DNA from: Anthoceros angustus
Lineage: Eukaryota; Plantae; Anthocerotophyta
Assembly: GCA_010909165.1 (NCBI GenBank)
Contig: MU008173.1
Coordinates: forward strand, 868,001-932,000
DNA: 64,000 bases
Direction of reading: 5' to 3'
Shown here: positions 1-64,000 of the stretch, in pieces
Layout: each line of letters begins with the position of its first letter
How positions within the stretch are numbered: the first letter of the stretch is position 1
Notes under the pieces: model-generated
Database searches by the model: none
Told to the model about the DNA's origin: nothing
The model's input: only the letters and a program-made list of their open reading frames with translations
Position numbers and translations under genes: made by a program

Positions 1-1119
1 AGATGTCATGTCCATGGGACTGTAGCTAACAGCTTGATAAACATATTTGCAAAGTGTGGATCCCTTGCAGATGCCAGGCCGTGTTTGAAGCACATGGTCA
101 GAAAGATGTGGTGACATGGACTTCTCTTATTGCAGGGTATTCCCAGCAGGGCAGGGCCCTGGAAGCCCTTGAGCTTTACAGTAGGATGCAAGAAGAAGGC
201 ATTGCCGCGCCCAATTCTGTGACTTTTGTGTGCCTCGTGCAGGCATGTGCTATGGTGGGTGCCCCGGCTTTGGAGAGGGGAAGCAGCTTCACGCACATAT
301 TGGGGAACAAGGACTTGATGCTGATGTGGTTGTAATCAACGGTCTAGTAAACTTGTATGCGAAATGTGGCAGCCTGGAGGATGCTCAGCTGATTTTTTAT
401 GCCCTCCGTCCAACAATGTCGTTACGTGGACCACTTTGATAGAAGCATATGCAAGGCAGGGGATGGGTCAGGAAGCCCTTCGTCTTTTCAGTGCTATGCA
501 AGAAGAAGGCATAGCTGCACCTGATTCTGTGACGTTTGTGGGCCTTTTGCAGGCATGTGCAAATGTTGGTGCCGCGGCTTGATAAATATGTATGCCAAAT
601 GTGGCAGCCTAGAGGACGCCCAGAGTGTGTTTGACGGACTCCGTGAAAAGGATATGGTGACATGGAATGCCTGATCGCAGGATATTCCCAGCAGAGCATG
701 GGTGAGGAGGCCTTTCATACATACTGTACTATGCAAGACGAGGCCATCAGTGCACCCAATTCCGTGACATTTGTGTGCCTCCTGCAGGCACATGCACATT
801 TGTTGGTACCAGCCTAGTAGACATGTATGCAAAGTGTGGCAACCTGCAAGAAGCTCACGCTTTGTTTCACAAGCTCGATCAGAAAAATCTGGTGACTTGA
901 ACTGCTCTGACAGCAGGTTACTCCCAGCAGGGCATGGGTCAGGAAGCCCTTCGTCTTTATGGTGCTATGCAAGAAGAAGGCTTCACTGCACCCGATTGTG
1001 TCATGTTTGCAAGCCTCCTCCAGGCACGTGCAGATGTGGCAGCTCTGCGTCTAGGAAGGCAGCTTGATGCAGAGGTCAAAGAGCGAGGGCTTCAAGCTGA
1101 CGTGTTTGTGGCCACGTGA
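1..1119 (+). pseudogene. Degenerate PLS-class pentatricopeptide repeat (PPR) gene, running off the left edge
   Basis: Repeated PLS motifs (KDVVTWTSLIAGYSQQG..EALELYSRMQEEG..PNSVTFVCLVQACA; NGLVNLYAKCGSLEDA) are scattered over all three + frames, with frameshifts, an in-frame stop at 580-582 and internal deletions of half-motifs. Confidence 0.9.
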
Positions 1120-1122
1120 CCG

Positions 1123-2143
1123 AGCTGGCTGCGTCCGCCACGCTCGAGTTTGAAGTCGGTGGACACAGCCAGCTTGGCACGGTGACCGAGGCGGTGACCG
1201 GGAGTCCGTGATCGGGGCCGCGAAGGCCCGATCGACTGCCCAGCCTCCTCACGTGATACCATGAGCACGCTCACGGCACATCTGAAGAAAGCATCAACTG
1301 TGCTTCAACTGAGCTTCACCTGTGGCTCAATACACCATTATGATTTCATATACCAAGAAATTGGAAAAGTTATTTTCTAGATTGGTTCATTGGCAAGCAA
1401 GGATGGAATTAGAGCAAGGTTCAGGCAGCTCAGTTTCCCCATATGGTTCACACATTAAGTTAGCTTGCACAGCCTAATAGAGCAGATAACCCTGTTGCAG
1501 ACTGGTGCCGTCATGATATTCATACAAGGCATATGTGATGCTAACAAAAAGTTTATTGATATTTGTTGCACTCATCTTGGTGGTGTTCATGATGTTCAAA
1601 TCCTTAAGGAAAGGAACTTATGGGGGGGGCAGATGTAATTATGACAGAACCCGTTCTGCAAATCGCGGATGTTGAAGTAACTCTTTATATTTTAGGTGAT
1701 AGTGCATACCCATTGATGCCTTTTCTTATGAAACCGTTTCATGCGGAGGACCATATTGAAAAAGTCATTAACCGTTCTTTGCGAAGAGGCAGAGCGAAGG
1801 TGGAGAATGCTTTTGCACTGTTGCAGATTAAACGATATAGTCTGAAAAATCTTAATGTTCGTCTAAAGTACACATTTATGAGAAGGTCGTGATTAAGCAT
1901 CCTGTGCTTAGATCGGTACTTAGATGGGGTGCTTAAAGGGAGTGGATGCCCTTGGTGCAAGCAGCTTATGCATATCGTGGTACAAGTTATTAAGTACCAA
2001 GTGCCATGACAGAAATCCGTCCTTAGTGGACTTCAATTAAATTCTTCTTTCCTTCTCTCCTGACTACGTGCCCCAGTCATCCTGCCAAGGTGGAGCACCA
2101 GCTGGCTGCGTCTGCCACGCTGGAGTTTTAAGTCAGTGGACAC
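1123..2143. repeat. ~44 bp imperfect direct repeat pair (1123-1166 and 2100-2143) bracketing the Harbinger remnant
   Basis: agctggctgcgtccgccacgctcgagtttgaagtcggtggacac versus agctggctgcgtctgccacgctggagttttaagtcagtggacac. Confidence 0.85.
1515..1875 (+). mobile_element. PIF/Harbinger (HARBI1-like, DDE_Tnp_4) transposase remnant
   Basis: Translates as IQGICDANKKFIDIC..GGVHDVQIL, then YILGDSAYPLMPFLMKPF...INRSLRRGRAKVENAFALL. These are typical Harbinger DDE motifs (G..HD, GD.AYPL, R..VE.AF..L). The remnant is frameshifted and sits in an AT-rich block. Confidence 0.8.
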
Positions 2144-3037
2144 CGCTGGTTGGAGTGTCCACAGGACATCACAAAATAAAAAAAGGGTGAAACTTCTGAA
2201 GGTCCCAAACGGCATGCTATAGCCGACTTCTGGGGCTGTTGGGTTGGAAATCGGATGTTGCTATCGACAGTCGGACACGAGCCGACCTCCAGACCCCGCC
2301 CCTTCCCACACGCCCGCATGCAGGACCACACGGTGCCCGAACCGCCTGGCCGCCACATGGGCGCCACGACAGCCCTAGACTGCCACGTCGGATTTAAGGC
2401 GTTGACATTCGATAAATATAGCTGCACGGGTACAGCCTGGATGGTGGTCCGAGGCGGTATCCGGGCCGAGTCACCCGTGTCGGGGAATTCGCCATCGACC
2501 GGTTAGTTTCAGATATGAGAGCCGCAATCCGCGATGGCGGCAAGCCAGCGAAACAACGTACTTAAGCCACTCCGCGCAATCACTTGCTCCTCACCGGCCT
2601 CCCACGTCTGTTCAGGAGAATTCGGGGTGTCGGGGGACAGGCTTCGCCAGTCTCGATCTCGCCAGCATCCAGAAGCTTCTGGAAGCGCGTTTCCGTCTTG
2701 TGGTACGCTTGATGCTTTGCATCGATGGATGCCTTGTCTTGCATTGCATTGCCTTGCCTTGCACATTGCATGGCTTTAAATTGCGTTGGTGGAGAATCGT
2801 GCTTGTGGAAATGGTCGCGAATAAGTTGTGTCGTGTGTCGCATCTGTGTCGCATCTTGTGTCGAACTGTTGAGAATTTACAGTGCCGGTGATGAAATATT
2901 GCTGATCAAGCGTAATACGACGATGTGCGGTGTTCTGAAGAGTTGTTTCTGGCAGGATTTTGTGTTGCATTGGATTGGAAAGGGCTAGTGTGGAGGAGGC
3001 AGAGGTAGAGAAGGTTTTTTTTTTTGTGAGCGAGGAC

Positions 3038-4717
3038 ATGGCTCGGAAGATGTGGAGGCTGCTCTTGGTCCTATCGGTCCTGCTCTTGTCTGTGAGCTGG
3101 ACAAGTGTGGTGAAAGCTGAAGAGGAAGGTGAAGCTCCTGAGCCTGGAGTCGAGCCGGAGGATGAAAGTAAGTTTGTGCACGTCGATGCTGGGAGCTCGG
3201 TCATTGCAAGGCCAAGTCTGTGAAACCGGGATTTAAAATTTCCAAATTGTTTGTTTTGGTGAGCAGAGTGGACCTGGTGTGTGACGGACACGAGCGACAA
3301 GCCAACTTGCGACGCGATGGTCAAGCTTCTTCAAGCTCTTGATCCGGAGGAGGAGCACGTTCACTCGTGGTTCGTTTTTTTTCTTGTAGGAATCTTGATT
3401 GTTTGTTTTCGAGATGGAATGTAAGACGATGGCTGAAACTGAATGGAACGGTGACGTGCTTGTGCAGTATCGTGGGGGCTGGAGACGAAGACTGCATGAA
3501 GAAGGTCCAAAGCGGCGAGGCAAAGTTCGTAGTCCTGGACGGCGGTGAGATCTGGGAAGCCAGCAATGAGTACGGGCTGAAGCCTATCCGCACAGAGGTT
3601 TCACAACTGGAGGGGAGCTACTACGGCGTGGGAATCGTGAAGAAAGGCAAGTGCCCGGGAAGCCTGGCTGACTTGAAGGGCAAGCGGTCCTGCCACACTG
3701 GCTACAACAGAGCCACCGGATGGGTGTTCCCTGTCACTTACCTTGTCGACAACAAGATCATGCCCGTTGTCACCAAGTAAGCTTCAGGACTTCATGCCTC
3801 TTGCACATTCAAAAGCAGATGATTTCAGGACTTGTAACTGCTGGAACAGACATACAGTGGCATGGAAAGGAATTCCTAAAGGTAGGTGCTAATGGCCGGG
3901 GCTTTGTGGCAGGGGTCCTCAATCCAACGACATCGAGTCTGTGAAGGCCTTTTTCAAGGCATCCTGTGCTGCCAACTCCGATCCCAACAAGGAGATCTGT
4001 TCGGCTTGCAAGATCAAGACCGCCTGCACCAAGTCTGACCCCTACTACGACTACGAGGGGGCTTTCAGGGGCTTGGTAGAGGACGCCTGCGATGTGGCCT
4101 TCACCAAGCACACCATAGTAGGCCAGTATGCCATGGGAGGAAGGTCTGCAGCGGCCGACTGGACCGGCCTGCAGGACGCAACCAACTATCAGATTCTGTG
4201 CCCTAACAAATACAACGGGCAGGTGTGCACTGATTCCGGCAACTACAAGTCTTGCAATTTCGGCCAAGCCCCTGGCCACGCTATCCTGGTGGCCAAGGAC
4301 TATCCGGACTTCGAGATCAACGAGTTCAACAATGTCATGAATGCAGCCAACTCCGACCCTGACTTCATCAGCTTGTTATTTTCTGGTAAGCTTGCTGCAT
4401 CTTGCGCACAACCATACATATATATATACACAATATTTTCTAAAATACATGTATCCGCAATGTGTGTCTAACGCTGGAATTTCAACTCCCTCGTATGGCC
4501 AGGAAACAACAAGGAGGGACACATCTTCGCTGCAGACGCAACCAGGACTGTAGCATACACTGGAACCACCCAGGCCCTTCTTGGAAACTTCTACAAGAAC
4601 ATCCAGGATCTGGAGAGCATCAACGCCCAAAAGACCGACACTGGCAGTGGAACCAGGGCTGCCTCTTCAATCTTCTTGTCATTGGCTCTTGGTCTCCTGT
4701 ATGTGTTGTTTCAGTAG
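3038..4717 (+). CDS. Single-lobe transferrin-family protein (~409 aa), secreted and probably GPI-anchored; exons 3038-3167, 3267-3369, 3468-3776, 3913-4385, 4503-4717
   Basis: All four introns are GT-AG and phase-compatible (1230 nt total). Signal peptide MARKMWRLLLVLSVLLLSVSWTSVVKA. Transferrin motifs: WTWCV, DCMKKVQSGEAKFVVLDGG, YYGVGIVKK, LKGKRSCHTGYNRATGW, YYDYEGAFRGL, DVAFTKH, YQILCP, CNFGQAPGHA. C-terminus SGTRAASSIFLSLALGLLYVLFQ*. Confidence 0.92.
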
Positions 4718-5259
4718 GATTACTGATAGAATTAGTCACTCTGATGTCGAAGACTGGCCTGTGGTTGCGTCGTGGGCATCTGTCCTGCCCGTCCTGTCTT
4801 CACACTGGGCGGGCAGCGGGCTCCATTGTTTTGAGAGGTCCAACTCCGAGTGGGTTTGTAAAAGGCTTGTACCATTTTAGAGAAAAAACATTCAAAGACG
4901 TGCGTTCACTCAGGATTCCTTCCAGAGCTGGACTTAAGCAGAAGTGGACGCCATTGACAAATTGAAGCGTTTTTGGTGGGGAGGATTGGGAGAGAGAAAC
5001 AGACGGCCGTCTCAGCTGAATCTAGCTCAGGTCTGCTTTGTGAATGAGGTGAAGAGGCCATCTCCGCACGACGTTGCAGTCGATTCCTTTCATGGTTTCC
5101 ATGGATACTCAGGGCTGGTGAGCACCCAAGGCTTGTGGGCTTATGTTGTGTGCACTGGTGCAAGCTCAGGTCCGGTGGCATGGAATTGGAATCCCTCGAA
5201 ACAAGCCAGCAGTAGTTCCGGCTGTGGAGGGGTCAATCGGGTAATAAGAAAGCATTCTT

Positions 5260-7633
5260 GCCATCTGGCCTACCTGCAAGGCAGACTCATGAAACCTTCC
5301 TGCCAGCGTTGTTTTATCACTCTGGCCATCTGGCCTCAATTCACCTCAATAAAGTGGTCTCACGCACAGAACTCCCCAATCGGAGTCAAGCGTGCCCCAA
5401 CTCGGGGACGACACCATAGGCCACAGCCATTCCATCTTCCTACTTCGTAATCGATTCCGTAGACCACAGCCATCACATCTTCCTACTCTATAATATTTAT
5501 GCGTTATGTCATGTTTAATCCGGTGGGTTCCGTGGCTGGTTAGAGCTGAGTTGGTGGACAAGGCTGGTGTTGGTTTGAAATGAGGCATTGACAGGGTTGT
5601 GTTTTACCTGGTGCTTGCAGAATTCTCCTTGAGCCTTGGTTCCTGAAGTCTGTCTTCACATTAGAGGTAGGCAAGTTTGAGGTTTCGGAGCCTCTTTGAG
5701 TCTAGGTGTTTTCGAGATCCCTATTCTGGACTTTGGGCCTTCTGGGTTTCTACAGCCTTCAGGACAAAAAGGGTTCTCAGCTAGTGTGAGAGCACACCCA
5801 CTTGTGATGTACGTAGCCTGTTCCATATGACATCATGATACAGGACGTTGTTTTCAAGGATGGAATTTCAAATCTAGTGGATCAGTCTGTGGTCTAAGCG
5901 TTAAAACAAAGTGCAATCGAAGATTGCATGGGGCTGATGAGGACGGGAACCGGTTGATTCTCTTGTATCACAGGGAATTGCTGGGGATATAAAGGAAGAA
6001 ACCTGAAAACCATTCAGGGCTCCATGTCTGGCCATCCGTAGTCTGCAGGCAGCGGCGCTGTTGTTGGTGCTGTTCCATGCGAATGGCTGTTAATCATGGT
6101 TGGATTCTCTGCGTCCCCTGATTCTCCTGCGTCTCCTGATGGTTGGATTTGCACGTCGTGGCCTTTGTACGTAGTGGGTCGTACTGGAAAACCAGAGTGG
6201 CAGGGACGAAGGACAGGTCTGGCATTAATGGGCAAAGAAGAGGGGTATCTTCAAGAGCTGAGGTTTTGTCAGTCTTGAACGGGGCCTTCAATCTGTGGAT
6301 GCCGGTGGGAATTTCTGCTCATCAGGGTGATGCAGTGAGCAATCTTCCGATGGTTGTGTGCACTCTGTAGCCCGTTTGGTAGATTAGCTGCCTTATTTCC
6401 GTCTAAGTGTTGAGCTGAAGCTAAACTGCCAATTTGAAGCTGAAAGTCATCTGTGGAAATTTGGAGAAGATGTAGCAGTGAGTGCTAATCTTCACGGATG
6501 AGCTTGTAGCATTCCCTAAGCACATGGACTGATGAGGAACTGATGGCGTTGATGAAAGCCGGCCCTCGCCCACTCCAAGCCATAGCAATCAGAGGGTGAA
6601 GGCACCGCTGAAAAATAGCTGCAATTCCAGAAGCAAAACGAAGCTGCAGCTATGTTTAGACCCTGGAGTGCAGACAACCATGTACCATAAAAGTACTCTG
6701 TACTCTTGTACTTGCCTGGTGGGGAGTAAAGTTGGATTGGATTGCAGCAGAGAGAGACTTTCATCATGCTTGATCAGGAGGTTACAGCAAGATTACCGGT
6801 GTGATGTGAATGCTGACGGTGGCTGGTAGAAACGGACAATTGCATGGGCCATTCCACAGTTTTCCATGTGTCGGACTGGGATCTGTCTTCTACGCCCAAC
6901 TTCCAGGAGGACAAGAAATCGCGGTAAAGATAAGGGCAGACTCATCTCGGTCTTTTCGGAGACTTAGTTTGCCAACGAGCTAGGGTACTTGGCTCAAGAT
7001 CGTCTTCATGTGTTCTACCTGTGCAACTTCGTGCTTGGCTTCAACCTGTTTTATTCAATCTGACGATACCCATGGTCCCGTTCTGTGTCTGAAAGTGAGT
7101 TTGCTCTCTGGAGTCCACCATCCAAATCTTATGACACTTCTGGGCTGTTGCGAAGAAGCTGGCAAGCAGGGTCTTGTCTATGATTTGATCCCAGTGAAAA
7201 GATTCGCTAAATCAGACTGAAATTGTAGGGCCGCAAGCTGGCTGGGATAAAACATCTGGACTCGAAGGCGAGGTGGAGAGTAGCAATCACTGGGGCGGCA
7301 TCAGGTATTCCTGTTAAATGTTTTTGGTCAGTCTGAACGGTAGACCCTTTGTACATGATGTGACGGAGCAGCAATATCCTCCTAGAAGCCAACATGGGAT
7401 TAAGGGTGTGTGATTTTGGTTTGTCTAGGCTGGTCGTAAACGCAGACGCTACCATGACCCCGGGTAAGCAACTAAGCAAGCCAGAAACTTTGCTCCTCCT
7501 GCCATACCCTGCCCCCCGCCTCCGCAGGCTCATGAAGTCTTCCTGCCAACGTTGTGTCATCATTCTGGCCATCTGGCCTCCCTGCAGGGCAGGCTCAATG
7601 ATCGTTGGGGCCATCTGGCCTCCCTACAAGGCA
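5260..7633. repeat. Short arrays of a ~64 bp unit at 5260-5338 and 7524-7633 flanking the RLK relic
   Basis: The unit gccatctggcctccctgcaaggcaggctcatgaagtcttcctgccaacgttgtgtcatcattctg occurs in the same orientation at both sites. Confidence 0.75.
5750..7480 (+). pseudogene. Decayed receptor-like kinase (LRR-I/malectin-LRR-like) pseudogene; left boundary uncertain
   Basis: Kinase remnants occur in order across residual introns: GLGSVFYAQLPGGQEIAVKIRADSSR (I-II, ~6875-6950), VSLLSGVHHPNLMTLLGCCEE..QGLVYDLIP (IV-V), HLDSKARWRVAITGAASG, VHDVTSSNILLEANMGLRVCDFGLSRL (VIb-VII). The HRD arginine is lost, there are frameshifts, and the kinase is truncated after VII. Confidence 0.75.
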
Positions 7634-10600
7634 AAAGCCTGTACAACGGACAGTGTTAACAAGTGTACACATTCACTTCCGCAGATGATCGGATCTGTGA
7701 AGTGGATAGAGAAGTACATAAGTAATGTGTAATGTGTACCTACGTGCAGTCCCGGAACTCAACGTCCAAACGGGGCCCGTTCCGTGTTCCTTGTTCCGTT
7801 CCGGTTCGCATTTCCCGACGTCCCTACGAGCAGGAGGACTGAAGAGCCCGGGGGCCCGGCCCCGCCCGGGCCGGGCGGGGTTGGGAATAAAAGTAAATGT
7901 GCGGAATTTTTTGTTGTCGCGTCGTCCAAGGGGCTATCGCCCCAAAACGGGCGTAGTAAATTGTCCCAGACCTGGACAACTACAAGTTGAGTACCTAACC
8001 TAATCCGAGATATGTACATACGGATTCGTCAACCGTAGACTGATGAGCGGAGGCGGAGGCTGAGGCAGAGGCAGAGGCAGAGATGAGATTCGGTGTAGGC
8101 TCCACACGATTCCCTTCGACTGCGATTCAAAGCGACGGCATCGATTTGGCTGCCTCTTCGGGGACTGTGGATTCCGAAGTTGCTCCGAATTCAATCTCGG
8201 TCTCCATTCCTCGAATTGCTCAGCGCAGCTCAGCTCAGCGGTGGACTAGGTTATCAGACATCCATATCTGTAGGTACGTACATATGCATAAAAGAATGAC
8301 ATAAAGTAGGTAGCTCTAGCCTGTTGCCGATAGCTTTGGAGACGTCCTGGGACGTGCCTTTTTGTGCGCGTACAGCACACAGCACACAGCCCGCAGCGCC
8401 GCGGCTTGCCTAAATACACCGCCATCCTGGAATAGCAGCGAATTGAAGAGCTACGCTAGGGTACGGCGCCCGAAAGCCATGGCCCATGACGAGCATGTAT
8501 GTTTTGTGGGCCGGCATTTTTAGAGACAGCCCGGGGCCGGGGCCGGGGCCGGGATCCTGCGAAACGGACACCGAATTCGGATGTCACCGACATTGTGCAG
8601 GCCTGGAGACTGCACGGCTTATATGTCAAGTTGCTACGTATGGATTCGTGAGAGGCACGTGTGACTGTAGTTTCTGTTATGTACAGATAAGTTGTGTGGA
8701 GACAGAGATAGGGTAACAGGGCTGGCTGGCTGATAATTGGCGACGTGTTGCATGCCGCAACCCGTTACCGAAGATTTAGCTTGGGGGTGGAAAGGAACGA
8801 AAGAACGGCGGGCCGGGCGTCTATTAGCTGCAAATAGACGACCGTCACGGCAGTTTAGGGTGTCGAGCACAGTGGGGCGGTAGTGGTATGCTCCAAGCAG
8901 GCGGGAGCCTATGGGCTGGCAGGCCAGCGATGCATCCAGTCGTGGTGGGAGTGGACGGCACGGCGTGGGGCTGGAATGGGCACGTCTCGCCGGCGCACAA
9001 TTTTGCACCATCGTATGAAAAGTGTTGTCCGGACTGCGGCCCCGGAGCAACAGGGGAGCGCGAGGCGAGAGGGAAAGGCTGGCGCTCGCCTGGCCCGGGC
9101 CGGGGCCGGGGCCGTGGCCGTGGCCGGCGTTACCGGCCACTCGCTCGCATTCGCATTGCGTTCATCAGGATTCCAGGAAGCGACATTGCGGAGGAAAAGG
9201 GGATAAAATAACACTTCATCACCACGGCTTCCAGGCTAATAATTGGAGTCCTTGGACACAGCATAATTTAGCCTCGGCCGACAGATCCTGGAGCTCTAGG
9301 GCCTGGCGCGTATCGACTGGTCACACTGGACTGCGTGTTATTCTGGTACGTCTGCCGACAAAACAAAGGGAGCCTCATTCGGGCTCTTTTTGCCACTTCC
9401 GTGTATTATATATCTTGTACTGGCTTTTCCACCAGCCCAGCCCAACCCAGCCCAGCAGCCCAAATCAGGCCGTTTGTCCGCGTCCTGCAGCATGACGCGT
9501 CGCGACACGCTCTGACTGGCCGTGAAGCCCGGGCCCTGGCTGCTGGCTGCTGGCTGCTGGCCGCTCTGCCCCCCTTGCCCCTGTTGCCTGTTTGCCTGCT
9601 GCTCATGTATTGGCCCGTTGTTGCCCCATGTCCGCAACTTTCGTCCCTCCGGCTTCAAGGATTTGTATGGCATATCACATAGTGGCTTGTTTGCCTCCAG
9701 AAGCTCACACGCTCCAACGGTCTTTCCGGTGCACGCGCTTGCTCGGGATTCGATTCGGAAACACACAAAGAGTACCTGTTACCTCTTAGCAGCCTACTGG
9801 TACCAACAGGCCTTCTGCTTTCCAAATATGTATTGTACGAACATACGTATTGTTACGTATGGACGTGCCTCACACTCTTGGAGGGTGGGGTGGCGTGGAG
9901 TGGAGTGGAGTGGAGTGGAGTGTCTATAGCACTAGAAAAAAGAGAAGAGTGGAGTGGGCAATAAGACGGAACATCACCTTGGCAGACGCAGCCTGGGACT
10001 GTCGGGCACAACAAAAATGTGTTTACCTTTTGTAAACACCTAAACAGTGAATGCAGTGTCTGTCTGTGTAGGCAGAGGGTGACAGGAAGATATGTATGTA
10101 GAGTATAAAGTAATGAAAAGCACAGGGACTGACAGCGTCAGAGGTGAATGTTCCTTTTCAACAAAGGGATGCTGCATAACTGCATAACTGCATAACTTTG
10201 CCCATCGGCACACATGTGACAAGACAGGGAGCGGGTGAGAGCTTTTAAGACCACCCTGGCTGCAACACTGCTGCCAACCACGAGCCAGAGCCAGAGCCAG
10301 AGCCAGAGCCAGGTCCAGGCCCAGGACTCCAGGCCCAATCAAGCACTCGGCGCCGTTCTACGTCAACCCCAGTGTCGGCGGATCGATCGGCAAGTCAATA
10401 TCACTTGGAAATATCTCTCTCCTCAGAACCATCCTCGAAGCTTACGCTTCCTGGAACCTGGAACCTGGAACGGCTAAAACAAAATACGCAAGGGGGTTGT
10501 GTGGGAGGGGTCACTACTGCCCTCAGGGCACACACTCAGCTACTTACATACTCACTCTAATGCACTTCCAACTTTTCTGGCTACTCCACAAACTCCACTC

Positions 10601-10801
10601 TACCTACTTTGCATAATGGGCGTTTACGGGTGCTCTCAGGAATTCGGCCTTGAATTCGGCGGCATTCCGATGTCAGCCTGATTTTGCATCGTCTAGCGAT
10701 CCTCTGGCAAGACGATGAAAAATAAGTCCCACACATGCGCTGGAATTCGCCGTCCAAAACGCGCCAGGTAGCGGCCCCATGTAACATCACCCGGGATGCT
10801 G

Positions 10802-13800
10802 TCATTGGAAGTTATTCACCAAGTTCTGCAACGCAGCTTCAAGGTCTTCCTTCTTTATCCTCGCCTCTTCTACATCCTGCACAGCATTCATTCCAAAGGA
10901 GATAAGGCTTTGCTTGCCCAGCATTGCACCGACAGTAACGGCATCTGCATCTGCATCCGCATCCGCATCAGCATCAGCATCAGCATCAGGATCAAGATGA
11001 GCCGGGAAGGCTTACCGTGATGTGAATCATGTGGTAGGCAGTCCTGCTGTTGGTGGACTTCTGGGCGTTGAGGACCCGGAATCTGAGGCTCTCCAGCAGG
11101 AGGAGAGTCCTGGAGAAGAGCTGAAGGCTGCCCCGAAGGCAAGTGAGAGTGATGAAAGCCTCGCCCCCGCACATGTCCAGAGTGAAAACTGGCGTGAAGG
11201 GCTGCAGTTCCTGGCCCTCCTGCTTGTCCCACTGTTGGACGCCACCTGCAGCGTCCTTGTGATCTTGGCTCTCGGGGGACGAACAAGGCCCAGAGCTTTT
11301 GCACAGGTCTGTGGAGCTTCCGGAGTTCACGAGCCTGTTGGAGGGGTAGATCTTCGTCTTGTAGGCTGCAAACACGTTGTGGGAGCCTCGAAGCAGCTTT
11401 TGAGCCACTGTCAGCTCTGTTTTCTTTTGCGCCAGCTGCTTCAGAGACTGCTGCATTCCCTCAATGTAGCTGATGGTCTCTGCCACGATTTTCAGTCTGT
11501 CCGAGGGCTGCACAAAATAACATAACATGCAAGTGAAACAACGTTACTCCTTGCCCCCCTCCGAGCTACAAGCTTCACAACACAAGACAAATCGCACAAC
11601 GCAAAGATGCAACAGTGTGAGACTCAGCTTGTTTGCCATGAGCAGTACCTTGGGATTCAGCCCGTCCGCCGGCAGCAACGATCCCAACGTCGACAGCATG
11701 CAGTTCATACTCTTCCGCCTTCTCCTTTCCGCTATAACGTGGCTTTCCCGCTCCGAAGAAGGCGATTGCTTGACAGGGCGAGCTGGCTCCGCTTGAGCCA
11801 CAGCAATGGCACGAGCTGCAGCTTGGGACGCTTTACAAGTCCTGGCCTTCTTGGCTGCAGGCTGCTTGCCAGGCCCAGGCCCAGCCTCTGCCATGACAGG
11901 AGAGGAGTTGGCGTCGCCTCCGGATCCCCGACTTCCTCGTCTCCTCTTGCCAGCAAGGCCCGGTTTCACATCCAACCCCGCGGGAGACGAAGCTTCAACA
12001 CCAGCCACTGCTCGCAGGACCTGAGTCGTGATTTTGTCACTGCAGTTGGAGGCCAGCGGCCCTCTCCTCTGCGGAACCTCCGCCACAGTGACTGCAGCGT
12101 GGCCAGCCACGCGGTTCTTGGCCGCACCGGATGGCCGAATATCAGGGCTGGGAGTGCCCGGTGGAAGAGGAATGGAGCCCGGCGAGCTCTTGCAATCCTC
12201 CCTCAGGCTGGCGCTAGGGCCGGGTTGCCCCAAGACAGAAGCCGCTGCAGCAGGGGTCGCCGCCGGAGAGCATGACTTCCTGGACGCCCGGGGCGAGGGC
12301 GAGGGACTGCCTGACAGCGCCTGCGCCTGCACGCTCCTCCTTCTCTTGGTCGGAGGAGGAGACAATTTTCCGAAAGACATGGAAGTGGGAGACGGCTCCT
12401 CCAAACAGGCCTCCTTCCCCGGGCCCGCGCCCGGCCTGCCGGCAGAGGGAACTTCACAGTCTGCAGCACGGGCCCGCTTCATCCCTGCACTCGGCAGCTG
12501 CTGCAAATTTCCATTCCCCGGGCCCGGAAGCAGGCTCCCAGCCTGCGCATGCTGCTGCAGCTGCTGCTGCTGATGCTGATGCTCCTGGCCTTGGAGTTGG
12601 CCTTGCAATTGCAATTGCAATTTCGCTTGCACTTGCTCGGAGTTGGAGGCAGTCACGGTGACGTGATCACACTGATGGGAGGAGAGCTGAGCATCGGTGC
12701 CGAACTTGAGCCCGTCGTCCTCAACCTTCTTGGAGTCGCTGCCTACCTCCATGGACCTCCTGTCATCTGAGGCCTCATTGGGGCTGCAGAGCTGAGCAAA
12801 ATCAGCCACGCTGTGGCTCCGGGACTGGCTCTCCATCATCAAGCAGGATTCCAACACGGTGACCGGAGACCCCATGGATTGGAACCCTTCCAGCGACGAA
12901 ATATGGTCGGAGGCGGAAGACAAGTAGCCCGTCCCTGCCGTCTTGCAACCGAGCTCGGATCCGACGTTGGACGAAAGCACGGAGGTGGAGACTCCGACTC
13001 CGCCTCCGCAGTCGTGGCTGTGCTCCCCGTCCGGCAGCTCCAAGAGCGGCCACTGGTGGAAGCAGAAATCTCCGAGCTGCAAGTCATCCGCCGCGCTGGT
13101 GTCCACCAGAGACTGGCTCTGCATGTTGCCCGCCTCATCCAGCTCCTCCACGTTGAGCGGCCATTGCGAGGAGGCGGAGAGAGCCTCCTCCCAGCCGCGG
13201 GAAGGCGAGCAGGGATGGAGGATCTCGGAACCGAGCTCTTCCCCCTGGTTGCGCAATTCCTCAGCCAAGCGCATCGAGACATTGGCCGAGGGGAATGCTC
13301 CTGCTCCTGCTCCGGCTCCAGAAGAGAAGAAATTCAAGCCGTGGTGATGATCATTCTGCGAATCCGTCTTCATCCCTTGGCTGCAGAAGGGCAGGCTCTG
13401 CCCGAAGTGCGCCTCCTGGCCGGAAGAATAGTGCAGCTGCGCCGGGCCTCCCCAGCGTGCAAGAGCCTCCGACATTGTCCTCGGCGGGCCGAGAATGCTT
13501 CCCGGGGCGGCTGCCGCTGCCAGAGCCGGAGCTTGCTGCCATTGCGAGGAGGAAGAGAGGTAGGAGCGGGAGGGGGAGAAGCCGAGCGGCAAAGGCAGGG
13601 AGGCAGCGGGCAATTGCGGGAGGCCGCAGGGCGGGGCAGCCCCGGCGGGCGAGGCGCAGGGAGGGCGGCAGGAAGGCGCGAGATTGAGCGATGCCAGGAG
13701 CAGGGGCGAGGCGGAGGACAAATCGATGGAGGCAGGGGATCCGGAAGAGGAGGGTCCGCTGGCCAGGAGCTGGTGCCGGTGCTGGTGGAGGCTGCGATCC

Positions 13801-13955
13801 AGACCTTGCAGGACGTGGACGTCGGGGAGCAGTGGCGAGCGCAGGAGATGCTGGTGTTGTTGCTGCTGCTGCTGCTGCGAGGCCGAGTGAGAGTGTGAGT
13901 GTGAGTGCGAGTGCGCGGACGTGGGGGGCAGCAAGAGCGACGCGGGCGCGGCCAT
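10802..13955 (-). CDS. bHLH transcription factor with C-terminal ACT-like domain, ZHOUPI/bHLH95 (subfamily Ib)-like, ~957 aa; exons 13955-11649, 11507-11016, 10876-10802
   Basis: bHLH SHVIAERRRRKSMNCMLSTLGSLLPADGLNPK|PSDRLKIVAETISYIEGMQQSLKQLAQKK. ACT-like FTLDMCGGEAFITLTC...LFSRTLLLLESLRFRVLNAQKSTNSRTAYHMIHIT resembles the ZOU C-terminus. Introns are phase 0 GT-AG. Confidence 0.85.
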
Positions 13956-14099
13956 GGCCACGCTCTTTTCCCGCTTCGCTCTCGTCTGGGTCTGGCTCGG
14001 CTCGGAATGAGCTACACGCCGGCCACTTCTTCTGCCTTTGTATTTGCCCCTGCGTCTCCTCTCTCTTCAATTCACCACCTGACTGTCAGCAAGGTGTGA

Positions 14100-15260
14100 C
14101 AAAAACCCTAATTAGACAAACACACCATTATTGAGATTTCTCCTTTGTTGTTTTCTCACCAGCTCAACTATTGCAACAAGACAATGTACATCCTGCATTA
14201 TACTGCTTTTGTTGCCTTGTGTGCCTTATTGTGCACTAGCCATATGTAATATTACTATCCACAGTAAGAAGAGATAAAGTCCAAACTATAAGTTATTAGG
14301 TTATTTATGTACGAACAAGTGATCATATTACAAGCATAAAGTGTAACAATGGTACAGACCGTCAAGGATCAAAGTACAACAATGTGGATTTTAGTAGTTT
14401 CTTATGGAACATAACATGACAATCCCAAATATACCAATAGAACAAACCAACGCTAAGTAGATCCTTTGCACAAAAAACCAAGATAGTCCATCAATAACCT
14501 TACATCACTCGCAACCGGGAGCATCAATAGTTCCATGGTATTGAACTTATTTCGACAAAAGATACTCTAATATTGTTTGTATCTATGTAATTAAAATATT
14601 TTGATCTCCAAAAAAGAAAAAAAGAAAAGAAAAAAAAGATACTCTATTAGAGCTGTCAAAGTGCTTAGGGTACATACATCTAGGTCATATAATTACATAA
14701 TATTAATATTTTTTGTAAAAACTATGGTAATAAATTTGAGTACACCAGATGAAAGGTGATTTTCAAAAGTACATCTTTATATGCATAACTCATAATATGT
14801 ATGTTCAATATTCTGCTCACATAACTAGGGAGAATAACATAAGATTGAACACTTGGGAATGCCCATCAAGTAATTAATTATAAAATTAAAAATGATACAA
14901 TTTTTGAATTCAAGTAGAGGAACTACCTAAAATTGTTTAGCATACATTTTTTACATATTATAGCATGCATCTCATCTATCATATTTGAATTTCATGATGG
15001 TCATCCATCTTGGTAGGATTGTAATAAATTCTTCTTGTACTTTAATTATGATGTGGTGCAATTGAAATAAAGAAGCACAGGAAGAAGAAAATCATTAGCT
15101 AATAAATGTGTGGTTTATGTTCTACATTTTAATTTTTGATTTTTAATTTATATTACATCATTTAGTTATATGTCAATCTTTTATGAAGAACCATTCTAAA
15201 ATATTCTTACTTATTATATATATATTTGTATAGTTTATTATATAGATATATTATAAATAA
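14100..15260. other. Sharply bounded AT-rich block upstream of the bHLH, probably a 5'UTR intron and/or an old TE insertion
   Basis: GC drops abruptly and there are no ORFs. A minus-strand acceptor-like ccttgctgacag lies near 14085, and a CT-rich leader followed by ttg|gtagt lies near 15445. Confidence 0.45.
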
Positions 15261-17027
15261 GAAAGGTTAAACACGCATGAGAAGGGAAAGGCCGTGTAAG
15301 AGTGAAATGGATGTGTATGTACTTTGATGATATGTCAACGCCTCGGCCTCGTAAAAAGTGTTTGAATGATGTGCAATTGAATTGTGCATGGGGAGGCAAA
15401 AGGTGAAGCGCTGCGTTCCATGAGAAGGCACAAACCTCCCGACTACCAACAAGGAGAGGGAGAAGGAGAGGAGAGGGAGAGGGAGAGGCAGAGGGAGAGG
15501 GGGAGGAGGTGCGGAGGGGCCCGCGGGATTGTGAACTCGAAGGATGACTCCACTCCTCTCGGACATGTGCCGACTGTAGTGTATGTGAAGGCGCATGGCA
15601 CATTAATGAGTGATGGGGATGTGCCATAAATTTTGCGCTGGCCCCGACGTGTGCTGCATTTGTGAGGAAAAAGGCGAGGTGCAAGCCAGAGCTTGTGCTA
15701 AGAAGAAGTGCAAGCCAAGGCTCTTTGACGTAGATTACATAGTGGCAAGCAGGGCCAGTGCCACTGCAAAAGGTGGGTGCTGGGCCAAAATCTACCCAAG
15801 CTGAAGCTGTTGCTGTTGCTGTGGCCTGGCACTGGAGTCCTGGGTCCCGGACGGCCCACCAGTCCATGGCCAGCGTCCACCAAGGGCAAGGGCAATGTGG
15901 AGTGTCGGTAGCTGGCTTGCGCGGTACACGAGGCGGTTGAGGCGCGCGTGTGTGATGAGAGAGGTGCCAAACGAATCGAATCGCATGGGACGAGCAGTCT
16001 GCAGGGGAGCAACAGCTCACAGCTCAGCTCAGCTCAGCTCAGCTTAGCTCACCGTGCCTGTCCACAGTCGGCCGGAACCGCGCAACTCACAACCCTAGCC
16101 TGGAGTGTTCGTGTCCGCGTGAGAGAGCGGGAGGAGGAGCGGCACCGTCGCCCGGCCTCAACCCCGGCCTCAACCCCGGCCCCGGCCCCGGCCCCGATTC
16201 GAGCAACCTCCCGGCTTTCCCTCCCCTGAACAACCTCCGCATCATGGGGGCCGGGGCTCGGGCCCCGATACATAAATGCGGTGCAGGTGTCGCACCTGCG
16301 ATCGGGGCTGAAGCCTGCCACCAACAATCCAACAAAATTTAATCACTGCGCTCCGCACTCGGCAGCCCGGCAGCCCGGCAGCCCCGCAGGAGATGGATGA
16401 TTCACCGGGATAATCAGGATTCTGCCCTAGGCCTGCTGCCACAATCTGCGGGCACCAACAGCAACACCAGCCACAGCAACAACAACAACGAACACACAAG
16501 ACGGTGCCTGCTCTCAGCTGCCGGGAACGGAAACGGGAACGGGATCGGTATCGGGATCGGGATCGGGATCCTGCTGCTCATTCCATTCCTCATCAGGCAG
16601 CACCGCTAATCCTGGCTGCAATGACGGGGTTAGGGGGCAGGTTTATCGGCCGTGGGGGCGCGCGCTGTGTGAAACGCGACCGCCTCCGTCTCCGCGTCTG
16701 CCGTGCAGCAGACGGATGCGTGGCTGGAGCGAGTAGGAGACGGCGGGCCATGCGGCCGGACCGGGTACCGGGTAGGGGTAGGACATTCCGTCCACGCCTC
16801 TCGGCTTTCCCCGCTCGTGCACTCTCGGGGGCCCCTACACCCTCACTGCCCCTGCTGCCTTGCGTTGTTGGATATCCAGCCTACGCTGCCACCTCTCCGT
16901 GAGCTCCATGAATGCAACCCTGCCTGGCCCGATCTGCTCCACTTCTGCTTCCGCTTCCGACTAGCACTCCGACTCGCACTCCTGTTCCGATTAGGGTTTC
17001 AGGGCTCGTGTGCATCATTACTCTTTC

Positions 17028-17873
17028 ATGGCTTCCCAGGATCGGCAATCCATCTGGGACAAGATTGCCGGTTTGTTCCAAGGTTTTCAGAGAGGTGTGT
17101 GGTTCAGATTTGCGGACGGCCGCCGTCCCCCGCCATTCTGGCCTTGGCTTACAGTGGATTGGTTTGTGCGTCGCGCTCTCTCATCAATCTCCTTCTTCCC
17201 CTTGTGCAGCCAAGTTGGATGAGAAGCAGGTTGTGAAGCAGGTGATTGACAAGGTGTTTGAGCGTTTTACATCTACCGCGTCTGGCAGCACGCTAGATGT
17301 GCAGGAGCTGTACACAGCCATCCTACTTGTCTACAAGTACCTATGTGCCTGCTTTCGTGCTTTAATAACGCCTTTTCCGCTACACGACTAATGGGATGGG
17401 CTAATCCAGTACCTAATGCGGATGTACATTGTGTCATTTGTCAGTGACATCAATAAAAGGTTTCCTGGACCTCACCATGACCCACCTGTCAAGGAAGAAG
17501 TGGAGGAGTTGCTCAAGGTACGGATTTTGGCTTCTTTAGCTCAGCTCTCTTGCTCAGGTGAGGACGGCAATTGTTTGCCTCACCAAGCGTCTGACTTGTA
17601 CTGCAGAAGTTTGATATAAACAGGAATGGTGTCTTGGATCGCGAGGAATTCACAGCATTTGTCCAGACTTTCACAACTAATGTCACGTCCCAAATAAGTA
17701 TCAACATTGTCGTATTTGCCTTGTTAGCCCCAGGTTTGGCTTTGCTCACTAAGGGTGCCACAGAGCAGGTGCCGTATGTTGGCAAGGTTGTCAAGAAAAC
17801 GCCTAATGCAGTTTATGCCTCCCTCATCAGTGCTTTGATAGCTCTAGCAGGTAAAGTGGGTGACAAACAATGA
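17028..17873 (+). CDS. Plant calcium-binding EF-hand family protein (~169 aa); exons 17028-17070, 17210-17336, 17445-17517, 17607-17873
   Basis: The spliced ORF is 510 nt: ...LYTAILLVYNDINKRFPGPHHDPPVKEEVEELLKKFDINRNGVLDREEF... with a canonical EF loop (DINRNGVLDREE) and a hydrophobic C-terminal part (TKGATEQVPYVGKVVKK). Confidence 0.88.
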
Positions 17874-20219
17874 CAGATGTGTCAGCTCACAAATGTTTGC
17901 ACTTGTTGTACTACGCCTATCACTCCCCTAACATTGAGACTCAGGATATGTAATTAGCGGCTTGTGGCAAAAAGCTTGGCTCAGCCAGTACTGCTTGTTC
18001 CGAGGTCCAGATTTATGGACAACCAGTGACATCCACATGTGAGAGACCCTGGGGCGGGGCGACTTGCCAGTGCTCGATTGTCGACATTGTTGCCCCACAA
18101 ATAAATGGATTTATGGCTCATTCCCAAGGCCATGTAAAGAGACACTGCCACACTTGCACCCACTGCAGCTAGTCCACCAACACTCCTAAAACCTGAAGCT
18201 GAAGAAGTTGAAGATGTTGCAAATGGGTTGAATGTGATACACGAACCACTGGAGCAGGCCTACTGACTGAGGAAGGAGTATTGGCGTTATGACCTAAGCT
18301 TGACTGTGGGATGAAGGCGCCGACTCCTGGGCACGTCCACGGGCCCTGCTGTCTTTGTCGCAAGCATTGTCGCAAGCATTGCAAAAGCCAACATGCCACA
18401 CCCAGATTGACAACCCGAGTAACCGATTTGCGTACATAATCTGCAAGCTTGAACATCAAGCATATTTATGGAGGGTGGAACGTGCAACCAGCAACACTCA
18501 GGCAGTGCAGGGTCGCATTTGGACTGTGAACACACTACATCCTGCGTGGAAAGATCTTGTCTGCAATCACGTCAGAGGGCCAGAGCCTGTTGATGCTGAT
18601 GTATCATACCAGTGAACTGAAATCGGAAGCACTACACACTACACAGTTCAGGATATGTGTCTCACCTGATGTTTAGTTGGTCCAATCCGCAGGGTGAACA
18701 GTGAACAGTGGAGGCAATCACAGGTATTTACCAGAAAAACCCACCATAGCACCTGAAGTTGCGTCTTCAGCTACCGGGTGTGGACATGTGCCTTGTCATC
18801 TAGCGTAGCTCTCCTACGTGCTGCCATCTGTACCTATGGCGACCATGTGGAGCCTAGACAAGGCTCTCACTTGCCATGGAACAGCAGCAAATGGCACATG
18901 GTTTTGTGAGGGCAGCGAAGCCAGGCTCTAGGAGGGATCAAAGAACGTTGGATAGGGCCACTGTCGTGGAATGCAGCTTCATCCAGCTCAGTGTTTTTGT
19001 TCCCTGTGTTGTGATGTGGTTGGGCTGGAAAAGAGACTTACCAGCTTTATTGGGTTATCTCTTGACAACAGCAGCCACGTTGTTCAAGCATCCAGCAGCG
19101 CGTGTAGTAGAGAATCCCACGACCCAGGCGTTGCGGATACAGGTCAGCCCAAGAGTCCCCAACCCAAACCTGGGATGCTACTCAGGAAAATATTGGAGCA
19201 CTTAGAATATGTAGCCCGGTAGAGCACAATAGTGTGGGCCAAGCAGCGTTGTAGGGTTGGCAAGATCTACTGGGTCCTGGTCAGGCCTTCCTACTTCTCT
19301 TGTTCGTGTTCTCGTCTAGCAGCCTACATGATTGCACCACAACAAAACGGTGGCAGTGTCAGAAATAAACCAGCAGAACCAAGAGGTCGTACATAGGCAA
19401 CGGGTAGAAGGTGTAGACAACCGACACAATTGACACTTGAACAAGACAGCTTGGCCACCACATGTTTGCGGGCTCCACAAGGCTTGTACCTGTGGAGGAG
19501 GCCAAGCCTGAAGTCGGCAGTTTTGCCTGAGGGTCAGTTCATCTTCACAGAGAAATGCATGAACGTCTGCTAGAAAGCTCGTGCTTGTCGAGTACGTTTG
19601 GCAACAGTGAGCATTGAGAGTATATGCCTCCCAGATCCACCCACATACAGGCCCCGCACTGGCGAAGACTCTGATTAGCACGTGTTCTTGGCACAATGAA
19701 GGCGACCTGTTTGTAACAGGAGACCGGTCATGGTCACCGACAGTCTGCACGACTGCTGTCCTAGGTGTTTTGTTTCCAGATGCTGCAGCGTTGCTGGACT
19801 CCTCTCCTTCAGCTCATGCATCATAGCATCTCCTGTGCTGCAAGCCGGGCGACGCGAGAGTTGCATATTTCCAGGAGCGCTGGAGCTTGTACCTGGCAGG
19901 CTGTCACTGGGCACGATTGGTTCATCGTGGACCCTCTTCTCCTCTTTAAGCAAGTCCCGGTGCTCTTGGTTCACCAGGACCACGAGATTGCCTGTGATTG
20001 TCTGTAATCACAGGCTTCTGTCACCCTAATCTGCTAGCAGGAAGGCAGGCAAAGGTCATTAGACGAAAATGCACTGCTACCAGTGAGATTATTGGGGGCC
20101 CATTCTTAGATGATTGGACCAACTGCAATACAAAATTACATAGGTTACATGTACAACCGCACCGGCAATAGCCAAGTGCAAGAGCCAGAAGCATACCCGT
20201 CTCTAATATTGTCTTAGAC

Positions 20220-23200
20220 TTATCTATCCGAGATGGTCTCATCAGACGAAACATCGTTGTATGCTTCTCCATTCACCAATTCACCTCGGATGTCAGGATC
20301 TGATTGAGTCTCGCTTGAAGACTCGTCGCTGTCGCCTGCTGTGATGACAGGCCCCGCGGTCTGTGTGTTAGCACCTCTAACCTTAATAGCGGAGTCCCTA
20401 CTGTTACTAGTGGCAGCCTGGTTGGGACAGGCTGCTGCAGACCGGAGCCAAGGTGGAATTATCTCCACCTGATTCACCTGCTCAGGTCTACCAGCTCCCA
20501 ATGCTGCCGACTCCGAGCTAATGCTCATCATGGTCTCCTGGATTGGTAATTCTCGAACCACATGCTGCTCGGCTTCAAGTTTGCCCAGCTGATGGTCCCC
20601 CCCTGCACGTCTTGAGCTGAATGGATCTCTACCTTTCTGAAGGACCATCTTCACCTTCGCTGAAGCCTGCAGAGGAGACCTATGATCCTGTGAAGCAGAC
20701 AGGTCCAGAGAAGGCTCCAGATTGAAGCATGGAATTCTAGCCTGTGCATAGCCAGTGGCTGCATCTTCCAAAAATGTCCTCCGCTTCAGAAACTCTGAGA
20801 TGGAGGAGGCCGTACCGGGTTGAGTCAGAGGAGAGGGCCGAAGGCTAAAGTCCAATGGTGGGACAGGAGGTGTTAGTGACAAATCACTGGAAACAGACAT
20901 TTTGGCTGAGGAGCCATCGGTGGATAAAGGCAGCAAAGGAACAGTAGGCCCCATTCCTCCACCAGGTCGGGAGAAAGCTAGGTCTAAGGGGAAGGGTCTA
21001 GTCATGCTAGAGGTGGAAGAGGGATGGCCTAAAGGGGTTTCACTCAGACCTTGATGAAGGTGAGGATAATCCCCAAAAGAATGATTCTGTGCTTCAGGAA
21101 CACTCGCACTACCACTCACATCGGTCACAACAGAAGGCCTTTTGGCTTGCTTTCGCCTTCTCTTCTTTCTTCCAGGCACTGCTGGTACCTCCAGTGGAGG
21201 TAAGGGGAGGGCTGGGGGGGGAAGGATAGGCTTACTCCCACCATGCAATGAAGCCACAGCGTTTGCAATAGCCGCTATTGCCGGTGACAAAGCAGGAGGA
21301 GGTGGAGGCGGCCCTGACGACTTGAAAGCATCCTTCAACCAATGGGGAAGATTGCTTGTACTCTTTGATGACGACTCCTTCCAAGGGGATGCCTGTAGCC
21401 CTTTCCCACTGGACATGTGCCTGCTCAACTTCTTCTTATCAAAGAAACCACCATCACCAACTCGAGACGTCTTTCCACCCAGCATTCCAAACTGGGGTAT
21501 TGATAAGGAAGACCTACCTTCTTGCGTTCTGCCCCCCAAGCCCAATACTGACCCCGGATATTGGAGAGATAGGGCATCAAGGGACCTCTGAGAAAGGTTT
21601 TCAGGAATTGGCAAAGGTTGTCTGTGCAGTGGGGACATTCGCTGAGACTGCTCCAGCAGACTCAGAGGCATTGACTTCATCTCAGATAATGACTTCATCC
21701 CCTTGAAATCTATCTTCGAGAGACCATCCAAAAGATTAGGTGGTCTGGGTTCAAACTTGAGATGATCCATAGAGCTGCAAATTGGGAAGAGCAAACTTCC
21801 GCTACCCACAGTCTCCCCACCAAAAAGCCCATCAGGCGATTTCATACCTGAAAGGTTGGACAACCCTGTTCCCGCTGCCGCCGATGCTGACCTTAATTGT
21901 GACAGATCAGGTAACTTCTGAAAGTCCACTGTTATCCCACTACTACTGACCTCTGGCAACAATTTCTCATCTTCAGGCATCCCCAACCCTAGTGACGTGT
22001 TGAACTTGAGGGAGCCAAAAGAGGGACTTTTCTCGTGAGATTGCTGAGGCAAAGACTGGTTGGACCAGCGAGCCGAATCACGTCTGTCCAGCATGTTCTT
22101 TTCCTGCAAAAATTTTTCTACTGCAACTTCAGGTTTGTTTTTCCCACAAGTTGCCCTCAAAGCCTCCGAAAACAGAGCTGCAGAGGGAGAGCTTTCTCCA
22201 GCTCTGGTAGACAGTTGGATATCAGGTAATCTTCTTAGGGCGCTCTCAAGCACTCCTTGACTGCCAACAGCTGCACTTTTCTTCACAAGAGGTTCGACCT
22301 TCAGCTGCTCATTCTGCTGCCACCTTTTCTCCAGATCCTTCGCAGTTCGAGTATCATGGAAGTTCAGTTTTGGGTCTGCAAGCATGTCTGCCCAGTTTTC
22401 CCCGTACCTCCGAACTCCACTCCATAACACATCCAGTTCTTCTTCTGTCCAAGGTTCCTGTCGCTGTTCCCGTCGTCTGTTCTCCTCAACAGCCCTTGCT
22501 TTTCCATTAGCCAATGTTTCTAGAAATGCAAGAGATCGGGTGCTATCAAGGATCTGCCTTGAAGAAGGCATGGACATATGTCTGAAGTCTGCACTAAGGT
22601 CAGGTACAAGGAACCCAGGCACATCTTTCAGCGATCCAAGACTGAAAGAACATGATGGGGATGCATGTTTCCACATATCACCTTGACCCTTCAGCGTGGA
22701 TCCTGCAGCAGATGTCAAACCGTTGGCCAGAGTTTCCTGACTGCCCAACCCTATACCAAGATTTGGTAAGACAGGTAGCTGGTTCAAGGGCCCTAGAATT
22801 CTCTGGCCCGAATCAGGAAAACCTCCAGACTTCTCCTCATCAGGCAACCAGCATTTGCCGGAATGCCTCTCCTGCCTACTTGAGTGCGCTGCTGTTTCAT
22901 CTAAAGCCCGATGTATCCGTGACTCCATGCCAGTCTCACCAGAAAGCAAACCCTGCATAAAAAACAGATAAATAAGCGCATGAAATAGCCTTTCCTCTCA
23001 TACAATGCTTTGTAACAGGTTTCAGATATGCATGTCCTGTACGTCATACCTCCCAAGAGATACATGGAGAAAGAAAACATACCCGACTGTTCAGACTCCA
23101 AGAATCTATGTTGTTCAACTTCTGTCCACCCTCTTGCTTCTCCAGTTCAAGCTTAAAAGATCTAGATGGTCCAGCTTCAAGAATTTCTCCACTTTTACTT

Positions 23201-26200
23201 GCATTCATGTATGCATTCCACCCAAAATTGTGCTCGTTGTGCTCACCTAATTGTTGAATTGATGGAATGTTGGAATTAAATGCACTGCTGCCAAGCATTA
23301 GCAATTCACCAGGACTGTCAGATGAATGCTTTTTTCGAAGATCTTTTGCAGCTTGTCGTAATTGGTGCCCAGGTCCTGACAGTGCTAATAATCCACTTGA
23401 AAAAGCTGGCAGGGAGTTTTCTGCCAAACCCTGCACATCAGTTCTGGCTTTTCTTCCAGGGAAGCTGGAGCCACTCAGTCCTAGCTGTGGCTCGGGTATG
23501 TCTGCAGACGTATTACCAGCTAACTGCAACCCTCCTGCTTGGATCTCTGGCCGTGCATCAGTTTCTGGTCTCAAGCTGTTGTTAAAAGCCTCTACTGGCA
23601 CCCCAGGAACAGTGTAGTATCTGTGGGGAAAAGATGCATTGCCCTGAGTGTGTGTTTCCACATTTATTGGTGGCCAAATCATCTGACTGCCAGCTTGGCC
23701 AAACCCCCAATTGTTCCCTTGGCCCTGCGACTTGGAAGTATCTCCTTGTCCTTGACCCATATCACCGGCCTGAGCTGATGAGTCCTCCATTCCATCAGGA
23801 CACTTAACCCTGTGCGATGATTTATCCCCATCTGCCTTCCCAGCAGGACGCATGGCTTCAGCATTAACTTCCTCCCTGCTTTCCTTGCCCCGTAAGGCAA
23901 TTCGTTCCTTTTGTCTATCCCTAGCCTTTGCACTGCAAAGACAAGACAGCACAAAAGCCTTGTCACTGAATGCCACAAGGCCACAACTGAGATGCAAAAA
24001 GCAACGACATAACAAGGAATATAGGATATACAATTTCAGCTTCAAGGCTCGTCCTGCTGCAGTATATCCAGACTCCTCATCTTCTTCCTCGCGAGCCTCC
24101 GACTACAAAAAGGTCACAAGTTGTGATGAGAATCCGACATAGTGTTGTAAGTGGGGAAGCTACTATGCCCCGAGAACAAACATTGTACCACACCCTACTC
24201 TTACAATAGGGACAAGACACAAAATACATACCTCACTAGACGTTGGAAGCGGCGACTTCACTGCAACTCCTTCATTGTACGACACGATCTTCCTTTGTCG
24301 CTTCCCCCTACCAAGCATCGCCTCCTTCTGTGTTTGTAGCTTCTCCCACCTGAGGTCAGTGTGCAAGATGTATTAACAATCTAATTACAAATAAGCAACC
24401 AAGGCAGAATCTGGCATCACATTGTGACACATGCATTTACAGGTGGAACCCTGTTGGCAAATACCTTTCCCGCAATAGCCTCTCCCAGTCATCATCCTCT
24501 TCACCTTTTCCCCCTCGCTCAATTGCCGTGCTTATATCCGTGTCTTTGCATGGAAGTTCCTCTGCATCCACCTCTTCAACTGGATCTTGATCATTCGATT
24601 CCCAAGCCTGCACAGCCAATACACTACAAATAACTACACAGCAGACAGACAACCTAATCAGCACTACACCAACAGCATGACCTAAGAAACATGCGAGCAC
24701 TGGAGCTGAGCTATACCTTCATAGATCCAAGAATATCTCCGTCTTGCTCACCCTCAGCCTCCTCATGGTAACTTGTTGACCGGTCTAGAAGCCGGGTGAT
24801 GGCTGCCTCATCCCACACTATCTTACTCCGCCCAGGCTGCAGGCACTTGTCACCATAATTATCACCAAGGCCATTGACCTTTCTCTTCTGCTTTCCCTCA
24901 ACTTCATCTGGCACATCTCCATCTGAGCCATCAAGAGGAATCGGGGCGTCCTTGGATCCATCTGGACGCGAGTCTGCCTGGAACAGCTCCTCAGTACCCC
25001 AACGAAGAATATCCTCAACCTCCTTTTGAGATCCAGACTTATTTGCAAAGAGATGGTCTAGCATGAGCTTCTTTTTGGCAAGTTGGAGAATGCGTTCCTC
25101 CACACTAGCCCGAACCATCAGTCTGTAAACCAGCAGAACTTTAGACTGGCCAATCCGATGAGCACGATTCATAGCTTGTATATCTGCATGTGGGTTAAAG
25201 TCGGAATCATAGATAATCACTGTATCGGCTGTGGCAAGATTGATGCCTAGACCACATGACCGAGTAGACAACAGAAAGACAAACCGTGAAGTATCCTGGT
25301 TGAAGCGCGCTATAGCAGCCTGTCGATCTGCCAGTGGTACATTTCCTGACACCCGCTCATAAGAATCACCCCCAAACTGGTAGGTAAGGTAATCTTCAAG
25401 AATGTCCAACAGCTTAGCCATCTGCGAGAATATGAGGACTCGATGACCTTGCTCCTTGAGCTTTCCCAGCAGAGTATGCAAAAGCTTTAGTTTTGCTGAG
25501 GCATTGATACGCATATCTTGCAAAAACTCTGGAGTGCCCTTTTCAGGTTCTGTTCCAGAGATGAGGTACGGATGATTGCATACCTTCCGAAGCTGCATGA
25601 CAATGTTCAGCATAGACCGCTGTTGACCGGCCTTGACACCTTGTCTCAATAGCTGATAATTCCTTGTCAACAAAGCTCGATAGTACTCAGCTTGAACAGA
25701 AGTAAGTTCCACCGGAACAAGTCTTTCCCTCTTTGGGGGGATATTCTGCATAGCATCCTTCTTAAGCCTTCGCAGCATGTGAGGGGAAACAAGCTTCTTC
25801 AGCTCATCCACCTGCTCCATGGTACTGAGTGAGTTGAATTGCTCCTGAAATGCAGCAAGTGACCCTGGACACCGATCGGGTTGCAAGAAGGCCAACAGAT
25901 TGTACATCTCACCAAGATTGTTTTGAAGAGGTGTACCCGTTAAAAGCACCCTGTGTGCAAAGGAGTAGGTGTTGAGTAAAGTTGACAACTTGCTCTCTGA
26001 ATTTTTCAATCTGTGACCCTCATCTACAACCAATGACTCCCAAGGAACGGCACGAAGCTGATTTGAGTCACTGATCACCATCTCATACGTGGTGAGCATC
26101 ACATTGAACTTAAAAGGCCGCTGCTTTTTCCCGTCGTTCTCACCTGCATACCACTCAAACTGGCGTATGGCAGCTCTAGCTTTCGCCGTTCCATGATACT

Positions 26201-29200
26201 CTATGACATTCAATGAGGGAGCCCAAAGAGAGAACTCTGCCATCCAGTTTGGCATCGTTGACAAGGGAACAAGGACCAGGCAGGGCATCCTCACTCCAAA
26301 TTCATGGTGTAATGTGGAGAGAAATGCACAAGCAGAGATTGTTTTACCTAATCCCATCTCATCAGCCAAAATAACATTTTGCCGCCGTAACCAACACTTG
26401 CGCAGCCAGTTCAGTGCCTCCATCTGATGCGGAAAGAGAGTACCACCCTGCAACTCCTTAGGCTGCTCCATGAGGGGCTCCACTGGCACATTTTTGGCAA
26501 GATGGCCAGAATGGGGGAGACCTTCCGACAGGAGAGCTGCTGATTCAAATTTATCAAACTTTTCTATCAGCTCAGCATGCTTGCTGACGACTGGCTCATC
26601 TACCCGTTCCCAGGTGCATTCCTCATAGGACAACCCCGTCCATTTCACAAGTACTTTGTCTGAGTTCCCGAGTTTCCTTCGAGCAATGATTCGTTGGGGT
26701 TTGGACCACTGCTCATCAACAAGCATCATGGGAACCACACCAAACTTAAGCTTGTAATTATCAAGCTTGCGCTTGGCCAGCACTACCAAGCTGTGTTCAC
26801 TGACCCACTGATTATGGATATGAGCCTTCCCAGCCCATTTTACAAGAAATTCCAGACTTGACTTCTCAACTGACTTGTCCGCTGGAACTCTACCTGCAGC
26901 GGCCAAGGCCTTTCCCACTGGTGAGACGGACTCTCCTCCACATTCTGCAATACCGTCACATAACTCAGGCACTCCACCTTCATCACGCTTAGATGCAGAA
27001 GACTTGTCCGGAGCTTCTGAAGCATTCGCAACAGGGCTTTGAGCCGCCTGCTGTGGTACTACCGAAGATGTCGGTTTGCACTTTAAAGGTTCAGAATCCA
27101 AATTCTGTGGGCAACTCTTTGAATCCAGCACAACCCCGTCAGTCAATGAGTCTACTTCCATTGGAACAGGCATTTCCTCTTCATTCGAGTCTGGATGTAC
27201 AGCTGGACTCCCGTTTTTACTTCTGGCTGTAGATACTTCGCAGTTGTTTGGGAACCTGTGCAACCTGGCCTTTGATGCTGCAACATCAGGGCTTGAACAG
27301 GCCTTCGATGCTGCAACCCCAGGGCTTGACCTGGCTCTTGATGCTGCAGCCTCAGGGCTGGACCTGGCCTTTGATACTACAGCCTCAGAGCTCTTCCTGT
27401 CATGGTCATACTCAGTCTCCATCTGGAGATCCTCTCTGCTCTTCACACAACTCAAGTCAGCATCCACACTCTTGTGAGGCTTAGAGTCAGATGCAGCCTT
27501 TTGGACTGCAGTGAGCACACTGCTATCAATGGGGTAATTCGAGGTAGTTTCGGGGACTGGACTGATTGCCCCTAATCGGCATCCCAAAATTCGATCCACC
27601 TAGTCAAAGCACAAAAGTTAGAATTACCATGACCTAGGGAGTCATGCATTCAAATGGCGGATATCACAATCCAACAGAACACTGACTTCCACAACAAAGA
27701 CACAGCAGATTGAGCTCCCACCTGCTTTTCATGTGGAGACAGAGGGAAAAAGTCCTCCATGGATTTCTTTCCAAACTTGCCACCTTTGCTTGCACCCTCC
27801 AGCCCACAGCCTTTACAGAAACCTGAACTGCTTGAAAAATCTGAAGACATATACTCTGTCCCACATCCTTCACATCTTACAAACACAGCGTTTCCTCTGT
27901 CCTCCTGCTTTTTCTTCTTGGGATTGGTAGAGTCCCCATCCCTTTTCTTCTTCTTAGGCTTGTCAAGATGCAGGTTGCCTTCAGATTGACACTCTTTCTC
28001 TTTTCCCACTGTGCTCTTTGATTGCAAGATGTCTGGCCCATGTTCCTTTTTCCTTTTTCGTTTTTTAACCTCATCTGCTGTCTCTGCCTCTTCACTGTGA
28101 TTCACTTTGCAGCCCGTCAGAAGTACCAACTTTTTCTCACCAGCCAGATCGACAGTCTTGCAAAGTTTGTGACCACCTGGTTTCTGCCCCCCCATTGCGG
28201 ACGAAGTCCCAGACTCTCTATTCTCAACACACAAATGACATCTCCACTTTCCAGGAGGAGTTTGCTGTAAGAGGATCACCACAACAAGGCATCGAGTCAC
28301 GAAAGGCGCAATCTCAAGTGTACTGCATTGCAGCAAAAATATGGGAGAGGAGAGCACCCCCCCACTGCTGATCTAAGGTTCCCTGTGTGCGAGAAATTAC
28401 CTTGAGAGGTGGGACAAGACAATCGAGATGATAAACACGAGGGCAGAAGTCGCAGCACAGTAGGTCTCCACCAATCTCACAGATTACACACTCATAATAA
28501 TACTGCATACAGGATCAGGTGTCAATTCTCTAGATTCCAGAAAGAAGCTCCAAAATTGGAAAGAGCACAGGACCATTATAGTGCTGCTCACCCCATCAGA
28601 TCCTGTCTTCTTCTCTTGCTGTGCACTATCCTTGATCACAGGGCTAGCATCCAGGTCACTGGACACTCTGTCATTCTCATCTACATCCATGGATGCAGAG
28701 ACTACTTTAATCTTCTTCTTGGGCACCGACTCCATGGATGCATCATCATACAAGTCGTCAGATCCACTGTCCTCAAGGGTTTCAGTGTCTTCGGGTTTCT
28801 CTGACTTTCTCTTCTGCCTGCCTGCCTCATGCTCCTTGGAAGTGAGTGGCTTCTCAGCCTCTTTGCCTATGCGGTGAAGTTTCAAGCGCCTTCTGTCGGG
28901 GCGGACAGGATGTTTCGCAACAGTCTTGTACAACCCACGAGATCGCAAGGCATCCACACATCTGGCGGCCCGGCGAGCACAAACCTTCCTCACTTCTCCC
29001 AAAGCTGCTTCCAGCTCCTGTTGCTCTTCCGAGGTGATGTCCTTCAACCAAATTGTACAATGCCAGCACTGTCAGGACCGCGGGCCACCAGAAACAATTT
29101 TGGAGCTGAAGGCAACTGCTGACTTCAGACATGAGCATGGCAGAAAAGAGTGAAGGCGGACAAGGTATTGCTGCACAAACCTGTTTAAAGAAAGTGTCGA

Positions 29201-30432
29201 AATTCTCCTCATAATGGGCCAAGTTTTCAGACTTCATCCATACACTGCAAATGTTCCAGACAAGCACGTCTTAGACTCATACAGGAGAGAGTCCACGGAG
29301 CCAGGCACAGAGCAGGTTGCTTAAACATTCCTAGCCACACCAGGAAAGGGGAAACAAGAGCAGTGAGAGCAGTACAAGACTGGCGGAATGAGATACTCAC
29401 TAAACATAGTCGCTGAGCCCATAAAATTTCACACAAATGTGATCGGCCTTCTTCATCCTGAAAAAGAAAAGCAGAGAGGAGGCATAAGCAGTTGAAGACG
29501 AGGAAGAGGCCAGCGAGACAGAAGATCCAAATTGCATACCAAGGTGTAGGGGAAGGGAAGACACACTACGAGTACTCACTTGACAACTTCCGGCGGCAGC
29601 TCGCTGGTAGTGGATACCTGGACAAGAATGAAGGGAGGAGTGAAAACCCATTGGCTTGCTCCCTCATTCCACAACGAGGCACAGGGCAGGAAGGGGGAGA
29701 TACGTACCCGTGCAGGCCACCAAGGGTGGCCATCAAGTTTTGCCCACACAAGCATCTGTGTCGAAAAAGATTTTTTTCTGGAGTGGCCATCAGACGACAT
29801 TGGCTGAAAGGCACCCGCAGCGGACATCCAGCCCTTAGAACCCCCGTCCTTGCGAGCACTGCGTTGCCTCCTCAAGAAGTCGGGAACAGAAGTGTCAGCA
29901 TGAGAGGGGGGGCGGCCGTTCCTGGGACCGTGGCGTTCATCTGTGAGCCTGGAAATGGAGGCGGAGGCAGACATAAGACGGTACAGCTGCAGCTGCGTGC
30001 GGAGAGGGAACGACCTGGACAAGGAGTGTTAGTGCTTACCCGCCATCGGAATGAGTGGTAGTAGTAGTGGTGGTGGCAAGATCTTCCGAGCGAGTCCGAG
30101 CATCTTGAGCAGAAACATCCTGAATTTGAGGCGGGGTGGGGATGGCGCCGGCGCTGCGTGCTGCTGGACCTGGCGGTGGGAAGAAGAGATCCATGTGAGG
30201 AAAAACGTAATGTAGGACGGACCTGTGAGCCAAGTGAGGATCAAAGGGGAGGAGCGGCAAATCCGGCATGCACTACCAACCATTAGAGGTGGCCCGGTTC
30301 TTGACGCCGCCTTGATCGCCGGGGGAGAGGCGATGCGCAAACTTGAGAAGAATGCCGGAAGCAGCCGATCCTGGTGCCCGCTTGTGGCTACTCTTGCCAT
30401 GTTGGGCTTGAGGGTCCGTGTCCCTGCTGTCC

Positions 30433-30464
<32 letters not shown>

Positions 30465-31094
30465 CTCTCTCTCCTCTCCTCCCGCTCCCTGTCTCGCTCC
30501 TGGTCTCGTTCCCTGTCCTTGCGAGCACTGCGTTGCCTCCTCAAGAAGTCGGGAACAGAAGTGTCAGCATGAGAGGGGCGGCCGTTCCTGGGACCGTGGC
30601 GTTCATCTGTGAGCCTGGAAATGGAGGCGGAGGCAGACATAAGACGGTACAGCTGCAGCTGCGTGCGGAGAGGAACGACCTGGACAAGGAGTGTTAGTGC
30701 TTACCCGCCATCGGAATGAGTGGTAGTAGTGGTGGTGGCAAGATCTTCCGAGCGAGTCCGAGCATCTTGAGCAGAAACATCCTGAATTTGAGGCGGGGTG
30801 GGGATGGCGCCGGCGCTGCGTGCTGCTGGACCTGGCGGTGGGAAGAAGAGATCCATGTGAGGAAAAACGTAATGTAGGACGGACCTGTGAGCCAAGTGAG
30901 GATCAAAGGGGAGGAGCGGCAAATCCGGCATGCACTACCAACCATTAGAGGTGGCCCGGTTCTTGACGCCGCCTTGATCGCCGGGGGAGAGGCGATGCGC
31001 AAACTTGAGAAGAATGCCGGAAGCAGCCGATCCTGGTGCCCGCTTGTGGCTACTCTTGCCATGTTGGGCTTGAGGGTCCGTGTCCCTGCTGTCC

Positions 31095-31126
<32 letters not shown>

Positions 31127-31582
31127 CTCTCTCTCCCTCTCCCGCTCCCGCTCCCTGTCTCGCTCCCGGTCTCGTTCCCTGTCCCGGTCCTTGTCCTTGT
31201 CCTTGTCCTTGTGCTTGAGCGGCAGGAGCAGAGGAGCATGTGCATCTGGCGAGGAAGAGGTGGCAGCTGAGCAAGCTGAGGGAGCGGAAGGCGACGGGCG
31301 GGCAGGGCCAGGGCCAGGGGCAGGGGCGACGGCGGCCGGGTTGCCGAGCTTGATTCGGAGGCGGACAGGCGGGTTAGTCCCGGTAGCAGTGCCAGTGCCT
31401 GTGGCCGTCCCCGTGGTGGTGCCGGCGGCGGAGGCGGAGGTGCTGCTGGAGACCTTGATCGTGTTGTTGATGCTCTTGTACTTGGTTGATGAGTCCATAT
31501 GGCTGCTATGGCTGGAGCTGTTGTTGGCTGGAGAAGCCGTGGTGCTACCACGAGTGCTGGTTCCCTGTCCATGGCGCAGCAT
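20220..31582 (-). CDS. CHR4: CHD3-type chromatin remodeler, CHR4/PKR1-like (PWWP-PHD-chromo-chromo-SNF2-helicaseC-DUF1087-SANT/Myb); start codon uncertain
   Basis: [37 protein letters not shown]|QTPPGKWRC. Chromodomains VDRILGCR...[17 protein letters not shown] and [22 protein letters not shown]2 motifs [40 protein letters not shown]. Myb-like [18 protein letters not shown]-terminal SSETQSDP...[10 protein letters not shown]. Exons link through phase-compatible GT-AG introns. Confidence 0.92.
27262..27385 (-). repeat. In-frame 33 bp tandem repeat (about 4 copies) in the insertion within CHR4 chromodomain 1
   Basis: Encodes [11 protein letters not shown] / [11 protein letters not shown] / [11 protein letters not shown] / SKAR. 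Confidence 0.85.
29846..31184. repeat. ~670 bp near-identical intragenic tandem duplication (29846-30514 and 30515-31184)
   Basis: Both copies start gtccttgcgagcactgcgttgcctcctcaagaag and end gtctcgttccct(gtcc). They differ by small indels in homopolymer/SSR tracts and about one substitution. Confidence 0.95.
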
Positions 31583-31648
31583 GGCTGCTGCTGCCCGCTG
31601 CCTGTTGCGTCCTGGGTTTAGTCCAGTGTGCACTGGACTTGGCTGCCG

Positions 31649-31898
<250 letters not shown>

Positions 31899-34664
31899 GT
31901 CCTGGGCGTTGGTGGTGTTCCTAATGGTCAAGGCCGCCATGTCCTTGCTTGGCCATGGCTTGGCAAGAATCCATTGTAGGCGGGGGCCCCGGGGAGAGGA
32001 GAAGGAGGAAGGAGGCTAGCTGGGCCAGACGCCAAATGGGCGACGAGCAGCTGGCCGGGGTCGGAAGCAGGAACAGGAACAGGGGTGCCATTCTTGGCGA
32101 AGGTGGTGGTGGGGCATCCGGCAATTGTGCCATAGCCAGGGGAGAGGGAGCAATGGGGAGGACGGGCAGGGAGGCGGAGAAGTGGGTGCCAGGAAGGAGG
32201 GAGGTGGGGCCTGGGGCAGGGGCAGGGGCAGGGGCAGGGGCAAGGCCGGACCAGGCCAGGCCAGACAGGGTTGCGAGGACGGATGGACCAACTGGGTCAG
32301 CCACCACTCCGCCCACGCATGGGAGAGGAGAGAGATGGAAGAGAAGCAGGAGGAGGAGATGGAGGAGCAGGAGTCGAGACGGCAGAGCAGGCCAGGCCAA
32401 GGCAGAGCCAGGAGCAGGAGCAGGAGCAGGAGCAAGCCAGAAGGGCCGGGGCCGCGAGGAACGTGCGGTGGGCCCACGTGGCGGGGGGCGGCAGCAGCCT
32501 GACTACGAGGTTGGGTAACCAGGTGGCGCGCACTCGGTGGCGGCGTTCGATCGTCCGCGGCCTGGCTGCGGCCTGTTTAAGGCGGCCAGGCTGAGGCTGA
32601 GGCTGAGGCTGAGGCTGAGCAGCAGCCATTCGGAATTCCCGACCCCGACCTCGGGCCCGGGCCCGGGCCCGGTGTTAGTGCGAATGTAGAGCGAGGGATT
32701 TGGAGGTTTGGGCTGGGCTAGCTGCCAAGCCCAAGAGCAGGGCAGAGCGGAGCAGCGCAGCGCAGCGCAGCGCGTTTCTGTTAGGTCCGGTCCGCATGTC
32801 CGCATGAAGTGGGACGCCTCGGGGCGCCCCAGAATATGGACTCATCAGCCCGAGGAATCGTTCCATCAGCGCTAAAGAAAGATACTGGCGGGGGAGGCGA
32901 CTGGGGGTCTGGAGACTGGAGCGCAATGGGGGCAAAAGCACAGTCTGGCTTCGTGTATTATCATGTATAGGCAGGGGCAGGGGCAGGGGCAGGAGCAGGG
33001 GCAGGCGAGCAGGCGTGATCGCCACGTCTGATGTTAGTCTGCTTGCTTGCTTCCTTCCTTCCTTCCTTCCTTCCTTCCTTCCTTCCGTGTTTCCTTCCCA
33101 TGTGGAGTGCGTTCGCCCTCCAAATCTTTGCCCACCACTCACTGGCTAGGCTAGGTAGTAGGGCCGCCTCTCTCTCACATGCAACGCGACGCGACGCGAC
33201 GCAACGCCAGCAGAGTCCAGCAGTGAAGAGTGAAGCGCAAGAGCCCTCACCAAGATCGTGGCAGTTCCAAGACACAGTGTGGCATGGACATGGCCATGGC
33301 CATGCCGGATGAAGCTGTTTGTACGTGGTTGCATCACACTCGTCATCAGCCTGAGCCGCGGCCCGCACTTGATGGTGGCCAGGCCACGCCCACGCCCACG
33401 CCCACGCCAGGCCACTCCCTTGAAAGCCCGTTGCCGCCAACACTAGCAAGCCGCACCCGCATCCGCATCCGCACCCGCACCCGCACCCGCACCGCGCACC
33501 GCGCACTTGGATTCAAGAGCAGGAGCAGGCGACCAGGCTGCAGGCTGCAGGCCAGGGGCCGGGCAAGGCGACGGCAAGCCTCCTCGTACACCACCGGCAG
33601 TCATGGGTCCGGACTCCGGACTCCGGACTCCCGTCCAGTCCAAGTGGTGGGCCCGCCCCGCTTCTCCGGGCTCGCACTCACCTGCTACCTTCCGGGGCTC
33701 CTGAGTCCTGACGCACAAGGTGCCTGCCCGGCCCCTGCGACGTCGCCTCTCATCTCCCACCACGCCCCTCGTACGCGCGCATTCCGCGGCGTCTTTCACA
33801 CAGCCACAGCCGCTGCCCGCTGCTTCCCCCGCTCTCCCTCTCCCTCTCCCTCCTCTCTCTTCCTTCTCTCTCTCTCTCTCTTCTCCCTCTCCTCCTCAGG
33901 CCGCGGCTTCCTCCATGTTGCCCCGCCGCCCTGGGACCCAGCGGCCAGCGCGCGGCTCGGACGGCGAGCTCGGGCCCCGGAGCTCCCGGAGGCTCTTGCA
34001 CCGTTGCGCTCCTTCCACTCTACTTCCACATTCTTAGTGCACTCCCGCCTGCCCGCCCGCCGGCCGCCTACCCCACCTGCCTCATCCATGGCCCGGATGC
34101 CTTCATCTCTGCTACATCCTACATTCAACCCTTTCGACACCCACCCGATTGCCGACTCTCATTGCTGCCCATGGCCGACTTGTCTGCGCCCGCGACCAGC
34201 GCAAGCTCGGCACGCTCCACACTTCGCTACCCCTCCCATTATCAGAGCCGGGCATGCGCACCACCTGGACCTCCCCAACTTCACCTCCGCCCGCCATGTC
34301 CGCGCTTGTCCGCGACCTTCATGCCACCAACGTCTCCACAATTTCGGCGCCCCCCGCACAACGCAAATCACAATGCACATCCATACGCTCTACATGAAGC
34401 AAACGTTGGTTGCTGCCGCTTGCAGTAACATAAGTCGTGCCCATTAATTACTTCGCCCTAGATCATTCCGTTAATACGTAGCGCTAGCGTCAATTACATC
34501 TCCGGCGACATACAAGGCCCCATATGTACCCACATGCTACAAACCGTCCCCCGGCCAAAACTTCGTGCTAACGTTACGGCACCAAAAAGGACATTGGCCC
34601 CCATCTATTGGAGAACCCTACAACGGATCCTTCTGCACCTACGCCCTCCTAGCTACAGCCTCTT

Positions 34665-37600
34665 CTATAGTTGGTTGGGTCGGTTACCAGCTAAAATTAG
34701 GGAGATCTCCAAACCTCGGCTGAAAGCCTGGTTGAACACCAGACGAGTTTGGAACGTAGACACGAACGGGAACCACGACAAGACTGCGATGGGAATAAAG
34801 ATCATCATCCCCATGAGCGCGTCGTAAAACCTGGCCAGGGCGCGCACTGATTTCCATAAACCAGTACCTTCAAGCAATGGTCTCACAGCCACCGCAATCT
34901 GCCACCAACACACTCAAGCGAATCAGCCACGGAAACCCCGCATCACTTCAAACCCTACGTAAACAGACCCCCTCTCCTCGCCTCCTACGACTCAGCAGCT
35001 TCTTACAGAGAGAATCCCCCATCCCGTTGGAAGCAGCGCCAGCAGGCTCGCAAACACGTCACCCACGGACACCGTCGTTTGCACGATAGTTACCACAACG
35101 CCGGTGACCAATATCAAGAAGAGTGTGCCTTGAAACAGCCGTACCACCAGCTGAAATTTAGCTGATGCTTTCTGGCTCAAAGTGAAAACCTGCAAATACA
35201 CACCACCACTTGTTGCCTGCATCCCTTGCTTCTAAGGCTCCAAGGTCCTCTATTTCACCAGACGCGCGGTTACAACACAAACAAACGACGCCTTTACCTT
35301 GAACACAAAGAGCAGGCCAATCAATACCGCCCACGAATATCCGTATACCTGACGGCAGCACACAGACCACATTAGATTAACAAACTGTGCCCAACAGGCG
35401 TTCCCCTACCCACATTTCCATCCTTTCTTCCTGCAAACTTACGTTCAGGTTAGTATCCGTTCCCGTAGCACTCAGCGAATACACCACGCCATATTGGAAA
35501 ATGAAGAAACGCAAGCTGAGCACCACCTCCCAGAATCTTCCCTCTGATGAAGTGATGTGTGACTGCATAACAGGGTCCGATCAGTCCCGAACAAAAACGA
35601 GCTTGTGACATGCACATAATCGAAGGTCGGAGTCAACCCAGGCACCTGCTCCTCCTCCCACCACGCCTCCCAACTTTCTTCACTTTTCACTCCTATTCCC
35701 CCCTTGTAAAAAATCCAGTTGGTCCAGTTATCGAAGTCTTCCACGGTCCTGCCAACAAAAACGATGCATGAGAGCCCTACAACACCCAAAACATCCCCTG
35801 CTCATTATGCTACCTTCATCAGAACAACAGGTGCCTTACTTCTGCCATTCAAACCCTGAAGGATTGAAAATATAGGGGGCATACAGCCACGACAGCGCGA
35901 GAAACCAACTGCTGAAAGTGAGGAGGACATAGCTCACTGTTCCCTTTGAACTGCCGTACGCTAGGTACACTATCAAAAGAATCGCCACCTCTAACCTGCA
36001 AAAGTGGAAAACACCACCTTCAACAAGTGCTATCCACTAGATATACAAAAACTCAAAACAACGCGAGAACAACAGATGCTTCTGTTACCCTTTGACGAAG
36101 TGGCTTCTGGAATACAGCCTGTAGTTTTCAGCAAAAGCAATATGTTGCACCACAAAACCTCGTCCAGTGGCTCGGTACTGTTCCCCACACCAAAATCCCC
36201 CACTTCTGTTAGTCACAAACCTCTCCCCTCACCAGCCAACAAAACAATACTAACAGCCTTGGATTTGTCATCGAAAGCTCATGCCTTAGCACCACCGTGA
36301 AGAATAGTTCGCCCGAAATAATGAGTTCTTGTACCAAGGGAAAATGTAAAGAACACAGCCGAAAGTTGCAGCTGCATAGTGACAAAGCTGATGACGGCCT
36401 GCCAACAGAGACAAACTTAGTGGAAAAGCCCAGTCAAACTGCCCGATCACGATGAGACTACAAGTGGAAGCTTACCCTCAACACCCCCTGCTCCAAAATG
36501 AATCCCATGATCATAGGGATCGCAGTGAAAACACCAATTTGGAACAGGAACTGCGTATTAAGGGCAGTTTGCAAAGCTGTATTGTTGGAGACATCCTCCT
36601 CAAGTGCTTGCCCAACACCAGACAAAGCCTGGTAGCCCAATAGAAACGTAGAAAAACAAAATGAGCCATCTCATTTCTTCCCTGTAGGTCACTAGCAGAG
36701 GAATCTATGAATAGCTATTTTACCAGGTAAGCTTTCCCGTACAGAAAAATGTAGACGGTCAGAACCGTCATCTGTACAGATGCCACCCCACCACGTCAAC
36801 TGACAACACGATGACACAAAGTACAGACAAACATCGTTGCAAACAGAGCAAGGAGGATGAGCTACCATGGTACAAATGTAGAACCCAACAGAGGTGTAAA
36901 AGAAAGACAACATCCTAAAGAAATCGAAGAGTTGGCCCAGCCGATAGATGTCTCTGCTTAACACTTGTTCGCCATTCCCACTAGCTACCTTCGCCTCAAA
37001 GGTAGCAATCTGATTTAAACCCACATCTCGCCCTTTCCCCACCTGCAAAATGCATGTTCGCACTATTTTGATGGTTCTTCAGGGTCAAAGTAACTTCTGC
37101 GCTGCAAAGACGCACTAACCTGAATGTATTCATGATGGGTGATATTTCCCCTCCGCAGAGTGGAATTAAAACCTGGCACCCATGAAATCCAAATTAGCCT
37201 ACTACTATCAATCAACATCCGGGCAAACCAGCATATTTCACACAAAATGAGTGGAACATTTGAAATGACCTGCATAGATGTCTTCACTGATGTTAATGAC
37301 ACGAGAAGCCTTGCTAATGCCGCCCCTTGTAATATGAAATATTCTGTCAAAGACATCCGGATGCCCATAGTGCATGCGAACCCTGCAGTGTTGCAAGTGT
37401 TGAGGTTGAATAGCTAGAATTTAAGATGATGCAAACAGCAACCTCTTCTGTACAATACGCATAAACATCTGTATTTGCTCACCTCAACGGTGTAGCCAAA
37501 ACTCGCTGTCCGAGTGTGACAAAACTCGTCTCTTGATTCGACATAAACCATGCCAGCGAAGAAACACTGCAAATAGACGACATCATCATACTAAGCCCCC

Positions 37601-40600
37601 ACAATTACATGCGAACATCCAGGCCCAGAGCTGGCAGACTCTAGCCTGTTAAGGGCTGCCAGGAACACCCAAGAAATGGAGTACCTTCCTGTGAAGACAT
37701 GTTCACGAACACCCAGAACTGATGGCTTCCGTAGACCGTGCTGCACATCAAACTCCTGCAGAAGATTGCGCATTTTGAACGCCTCTTCGAAGTAATTATC
37801 CTGCAACATGACCACAAAACCATGTCAGACATGACCACAATGGGTTGCAGGTAGTGGCGCTCAATAGAATGGGAGCTACCCGGAAGACAAAACACCTGAT
37901 TCATGTCAATGGTTTGGATGGCATCTCCCCGAGTGAAAATAATCGCATGATTCTGATTTTCAGGCTTCCCCTCTCCGAGTTTAGGCAGTCCTGGGAGCTT
38001 GATAGAGTAGATCTCCTGAGAAGAGGGCATGACGGATGAGTAATATATGAAGAACATGTCTAATCAAACAAAGGAGGAGAAAAAAAATACTCACCTGGTC
38101 TTTCCCAGTAGCATCAGCTTTGACTAGTTTAGAGAAATACTCCCTGTGGATTTTTCCATCTGAAAGTTTCTCTACTACATCAATGTAGGCCACCCTCAGT
38201 CCTTCATGCCTGCCCAACAAAAGCAGGAGGAACAGGGTAAGGTGCACCCCTGACCAACAGCATACGTAGTAGGTAGCAACAGTAGAAGAATCAGAAAAAA
38301 CTTGATCACATGTCACAGCCAGCCTTACACTTGAAGAAGATAAGCAATGTCTGCAGCTTGTGGATGCCGTTTCTGCTTTTGCTCCCCGTATATTTGGCAG
38401 CTCACCACGTAGGTGAATTTCATGTCAGCTATGGCTTGCCCCAAAAATGCAGGTGTCATCAGAGACCCAGAAACTGGCCTGGCGGCTTGTGCTTCCACAT
38501 CTATAGCAATCAGTATACAAGTCACAATCAGTGACATGGGACAGTACACAACAAGAATCGGAAGCAAACAGAATAAAACCTAAAACGAAGCAGCCCCGAC
38601 CTGGTGCTCCTGAACTTTCAAGAAGGGTCTGGAGAATCAGTGCATTGCGATAATACATCATGCCACGCACTGGAACCCAAACACCAGCATCAGTCTCATG
38701 TACAACGGTCAGTGCAAGATAGCTGCTTGCAGTCAAAGGCACAGATACGTTGGGACATGCACAAGACAATATAGTGTTTAACACCTACCAGTTCTGGCAA
38801 GCGTTTGACCCCTGTAGGAAGCCCACAGACGAAGCTGAAGAAGCTCTGGCGTGTCACTCTGATCTTTTTTATCTTTCAGCTTCTCCAAATGCCACTCCAA
38901 CTCCCTCTCCAGCTGATTCTGTGTGCGAGATACCCTCTCAAGATAGTTCTTCCACTCATCTGCAAACCAACAATTTGTTGTTTTCGCAGATACAGAATAA
39001 GACTTGTTGCAGGCTTTCAGTTCCTACACGACACAAATGCACAGCATCAAGTACATCACCACAACATTTACCTGGAAAGATTTTCTGAAGGTAGAACAGC
39101 ACAGTGATTCCGTCTTCATTTGGTTTGTTCAAGGCAGTGTATCCATAGATGACTTCTTCGGCATAGTAGGGTGTAAAAACACTGTGTACTCAGCAATCAG
39201 AGAAAATGCACAAAAAATACGGATAACACAGCCACACATCCCTTCAAAAACTTACACTGCAACCCACCTGAATGAGAACATCTGACGAACAGATGGCGTT
39301 GAAGGCATATCCATGAACAAGGAGTTTGAGAAAAACTCAAGTCTGCGGCGAGCTTCTAAGTTCTTGGGTATGTTGGATGCTGAGTCCTTCGCAGTGAGCA
39401 GTAAATTAAGTCTTCGAACCTCCTCATACTGCCATAGACAACAGCTAAGATTGTCAAAGTCCTGACTTCAACCCAACAACAGTGCACTAACACTTCTCCT
39501 CACAGAGCCACCTCTTCTGCAGTTGAAGGCCAGTTCAGCCTTGTAAAGATCTGCTCTCTATTTCGGCCTGTATCCAACTTATCTCTGTAACAACAACAAA
39601 CGTCGTCAGATCATCCAATACACAACATTGACACTTTGATTCAGCTGTGAGGCAACAAACTTCTCCAAGAGTGACTCTCCCACCTGAGCTCCAGTGACAG
39701 CACGTCATTCATCACCACCTCATAAATATCCAGGAGGGCCGTCGTAGCGTTTACAACCCGCTCAGGAGTCTCCTCCTTTTCCTGAACAGACAAACATTCA
39801 CAAGGCGGATCATTAAAACTACCATGTCACTGTGAAATGTGAGACACAACCAGTAAAAGAAAGCTAAGTTTCCATACCAATATCCCAGTAAGAGCCACAA
39901 TTTTTGCGACAAGACCACCAGGACCACTGAGTTTCTTCAGAACAAGTAAGTTAACCAATGCGTTCTCAGGAATAGCCTCCACAATGCTCGCAAAAATCAA
40001 GTTGACCCTGCAGACATTTAACAAACTTGAGACTTGCAATGCAGCATTGGATGAAACAAAGCCAAATGTGAATGTAGTATCTGGCAAACGATGCTAAGAT
40101 CAGGAGTCCACAAAAATCACCATTCAGCAGCCTCATCATTGACCAGTCTTTCCAACATTCTTTGCAAAATGAAGTAGGCTTCCGAGACAGCCGTCCCCAT
40201 GTAGGTATCTTTCCAGACTTTCTCAGTGAGTTCCCACTGAGCAGTTTTATGCTCTGCAGCCAAATCAACAGCAAGGAGCACCTGAAGCAACGCCAAACGT
40301 GCGTTACTCCCATAACAGTACACATGAGTAACCGAGGAACTCATTCAGGCCCATTGCTGCATGCTCCCACCTTATTAGCCAGCAGAAAGAGGGGCCATTG
40401 TACAACTCGCAAGCTCCCAGTATTTGAAGGCATCAACAGCCAATCTCGTTCTCTGCCCACACAACAATTGACACTCATAATTTGCTTAAAAGAAATCAAT
40501 TTCCTGGAGGGCACACGTTTCAGCCAATGAAACTAGAGAGGAGCAAGCTAATCACCTATTGCTGATGTAGTCTTCCTCCCGCAGATTCCTGATTATCTCA

Positions 40601-43600
40601 TTCCAAAGAGGAGCAAACTTCGCCGCTTGCACCTTCTTTGTCTGCTCAGCTTCTGTCTGTTCGGAAGCAACACGGATGAAAATGTCATACCAGCATAATT
40701 GATTCAAATATCAACTCCAGAGTGTAGTTGGGTTTGCCATGCATAACCAAGAAGCAAGCAAATAACAGCAGGCAGACTTTACAACACAAGGGATTTTCCC
40801 GTACCTGTGGGTTACCACCGGCAGCAGCTATCACTGCTCTGTTCCTGCACCACACAGGTCCAGCTTTTGAATGAGATTCAGTACTGGAAATAGCCCACAC
40901 ACTAAACACAACATATCACATGGAGATTTATGCAAGATTGTTGCTCAGAACAGCTCACATAGACATCTGGACTTCAGTGGGGAGTAATGTCGAAACAAAC
41001 TCCTCTGGGAAAGACTGAAACCTTTTGCGCAACATGCTCAAAGAGCGGATCTGGAACAGATAGGTCAATGACTGTTTCAATCACATACAGCATGAAATAA
41101 AATGCAGATCCAAAACCCGTCATTGTATCAACCTCTCCGAGACGAAGCACAGCTCCATGAATTCCCCCCCAGAGAGCAGAGAAAACCGTGTACCAGACTT
41201 GAGTGTCCACGAAGTAAATCTGCAGCAACCAACTCCATCAGTTGCTGGCCCGCATTAATATCCTTGAGCTACGTTTCTGCTATAATCCATATAACACAGT
41301 TCCTTATAGGCAGCTTGATTACTTTACCATTATAACTGGAGCCCAAAGCGAAACTAATGTCAAAGCATTGTGGTTACCTGTCCACACACAGATGTTAGTG
41401 CACTGCTCACACCGAGAACAACCAGCGAACACAAGATTAGGAATCACAACATAACCACATACTTGCAGAGAAAAAATCATGCCAGTTGTATACAATGGAT
41501 CTCTTGTGGATAATGAGCAATGTTGGGGAGACCATAGGCTTTATCTGCCCCAGCACAAACGCAAGAGAATGAGCATGAAGTGCTTTAGGGAAAGTTGAAC
41601 TCACTACCGCAAAGACCAGACTCACTTGAAAATAGTAGCTAAAAAAAAACTTTGCGACCAATATTAACCCCCAAAACATTGAGTACCTGATGCAGCACAC
41701 CACAAGTGAGGCCTAACAAATCCTACTTGACAAACGATTGGGTACAGGAATGTGCCAAACAAGAGAGAACATACAACAAAAAGTCTTGTGTCCTTTCATA
41801 GAGGCCTCGTCCAATGTAATATCTCTCCTGCAAATCCAGAACATATAGGCCTTCCCGCTTAGATAGTAGACAGAACAGAACAGGCGTAAAGGAATCCCAA
41901 CAAGTGTCACAGAGAGCAATGTATTTCACAGCCCACCTGATGTACCCAACTTATGAAGCGAATAATACTCCAACTGCCATAGTTATCTGCTAGCATTCGC
42001 AGCGCAGAAATACGGGAGATGGTAAAAACAAAGAGCTGAAATGCAGTATACACTCCCAGAACAAGAAGGTAGATGTTGAAAAGTGCTGAGCCTTGGTTCA
42101 AATTTGGTTCCATCATTACTTTCCTGTGACAGCAGAGCTTACAAACATAAGCACCAACCCTTGGAACATAATGGTGCTACAGATGGGTGTAGTGCAGATA
42201 CAAAGCAACAGGTTTAGCACATATGGCACGAGGAACATCCACACCTCAGGATCAGCAAGGATAAAGAGTCAGGGCCTCACACATAGAGGTAGACCACAAA
42301 AGCTGAAGCTGCCGAATTCCACACAAACCGAACAAGGATTCTTGCAACGTTTTGCCCACGAGTGCTGGTATACGCTCCACACATCAAGCCCACATCACAG
42401 ACAGCTACAATCCAAGAAACAGAAGAAACAGAGACGACAAATTGAAGATCAGTAGCTGTCTGATACATGGTCTTACAGCACTATCACACCTTGGCAGAGG
42501 GCCTTGTTAGATGTCTCTGAAATGGACAACACCAAGAACAAGAAGGAAAGTCCAGCATGCTTACACTGAAAGAACTTCAGGACAAAAAAAGACGGCCCAC
42601 AGCTCAGATGAATCTTTAAGCGATGTAACCATTGCAGCTCACTAGTGAAAGCAAAGATTGCCAATCCCTGCAACACATGATATTGCAACATGAATGGCAG
42701 AAAAATTTTGGGATACCACCAGCACAACATGTTCAACGCTAGCAGCACATGGTACCTGAAGAAGTATAAGGAAAAATATCCATAGTCGGTGAAAACTATG
42801 GTAGATGTGAAATCCTGTCCGATATTCAACAAAAAGGGTTTTGCCCATTCTCTTCTTCTTTTGTCGTCCACCATCACCATCCTGGCTTCCCAGGAACGTA
42901 TGTCAATGATATGCCCAATTCATACTAGATTTCACTGTAAAACAATTTCCGGTATATTTTGAAAGGGCCAAGATCCATACTGCCACTTGGGTTGCACTGC
43001 CTGGCTTGATGAAAAATGACGACTCCAGGTTCCATGGCCATCCAAGTGTAAAACAGTGGTCCGACCTATCAAAGCATAATTCAAGACAATGTCAGAAAAT
43101 TTACTCTACCAGCACAACCTCAGGAAAGATCTGAAAGCAAGGACCAGTAGCTTCAAAAACATGCCAGAAGTACTCATTGAGATCATCGTAGGTTCGCCAT
43201 TTTGAGTGAGAGTAGCTCTTGCTGCTCTCACTGTACTTTGCTTCCTATCACAACAACGGCACCCAGCAGTTACTAAATAGACAGGGAAACAAAATTGTCC
43301 AAACTGAGGCATTTACAGAGTTAAGAAGTGCAATTACTAACCGCAGCAATCACATCATAGATTGGCTTTATGACCCTCTCAAGGAAATCATCGTCTTTAT
43401 CAGTAACACCTCTTCCGCGATCAGCCACATGCTTGTTCAGCTGTGTCAGCACCTCGGTAGACATCTGTGAAAGTTCAGTGCATCGTTAGAACTGGCAACA
43501 TCAGACACTCCTAAATGTCTCCTGCTGCTGTTCAATGGAAAAAGCATCTCATCTCAGACTTCACCAAATCCAGCCAGAAGTCCAAACAGCACACCTAGCA

Positions 43601-46125
43601 ACTCTGTACGGATCCCCCACTTACATGATGAAATATGTAACAGATACACTCTGGTAGAAACCGAACATTGGAGGCTTCACCCCAAATTAGCAAATACAGC
43701 GAGGTTAAAAGCAGCTGCACTGGCGCAGAATTGTTCCTGTAATTCACAGGGATGGAACCTGTCAGGAGCAGAGTAATCCGCCAGCAGCTGCTAAGGTCAA
43801 CAATTTGACAAGGAGCCCATTGAAAGTTGAACGAGTGGAAGGAGGTCTTAATCCACAATGAACTACAAGGCACCGAGGGACAAATCACAGAAAACACGAC
43901 TTGGATCACCAACTCTACATACCTTTTGCAGACCGACTCCTTCCTCAAATAGGAGCACCACTTCATGTAGTTTTCAAGAACTTTGTCATGCAAGTTTGTG
44001 ATAGCTTTGTTATCAAGCCGAAGGGTGAGCAAATCTACCTGGAATGACAAACACACATACAGAGGGAAGCTCATGGAATTGTAGATTGCAGCCTGCTGAC
44101 ATATCGGAATGAGCTGTTCACAGTAAGAGAAGCTTCACCCTGTCGTTTGGTATCCCAAGGCGAGCTTGAGCATTAGCTAGCAGCAGCAACACATGCTCCC
44201 GCTGGTTGTTCACATTATCTTTCTGCCATGAAGGACAAAGCCGGTTCAGGACAAAACGATTTTCCAAAAGTACGCATGGCATATGATAGATGAAAAGACT
44301 TTGACAGACACAATGCAAGAATATAAGTGATGGCAGAAGGAAAGTCATAGAGACAGTGCAGGAGCACCTGAAAGCCGAAAACATACTGCAGGAGGTCGAA
44401 CATGTCCAAAGACCTCTGCTTGGGGGGAAGAAATGTGTCAGGAAGCAGAGGAATTTCAGTGTCTTTCTGAAGTTTTATCGCAAAGTGAGCTCCTTTGATC
44501 TGTCACAGAACTCAAATCATTATTCAGGAACCCAAGGTCATATGGGGACAAAGCAATGAGTAAGAGCCACAGAAAACAGTTACAGAACAGGTCACCTCTG
44601 GTAACAGAATAACAGGATCCGCAGCACCAGTGGTCTCTAGCGGAATGATGTTATATGGCTTGAACTCAGATATTTTTGCTGCATCCCTCTCTAGATCTCG
44701 TTTAAGCTGAATTCATTGTGCAGAGACCCCTTGCTGTGAGCCATCAGGCAAACAAACTCTTGCAACATTGAGCATTTTAGGGATGACAGCAAAGTCGCAC
44801 CTGCCGGTCACCGAATAGTCTCTCAACTTCTTCAGGAGGGGCTTCCAATATCAGAGCATCCAAAACATCATTCAGAACCTTTGAAGTCTCATACGCTTTC
44901 CGTATGCTTGCTGCTCGTTTTTTGTCTTCCCTGCATGGTTCAGAACTCACAATCATGACCAGCTTCTCTGTGTCTGGCATTTCAGGAATGACATAACCAT
45001 GACAAGCTAGAGAAAAAAAAAACGCACAGAAGAAATCAGTAGTCCAGCTGCTATACAAGTTGCCAGAGGCACTTTCATTTGCGGGAGGAAAATTTAGAGC
45101 AGTAAAGCAGTTTGGCAGGAGAGACTTACGCTTTGATCACCATATCTCCCTGTACACCATGCTGACGCCATTGCTCCTCTTGCTCCTCGAGTTCGTCAAT
45201 CTTATGCTTTTTGCGATAGAACTTATAGAAATCAAAGATGAGTGCCACATCATTACTTCGGTCAATACTTTTCCCGTCTTTCTTGGAGTGTTTTTGCTGG
45301 ATGGATTGCACAAGTCAACATTGGTTAGATACACATAGAACTTCCCTACGTATGCCCTGAAGTGGCTCACAATGCACTGCATTGCCAGAGCACTGCACTC
45401 ATGAAGCGCCTCACCCCAAACAGAACAAGCTGGACGGCAGGTACCTGTATGATAGACAGAAGACCGGTCTTGAACTGCAGCACTCCCCGTCCCTGACTCT
45501 TAGGATCCAACTTCTGTGACAGTCTGTACGCATGCTCACAAACTGCCAACACACCACAAAATTAGCCAGAATCAACCTGCAGAGTACTCAGTCGTCAACT
45601 GGCCCTTGTATAATAGTGTGAGACAAGTTCCAGTTGGAAAAGAGTGACTTGCGGCTTCGGACATCTCTCGTGACTATCCACAGCAGCCTACAGCGCTGAG
45701 GTTCTTTGTGCGCACAGTACCACAGAGAGAGGACACACAGCATTCTTTGCTCCTACACTCATATGCCGTGGGAGGAACAACAGTGCCCCGCCAGAGGCAC
45801 CGGAACCTAAGAAACGTGGCGGACACGAGATATCCTGTCCCCTGCCCCGGGAAATCAGCTCAATTTCGCAGCGAAGGCAGCGGGTGATGGACTTACGAAT
45901 ACGAGCGACTTGCGGACTATCGTCCTTAATCTCATTAGAGGCTGCTAGCACTGCATCAATGCTGGCGTCGCCAAGCGCAGACGGTAAGGCTGGCGTAGAG
46001 TCATAAGAAGAGGGAGCCAATATCCGGCCCCAGCCGCTACGAGCATCGCTAGCGTTCAAAGCCTTGCGCACCAGTCTCTCCCAGTTCTGCCTCGCCCTGA
46101 CCTGCCGCGTAGGATCGAACGCCAT
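34665..46125 (-). CDS. Callose synthase (1,3-beta-glucan synthase), GSL8/GSL10 (CalS10/CalS9) clade, many short exons
   Basis: N-terminus RARQNWERLVRKAL...DPKSQGRGVLQFKTGL. Motifs QKDNVNNQREH, LYLLIWGEASNVRFLPECICYIFHH, WRTYDDLNEYFW, PKNLEARRRLEFFSNSLFM, GEGKPENQNHAIIFTRG, NQDNYFEEAFKMRNLL, HYGHPD, GKGRDVGLNQI. C-terminus FNQAFSRGLEISLILAGNRPNQL*. Confidence 0.95.
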
Positions 46126-47499
46126 TGCGTACGGCTGTGCTCAAAACATGCTCGAGGACGGACACTTCCGCTACATTAGATGCGCAATTGCGCTGGATAA
46201 GAGCTGGCTGCCACTCCAGAAGGAAACTTCCAAGTTAGGCGTGAAATGATGATCCCCGCAGCAGGCACACCCTAGCAGAGCTACCAAGGCCGTGCAGCTG
46301 GCCTGGAGCTCAATGAATTGCAGCCCGAGCTGGCCCGCCGCTTCCCCGAGCGAGCTATACGCAGTCGCAGTCGGCCAGAGAAGTCACAATGCAGTGTCGA
46401 CCTCGCGCACCTGTACAGCGCAGCGCGTTCGATCGGCGTACGCGCACACTGGCGACGACGGCCCTTGCAAGGCCAGCCAGCATCAGTCGGAGACGGCCAT
46501 TGCAGCTGCGGCAGCTCGGGCAGGCTCTCGGGGCCCGCGGCCCCAGTCCCTCGGCAGCAGCCGGTGCGGAGCGCTGCTGGCAGCGGGAGGGGGAGGCGGC
46601 GAGCGGGGCGGGACGCAGCAGTCGGTGGTGCGTCGGGCGGAAGAGGAGGGAAAAGGGAGCAGACGCAAGCTCGCTCGAGAGAGGCGGTTTTGTCGGGGCG
46701 GGAATCGGCATTCGCGCAGAGGCAGAGGCAGCGGCAGCGGCAGCGGCAGAGGCAGAGGCAGAGGCAGAGACAGCGGCAGCGGCGAAACCCAGTTGAATCG
46801 AAAAAACATGTGAGCCGGATATTTCCCCGCTGGCAATTCCGTGTCATCTGGCAGGTCCGGCACTGTTGCGTTTGAATGGGCTGCGAGCAGTCAGGAGACG
46901 TTCAAATGGCGATTGTCCGATAATTAATGATGGAGGGTGTCAGTTTCGCCACGAAGGCGAGACAGGAACCCGCCGCGGCCCCGCCCGTTCACCCGACAGA
47001 ACTGTAGCAGGAATTTGTACTGTATCCCAACTGGAAGGGCAATTTGAAAGGAAATTTGATGTGAGACAAGCGGGAGACGCTTCCCGGGATTCTCGTCCTG
47101 ACACTAGTGACTGTGTGCATTAATGAACGTCGAAACCCGTGCATCCTGTTCGAATATGATTGCGCGTTCCTGCACCATGCCATGCATGTTTCCTATTCGT
47201 AGATGAAGTCATGGATGCCTCCTATTCCTATTCGCGGATCCGACTCAAGCTCAGGTGGTGCTTCATGTTGGGATGGCGGCAAGGACCTCCTATTTCAAGA
47301 AGCGACAGGGGTTCCTACACTTTTTATGCAGACTCTCGTGGATCGGGATTCGGATAAGGCATGGAAGGATAGGATGCATATGCATTATATGTATTATATT
47401 ATTTTAAATTGAAAAATAATATTTAAACATAAACTACGTTTATAAATACCAAAAAGGAGAAAACAAGATGGAAAAAAAACATCCACCCCGATAAAAAAG

Positions 47500-49355
47500 G
47501 AAGAAAAACGCATGGAAGGTATAAGCCCACGGGGCCTAACCCTTGTGATCGCTCATTCTGAACATACTACCGCTGCAAGAATTTCGTGGACCATAATATC
47601 AAAAGGTCTACCTACCACTGGTATCGATGAAGCCGCATCCCCAGCGCTTGTCGCTGTCCTGTACCACGTTCGCCAACGCCCTCCGCAGGGTGATGGACAC
47701 CCGTTATCAAAAGAAAGCCACAATACAAGAAGGGGGAGACCAACCCCATTCTTGCGTAAGTGGTAAGCTTTAGTACAGTCCTTCATGAACCTGGAGAAAC
47801 CCTTGCGCATGGCCTAGTGAGTCTCGATGGCCAGGGGGATGAAGATGTGACCACCCTGCAAGGGAGAATACTTGTGGATCTTAGCCGTTGCGCATCACTC
47901 AGCCACCCAACCCAGAGGGTTGAGGATAACCTGGTCCTCTCGGGTCAAAAACAAATTAGCCCGGAGAGAAATCCTATCGAGGAGGGTATAAAGGCACTCT
48001 CTGTATGGAAAGAAGTCGCTCTCCTTCGTCACTGAGAACATGACGTCCCGGATGTCGTCGTGAGTAGCAACACGTTGTCCATCAGCGGGGCAACGGGCAA
48101 GGTGAGTCCCATAGGCGTCAAGGCGGGCCTTACTGCTGCATGTTGGGAGAGAGCAGGCCAAAGCTTGGACCAACCCCGGATGGAAGCACGACGTGGTGGA
48201 AAACGTTGTGGGTGCGATGTGGAACACCAAGATGGAGGGTTGTGCCAAGAGCTAAGATCCCGTGAGCAAGAGCGGAGACAAGACTGAGAGGACCGAGGAA
48301 TAGAGGAATCCTGGATAAGGACGTGATGCACGTGCCCATAGTGCTTCTCCAGGAGGGAGGCCTGAAGGCTACAAAGCCCAACCTCAGGGAGCAAGGAAAA
48401 AAGAGGCATGGAGGCCATAGCCTTGGAGGATAGAGATCCGCTAGCAAGCGGTAAGGAAACTTGCAAAGGAAAGACACCCTCTTCAACGCTCGAGACAAAG
48501 GCCTCCAAGATGTGAGTGTCACAGATCAAGAAACAGGATGCTAAGAAGGAGACAGAGAGGGCCCAGCTTCGTAGGAAGGACGCCGGCGCGGAGGCCTCCA
48601 TGGCCAGCAGATCGGTGCCGCCAAAAGCACCAGGAAGGGACGCATGTCGCCTCGCCAGATCCCTAGCGCCACATTCAAAGGAGCCTAGGTCTACGATATC
48701 GCCCAATGCCTGCATGATCCGTTTGTCGGAGCTCTGCAAGTTGCACAGTAACATCGAGGTTGGGGGTAGCGTTCAAAGAAGGTACCATGGCCTGCGAGCG
48801 AAACAGAAAGAGAGGATGCTGAAGGCCACCTGCAAGTCCCCCAATTGAGTGAGGTTGTCAATATGTGCAAGGTCCTTCCTCAGAGCCCCATCGAAGTATT
48901 CTTGTATGAAGGTGGGAGGATCAATGGGATGCCAAGAACACGAGGACCCACCGGAGAAGTGATGTCCCCTTGCGGATATTGCGGAGGGAGTGTAATGCCC
49001 GAGAGGGACCAAATCTTACACTTAAGGATCTTGACCTTCAGCCCAAGGCGAGAGAGCTTAGAGAAGAATTCAAAAGCCTCCCTAACCTTTTCTCCAGGCT
49101 CGAGGATGTGAATATCGTTTGCCATAGCCAAGGGCACCCTCCAAATAGTCACCTTGCCTAGTGCCCGTCACCGAATCCAGGACAGAAACCCCCTCCATCG
49201 GAGACCCATGTTGAAAATTGAGGGCGGAGGGTGCCCCATTGAATGAATGGACAAAGAGGATAAGGCTTGCCAGTTGCCGCCCTGCGTCCTTGAGCTCATC
49301 AAAGAAGGCTGCCCTGGAGACTACATTGAAGGCATTCTCGACATCGACTTGCAAA
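47500..49355 (-). mobile_element. 5'-truncated, decayed non-LTR retrotransposon with RT and restriction-like endonuclease (CRE-clade-like)
   Basis: RT remnants: QVDVENAFNVVSR, TGTRQGD, AMANDIHI (YxDD degenerate), LGLKVKILKCKIW, RVLGIP, ASLPGAFGG. Zinc-knuckle LDAYGTHLARC..GQRVATHDDIRD. RLE tail HKYSPL..IFIPLAIET. Multiple frameshifts and stops. Confidence 0.8.
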
Positions 49356-49377
49356 GCAAACCAAGAACCACCTCCAC

Positions 49378-49475
49378 CCCAAAAGCAACTGACTCGTAGT
49401 CTCCATAATAGCCCAAAAGCAACCGACTCTTAGCCGTAGTCTCCATAATAGCCCAAAAGCAACCGACTCTTAGCC
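49378..49475. repeat. ~39 bp tandem repeat (about 2.5 copies) at the 5' break of the retroelement, followed by a TA-rich microsatellite (~49508-49565)
   Basis: cccaaaagcaaccgactcttagccgtagtctccataatag is repeated. Confidence 0.85.
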
Positions 49476-50306
49476 CCCATAACAGTTGAGTAGCAATGCC
49501 AGGTTTATAAATATATGTAAATATATGTATATGTATATGTATATATATATACATATATATGTATAATCATCCATGAGGTGCGAACCAGCGACGCAATGGG
49601 GACACCAGCGGGGTGAAAACACAAACATAGGCCGCCATGTACCACGGTAGCATGGGCTTAATCTCCATACCACACAAATTGACGTAGCACCCCTCCCAGA
49701 GCATGTGGAAGCCAATCACCTAACCATCCCATGTGCCCGCTTCTCCCATGCGGCATGGCAGAGCGAGACCGGTGTTCCCATCTGCCACCGAGAGTGCAAC
49801 GCAACCCTAGCGGATGTACTGGCTAGGCCTCCACCGCTAACAAAAATGGAAGTGTTGGACTCAAGTTGCGTTCACGGCTGGTGGGCGGACTTGTCTGTAA
49901 GGGACAACAAGAACATGGTGGTTAAAGTGCACTAGTGCTTGTGCTGTTGCCTAGTGCATAAAAGCAAGAGTGGACGATACTGGTAATGGTAGCGCAATAT
50001 TGGCTTCCACGTTACCCTCTGGCAGACCCGATTTTAAACCATGCAATATGCTTCTTACAGCACGCACTACTGTACAAAATGAATCATGCTAGGAGCCTGA
50101 AGCAACAAATCAAGTGGCCAGAAAAGTATCTACTGTTTTTTGTGCTCTGCAGCAGAATACAGAGACAGAATGCTATGAATTTGTCCTTCCCATCCGGTAT
50201 TGGATGGCCAACAACCTGCTCGTGGATGCTCAGTGACCAAAAATTCCATGAGCCCTCACGCTTGTAAATAATATTAGCTCAGAATATTGTGCCACCCAGT
50301 TCCAAA

Positions 50307-53237
50307 TTACACAACTTCGTTCAGTTCAGATTCCACGAAGCCGTCAGTTTCATCCAGATTTGTGTTAACAGCAATGGAGATAGACTTGACCATGTCTCCA
50401 GCCTCCAGCCGCATCAGTTTCACTCCCCTACTTTTGCGGCCTTGAATGGAAATATCTCGAACCCTCAGACGATTGATGATCCCACTTTGGCTACCGAGAA
50501 CAACCTGCTCATCGCTTTCGCCATCATCTGTAAGCTTTTCGCCCACTACAAACAAACCAACCAAGTAATCTCCATCCCAATATTTCATTCCAATCGTGCC
50601 AACTTTCCCACCCTCGCTGAAAGAACCCAGAGGCACCCGTTTGCCAAATCCATTTGCAGTCACTAACAGAAGCCAAGGAGGGCCAGTCTTCTCAGTCTCA
50701 TTCTGTCCTCTGCTCAGATATGAGGCAGGCACAATATCCAAGGCTGCCATCCTGTCGCCCTCCTTCAACCTCATGGCTCCCTGTCCTTTGGTGGGCCGTC
50801 TAAGTGGCCTCAGCTTACTGCATCTCCACTCAACCACCTGCCCTCGCTGTGAGCCCATCACGATGATATCATCCTCGGCAGCCTGCCTTACCCACCTTAG
50901 CTCATCTCCTGGCTCAAGCTGCATAGCTACGATGCCTGAAGTCCGGATGGCACCAAACGATGATAGGGAGGTGCGCTTTATACACCCACCAGTGGTGAGC
51001 ATCACTAGGTATTGATCTTCACGGAACTCACTCACAGAGAGTATAGATGTTATCCTTTCTCCTGGCGGCACGGCGAGAATCTGAACAAGAGGGCTACCAA
51101 TTGCCGTCCGTGAGCACTCAGGAATCTGATAGGCACGGAGGGAATATACAACTCCTCTCTCACTAAAAAACAGTACGTAGTCATGGGCTCTGCAAACAAA
51201 GAACTTTGACAAGGAATCATCACTTCTCATTTTCTGTCCAGACTTGCCTGAGGTCCCTCGATTTTGGGCAGCAAATGTATCAGATGCCATCCTTTTGATG
51301 TACCCCCTTGCACTCAACGTGACAAGCGTCTCATCATTGGCAATAACATCGATGTCATCTATCTGCCCATCGCTGCCCTGATAAACAACTGTCCGTCGGG
51401 GAGTTCCAAAGTCATGTTTCAATTGCAGGGCTTCCTTTTCTATCATCTGCAGAACACGGTGCCTGCTCGTCAGCACCAGCTTCAAGCTCGATATCTCCGC
51501 TGCCAATGCCTCTTGCTCCTCTTCAAGTTTCGACTTTTCCAAACTTGTGAGCCTCCGCAGAGGCATTGCTAGCAACCCCTCTGCTTGCACCGCCGACAAC
51601 CCCAGCTGCTCCTGCAAAGCCTGCGACGCCCCTGCAGCATCCTTAGCAGACCGGATCATCCCCACCGCCTGATCCAACCTCTGCAGCCCAATCAAAAACC
51701 CCTGCACCAAATGGTCCCGTTCCTCCGCTCGCTTAAGCTGAAACCTCGTCCGTCTCTCAATAGTCGAGCACCGAAACTCCAAAAACGCCTCCAGAAACTC
51801 CCTCAACCCAAGAGTCCGAGGCTCCCCATTCCATATCGTTACCATGTTACAACTGAACTGCGTCTGCAGCCCAGTATACTTATACAGATTGTTCAGCACA
51901 ACCTGCGGCACAACCCCCCGCTTCACCTCCACCACAATCCGCATCCCAGACCGATCACTCTCATCCCTCACATCACTCACCCCCTCCAACGTCTTGTTAG
52001 TCACCATATCCGCAATCTGCTCTACCAACGCCGCCTTATTCGTCTGATACGGCAACTCAGTGATAAAAACCGCCGACCGCCCACTCCTCCCATCCAACTG
52101 CTCTATCTGCGCCTTCCCCCTCAACGTCAGCCGCCCCTTCCCCGTCCTATACGCATCCACAACCCCCAACGTCCCCAAAATTTGCCCTCCCGTGGGAAAA
52201 TCCGGCGCAGGCACATACTCCATCAGCTCCTGCACCGTGGCATTCGGATTCCTCATGAATGCACACAACGCATCCGCAATCTCCCCTAGGTTATGAGGCG
52301 GGATGTTGGTCGCCATCCCCACCGCAATCCCCGACGCCCCATTCAACAAAACATTCGGCAACCTCGCCGGCAAAACCACCGGCTCCTGCTGCGACTCATC
52401 AAAGTTGTTCACAAAATCCACCGTATCCATTTCCAAATCCGCCAGCAGCATCGATTCCGACACCGCCTCCAGCCTGCACTCCGTGTACCGCATCGCCGCG
52501 GCCGGGTCAGCATCAATGGAACCAAAATTCCCATGCCCGTTAATCAAAGGGGACCTCAAAGAAAACCCCTGCGCCATCCGCACCAATGCATCATACACGG
52601 CCGTGTCCCCGTGCGGATGGTACTTCCCCAGCACCTCCCCCACCACCCTGGCGCTCTTTTTGAAGGCCTTCTTCGAAGTGAGCCCGAGTTCGTGCATCGC
52701 GAACAAGATCCTCCTGTGCACCGGCTTCAGCCCGTCCCTCACGTCCGGCAGCGCTCGGCCGACGATCACCGACATGGCGTAAGCCACGTACGAGTCGGAG
52801 GCCTCCTTATGGAGCTCCACCTGCACTACCCGCTGGTCCTGCGCCAGCAGAACCCCCGCCTCCGGCCCGGCCCGCCCATCCCCGTCCTCGGAACCTTCCC
52901 CGCCGGTCCCGGCTCCAGCCGCAGCCACCGCCTGCTGCCCCCTTTGCTTCCCCGCTCTCCCGCCCGCAGCAGCGCTCCACCGCCGGCTCCCCTGCCCCCG
53001 CAGCAAGAGCCTGCTGGAATTGGAGATGGAGGCGTGGGAGGAGAGGAGCCACAGCCTGGAGGTTTTGGGAAGCGGAATTGCGCAGCCCAGGGCCGCCCGG
53101 GCCGCGCCCGACGCCATCGCCATGCTCCCTGAGAGCGTCATCACGCGAATGCCCTGCCTTGGTGCCCAGGAGAAGAAAAGACACGACACGCCTGTTCTGC
53201 ACAAGAGCAGTGCGTTCTGCTGCACCATGTTCGTCAT
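50307..53237 (-). CDS. gyrA: DNA gyrase subunit A, organelle-targeted, intronless; true start may be a downstream ATG (MTLSG or MAMASG)
   Basis: One uninterrupted ORF: [29 protein letters not shown], catalytic [22 protein letters not shown], GyrA-box-like QNRGTSGK, C-terminal beta-pinwheel repeats. N-terminal Ser/Arg/Ala-rich transit-peptide-like extension. Confidence 0.97.
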
Positions 53238-53390
53238 CTGAACCTTCCCCGCGCCCCAGCACCCGCCGCCGCTGGGTTGCCCGCCTCCCGCATTGCGCTC
53301 GCCGCTGCCATGGCGTCCCCTGGAACCTGCTCTGCCCCGTTCCTTGGACTTCGTCTCCTCCTCCGAGCTAGACTACACTAGACCACCCAT

Positions 53391-53403
53391 GGGTTTAGGG
53401 TTT
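53391..53403 (-). promoter_or_regulatory. Telo-box (AAACCCTA) upstream of gyrA
   Basis: gggtttagggttt on + reads AAACCCTAAACCC on -, ~150 bp upstream of the ORF. Telo-boxes are known in promoters of plant translation and replication genes. Confidence 0.5.
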
Positions 53404-53474
53404 AACGTTTTCCAGACCTCGAAAGGGCAAACAACAAAAATGCAATCCGGACAGTGGGAAGATCAGAACACTTC

Positions 53475-53997
53475 CACAGAAAAGAGTCACGGAACAAGTT
53501 ACCTCTTGTAACAGAAGAACAGGATCCGCAGCACCAGCGGTCTCTAGCGGACTGATGTGATACGGCTTCAACTCAGATATTTTTGCTGCATCCCTCTCTA
53601 GATCTCGTTTAAGCTGAATACATTGTGCAGGATCCGCAGCACCAGCGGTCTCCAGCCGAATGATGTTATACGGCTTGAACTCAGATATTTTTGCTGCATC
53701 CCTCTCCAGATGTCGTTCAAGCTGAATACATTGTGCAAAGACCCCTGGCTGTGAGCCATCAGGCAGACAAACTCGTGCAACCTTGAGCGTTCTAGGGATG
53801 ACAGCAAAGTCGCACCTGCCGGTCACCGAAAAGTCTCTCAACTTCTTCGGGAGAGGCTTCTGTTATCAGGGCATCCAAAGCCTCATTCAGGACCTTTGAA
53901 GTCTCATACGCCTTCCGTATGCTTGCTGCTCGTTTTTTGTCTTCCCTGCATGGTTCAGAACTGACAATCATGACCAGCTTCTCTGTGCCTGGCACTT
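53475..53997 (-). pseudogene. Duplicated fragment of the neighbouring callose synthase (source ~44568-44980), with one exon tandemly doubled
   Basis: Contains exon EDKKRAASIRKAYETSKVLN...RLFGDRQ, the intervening intron, and two copies of the LKRDLERDAAKISEFKPYNIIPLET.GAADP exon. Intron sequences match the CalS source. Confidence 0.92.
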
Positions 53998-54164
53998 AGA
54001 AGGAACTTCAGTAAAAGCAGAAAATCAAACACTCTCTCCAAGATATTCATCGGCAGGTTCCTCCAAATCTTGTCATCCATGTTGAAGCCACCGGAGGGCA
54101 CACCTGCGTCGTGTTGCACCAAAGTACGGAACGCCTTTTCTCGCTGAGGAGGCGGCATGGCCAT
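53998..54164 (-). pseudogene. F-box motif-containing gene fragment abutting the CalS duplicate
   Basis: MAMPPPQREKAF...MDDKIWRNLPMNILERVFDFL is a plant F-box start (W..LP..IL.R.F..L), preceded by an acceptor-like tttgcag. Confidence 0.65.
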
Positions 54165-54951
54165 CGCCTGCAAACCTAAACCGATCAAAGCCTCTTATAC
54201 ATTAGGCCGACAGATCATGCCATTTTGCCTTTCTCTTGTTTCTCACGCCTGCAACTTCGCCTTCTCTTGTTTTTCACGGCAGCTATACGTATGTCCCGAA
54301 ATGATGGACGTCTTTTCTAGCAAGTTGGACAATTGCGCCTCAAAACGCAGGGCGTCCACATGGCTTGAGGAGGCACACACATGTCATTGAATTAGGGGCA
54401 ACGACGCCGTCCTTCGCAGCTCTGTATGACATTGTATGCCCTGCCCTGCAGGTAATACCCTGATATCACGGCACTCCATGGCATCAAGACCATCAAACAC
54501 ACCCTAGCATCCTCTTTGGGCATAGAAGCAGCCCGGTCACAGACATGGATGGACAACTACATATTTTTGTGGTCGGGGATAAGCCGCATCGCGAGAGTCG
54601 GTGGAAGGTTCCAACATGTGAAGGAAGAAGTCTTAGGCTTGTTACAGAAATGTCTGCCACATATTAATATTCTTTGACTGTTTCATGGGCCATACTTGGG
54701 CTCGCTACAGGAAGAAATGTTTGCCAGATACAAGAGTTCTTTGACTATTTTGCGTTTTGCAAAGCTGCTAGGTGGTTCAGAGATGGTACTGAGCTCGACG
54801 GATGTGACGAACCTTGCTGGAGAGTCTATGCATATTAGTACGCCACAGGCCGTGGACAATCCACGAAGGGCAGTTCATATCTTCGTTGTGTAACTTTCAC
54901 ATGTTACCGAGTTCGTGGCCCTTGAGGGTAAGTTGGAAGCACAGCCAGATA

Positions 54952-55484
54952 CAGTCCAGCCCCCCTAATTGGGACTGGTTCGGAGTGCCTTTAGAGGTCC
55001 CATTAAGGGAAGTGTCCCGATTGTATTTTCCCTATTTAAAAATAATAAAAATATTATAAATTTTAAAACAAATCAAAAAATACCAAAAAAAAAGAAATTT
55101 TAAATTTTGATTGATAGGTTTCACTAAAAATAATTTTTACCAGTTCTTTATATAGTTGTTTGAAAGCTAGCACTCTCTCTAAGCAAGATCAAAAACCTCT
55201 ACCTATCATAAAGGAAAAAGCTTAGCTTAAGAGTCTTCAATCACACCTAAAAGTCTATTGTGCTCTCAAATAATGGATTCTTTTTCTTCTTTTTAAAATT
55301 TTTAGTAAAAATTAGAAATCCCATTTAGGAGGTGAAACTAACATGAATGTATGTTTCAAAAGGTCCCAATTATCATTTAGGAAAAGTCCCATTTATTACA
55401 TTGTAAACTAAAGGGAGTAGGATGGGAGGTCCCATTTAGAGAGGAATCCCATTTATAGAATTCCCAATTAGGGGGGGCCGACTG
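54952..55484. mobile_element. Non-autonomous Tc1/mariner (pogo-like) MITE with TA target-site duplication
   Basis: TA|CAGTCCAGCCCCCCTAATTGGGA ... TCCCAATTAGGGGGGGCCGACTG|TA: ~23 bp imperfect TIRs, AT-rich interior, several (g)tcccattta subterminal repeats. Confidence 0.88.
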
Positions 55485-56304
55485 TATTAAGCTATCTCCC
55501 AACATACATGTGAGGTTGCCAAGCTGCAGATTTCCAGGTTCCAAGCATCAAGAGTGCACCTTACGATTTGTTGCAGGGGACACGATGCAGCATTTGGAGG
55601 GTTTAAGGGATCAAGAAAATAGCTACCACCTGTGCCCTTGCAGGGCTGCAATCATGACGTCATTAAAGTTGCCATGGAAAGGATTTGAAACTGTGGCAAT
55701 TGTGATTAGACCGGACTGAATAAACGTTCAGTACAATTTTGAAGTTTGTGGACAGATCAAATAGGCTTTAAGTGGAAATGCATTTATTTATTGCCAGAGA
55801 CCAAGAATGAATTGGTGCAGCTTCAGTTGTACCATCACAACTTTGAGCTACAGAATGACTGCAGTTATTTGCCAAGGGCAGCCCAGAGAGGCACTTACTC
55901 TTCAAATGGTATAGGCCTCCTGGCCACAGCGCTAGCAACTACCTACACACTAACTAGACTAAACTAGTGTTCTACTAGTTTCTTCTTTTGCCTCGTCAAG
56001 TATGTAGGAGGCCAAAGCTATGACTCCGAGAGCGATGTGTGAGGAGTGCACTAAACTCGAAACTATGTCGAAGCACTAAACTCCCAAGTCGAAAAGAAGC
56101 AACTACGCCGGACGTTCGACGAACTTGTGAGAGCACATCAACCGACAGCCTCATCAGGACCATCTCAAGAGGGATAAATTGTGCCGGACGTTCGGCATAG
56201 TGTGAGTACACAGCCCCGGGAACTTCATTGTTAGAGTGCAAAACAGAGGGAGGAATTGGGGTAATGCGCGGACTTTTGGCGCATGGGCGTGAGTCCCCAA
56301 AAGC

Positions 56305-56580
56305 CTGTGCCGGATGTCCAGCACATTTTCTGTAAACCCCGACTCTATCGAACATCCGGCGCAATATCTGGAAGTGGTGGAGTGGAGGCGTCGGACGTCC
56401 GGCACATTCCCTTGAGACCCCAACCCTATCGAACATCCGGCGCGAGGTCTAGCTGGAAATGGTGGCTCTAGTGGAGCCGCAAGACGTCCAGTGCATTTTC
56501 TTGAGACCTCGACCCTATCGAATATTTGATGCGACATTTGGAATTGGTGGAGTGGAGGCGCTGGACATCCAGCGCAATTG
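56305..56580. repeat. Imperfect ~80-90 bp tandem repeat (3+ copies), probably TE-internal
   Basis: Recurring cggacgtccggcacatt...gaccccgaccctatcgaacatccggcgc...tggaagtggtggagtggaggcg. Related gacgttcgacgc motifs occur at ~56110, ~56185 and ~57718. Confidence 0.75.
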
Positions 56581-59007
56581 TATATGAATTAATTTTATAT
56601 GGATCATGAACACCCATTGTAGTGGAGGTGCACATTGACTTCTTGAGATAAGAACTATACACTTAAGCACCTTTGAGTAGATCAATACCAAGACGACATG
56701 CTTTCTTTTAGTGGTTTGACAAATTTTGAAAGAAACTCACAGTTCAACAGCATGGGGCAGATCAGTACCAAGATGGGGTGCTGTATTTTGGTAGTTTAAA
56801 AAATTTATAAATCATTTACATCAAAACATGTAGACTTTATTTACATGTAGAGAACTGAAGTCTCATCTACATTGGGGAGAAGGGGAACAACCCTTTAGAG
56901 GCCCCCAGGCCAAGCGGGACTAGGCCCCTTGAATGTCTACTCTCAAGCTATCTACCGCTCTCAAGATGAAGGCATAGCCTTCCTACATGGGGGTGTACTT
57001 GTGAACCTTGGCTGTAGCGCATCGCTGTACTGCCCAACTCGGAGGATTGACTAAGACATGCTCGCAAACTATATCCCAAGTAGGGTCTATTACAACCACA
57101 TCTACAACAGAGACCTATTGGACAGCGAAAATAAATCATAATCAGCAAAAATAAATAAGATTAGTAAATCATTTACTAGTTGACATTATGTTTGCACATT
57201 CCCTTTGTATACAACATTAAAAGCCTTTTGGCCTTACTCTTTGTGCCCAACCTACGACTTCTTGTTGGATCTTTTCGACTTCTATGTCAAACGTCCGATT
57301 CATTCGAGTTTATCATGCATACAGATGCATGGGTCTTGGTTTCCAGATGAGCTGCATTTTCCGTAATTTGACATGTGTAATGATGGTTTCTGATGGGCAA
57401 CCTTTTGAAAAGGATACTTGATTCACCATGTTGTACAAAGAAGCAATAAAATAAGGAGAGTAGATGATCTATCCTTAAATAAAGAAAGGTTATGGGATGC
57501 AGTCAAAACACATGGAGAAGAGATCATCTGCGCAGCCACTGCGGGCCATAGTGGGAGCTAGCGAGTATCTACCGTGGTTTAAGAAGAGCATTGATATGAG
57601 TGCCGGTTCTGTGGGAATTGAGCGTTGGCAACTAGAGCAAAAGTGTTGTCTGTCCGACTATTGGCGCACTCCTCTTCAAACCCAGTGCACTGCAACTCTT
57701 TGGAGTATAAGTGTACTCGACGTTCGACGCACTCCAGCTCTTTGGAGCATAAGTATGCCGGTCGTTCAACACATCTTGTTTTGTATCGTTTGCAAGTGTA
57801 GAGGTCCAGTTCTTCTAATTAATTGGCCAAATTTGACATGTTTCTTGGAGCCACAAAGCAGTTTGGAGACAAACCCCTTTGTGGGAAGACACTTTTAGTA
57901 TCCTCCCACCAGATCGACGCTGGATGAGGATCCATCAGTCAACCTAGAATCACACATCCACTTCAATCTCTTGGATGTGGGCAGCGATCAAGATTGCTGC
58001 CCCTTATACAGAGGATGGCCTTGGACAGAGCTTCCTGGTATTGGGCTGCACCAGCATTGCAACCTGGCGCCCAAGCAAGGCAAGTGACACGTTAGCGCAG
58101 CTACAGTTGCAATTGCCATTGTGTCATAGCTGGAAATTGAGGGCCATGCTTCAGCGCTACAAAGACCGAGTTGCTGCTGCTCAGTGACCTACTACGAAGG
58201 AGCTGTATGCACATGGCGGAGTGCTCACACAATTGTGAATGATCACCACCGAAATGCAATGCCACAAACATCACGCTAGGATGCCATTAAATACGGCCCG
58301 ATGCTAGGGAGACAATGTGCCTACTCATCGCATCGCCGAGCTCCGCGAATATGCCTTCAATTCGCCTCAGTGCTCAGGCCTAGGATACCAACCACATTTG
58401 TTGCCACATTTCTCACTCTCTAGCCCGTGAAAGATGATCGTGTGGTCCGTTCAACGAGTAAAATGGTTGCGGCAGTTTCGGGGATTGAACTAGCTCAAGC
58501 TATATGTCCCACCCAAGGCCACTGAGGGGCCACTTTTACAAGCATCACACCACGAGCACCACGGAGTGCACACTTCTGATAGAATATGCTAGGAATACAA
58601 CAAAAGCTTTATAGATAAGTAACAACAGCATATAAGATACACTCCAGAGTGCATAGGATCACATCTCAAAAACACAATGAGTGCACAGATCACATCTAAA
58701 GAACACAAATCTTTACATCTCAAGAACACAATCTTCAATACCCTTATATAAGGTGGAGAGCTTATATATTGATACACTATTTACATGTATACCACATGCC
58801 TCTATACGGAAGTAAGCATAATAATTACTAAACCTAAGACCAACTCATTGTAACTTGCTGTAAAAGCCTGCGCAATATTTTCTTTTCTGTATAAAAGCAT
58901 AGATACTCTATGGGATAGAGTTTCCCCATAGAGTTTCGCGATTACAGTAGAAAAGAAGAAGAATTTTATTTAAATCCACTAAGGACGGATTTCCGTCATG
59001 GACTTCA

Positions 59008-59226
59008 TGGTACTTAACAACTTGTATGTACCATGGTGTGCATAAGCTACTTGCACCATGGGACTTGGTACTTAACAACTTGTATGTACCATGGTGTGCA
59101 TAAGCTACTTGCACCATGGGACTTGGTACTTAACAACATATGTACCATGGTGTGCATAACTTGCACCATGGGACTTGGTACTTAACAACTTGTATGTACC
59201 ATGGTGTGCATAAGCTACTTGCACCA
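59008..59226. repeat. 58 bp minisatellite, about 4 copies, each unit internally palindromic
   Basis: Unit tggtacttaacaacttgtatgtaccatggtgtgcataagctacttgcaccatgggact starts at 59008, 59066, 59124 (slightly deleted) and ~59176. Confidence 0.93.
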
Positions 59227-60414
59227 AGGGCATCCACTCCCTTTAGGCACCCCATCCAAGCTCAGGATGCTTAATCACGGCGTTCTTATAATTGTGTGTC
59301 CAAATGGCCCAGGCCAATTGGCCCTAGAGTCTATCTACCGAATCGCCTATCTACATTCTCAAACATAGTCTTGTCTGTTTCTTTTTCAAGTCTGGATGTG
59401 AATTCCGGGGCACTGGTTTCGATCCTCCGACATGGTTTGATGAGGAGAGGCCTCCTTCAGCGTTGGACGAGATGCCAGTTGACTTCAAATGCAAATGTTA
59501 ACGACTGCTGATGACCAAACCAGTCATTCATCTTCAAAGAGCAGCTGATCTGAACAGAAACAAGGAAACCGTCTGCTCAAGTTGCTGTATGTTCAGAATG
59601 TTGATATCCGATGCCTTCGTCATCGTTTCAAGCCTCCCCGTGGCCTACTCTTGGCATGGAGTTGTCCAGGAAACAATCTTGACCAGTGCACAGGAAGGGG
59701 ATGCTGGACAAATCCGGAGGGGGACTGTATCATTGCTGGCCGCAGGCTCCGCAGTTGTTGAAGTCTGTCGCAATGTCGACACACACGACGGAAGAGCAGA
59801 TGCCTGCCTCACACGGCGCAAGCGCGCAATCGAGAGACAGAGGAGGAGCAGGCAGGGCAGAATGATTGGGAGGCGGCCTGCTCGCTTCCACGCCTTGGCC
59901 GATCATTCCCGCGCGTGGTTTTAATGCTCGTCAAAAACAGCGCACGCTGCTGCACACCAAGGCTACACTCCTGAATCTTGCCATGATACCACATCTTATG
60001 CTTGCTGCCTGCAAACCACAAGATTCTCGAGTATGCTGCCTGGCTTTTAAGAGGCCGGCGGCTTTACTCCCTCGGATTGCAGGAGGATGCATCACGCTAT
60101 CAGAAGAGAAGAAGGAACAAGGGAACTGTATACGATGGAAGTTTTCAGCGACGGAAGAGTAGAGACAAAAAATTGGAGGGCAAAACGCAGATGGTCATAA
60201 GAATTCATCACTGCAATTCAGGATTTAAGATTCAAAAGTTGCTTGCAAAGAGCACATCACATCCACAGATGCAGTCAAGCAGTAGCGCTTCTATGCAGTC
60301 TTATTTGCGCACGAAACCGAAGGCTGTTGGAGGGGCATTCGCACACACACATTCCCTCTCCAGAGGCTGGCAGCTACAAACTGATCACTTGTGTTCAATT
60401 CGCCGCATGTTGCT

Positions 60415-61036
60415 TCATTCGGTCCATGTCACATCAATGTGTCGAACTTCAGGTTTCTTCTCCTCAACCTTTGGCACGGTGACAGTAAGCACGCCATTTT
60501 CCACACTTGCTGCGACCTGATGGAGCTTCGCGTTCTTAGGCAGCCGAAACTTGCGCAGGAATTGGCCGTAAGAGCGCTCCACATGGTGCCACTTGTCTTT
60601 CTCCTGCACCTCTTCCTTGCTGCGCTCTCCGCTGATCTTCAGCACATTGCCATCCTCAACTTCCACCTTCACCTCTTCTTTCTTCAGACCTGCAAAGAGT
60701 TGGAATCATGCCTCGTGTCATAGCCTTTACACCGACGGCGCCTCCACACCGACGGCGCCTGCAGTGACCGTCGAAACAAGAAAAATGCGATGACATTGTG
60801 CTGTAGGAGGAATGCTAATGCTTACCAGGCAAATCTGCCTTGAAGACGTGAGCAGTAGGTGTCTCCTTCCAATCAACCTTGGTGCTGGCTACCGCAGTGG
60901 CATCCCTCGCGAAAGATCGAGCAGGAGTCCTCTCCGCCTGTCCAAAGCTCTCGAAGGGGTCCAACAGCCGATCGAAAGCGAGGGGATCCCAAATACTGTC
61001 ACTGCCCACGCGTGAGAAGAAAGGAGCCAACGCCAT
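60415..61036 (-). CDS. Small heat-shock protein HSP20, cytosolic class I-like (~161 aa); exons 61036-60826, 60689-60415
   Basis: [18 protein letters not shown]|[64 protein letters not shown]. One phase-1 GT-AG intron; 486 nt total. Confidence 0.93.
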
Positions 61037-61177
61037 GTAGCCGAGACTCTTCACCGGACCACAAGGTTGCGCGAGGAGGGGTAACTTGCTGAGAGTCCAC
61101 CACAGCTGGAATCGCCTTGGGTTTAGATGCCAACTAAGCCGAAGCAACTACGCGATGCTAAGGCGGGATAGAGGCCC

Positions 61178-61335
61178 AGCTTTAAGAAGGCCAGGCAGCA
61201 CGTTCTGGAGCCTTCTAGCACAGTGCTCGGACAACTCTACCTGCTTCTTGAAGTTGGAAGCGACGAGACCGTTATGGTTGCGCCGCGAACCTTCTTGCTT
61301 TTAGTTTATAAGAACATCAAGAATCCGCGTTCCAA
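61178..61335 (-). promoter_or_regulatory. HSP20 promoter: TATA-like box and heat-shock elements
   Basis: TTCtgGAGccTTC at 61203-61215, TTCttGAA at ~61245, GAAccTTC at ~61287. Minus-strand CTTAAA at ~61180-61185. Confidence 0.7.
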
Positions 61336-61719
61336 AGGGACGCTAGTTCTCATGACACGGTTGAGCGCGACCTATGAGATCCTGGACTATGCCCGTGTAC
61401 AGTATAGGTAGCTGGTGGTATGGTGTTCGGGATTTGCCACATTGTCTGGTCATAGCCTCAAACTTCCCAGCCCAATTCTCACCATAATTACGCTGCAGTT
61501 CCCAGGATGACTGCGTGGGGTTAAAGGAATGGGATGGGGCGGCTGTCGTCATTTTCCACGTTTCCGCATGCTCAGCTCTGCAGACAACACTCACCTGTCT
61601 ATCGGTAGAATGTGAGAGTAGTGGGCTGTTTCTCATGTCCAAGAGTGACCTGGAATTTCTGGCGCGGACAGACTCTGCCTTTTATCGCTCTCTGATTTAC
61701 ACAGTGCTGAAACTGTGCA

Positions 61720-62640
61720 CAGCTAAGAAGGATTTGGTTGTGGGGCGACGAAGTTCATGATCTCACTTTCAAACTTAGTTAGGAGTCGGATGCATATTTT
61801 GGGGAACCTTATCTTGCGCATGTATGCATGTGGAAGTTGGGTGCAGGAGGCCATGGATATGTTCACCAGGGTGGGCAGACCAAATGCCTTCATGTGGTCT
61901 TCCATAATTTCTGCACATGCTAGGGACGGGAGACATATCATGAGGCCATACAAGCGTACCATATTAAACTGTGTAGATCAGGCGTGAAGGCGGATGCTCA
62001 CGTCTTTGTATTTCTTCTGACTTGTTTGTTGGCAACTGCCTGGTGGATATGTATGCAAACGCTGGGGAACTCAAAGATGCAATCCAGTTTAACGTTTTTG
62101 ACAGCACGACCACCAAGGATGTGGTGACATGGAATGCCCTGATTGCTGGGTGTGCAAACTGTCGTGAAGTGAAGGATGCACGCCAGGGTTTTGACAGCAT
62201 GCCCACAAAGGATGTGGTGACATGGAATACCCTGACTGCTGGGTATGCAAAATGTGGTGAACCGAAGATGCATGCAAGGTTTTTGACAGCATGGCTACAA
62301 TGGATGCGGGGAAATGGAATGCCCTGACAGCTGGGTATGCCGATCAAGGGCTCGGACATGAGGCACCTGTTCTGTATAGACAATTGCCGGAGCAGGAGGG
62401 GCAGATTTTGTCTAACCATGTCACTTTTGTTTTTTCCGCACCACCTCACCCATCCTTCTCCTCTCTTGATTCTGCTCCTCACAGTTGCTTCCTACTAACT
62501 ATTGTCAAGATCCGGCCTTTGCCTCCGCTCGCTTGGACCCCTACTCACCTACAAAAGGCCAAGCGGTTGCTGGCACAGCTTGTGAAAAGGGACACACCAA
62601 AAATATGCTGGTTGGCACTTGCCTGGTCGACATAAATAGG
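61720..62640 (+). pseudogene. Second degenerate PLS-class PPR gene
   Basis: GNLILRMYACGS..EAMDMFTRVGRPNAFMWSSIISAHARDG; FVGNCLVDMYANAGELKDA; KDVVTWNALIAG and KDVVTWNTLTAGYAKCG; LVGTCLVD. Spread over several frames with stops. Confidence 0.85.
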
Positions 62641-63780
62641 AGAAGGAAATTGTTGTCACCAACAGCACCAGCAGCAGCTTTGGACTCGACTCTGAGTAGG
62701 GTTGCAGCAGTGACCTGAAGGAGTTCACTGCAAAGCAAGCTCGCCTTTCTTTCTTCCTTCGTGTGTCCGTTACGCAGCCAAAAGTTTAGTTCGCGAAGGC
62801 TCAAACTGCAACCTACACCATTTCCTTCCGGTTTCTGCGAAGGACCAGCTGTGTCACTGCCAGTCCACAGTAGGGAGCGGAAAATCGGAGAAGGCGCGCG
62901 TGCAAATTGCAAGAACGCAGTTAGAGGCATCACCGGATTCCTACTGGTCATTCTCACTCACCAGGATCGGGAACTGCCGGTTCACTCTCTTCAACTTCGA
63001 CAAACCCGTTCCACGCGTTCAGGACTGGAGTTCCTAGTCGAATGCCATGGATCTAGAGGAAGGCCCGGGCCGGCAGACGCTGTGTCACGACTACGTAGCA
63101 GCAGTGGCTACAAATACTGAAGCCACACAAGCTTATGTCATCCGCTCCCTCCCCTTCAGCATCACTCATCTATGGACATAGATATTCCACCTGGAGGCTG
63201 GAGCGCACAAGCTTAGATCTTGAGCTGCTTCGAAGAGATCGAATCGAATCTACGCCTCTGTTCCAAGTCGACCAAGAGTGATCAAAGCCGCCTGCAATTA
63301 AGGAAAGCTGGTGCAATGGCGCGCCTGCAGCTGCGGCTGGTTCGGGCAATACTTCCCAGATCCCGGGCTTTCAGCAGTCTGACAAGGCTCTGTTTGCCGC
63401 CATGCCCACGTCCATCAATACCCACATTCTGCAGCACAAACTTTCGGTACCGATGCCAAAACGTGCTGGCACTCCAGGCTAGGGCTAAGGCTACTTAGAT
63501 TATATTCATGGTCATTCAAAGGGATCGATTATCTCATCTCTTTGGATGCAACACCTAAATTAGTATCGATGTTTGTCATAGCCGCAAACTAGGCATGCTT
63601 TCCGAGAAAGGTTCACAGGTGCGTGGTCTATATATGGCCGACCCTAGTTACAGTTTGCCACAGAAAAGCAAAGGCGCAGGCCCTTCACAGACACCCTAGC
63701 CTGGCTATTCAGTTCTCCCTTTCGTGCTTTCTTTCCTCCGCTAGCGCTCTTGAGCTTGCTGCCGGCATCGTCTAGACAAC

Positions 63781-63842
63781 ATGGGTCACGCAGCGGTGTG
63801 GAACTCTCACCCGAAGAAGTTCGGGCCCGGCGCCCGCACCTG
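63781..63842 (+). CDS. RPS29: 40S ribosomal protein S29 (uS14), exon 1; the gene continues past the window
   Basis: [21 protein letters not shown] with a GT donor (TG|gtatgc) inside the Cys codon. Upstream are a pyrimidine-rich leader (63713-63739) and accctag motifs. Not in the ORF track. Confidence 0.92.
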
Positions 63843-64000
63843 GTATGCCATCCGCCGCTGAGCGCTTCGCCGCCGCATTGTCGGCTGCAGCTCGAGGCTT
63901 GTGTTTCTGGGCTCCATGGATTGTATCGTTTAGGTCTAGAGCGATTGCGTCCGGGCTTGTTTGGGGCCGCCGGTCGGCGTGGTTCAGGTCTGACTGATAA

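What the first reader, a model, noticed from the sequence alone, without database searches (positions are those of the whole stretch)
3038..4717. Monolobal, probably GPI-anchored true transferrin in a land plant, with all Fe/carbonate ligands intact
Seen in sequence: a clean 5-exon ORF encoding a signal peptide, an acidic EEEGEAPEPGVEPEDE linker and one transferrin lobe. It ends in a small-residue omega-like region (TGSG), a spacer and a hydrophobic tail with no cytosolic domain. Positions equivalent to human transferrin N-lobe Asp63 (LDGG), Tyr95 (YYG), Tyr188 (YYDYEGAF) and His249 (PGHA), and the anion site Thr120/Arg124 (CHTGYNR), are all present. Established: vertebrate transferrins are bilobal, melanotransferrin is GPI-anchored, Dunaliella has membrane transferrins, and scattered plant homologues exist but are largely uncharacterised. 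Inference: a cell-surface Fe(III)-carbonate capture or sequestration system distinct from Strategy I/II uptake and from ISIP2A/FEA1 phytotransferrins. It may matter for iron uptake or for iron control toward microbial symbionts.
Basis: partly seen in the sequence, partly recalled or inferred. Interest (0 to 1): 0.8.

Follow-up and report, generated by a model that had tools for sequence, protein, structure and literature searches.

The report
Single-lobe membrane transferrin gene in a bryophyte
This is a real, expressed plant gene for a one-lobe transferrin with every iron- and carbonate-binding residue intact and a probable lipid anchor. It belongs to an annotated family that nobody has studied, found in non-flowering land plants and their closest algae.

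Summary
A five-exon gene (3038-4717, +) has four GT..AG introns, and spliced contigs from two related organisms show exactly those joints, including exon 4 to exon 5. Exons 3 and 4 hit Pfam Transferrin (E 2e-20 and 1e-18). Asp, Tyr, Tyr, His and the anion pair Thr/Arg all align to the ligand positions of solved transferrins.

The N-terminus looks like a signal peptide. The C-terminus looks like a GPI signal (small residues GSG, a short spacer, a 15-residue hydrophobic end, no cytosolic residues). This rests on rules only, because no GPI predictor was available.

The gene is not unique. Collinear single-lobe orthologues (47-59% identity) are annotated in Marchantia, Ceratodon, Physcomitrium (decayed), Selaginella, Adiantum and Ginkgo, and in the algae Spirogloea and Mesotaenium. 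In a maximum-likelihood tree the land-plant copies form one clade (100/100), sister to zygnematophyte copies and apart from animal transferrins. This fits vertical inheritance. No angiosperm name was seen.

I found no paper on the function of these plant proteins. The scan has noted two further transferrin loci on other pieces of this genome.

The most likely role is Fe(III)-carbonate capture at the cell surface; uptake versus withholding is open. The joined spliced protein was not built, searched or folded.

The parts
2956..3037 (+). 5' untranslated part of the first coding exon. A probable 5'-UTR intron ends at 2955.
   Evidence: Spliced contigs of X1 and X2 stop matching the window at 2956 and 2955, just after a CAG, and run on as unlike letters (tables 7 and 8). 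There is no ATG between 2956 and 3038. The donor was not placed.
3038..3118 (+). Signal peptide, 27 residues (MARKMWR, then a Leu/Val/Ser core, then VKA).
   Evidence: Translation. The hydropathy peak is 3.4 over residues 8-17, and small residues sit at -3/-1 (V-K-A) before EEE. This is a rule-based reading; no SignalP was available.
3119..3167 (+). Acidic linker EEEGEAPEPGVEPEDE, to the end of exon 1 (phase 1).
   Evidence: Relatives carry an extra GAG after 3121. L001 has PEPGVTPKDE at the same place. Selaginella and Spirogloea have Asp-rich stretches there.
3267..3369 (+). Exon 2: start of the lobe (KWTWCV...), with the first two conserved Cys.
   Evidence: Joints 3167>3267 and 3369>3468. 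Aligns to the WxWCV start of the orthologues. The split codon TG|T at the exon 2/3 joint reads Cys, on a conserved Cys column.
3468..3776 (+). Exon 3: Asp ligand (3538-3540), first Tyr ligand (3619-3621), anion-site Thr (3697-3699) and Arg (3709-3711).
   Evidence: PF00405 2.3e-20, profile positions 37-127. Alignments to 2d3i, 1aiv and 6xr0. Ligand table.
3913..4385 (+). Exon 4: second Tyr ligand (4052-4054), His ligand (4277-4279), eight Cys, and the Lys206 equivalent.
   Evidence: PF00405 1.3e-18, profile positions 142-256. Alignments. Tables.
4503..4642 (+). Exon 5, first part: the C-terminal helices that close the lobe. Ala stands at the Lys296 position.
   Evidence: Joint 4385>4503. Collinear with the orthologues. 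The matching part of the Selaginella model is helical and lies within the match to whole N-lobes. Lys296 column.
4643..4717 (+). GPI-signal-like end: candidate omega Gly (4643-4645) in GSG, spacer TRAASS, hydrophobic IFLSLALGLLYVLFQ (4670-4714), stop 4715-4717.
   Evidence: The same layout is found in all complete land-plant orthologues checked and in bat melanotransferrin (control). It is absent from TM-type protist copies and from serum transferrin. DNA contigs of X19 and X20 hold an in-frame CTC insertion after 4693.

Best explanation
The gene encodes a secreted, single-lobe transferrin held on the outer face of the plasma membrane, most likely by a GPI anchor added at the GSG site after the C-terminal hydrophobic peptide is removed.

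The lobe would close over one Fe(III) ion. The ion would be bound by Asp, two Tyr and His, together with a carbonate held by Thr and Arg, as in animal transferrin lobes. It lacks the second Lys of the serum-transferrin pH trigger, so iron release probably works differently.

The gene belongs to an old streptophyte lineage of transferrins inherited from the algal ancestors of land plants. This lineage has been kept, with its ligands, in bryophytes, lycophytes, ferns and Ginkgo.

By analogy with the membrane transferrins of green algae, its most likely job is to capture ferric iron at the cell surface for uptake.

Shown: gene structure, splicing, family, ligands, clade. Inferred: GPI anchoring, metal binding, role in uptake.
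For: - **Splicing.** All four introns are seen as joints in contigs of two related organisms.
- **Family.** PF00405 hits exons 3 and 4. The best solved relatives are melanotransferrin and ovotransferrin, with all six binding residues aligned.
- **Ligand conservation.** Complete land-plant orthologues keep D-Y-T/S-R-Y-H, while zygnematophyte copies have lost two to four of them. This points to selection on metal binding in land plants (for six orthologues; by reading for Marchantia).
- **Cysteines.** 13 of 14 conserved Cys columns are kept. The fourteenth is shifted by six columns, as it is in the mosses.
- **Coding constraint.** Third-codon bias of the differences and in-frame indels.
- **Fold.** The Selaginella orthologue (55% identical to the window's exons) folds with pLDDT 89. 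It matches whole iron-loaded N-lobes 1iej and 1a8e at TM 0.78-0.80, better than open apo forms at 0.64-0.67.
- **Anchor.** The GPI-like end is shared across orthologues although its sequence differs.
- **Tree.** Land plants 100/100, with Spirogloea 96/92, with Mesotaenium 93/92, animals apart 100/97.
- **Analogy.** Algal membrane transferrins are induced by iron lack and linked to uptake (PMC10372677).
Against: - No metal-binding, localisation or iron-responsive expression data exist for this or any land-plant orthologue in the library searched.
- GPI anchoring rests on a home-made rule check, not on a trained predictor or an experiment.
- A 15-residue hydrophobic end could in principle act as a short membrane anchor.
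- From general knowledge, plant cell walls are acidic (about pH 5-6), a range where serum transferrin lets iron go. Binding in that compartment is therefore not assured.
- The structure was predicted for an orthologue, not for this protein.
- The RNA nature of runs X1 and X2 is a guess by the tool, although spliced contigs support it.
Confidence: 0.6

Rival explanations
1. The protein binds iron at the cell surface or in mucilage to withhold it from microbes or to control symbionts, as lactoferrin, ovotransferrin and insect transferrin 1 do. It does not feed the plant cell.
For: The ligand set is intact. The second Lys of the acid-release trigger is missing, which from general knowledge goes with tighter iron retention at low pH. 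The genome holds several copies, as immune gene families often do. The genome is probably a hornwort's (inference; note s1-701612), and hornworts house cyanobacteria.
Against: The closest characterised non-animal relatives, the algal membrane transferrins, serve uptake (PMC10372677). A membrane tether suits capture for the cell more than diffuse withholding. No expression data under infection or symbiosis were available.
Confidence: 0.2
2. The transferrin fold has been put to a use other than iron: another ligand, or a structural or signalling role as a surface glycoprotein. Precedents are saxiphilin, the inhibitor of carbonic anhydrase, and insect GPI-linked transferrin 2 in cell junctions.
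For: Transferrin lobes have often changed function, and zygnematophyte copies of this very clade have lost ligands. GPI proteins of plants often act in the cell wall (general knowledge).
Against: All six binding residues are kept in this gene and in every complete land-plant orthologue checked, over more than 400 million years (Marchantia by reading). Family members that changed function have usually lost them (for example the melanotransferrin C-lobe and Lingula rows).
Confidence: 0.1
3. The protein is a normal iron-binding lobe but is not GPI-anchored. The hydrophobic end stays as a short membrane helix, or the protein is simply secreted or sent to the vacuole.
For: No predictor or experiment supports the anchor. 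The AF2 model of the orthologue shows the end as a helix. C-terminal hydrophobic peptides can also be sorting signals (general knowledge).
Against: The hydrophobic stretch is only 15 residues, with nothing after it and no basic flank. It is preceded by a small-residue site at the right distance. The same rule picks out melanotransferrin and rejects TM-type and soluble transferrins. The layout is conserved while the sequence is not.
Confidence: 0.25

Closest known systems
Uncharacterised land-plant 'transferrin-like domain-containing proteins': Marchantia polymorpha MPTK1_5g14940 (P0253), Selaginella moellendorffii 'serotransferrin' (P0159), Ceratodon KC19_11G130300 (P0160), Ginkgo Gb_31199 (P0152), Adiantum (P0014, P0158)
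   Same: These are orthologues. All have about 400 residues, a signal peptide, one lobe, the same ligands, the same Cys pattern and a GPI-like end. They are 49-57% identical over the aligned exons and form one clade at 100/100 (Marchantia was not in the tree).
   Different: Only details differ: the Glu/Pro-rich linker here, Thr where mosses and the liverwort have Ser at the anion site, and a Cys shifted by six columns, shared with the bryophyte copies but not with the vascular plants. None has a published function in the library searched.
Algal membrane transferrins (Dunaliella TTf/TFN family; the multi-lobe proteins of Bryopsis and Caulerpa)
   Same: Same non-animal branch of the family (with Bryopsis and Caulerpa standing in). 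They are cell-surface proteins with a signal peptide and with ligands kept in the active lobes. Iron-lack induction and an uptake role are reported for Dunaliella (PMC10372677).
   Different: The algal proteins have one to ten lobes and a transmembrane helix. This gene has one lobe and a GPI-like end with no cytosolic tail. Most algal lobes have Lys where this gene, like animals, has Arg at the anion site. Dunaliella sequences themselves were not compared here.
Melanotransferrin (MELTF, p97, CD228)
   Same: Best solved match by sequence (6xr0). It is GPI-anchored and sits on the cell surface. Its N-lobe has the same six residues. It has been proposed to carry out transferrin-independent iron uptake (PMC13213057, abstract only).
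   Different: Melanotransferrin has two lobes and is an animal protein on the other side of the tree (100/97). The likeness in anchoring is therefore convergent or very old; it is not orthology.
Serum transferrin / ovotransferrin N-lobe
   Same: Same fold: the orthologue model matches 1iej and 1a8e at TM 0.78-0.80. Same ligands and anion site, and the Lys206 equivalent is kept.
   Different: Those proteins are soluble, have two lobes and are taken up through a receptor. This gene has Ala at the Lys296 position, so it has no dilysine trigger.
Phytotransferrin ISIP2a / FEA1
   Same: The proposed job is the same: carbonate-dependent Fe(III) capture at the surface of a photosynthetic cell (general knowledge of McQuaid et al. 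2018; not read here).
   Different: It is a different protein family. This gene is PF00405, and no other iron-uptake family was hit.

Membership tests
Transferrin family (Pfam PF00405) | Profile match above the curated cut-off | tested here: met
   Exon 3 scores 73.5 bits and exon 4 scores 67.7 bits, against a cut-off of 20.3.
Transferrin family (Pfam PF00405) | Four iron ligands: Asp, Tyr, Tyr, His | tested here: met
   Aligned to Asp60, Tyr92, Tyr191 and His250 of ovotransferrin, and to the melanotransferrin N-lobe. The column table also lists macaque transferrin.
Transferrin family (Pfam PF00405) | Synergistic-anion site: Thr and Arg in CHTGxxR | tested here: met
   CHTGYNR aligns to CHTGLGR.
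Transferrin family (Pfam PF00405) | Complete two-subdomain lobe fold | tested here: met
   The window's exons 2-5 align end to end with the orthologues. The Selaginella orthologue model (pLDDT 89.2) covers whole N-lobes at TM 0.78-0.80. The window's own joined protein was not folded.
Transferrin family (Pfam PF00405) | Conserved disulfide cysteines | tested here: met
   13 of 14 conserved Cys columns are kept, one of them through the split codon at the exon 2/3 joint. One is shifted by six columns, as in the mosses.
Transferrin family (Pfam PF00405) | Carbonate-dependent Fe(III) binding | not testable with these tools
   Needs recombinant protein and spectroscopy.
GPI-anchored proteins | N-terminal signal peptide | tested here: met
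   Basic start, 12-residue hydrophobic core, and V-K-A before the acidic stretch. Rule-based only.
GPI-anchored proteins | C-terminal signal: small omega and omega+2 residues, polar spacer, hydrophobic end, nothing beyond it | tested here: inconclusive
   G-S-G, TRAASS and a 15-residue hydrophobic end fit a home-made rule. The rule accepts melanotransferrin and rejects TM-type and soluble transferrins. No trained predictor was available.
GPI-anchored proteins | Anchor actually attached | not testable with these tools
   Needs PI-PLC release or mass spectrometry.
Melanotransferrin | Two lobes; groups with animal melanotransferrins | tested here: not met
   One lobe only. The animal lobes form the other side of a 100/97 branch.
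Algal membrane transferrins (Dunaliella type) | Transmembrane helix with a cytosolic tail | tested here: not met
   Nothing follows the hydrophobic end, whereas TM-type relatives carry a charged tail.
Algal membrane transferrins (Dunaliella type) | Induced by iron lack | not tested
   No run with a stated iron treatment was available. Reads were laid on splicing.
Phytotransferrin ISIP2a / FEA1 | Belongs to that sequence family | tested here: not met
   The only hits with E below 0.001 were PF00405 and the related PF12974.

The most novel reading that the evidence does not exclude
Early land plants inherited from their algal ancestors a third route of iron acquisition, besides reduction and phytosiderophores. 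In this route a lipid-anchored single-lobe transferrin captures Fe(III) with carbonate at the cell surface and delivers it by endocytosis. The route survives in bryophytes, lycophytes, ferns and Ginkgo and was lost on the way to flowering plants.
Probability: 0.3. Interest if true: 0.75.

Novelty: new member of a known kind. Interest (0 to 1): 0.5.

Why it matters
Accounts of plant iron nutrition describe two uptake strategies and treat transferrin as an animal protein, with some algal examples. This gene, together with its orthologues in Marchantia, mosses, Selaginella, ferns and Ginkgo, shows otherwise. Non-flowering land plants have kept a ligand-intact, surface-tethered transferrin since before they came onto land.

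Several of these plants can be transformed, so the question of what the protein does for iron uptake or for dealing with microbes can be tested directly. The loss in flowering plants, if it is confirmed, would mark a change in how plants acquire iron.

Tried and rejected
- **Word search with exon 4 alone**. It found only one fragment, because full-length relatives fall outside the length window.
- **Profile word search**. It missed Marchantia and Physcomitrium, so I first took the family to be absent there. A search with the moss protein corrected this.
- **The window's own protein and its near-identical relatives.** They are not in the protein collections, so no reference to the full-length protein exists. 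SignalP- or NetGPI-like checks were replaced by rules applied to exon 1 and exon 5 separately, and the fold was predicted for the Selaginella orthologue.
- **Recent transfer from animals.** Rejected: the plant copies lie with algal copies, and their branching follows the species tree.
- **Pseudogene or annotation artefact.** Rejected by the splicing evidence, third-codon bias and in-frame indels.
- **Second copy in the window.** None was found.
- **Iron-related neighbours within about 10 kb.** Only a bHLH gene was recognised.
- **Papers.** Ten searches found no functional study of a land-plant transferrin. Bai et al. 2016 (pmid 26655280) is not held in the library.
- **Species.** It could not be named, because run and organism names are coded.

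Full report
**What is in the sequence.**
Reading 2400-5400 and checking the splice sites by script gives a five-exon gene on the + strand. The exons are 3038-3167, 3267-3369, 3468-3776, 3913-4385 and 4503-4717, in all 1230 nt (409 codons and TAG). The four introns are 99, 98, 136 and 117 nt long and all are GT..AG. They are poorer in G+C (0.39-0.47) than the exons (0.51-0.57). The first ATG after 2956 is at 3038.

**Is it transcribed and spliced as read?**
One search for sequencing runs found 23 runs of three coded organisms. They hold a fifth to a quarter of the sampled words, which suggests close relatives and not the source strain. Laying four of them on 2950-4950 gave these results:
- Runs X1 and X2, which the tool guesses to be RNA, hold contigs with exactly the four predicted joints: 3167>3267, 3369>3468, 3776>3913 and 4385>4503.
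- Runs X19 and X20 hold the introns, as DNA would.
- Exon pieces differ from the window by about 1-3%, and intron pieces by about 9-13% (table 8).
- The listed indels in the coding part are multiples of three: AGC after 3094, GAG after 3121, CTC after 4693.
- Of the 18 coding differences printed, 14 are at third codon positions (p 1.4e-4).

Exon 5 is joined to exon 4 in two organisms.

**What family is it?**
Each exon was searched by reference. The joined protein was not built, searched or folded.
- Pfam Transferrin (PF00405) matches exon 3 (E 2.3e-20, profile positions 37-127) and exon 4 (E 1.3e-18, positions 142-256). The only other hit with E below 0.001 is the related periplasmic-binding family PF12974.
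- Against solved structures the best match of both exons is human melanotransferrin 6xr0, followed by ovotransferrins.
- Counting along the printed ovotransferrin alignments puts the window's Asp (LDGG) on Asp60, the first Tyr of SYYG on Tyr92, and CHTGYNR on Thr117 and Arg121. The last Tyr of YYDY falls on Tyr191 and the His of PGHA on His250.
- A 48-row alignment gives the same result against both lobes of macaque transferrin.
- 13 of 14 conserved cysteine columns are kept. The fourteenth is moved six columns along, as in the moss copies.
- The Lys206 equivalent is present, but the Lys296 position is Ala. The dilysine acid trigger of serum transferrin N-lobes is therefore absent.

**The two ends.**
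Exon 1 starts with a basic stretch and a hydrophobic core, ends that part with V-K-A, and then runs into the acidic stretch EEEGEAPEPGVEPEDE. Exon 5 ends in TDTGSGTRAASS followed by IFLSLALGLLYVLFQ and the stop codon.

I wrote a simple rule for a GPI signal: small residues at omega and omega+2, 5-14 residues before the hydrophobic core, and the core at the very end of the protein. The rule accepts the window, all complete land-plant orthologues checked, the Spirogloea copies and bat melanotransferrin as a known positive. It rejects serum transferrin and the protist copies that have a transmembrane helix plus a charged tail. This is a layout check, not a trained predictor. GPI anchoring remains probable, not shown.

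**Relatives.**
The exhaustive profile-free search with exon 4 found only 288 clusters at E below 0.001 among 1.84 billion representatives. Look-ups and word searches named the closest ones.

| Organism | Protein | Note |
|---|---|---|
| Marchantia polymorpha | MPTK1_5g14940 (P0253) | 57% identity over the aligned exons |
| Marchantia polymorpha | 5g14910 | |
| Ceratodon purpureus | three clusters | about 50% identity |
| Physcomitrium patens | P0032 | 239-residue copy that has lost the His and Thr of the CHTG motif |
| Selaginella moellendorffii | P0159 | named 'serotransferrin' by RefSeq; 55% identity |
| Adiantum (two species) | P0014, P0158 | |
| Ginkgo biloba | P0152 | |
| Spirogloea, Mesotaenium (zygnematophyte algae) | | |
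| Bryopsis, Caulerpa (green seaweeds) | | seven-lobe and four-lobe proteins |

No angiosperm name appeared. Both searches scored only the 8000 candidates sharing the most words, so absence from angiosperms is indicated but not proven.

All complete land-plant proteins align end to end with the window's exons. They share the signal peptide, the single lobe and the GPI-like end. A genomic contig from another sample (L001) has the same five exons, with 77% identity in exon 3 and 66% in exon 4, and nearly the same linker.

**Ligands across the clade.**
Every complete land-plant orthologue keeps Asp, Tyr, Thr or Ser, Arg, Tyr and His. The zygnematophyte copies have lost two to four of these (Marchantia by reading). 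This pattern suggests that metal binding is what selection preserves in land plants.

**Tree.**
I built a careful maximum-likelihood tree of 61 lobes. Three long-branch rows were left out: Ischnura lobe 1, Caulerpa lobe 4 and P0039. The window was represented by exon 3 and exon 4 as separate rows. The support values are:

| Grouping | Support |
|---|---|
| Land-plant rows together | 100/100 |
| Land plants with Spirogloea | 96/92 |
| The above with Mesotaenium | 93/92 |
| Animal lobes on the other side | 100/97 |
| Exon 4 with the L001 protein | 99/90 |
| Exon 4 within a bryophyte group that includes Ceratodon | 97/88 |

The branching follows the species tree. The family was therefore inherited from streptophyte algae, not taken recently from animals.

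**Fold.**
The window's full protein has no reference, so I folded the Selaginella orthologue with the 48-row alignment. The model has mean pLDDT 89.2. It matches whole iron-loaded N-lobes (1iej, 1a8e and others) at TM 0.78-0.80 over about 350 columns. It matches open apo forms less well, at 0.64-0.67. The part that corresponds to exon 5 lies within that match. Exon 5 had no Pfam hit of its own.

**What it most likely does.**
Shown: the gene is expressed, it is a complete single transferrin lobe, it has all binding residues, it carries secretory and membrane-tether signals, and it belongs to an old, conserved plant lineage.

Inferred: one Fe(III) ion with carbonate is bound at the outer face of the cell. 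The closest studied non-animal relatives, the Dunaliella membrane transferrins, are strongly induced by iron lack and are thought to bind and internalise iron themselves (PMC10372677). A recent paper proposes that GPI-anchored melanotransferrin does the same in mammals (PMC13213057, abstract). I therefore rank capture for uptake first. Withholding iron from microbes comes second, and a non-iron role third.

A caveat from general knowledge is that the plant cell wall space is acidic. The missing Lys296 partner may matter there.

**Novelty.**
Ten paper searches found no study of a land-plant transferrin and no mention of the Marchantia gene identifiers. Bai et al. 2016 surveyed transferrins in plant genomes. 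A review cites it for two insect-like genes in cacao, and another paper cites it for the lack of a transferrin receptor in flowering plants. The paper itself is not held. Orthologues are annotated in public records.

This gene is thus a new member of a known family. What has not been described, as far as I could find, is the conserved single-lobe, GPI-like, ligand-intact form across non-flowering land plants. The scan has two more first-reader notes of transferrin loci on other pieces of this genome, which I did not check.

**Organism.**
The gene's place in the tree, the short introns and G+C near 0.5 fit a bryophyte. Another agent's note calls the genome 'probably a hornwort'. I could not test this, because organism names are coded.

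Noticed in passing
proteins P0095, P0115, P0139, P0147, P0080, P0061 (not in the window): Single-lobe transferrins of unnamed protists or metagenomes end in a transmembrane helix plus a short cytosolic tail with a shared motif R-E-K/R-x-G-x-P-x-F. This may be a sorting or endocytosis signal. The land-plant copies lack it.
   Followed up: no
window 11544-13961 (-): One long ORF of 805 residues with a helix-loop-helix DNA-binding domain at its end (PF00010, E 1.6e-5). It is the only recognisable neighbour within about 10 kb. No link to the transferrin gene was shown.
   Followed up: no
window about 2680-2955: Spliced contigs of X1 and X2 leave the window at 2955/2956, just after a CAG. The first ten of the printed loose letters of X2 match window 2683-2692. 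This suggests a 5'-UTR intron whose donor I could not place.
   Followed up: partly
window 3366-3467: X2 also holds a second joint, 3366>3467, with two extra letters between. It is either an alternative donor three bases upstream or assembly noise.
   Followed up: no
window 4691 onward: A contig of X1 (organism A) departs from the window at 4691, inside the codons of the hydrophobic tail, and runs on for 129 unlike letters. This could be a diverged 3' end or another splice form in that organism. It is unexplained.
   Followed up: no
L001:1400-3330: A genomic contig from sample SRR33208241 carries a collinear five-exon relative (exon 3 at 77%, exon 4 at 66% identity) with the same linker motif. 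It is probably an orthologue or paralogue in a related bryophyte.
   Followed up: partly
protein P0032 (Physcomitrium patens): The Physcomitrium copy has 239 residues, reads CLSRYGR where the others read CHTGYGR or CHSGYGR, and ends in unrelated sequence. It looks like a decaying gene or a poor gene model.
   Followed up: no
proteins P0253 and P0256 (Marchantia Mp5g14940 and Mp5g14910): Marchantia holds two transferrin genes three gene numbers apart. Local duplication seems common in this family.
   Followed up: no
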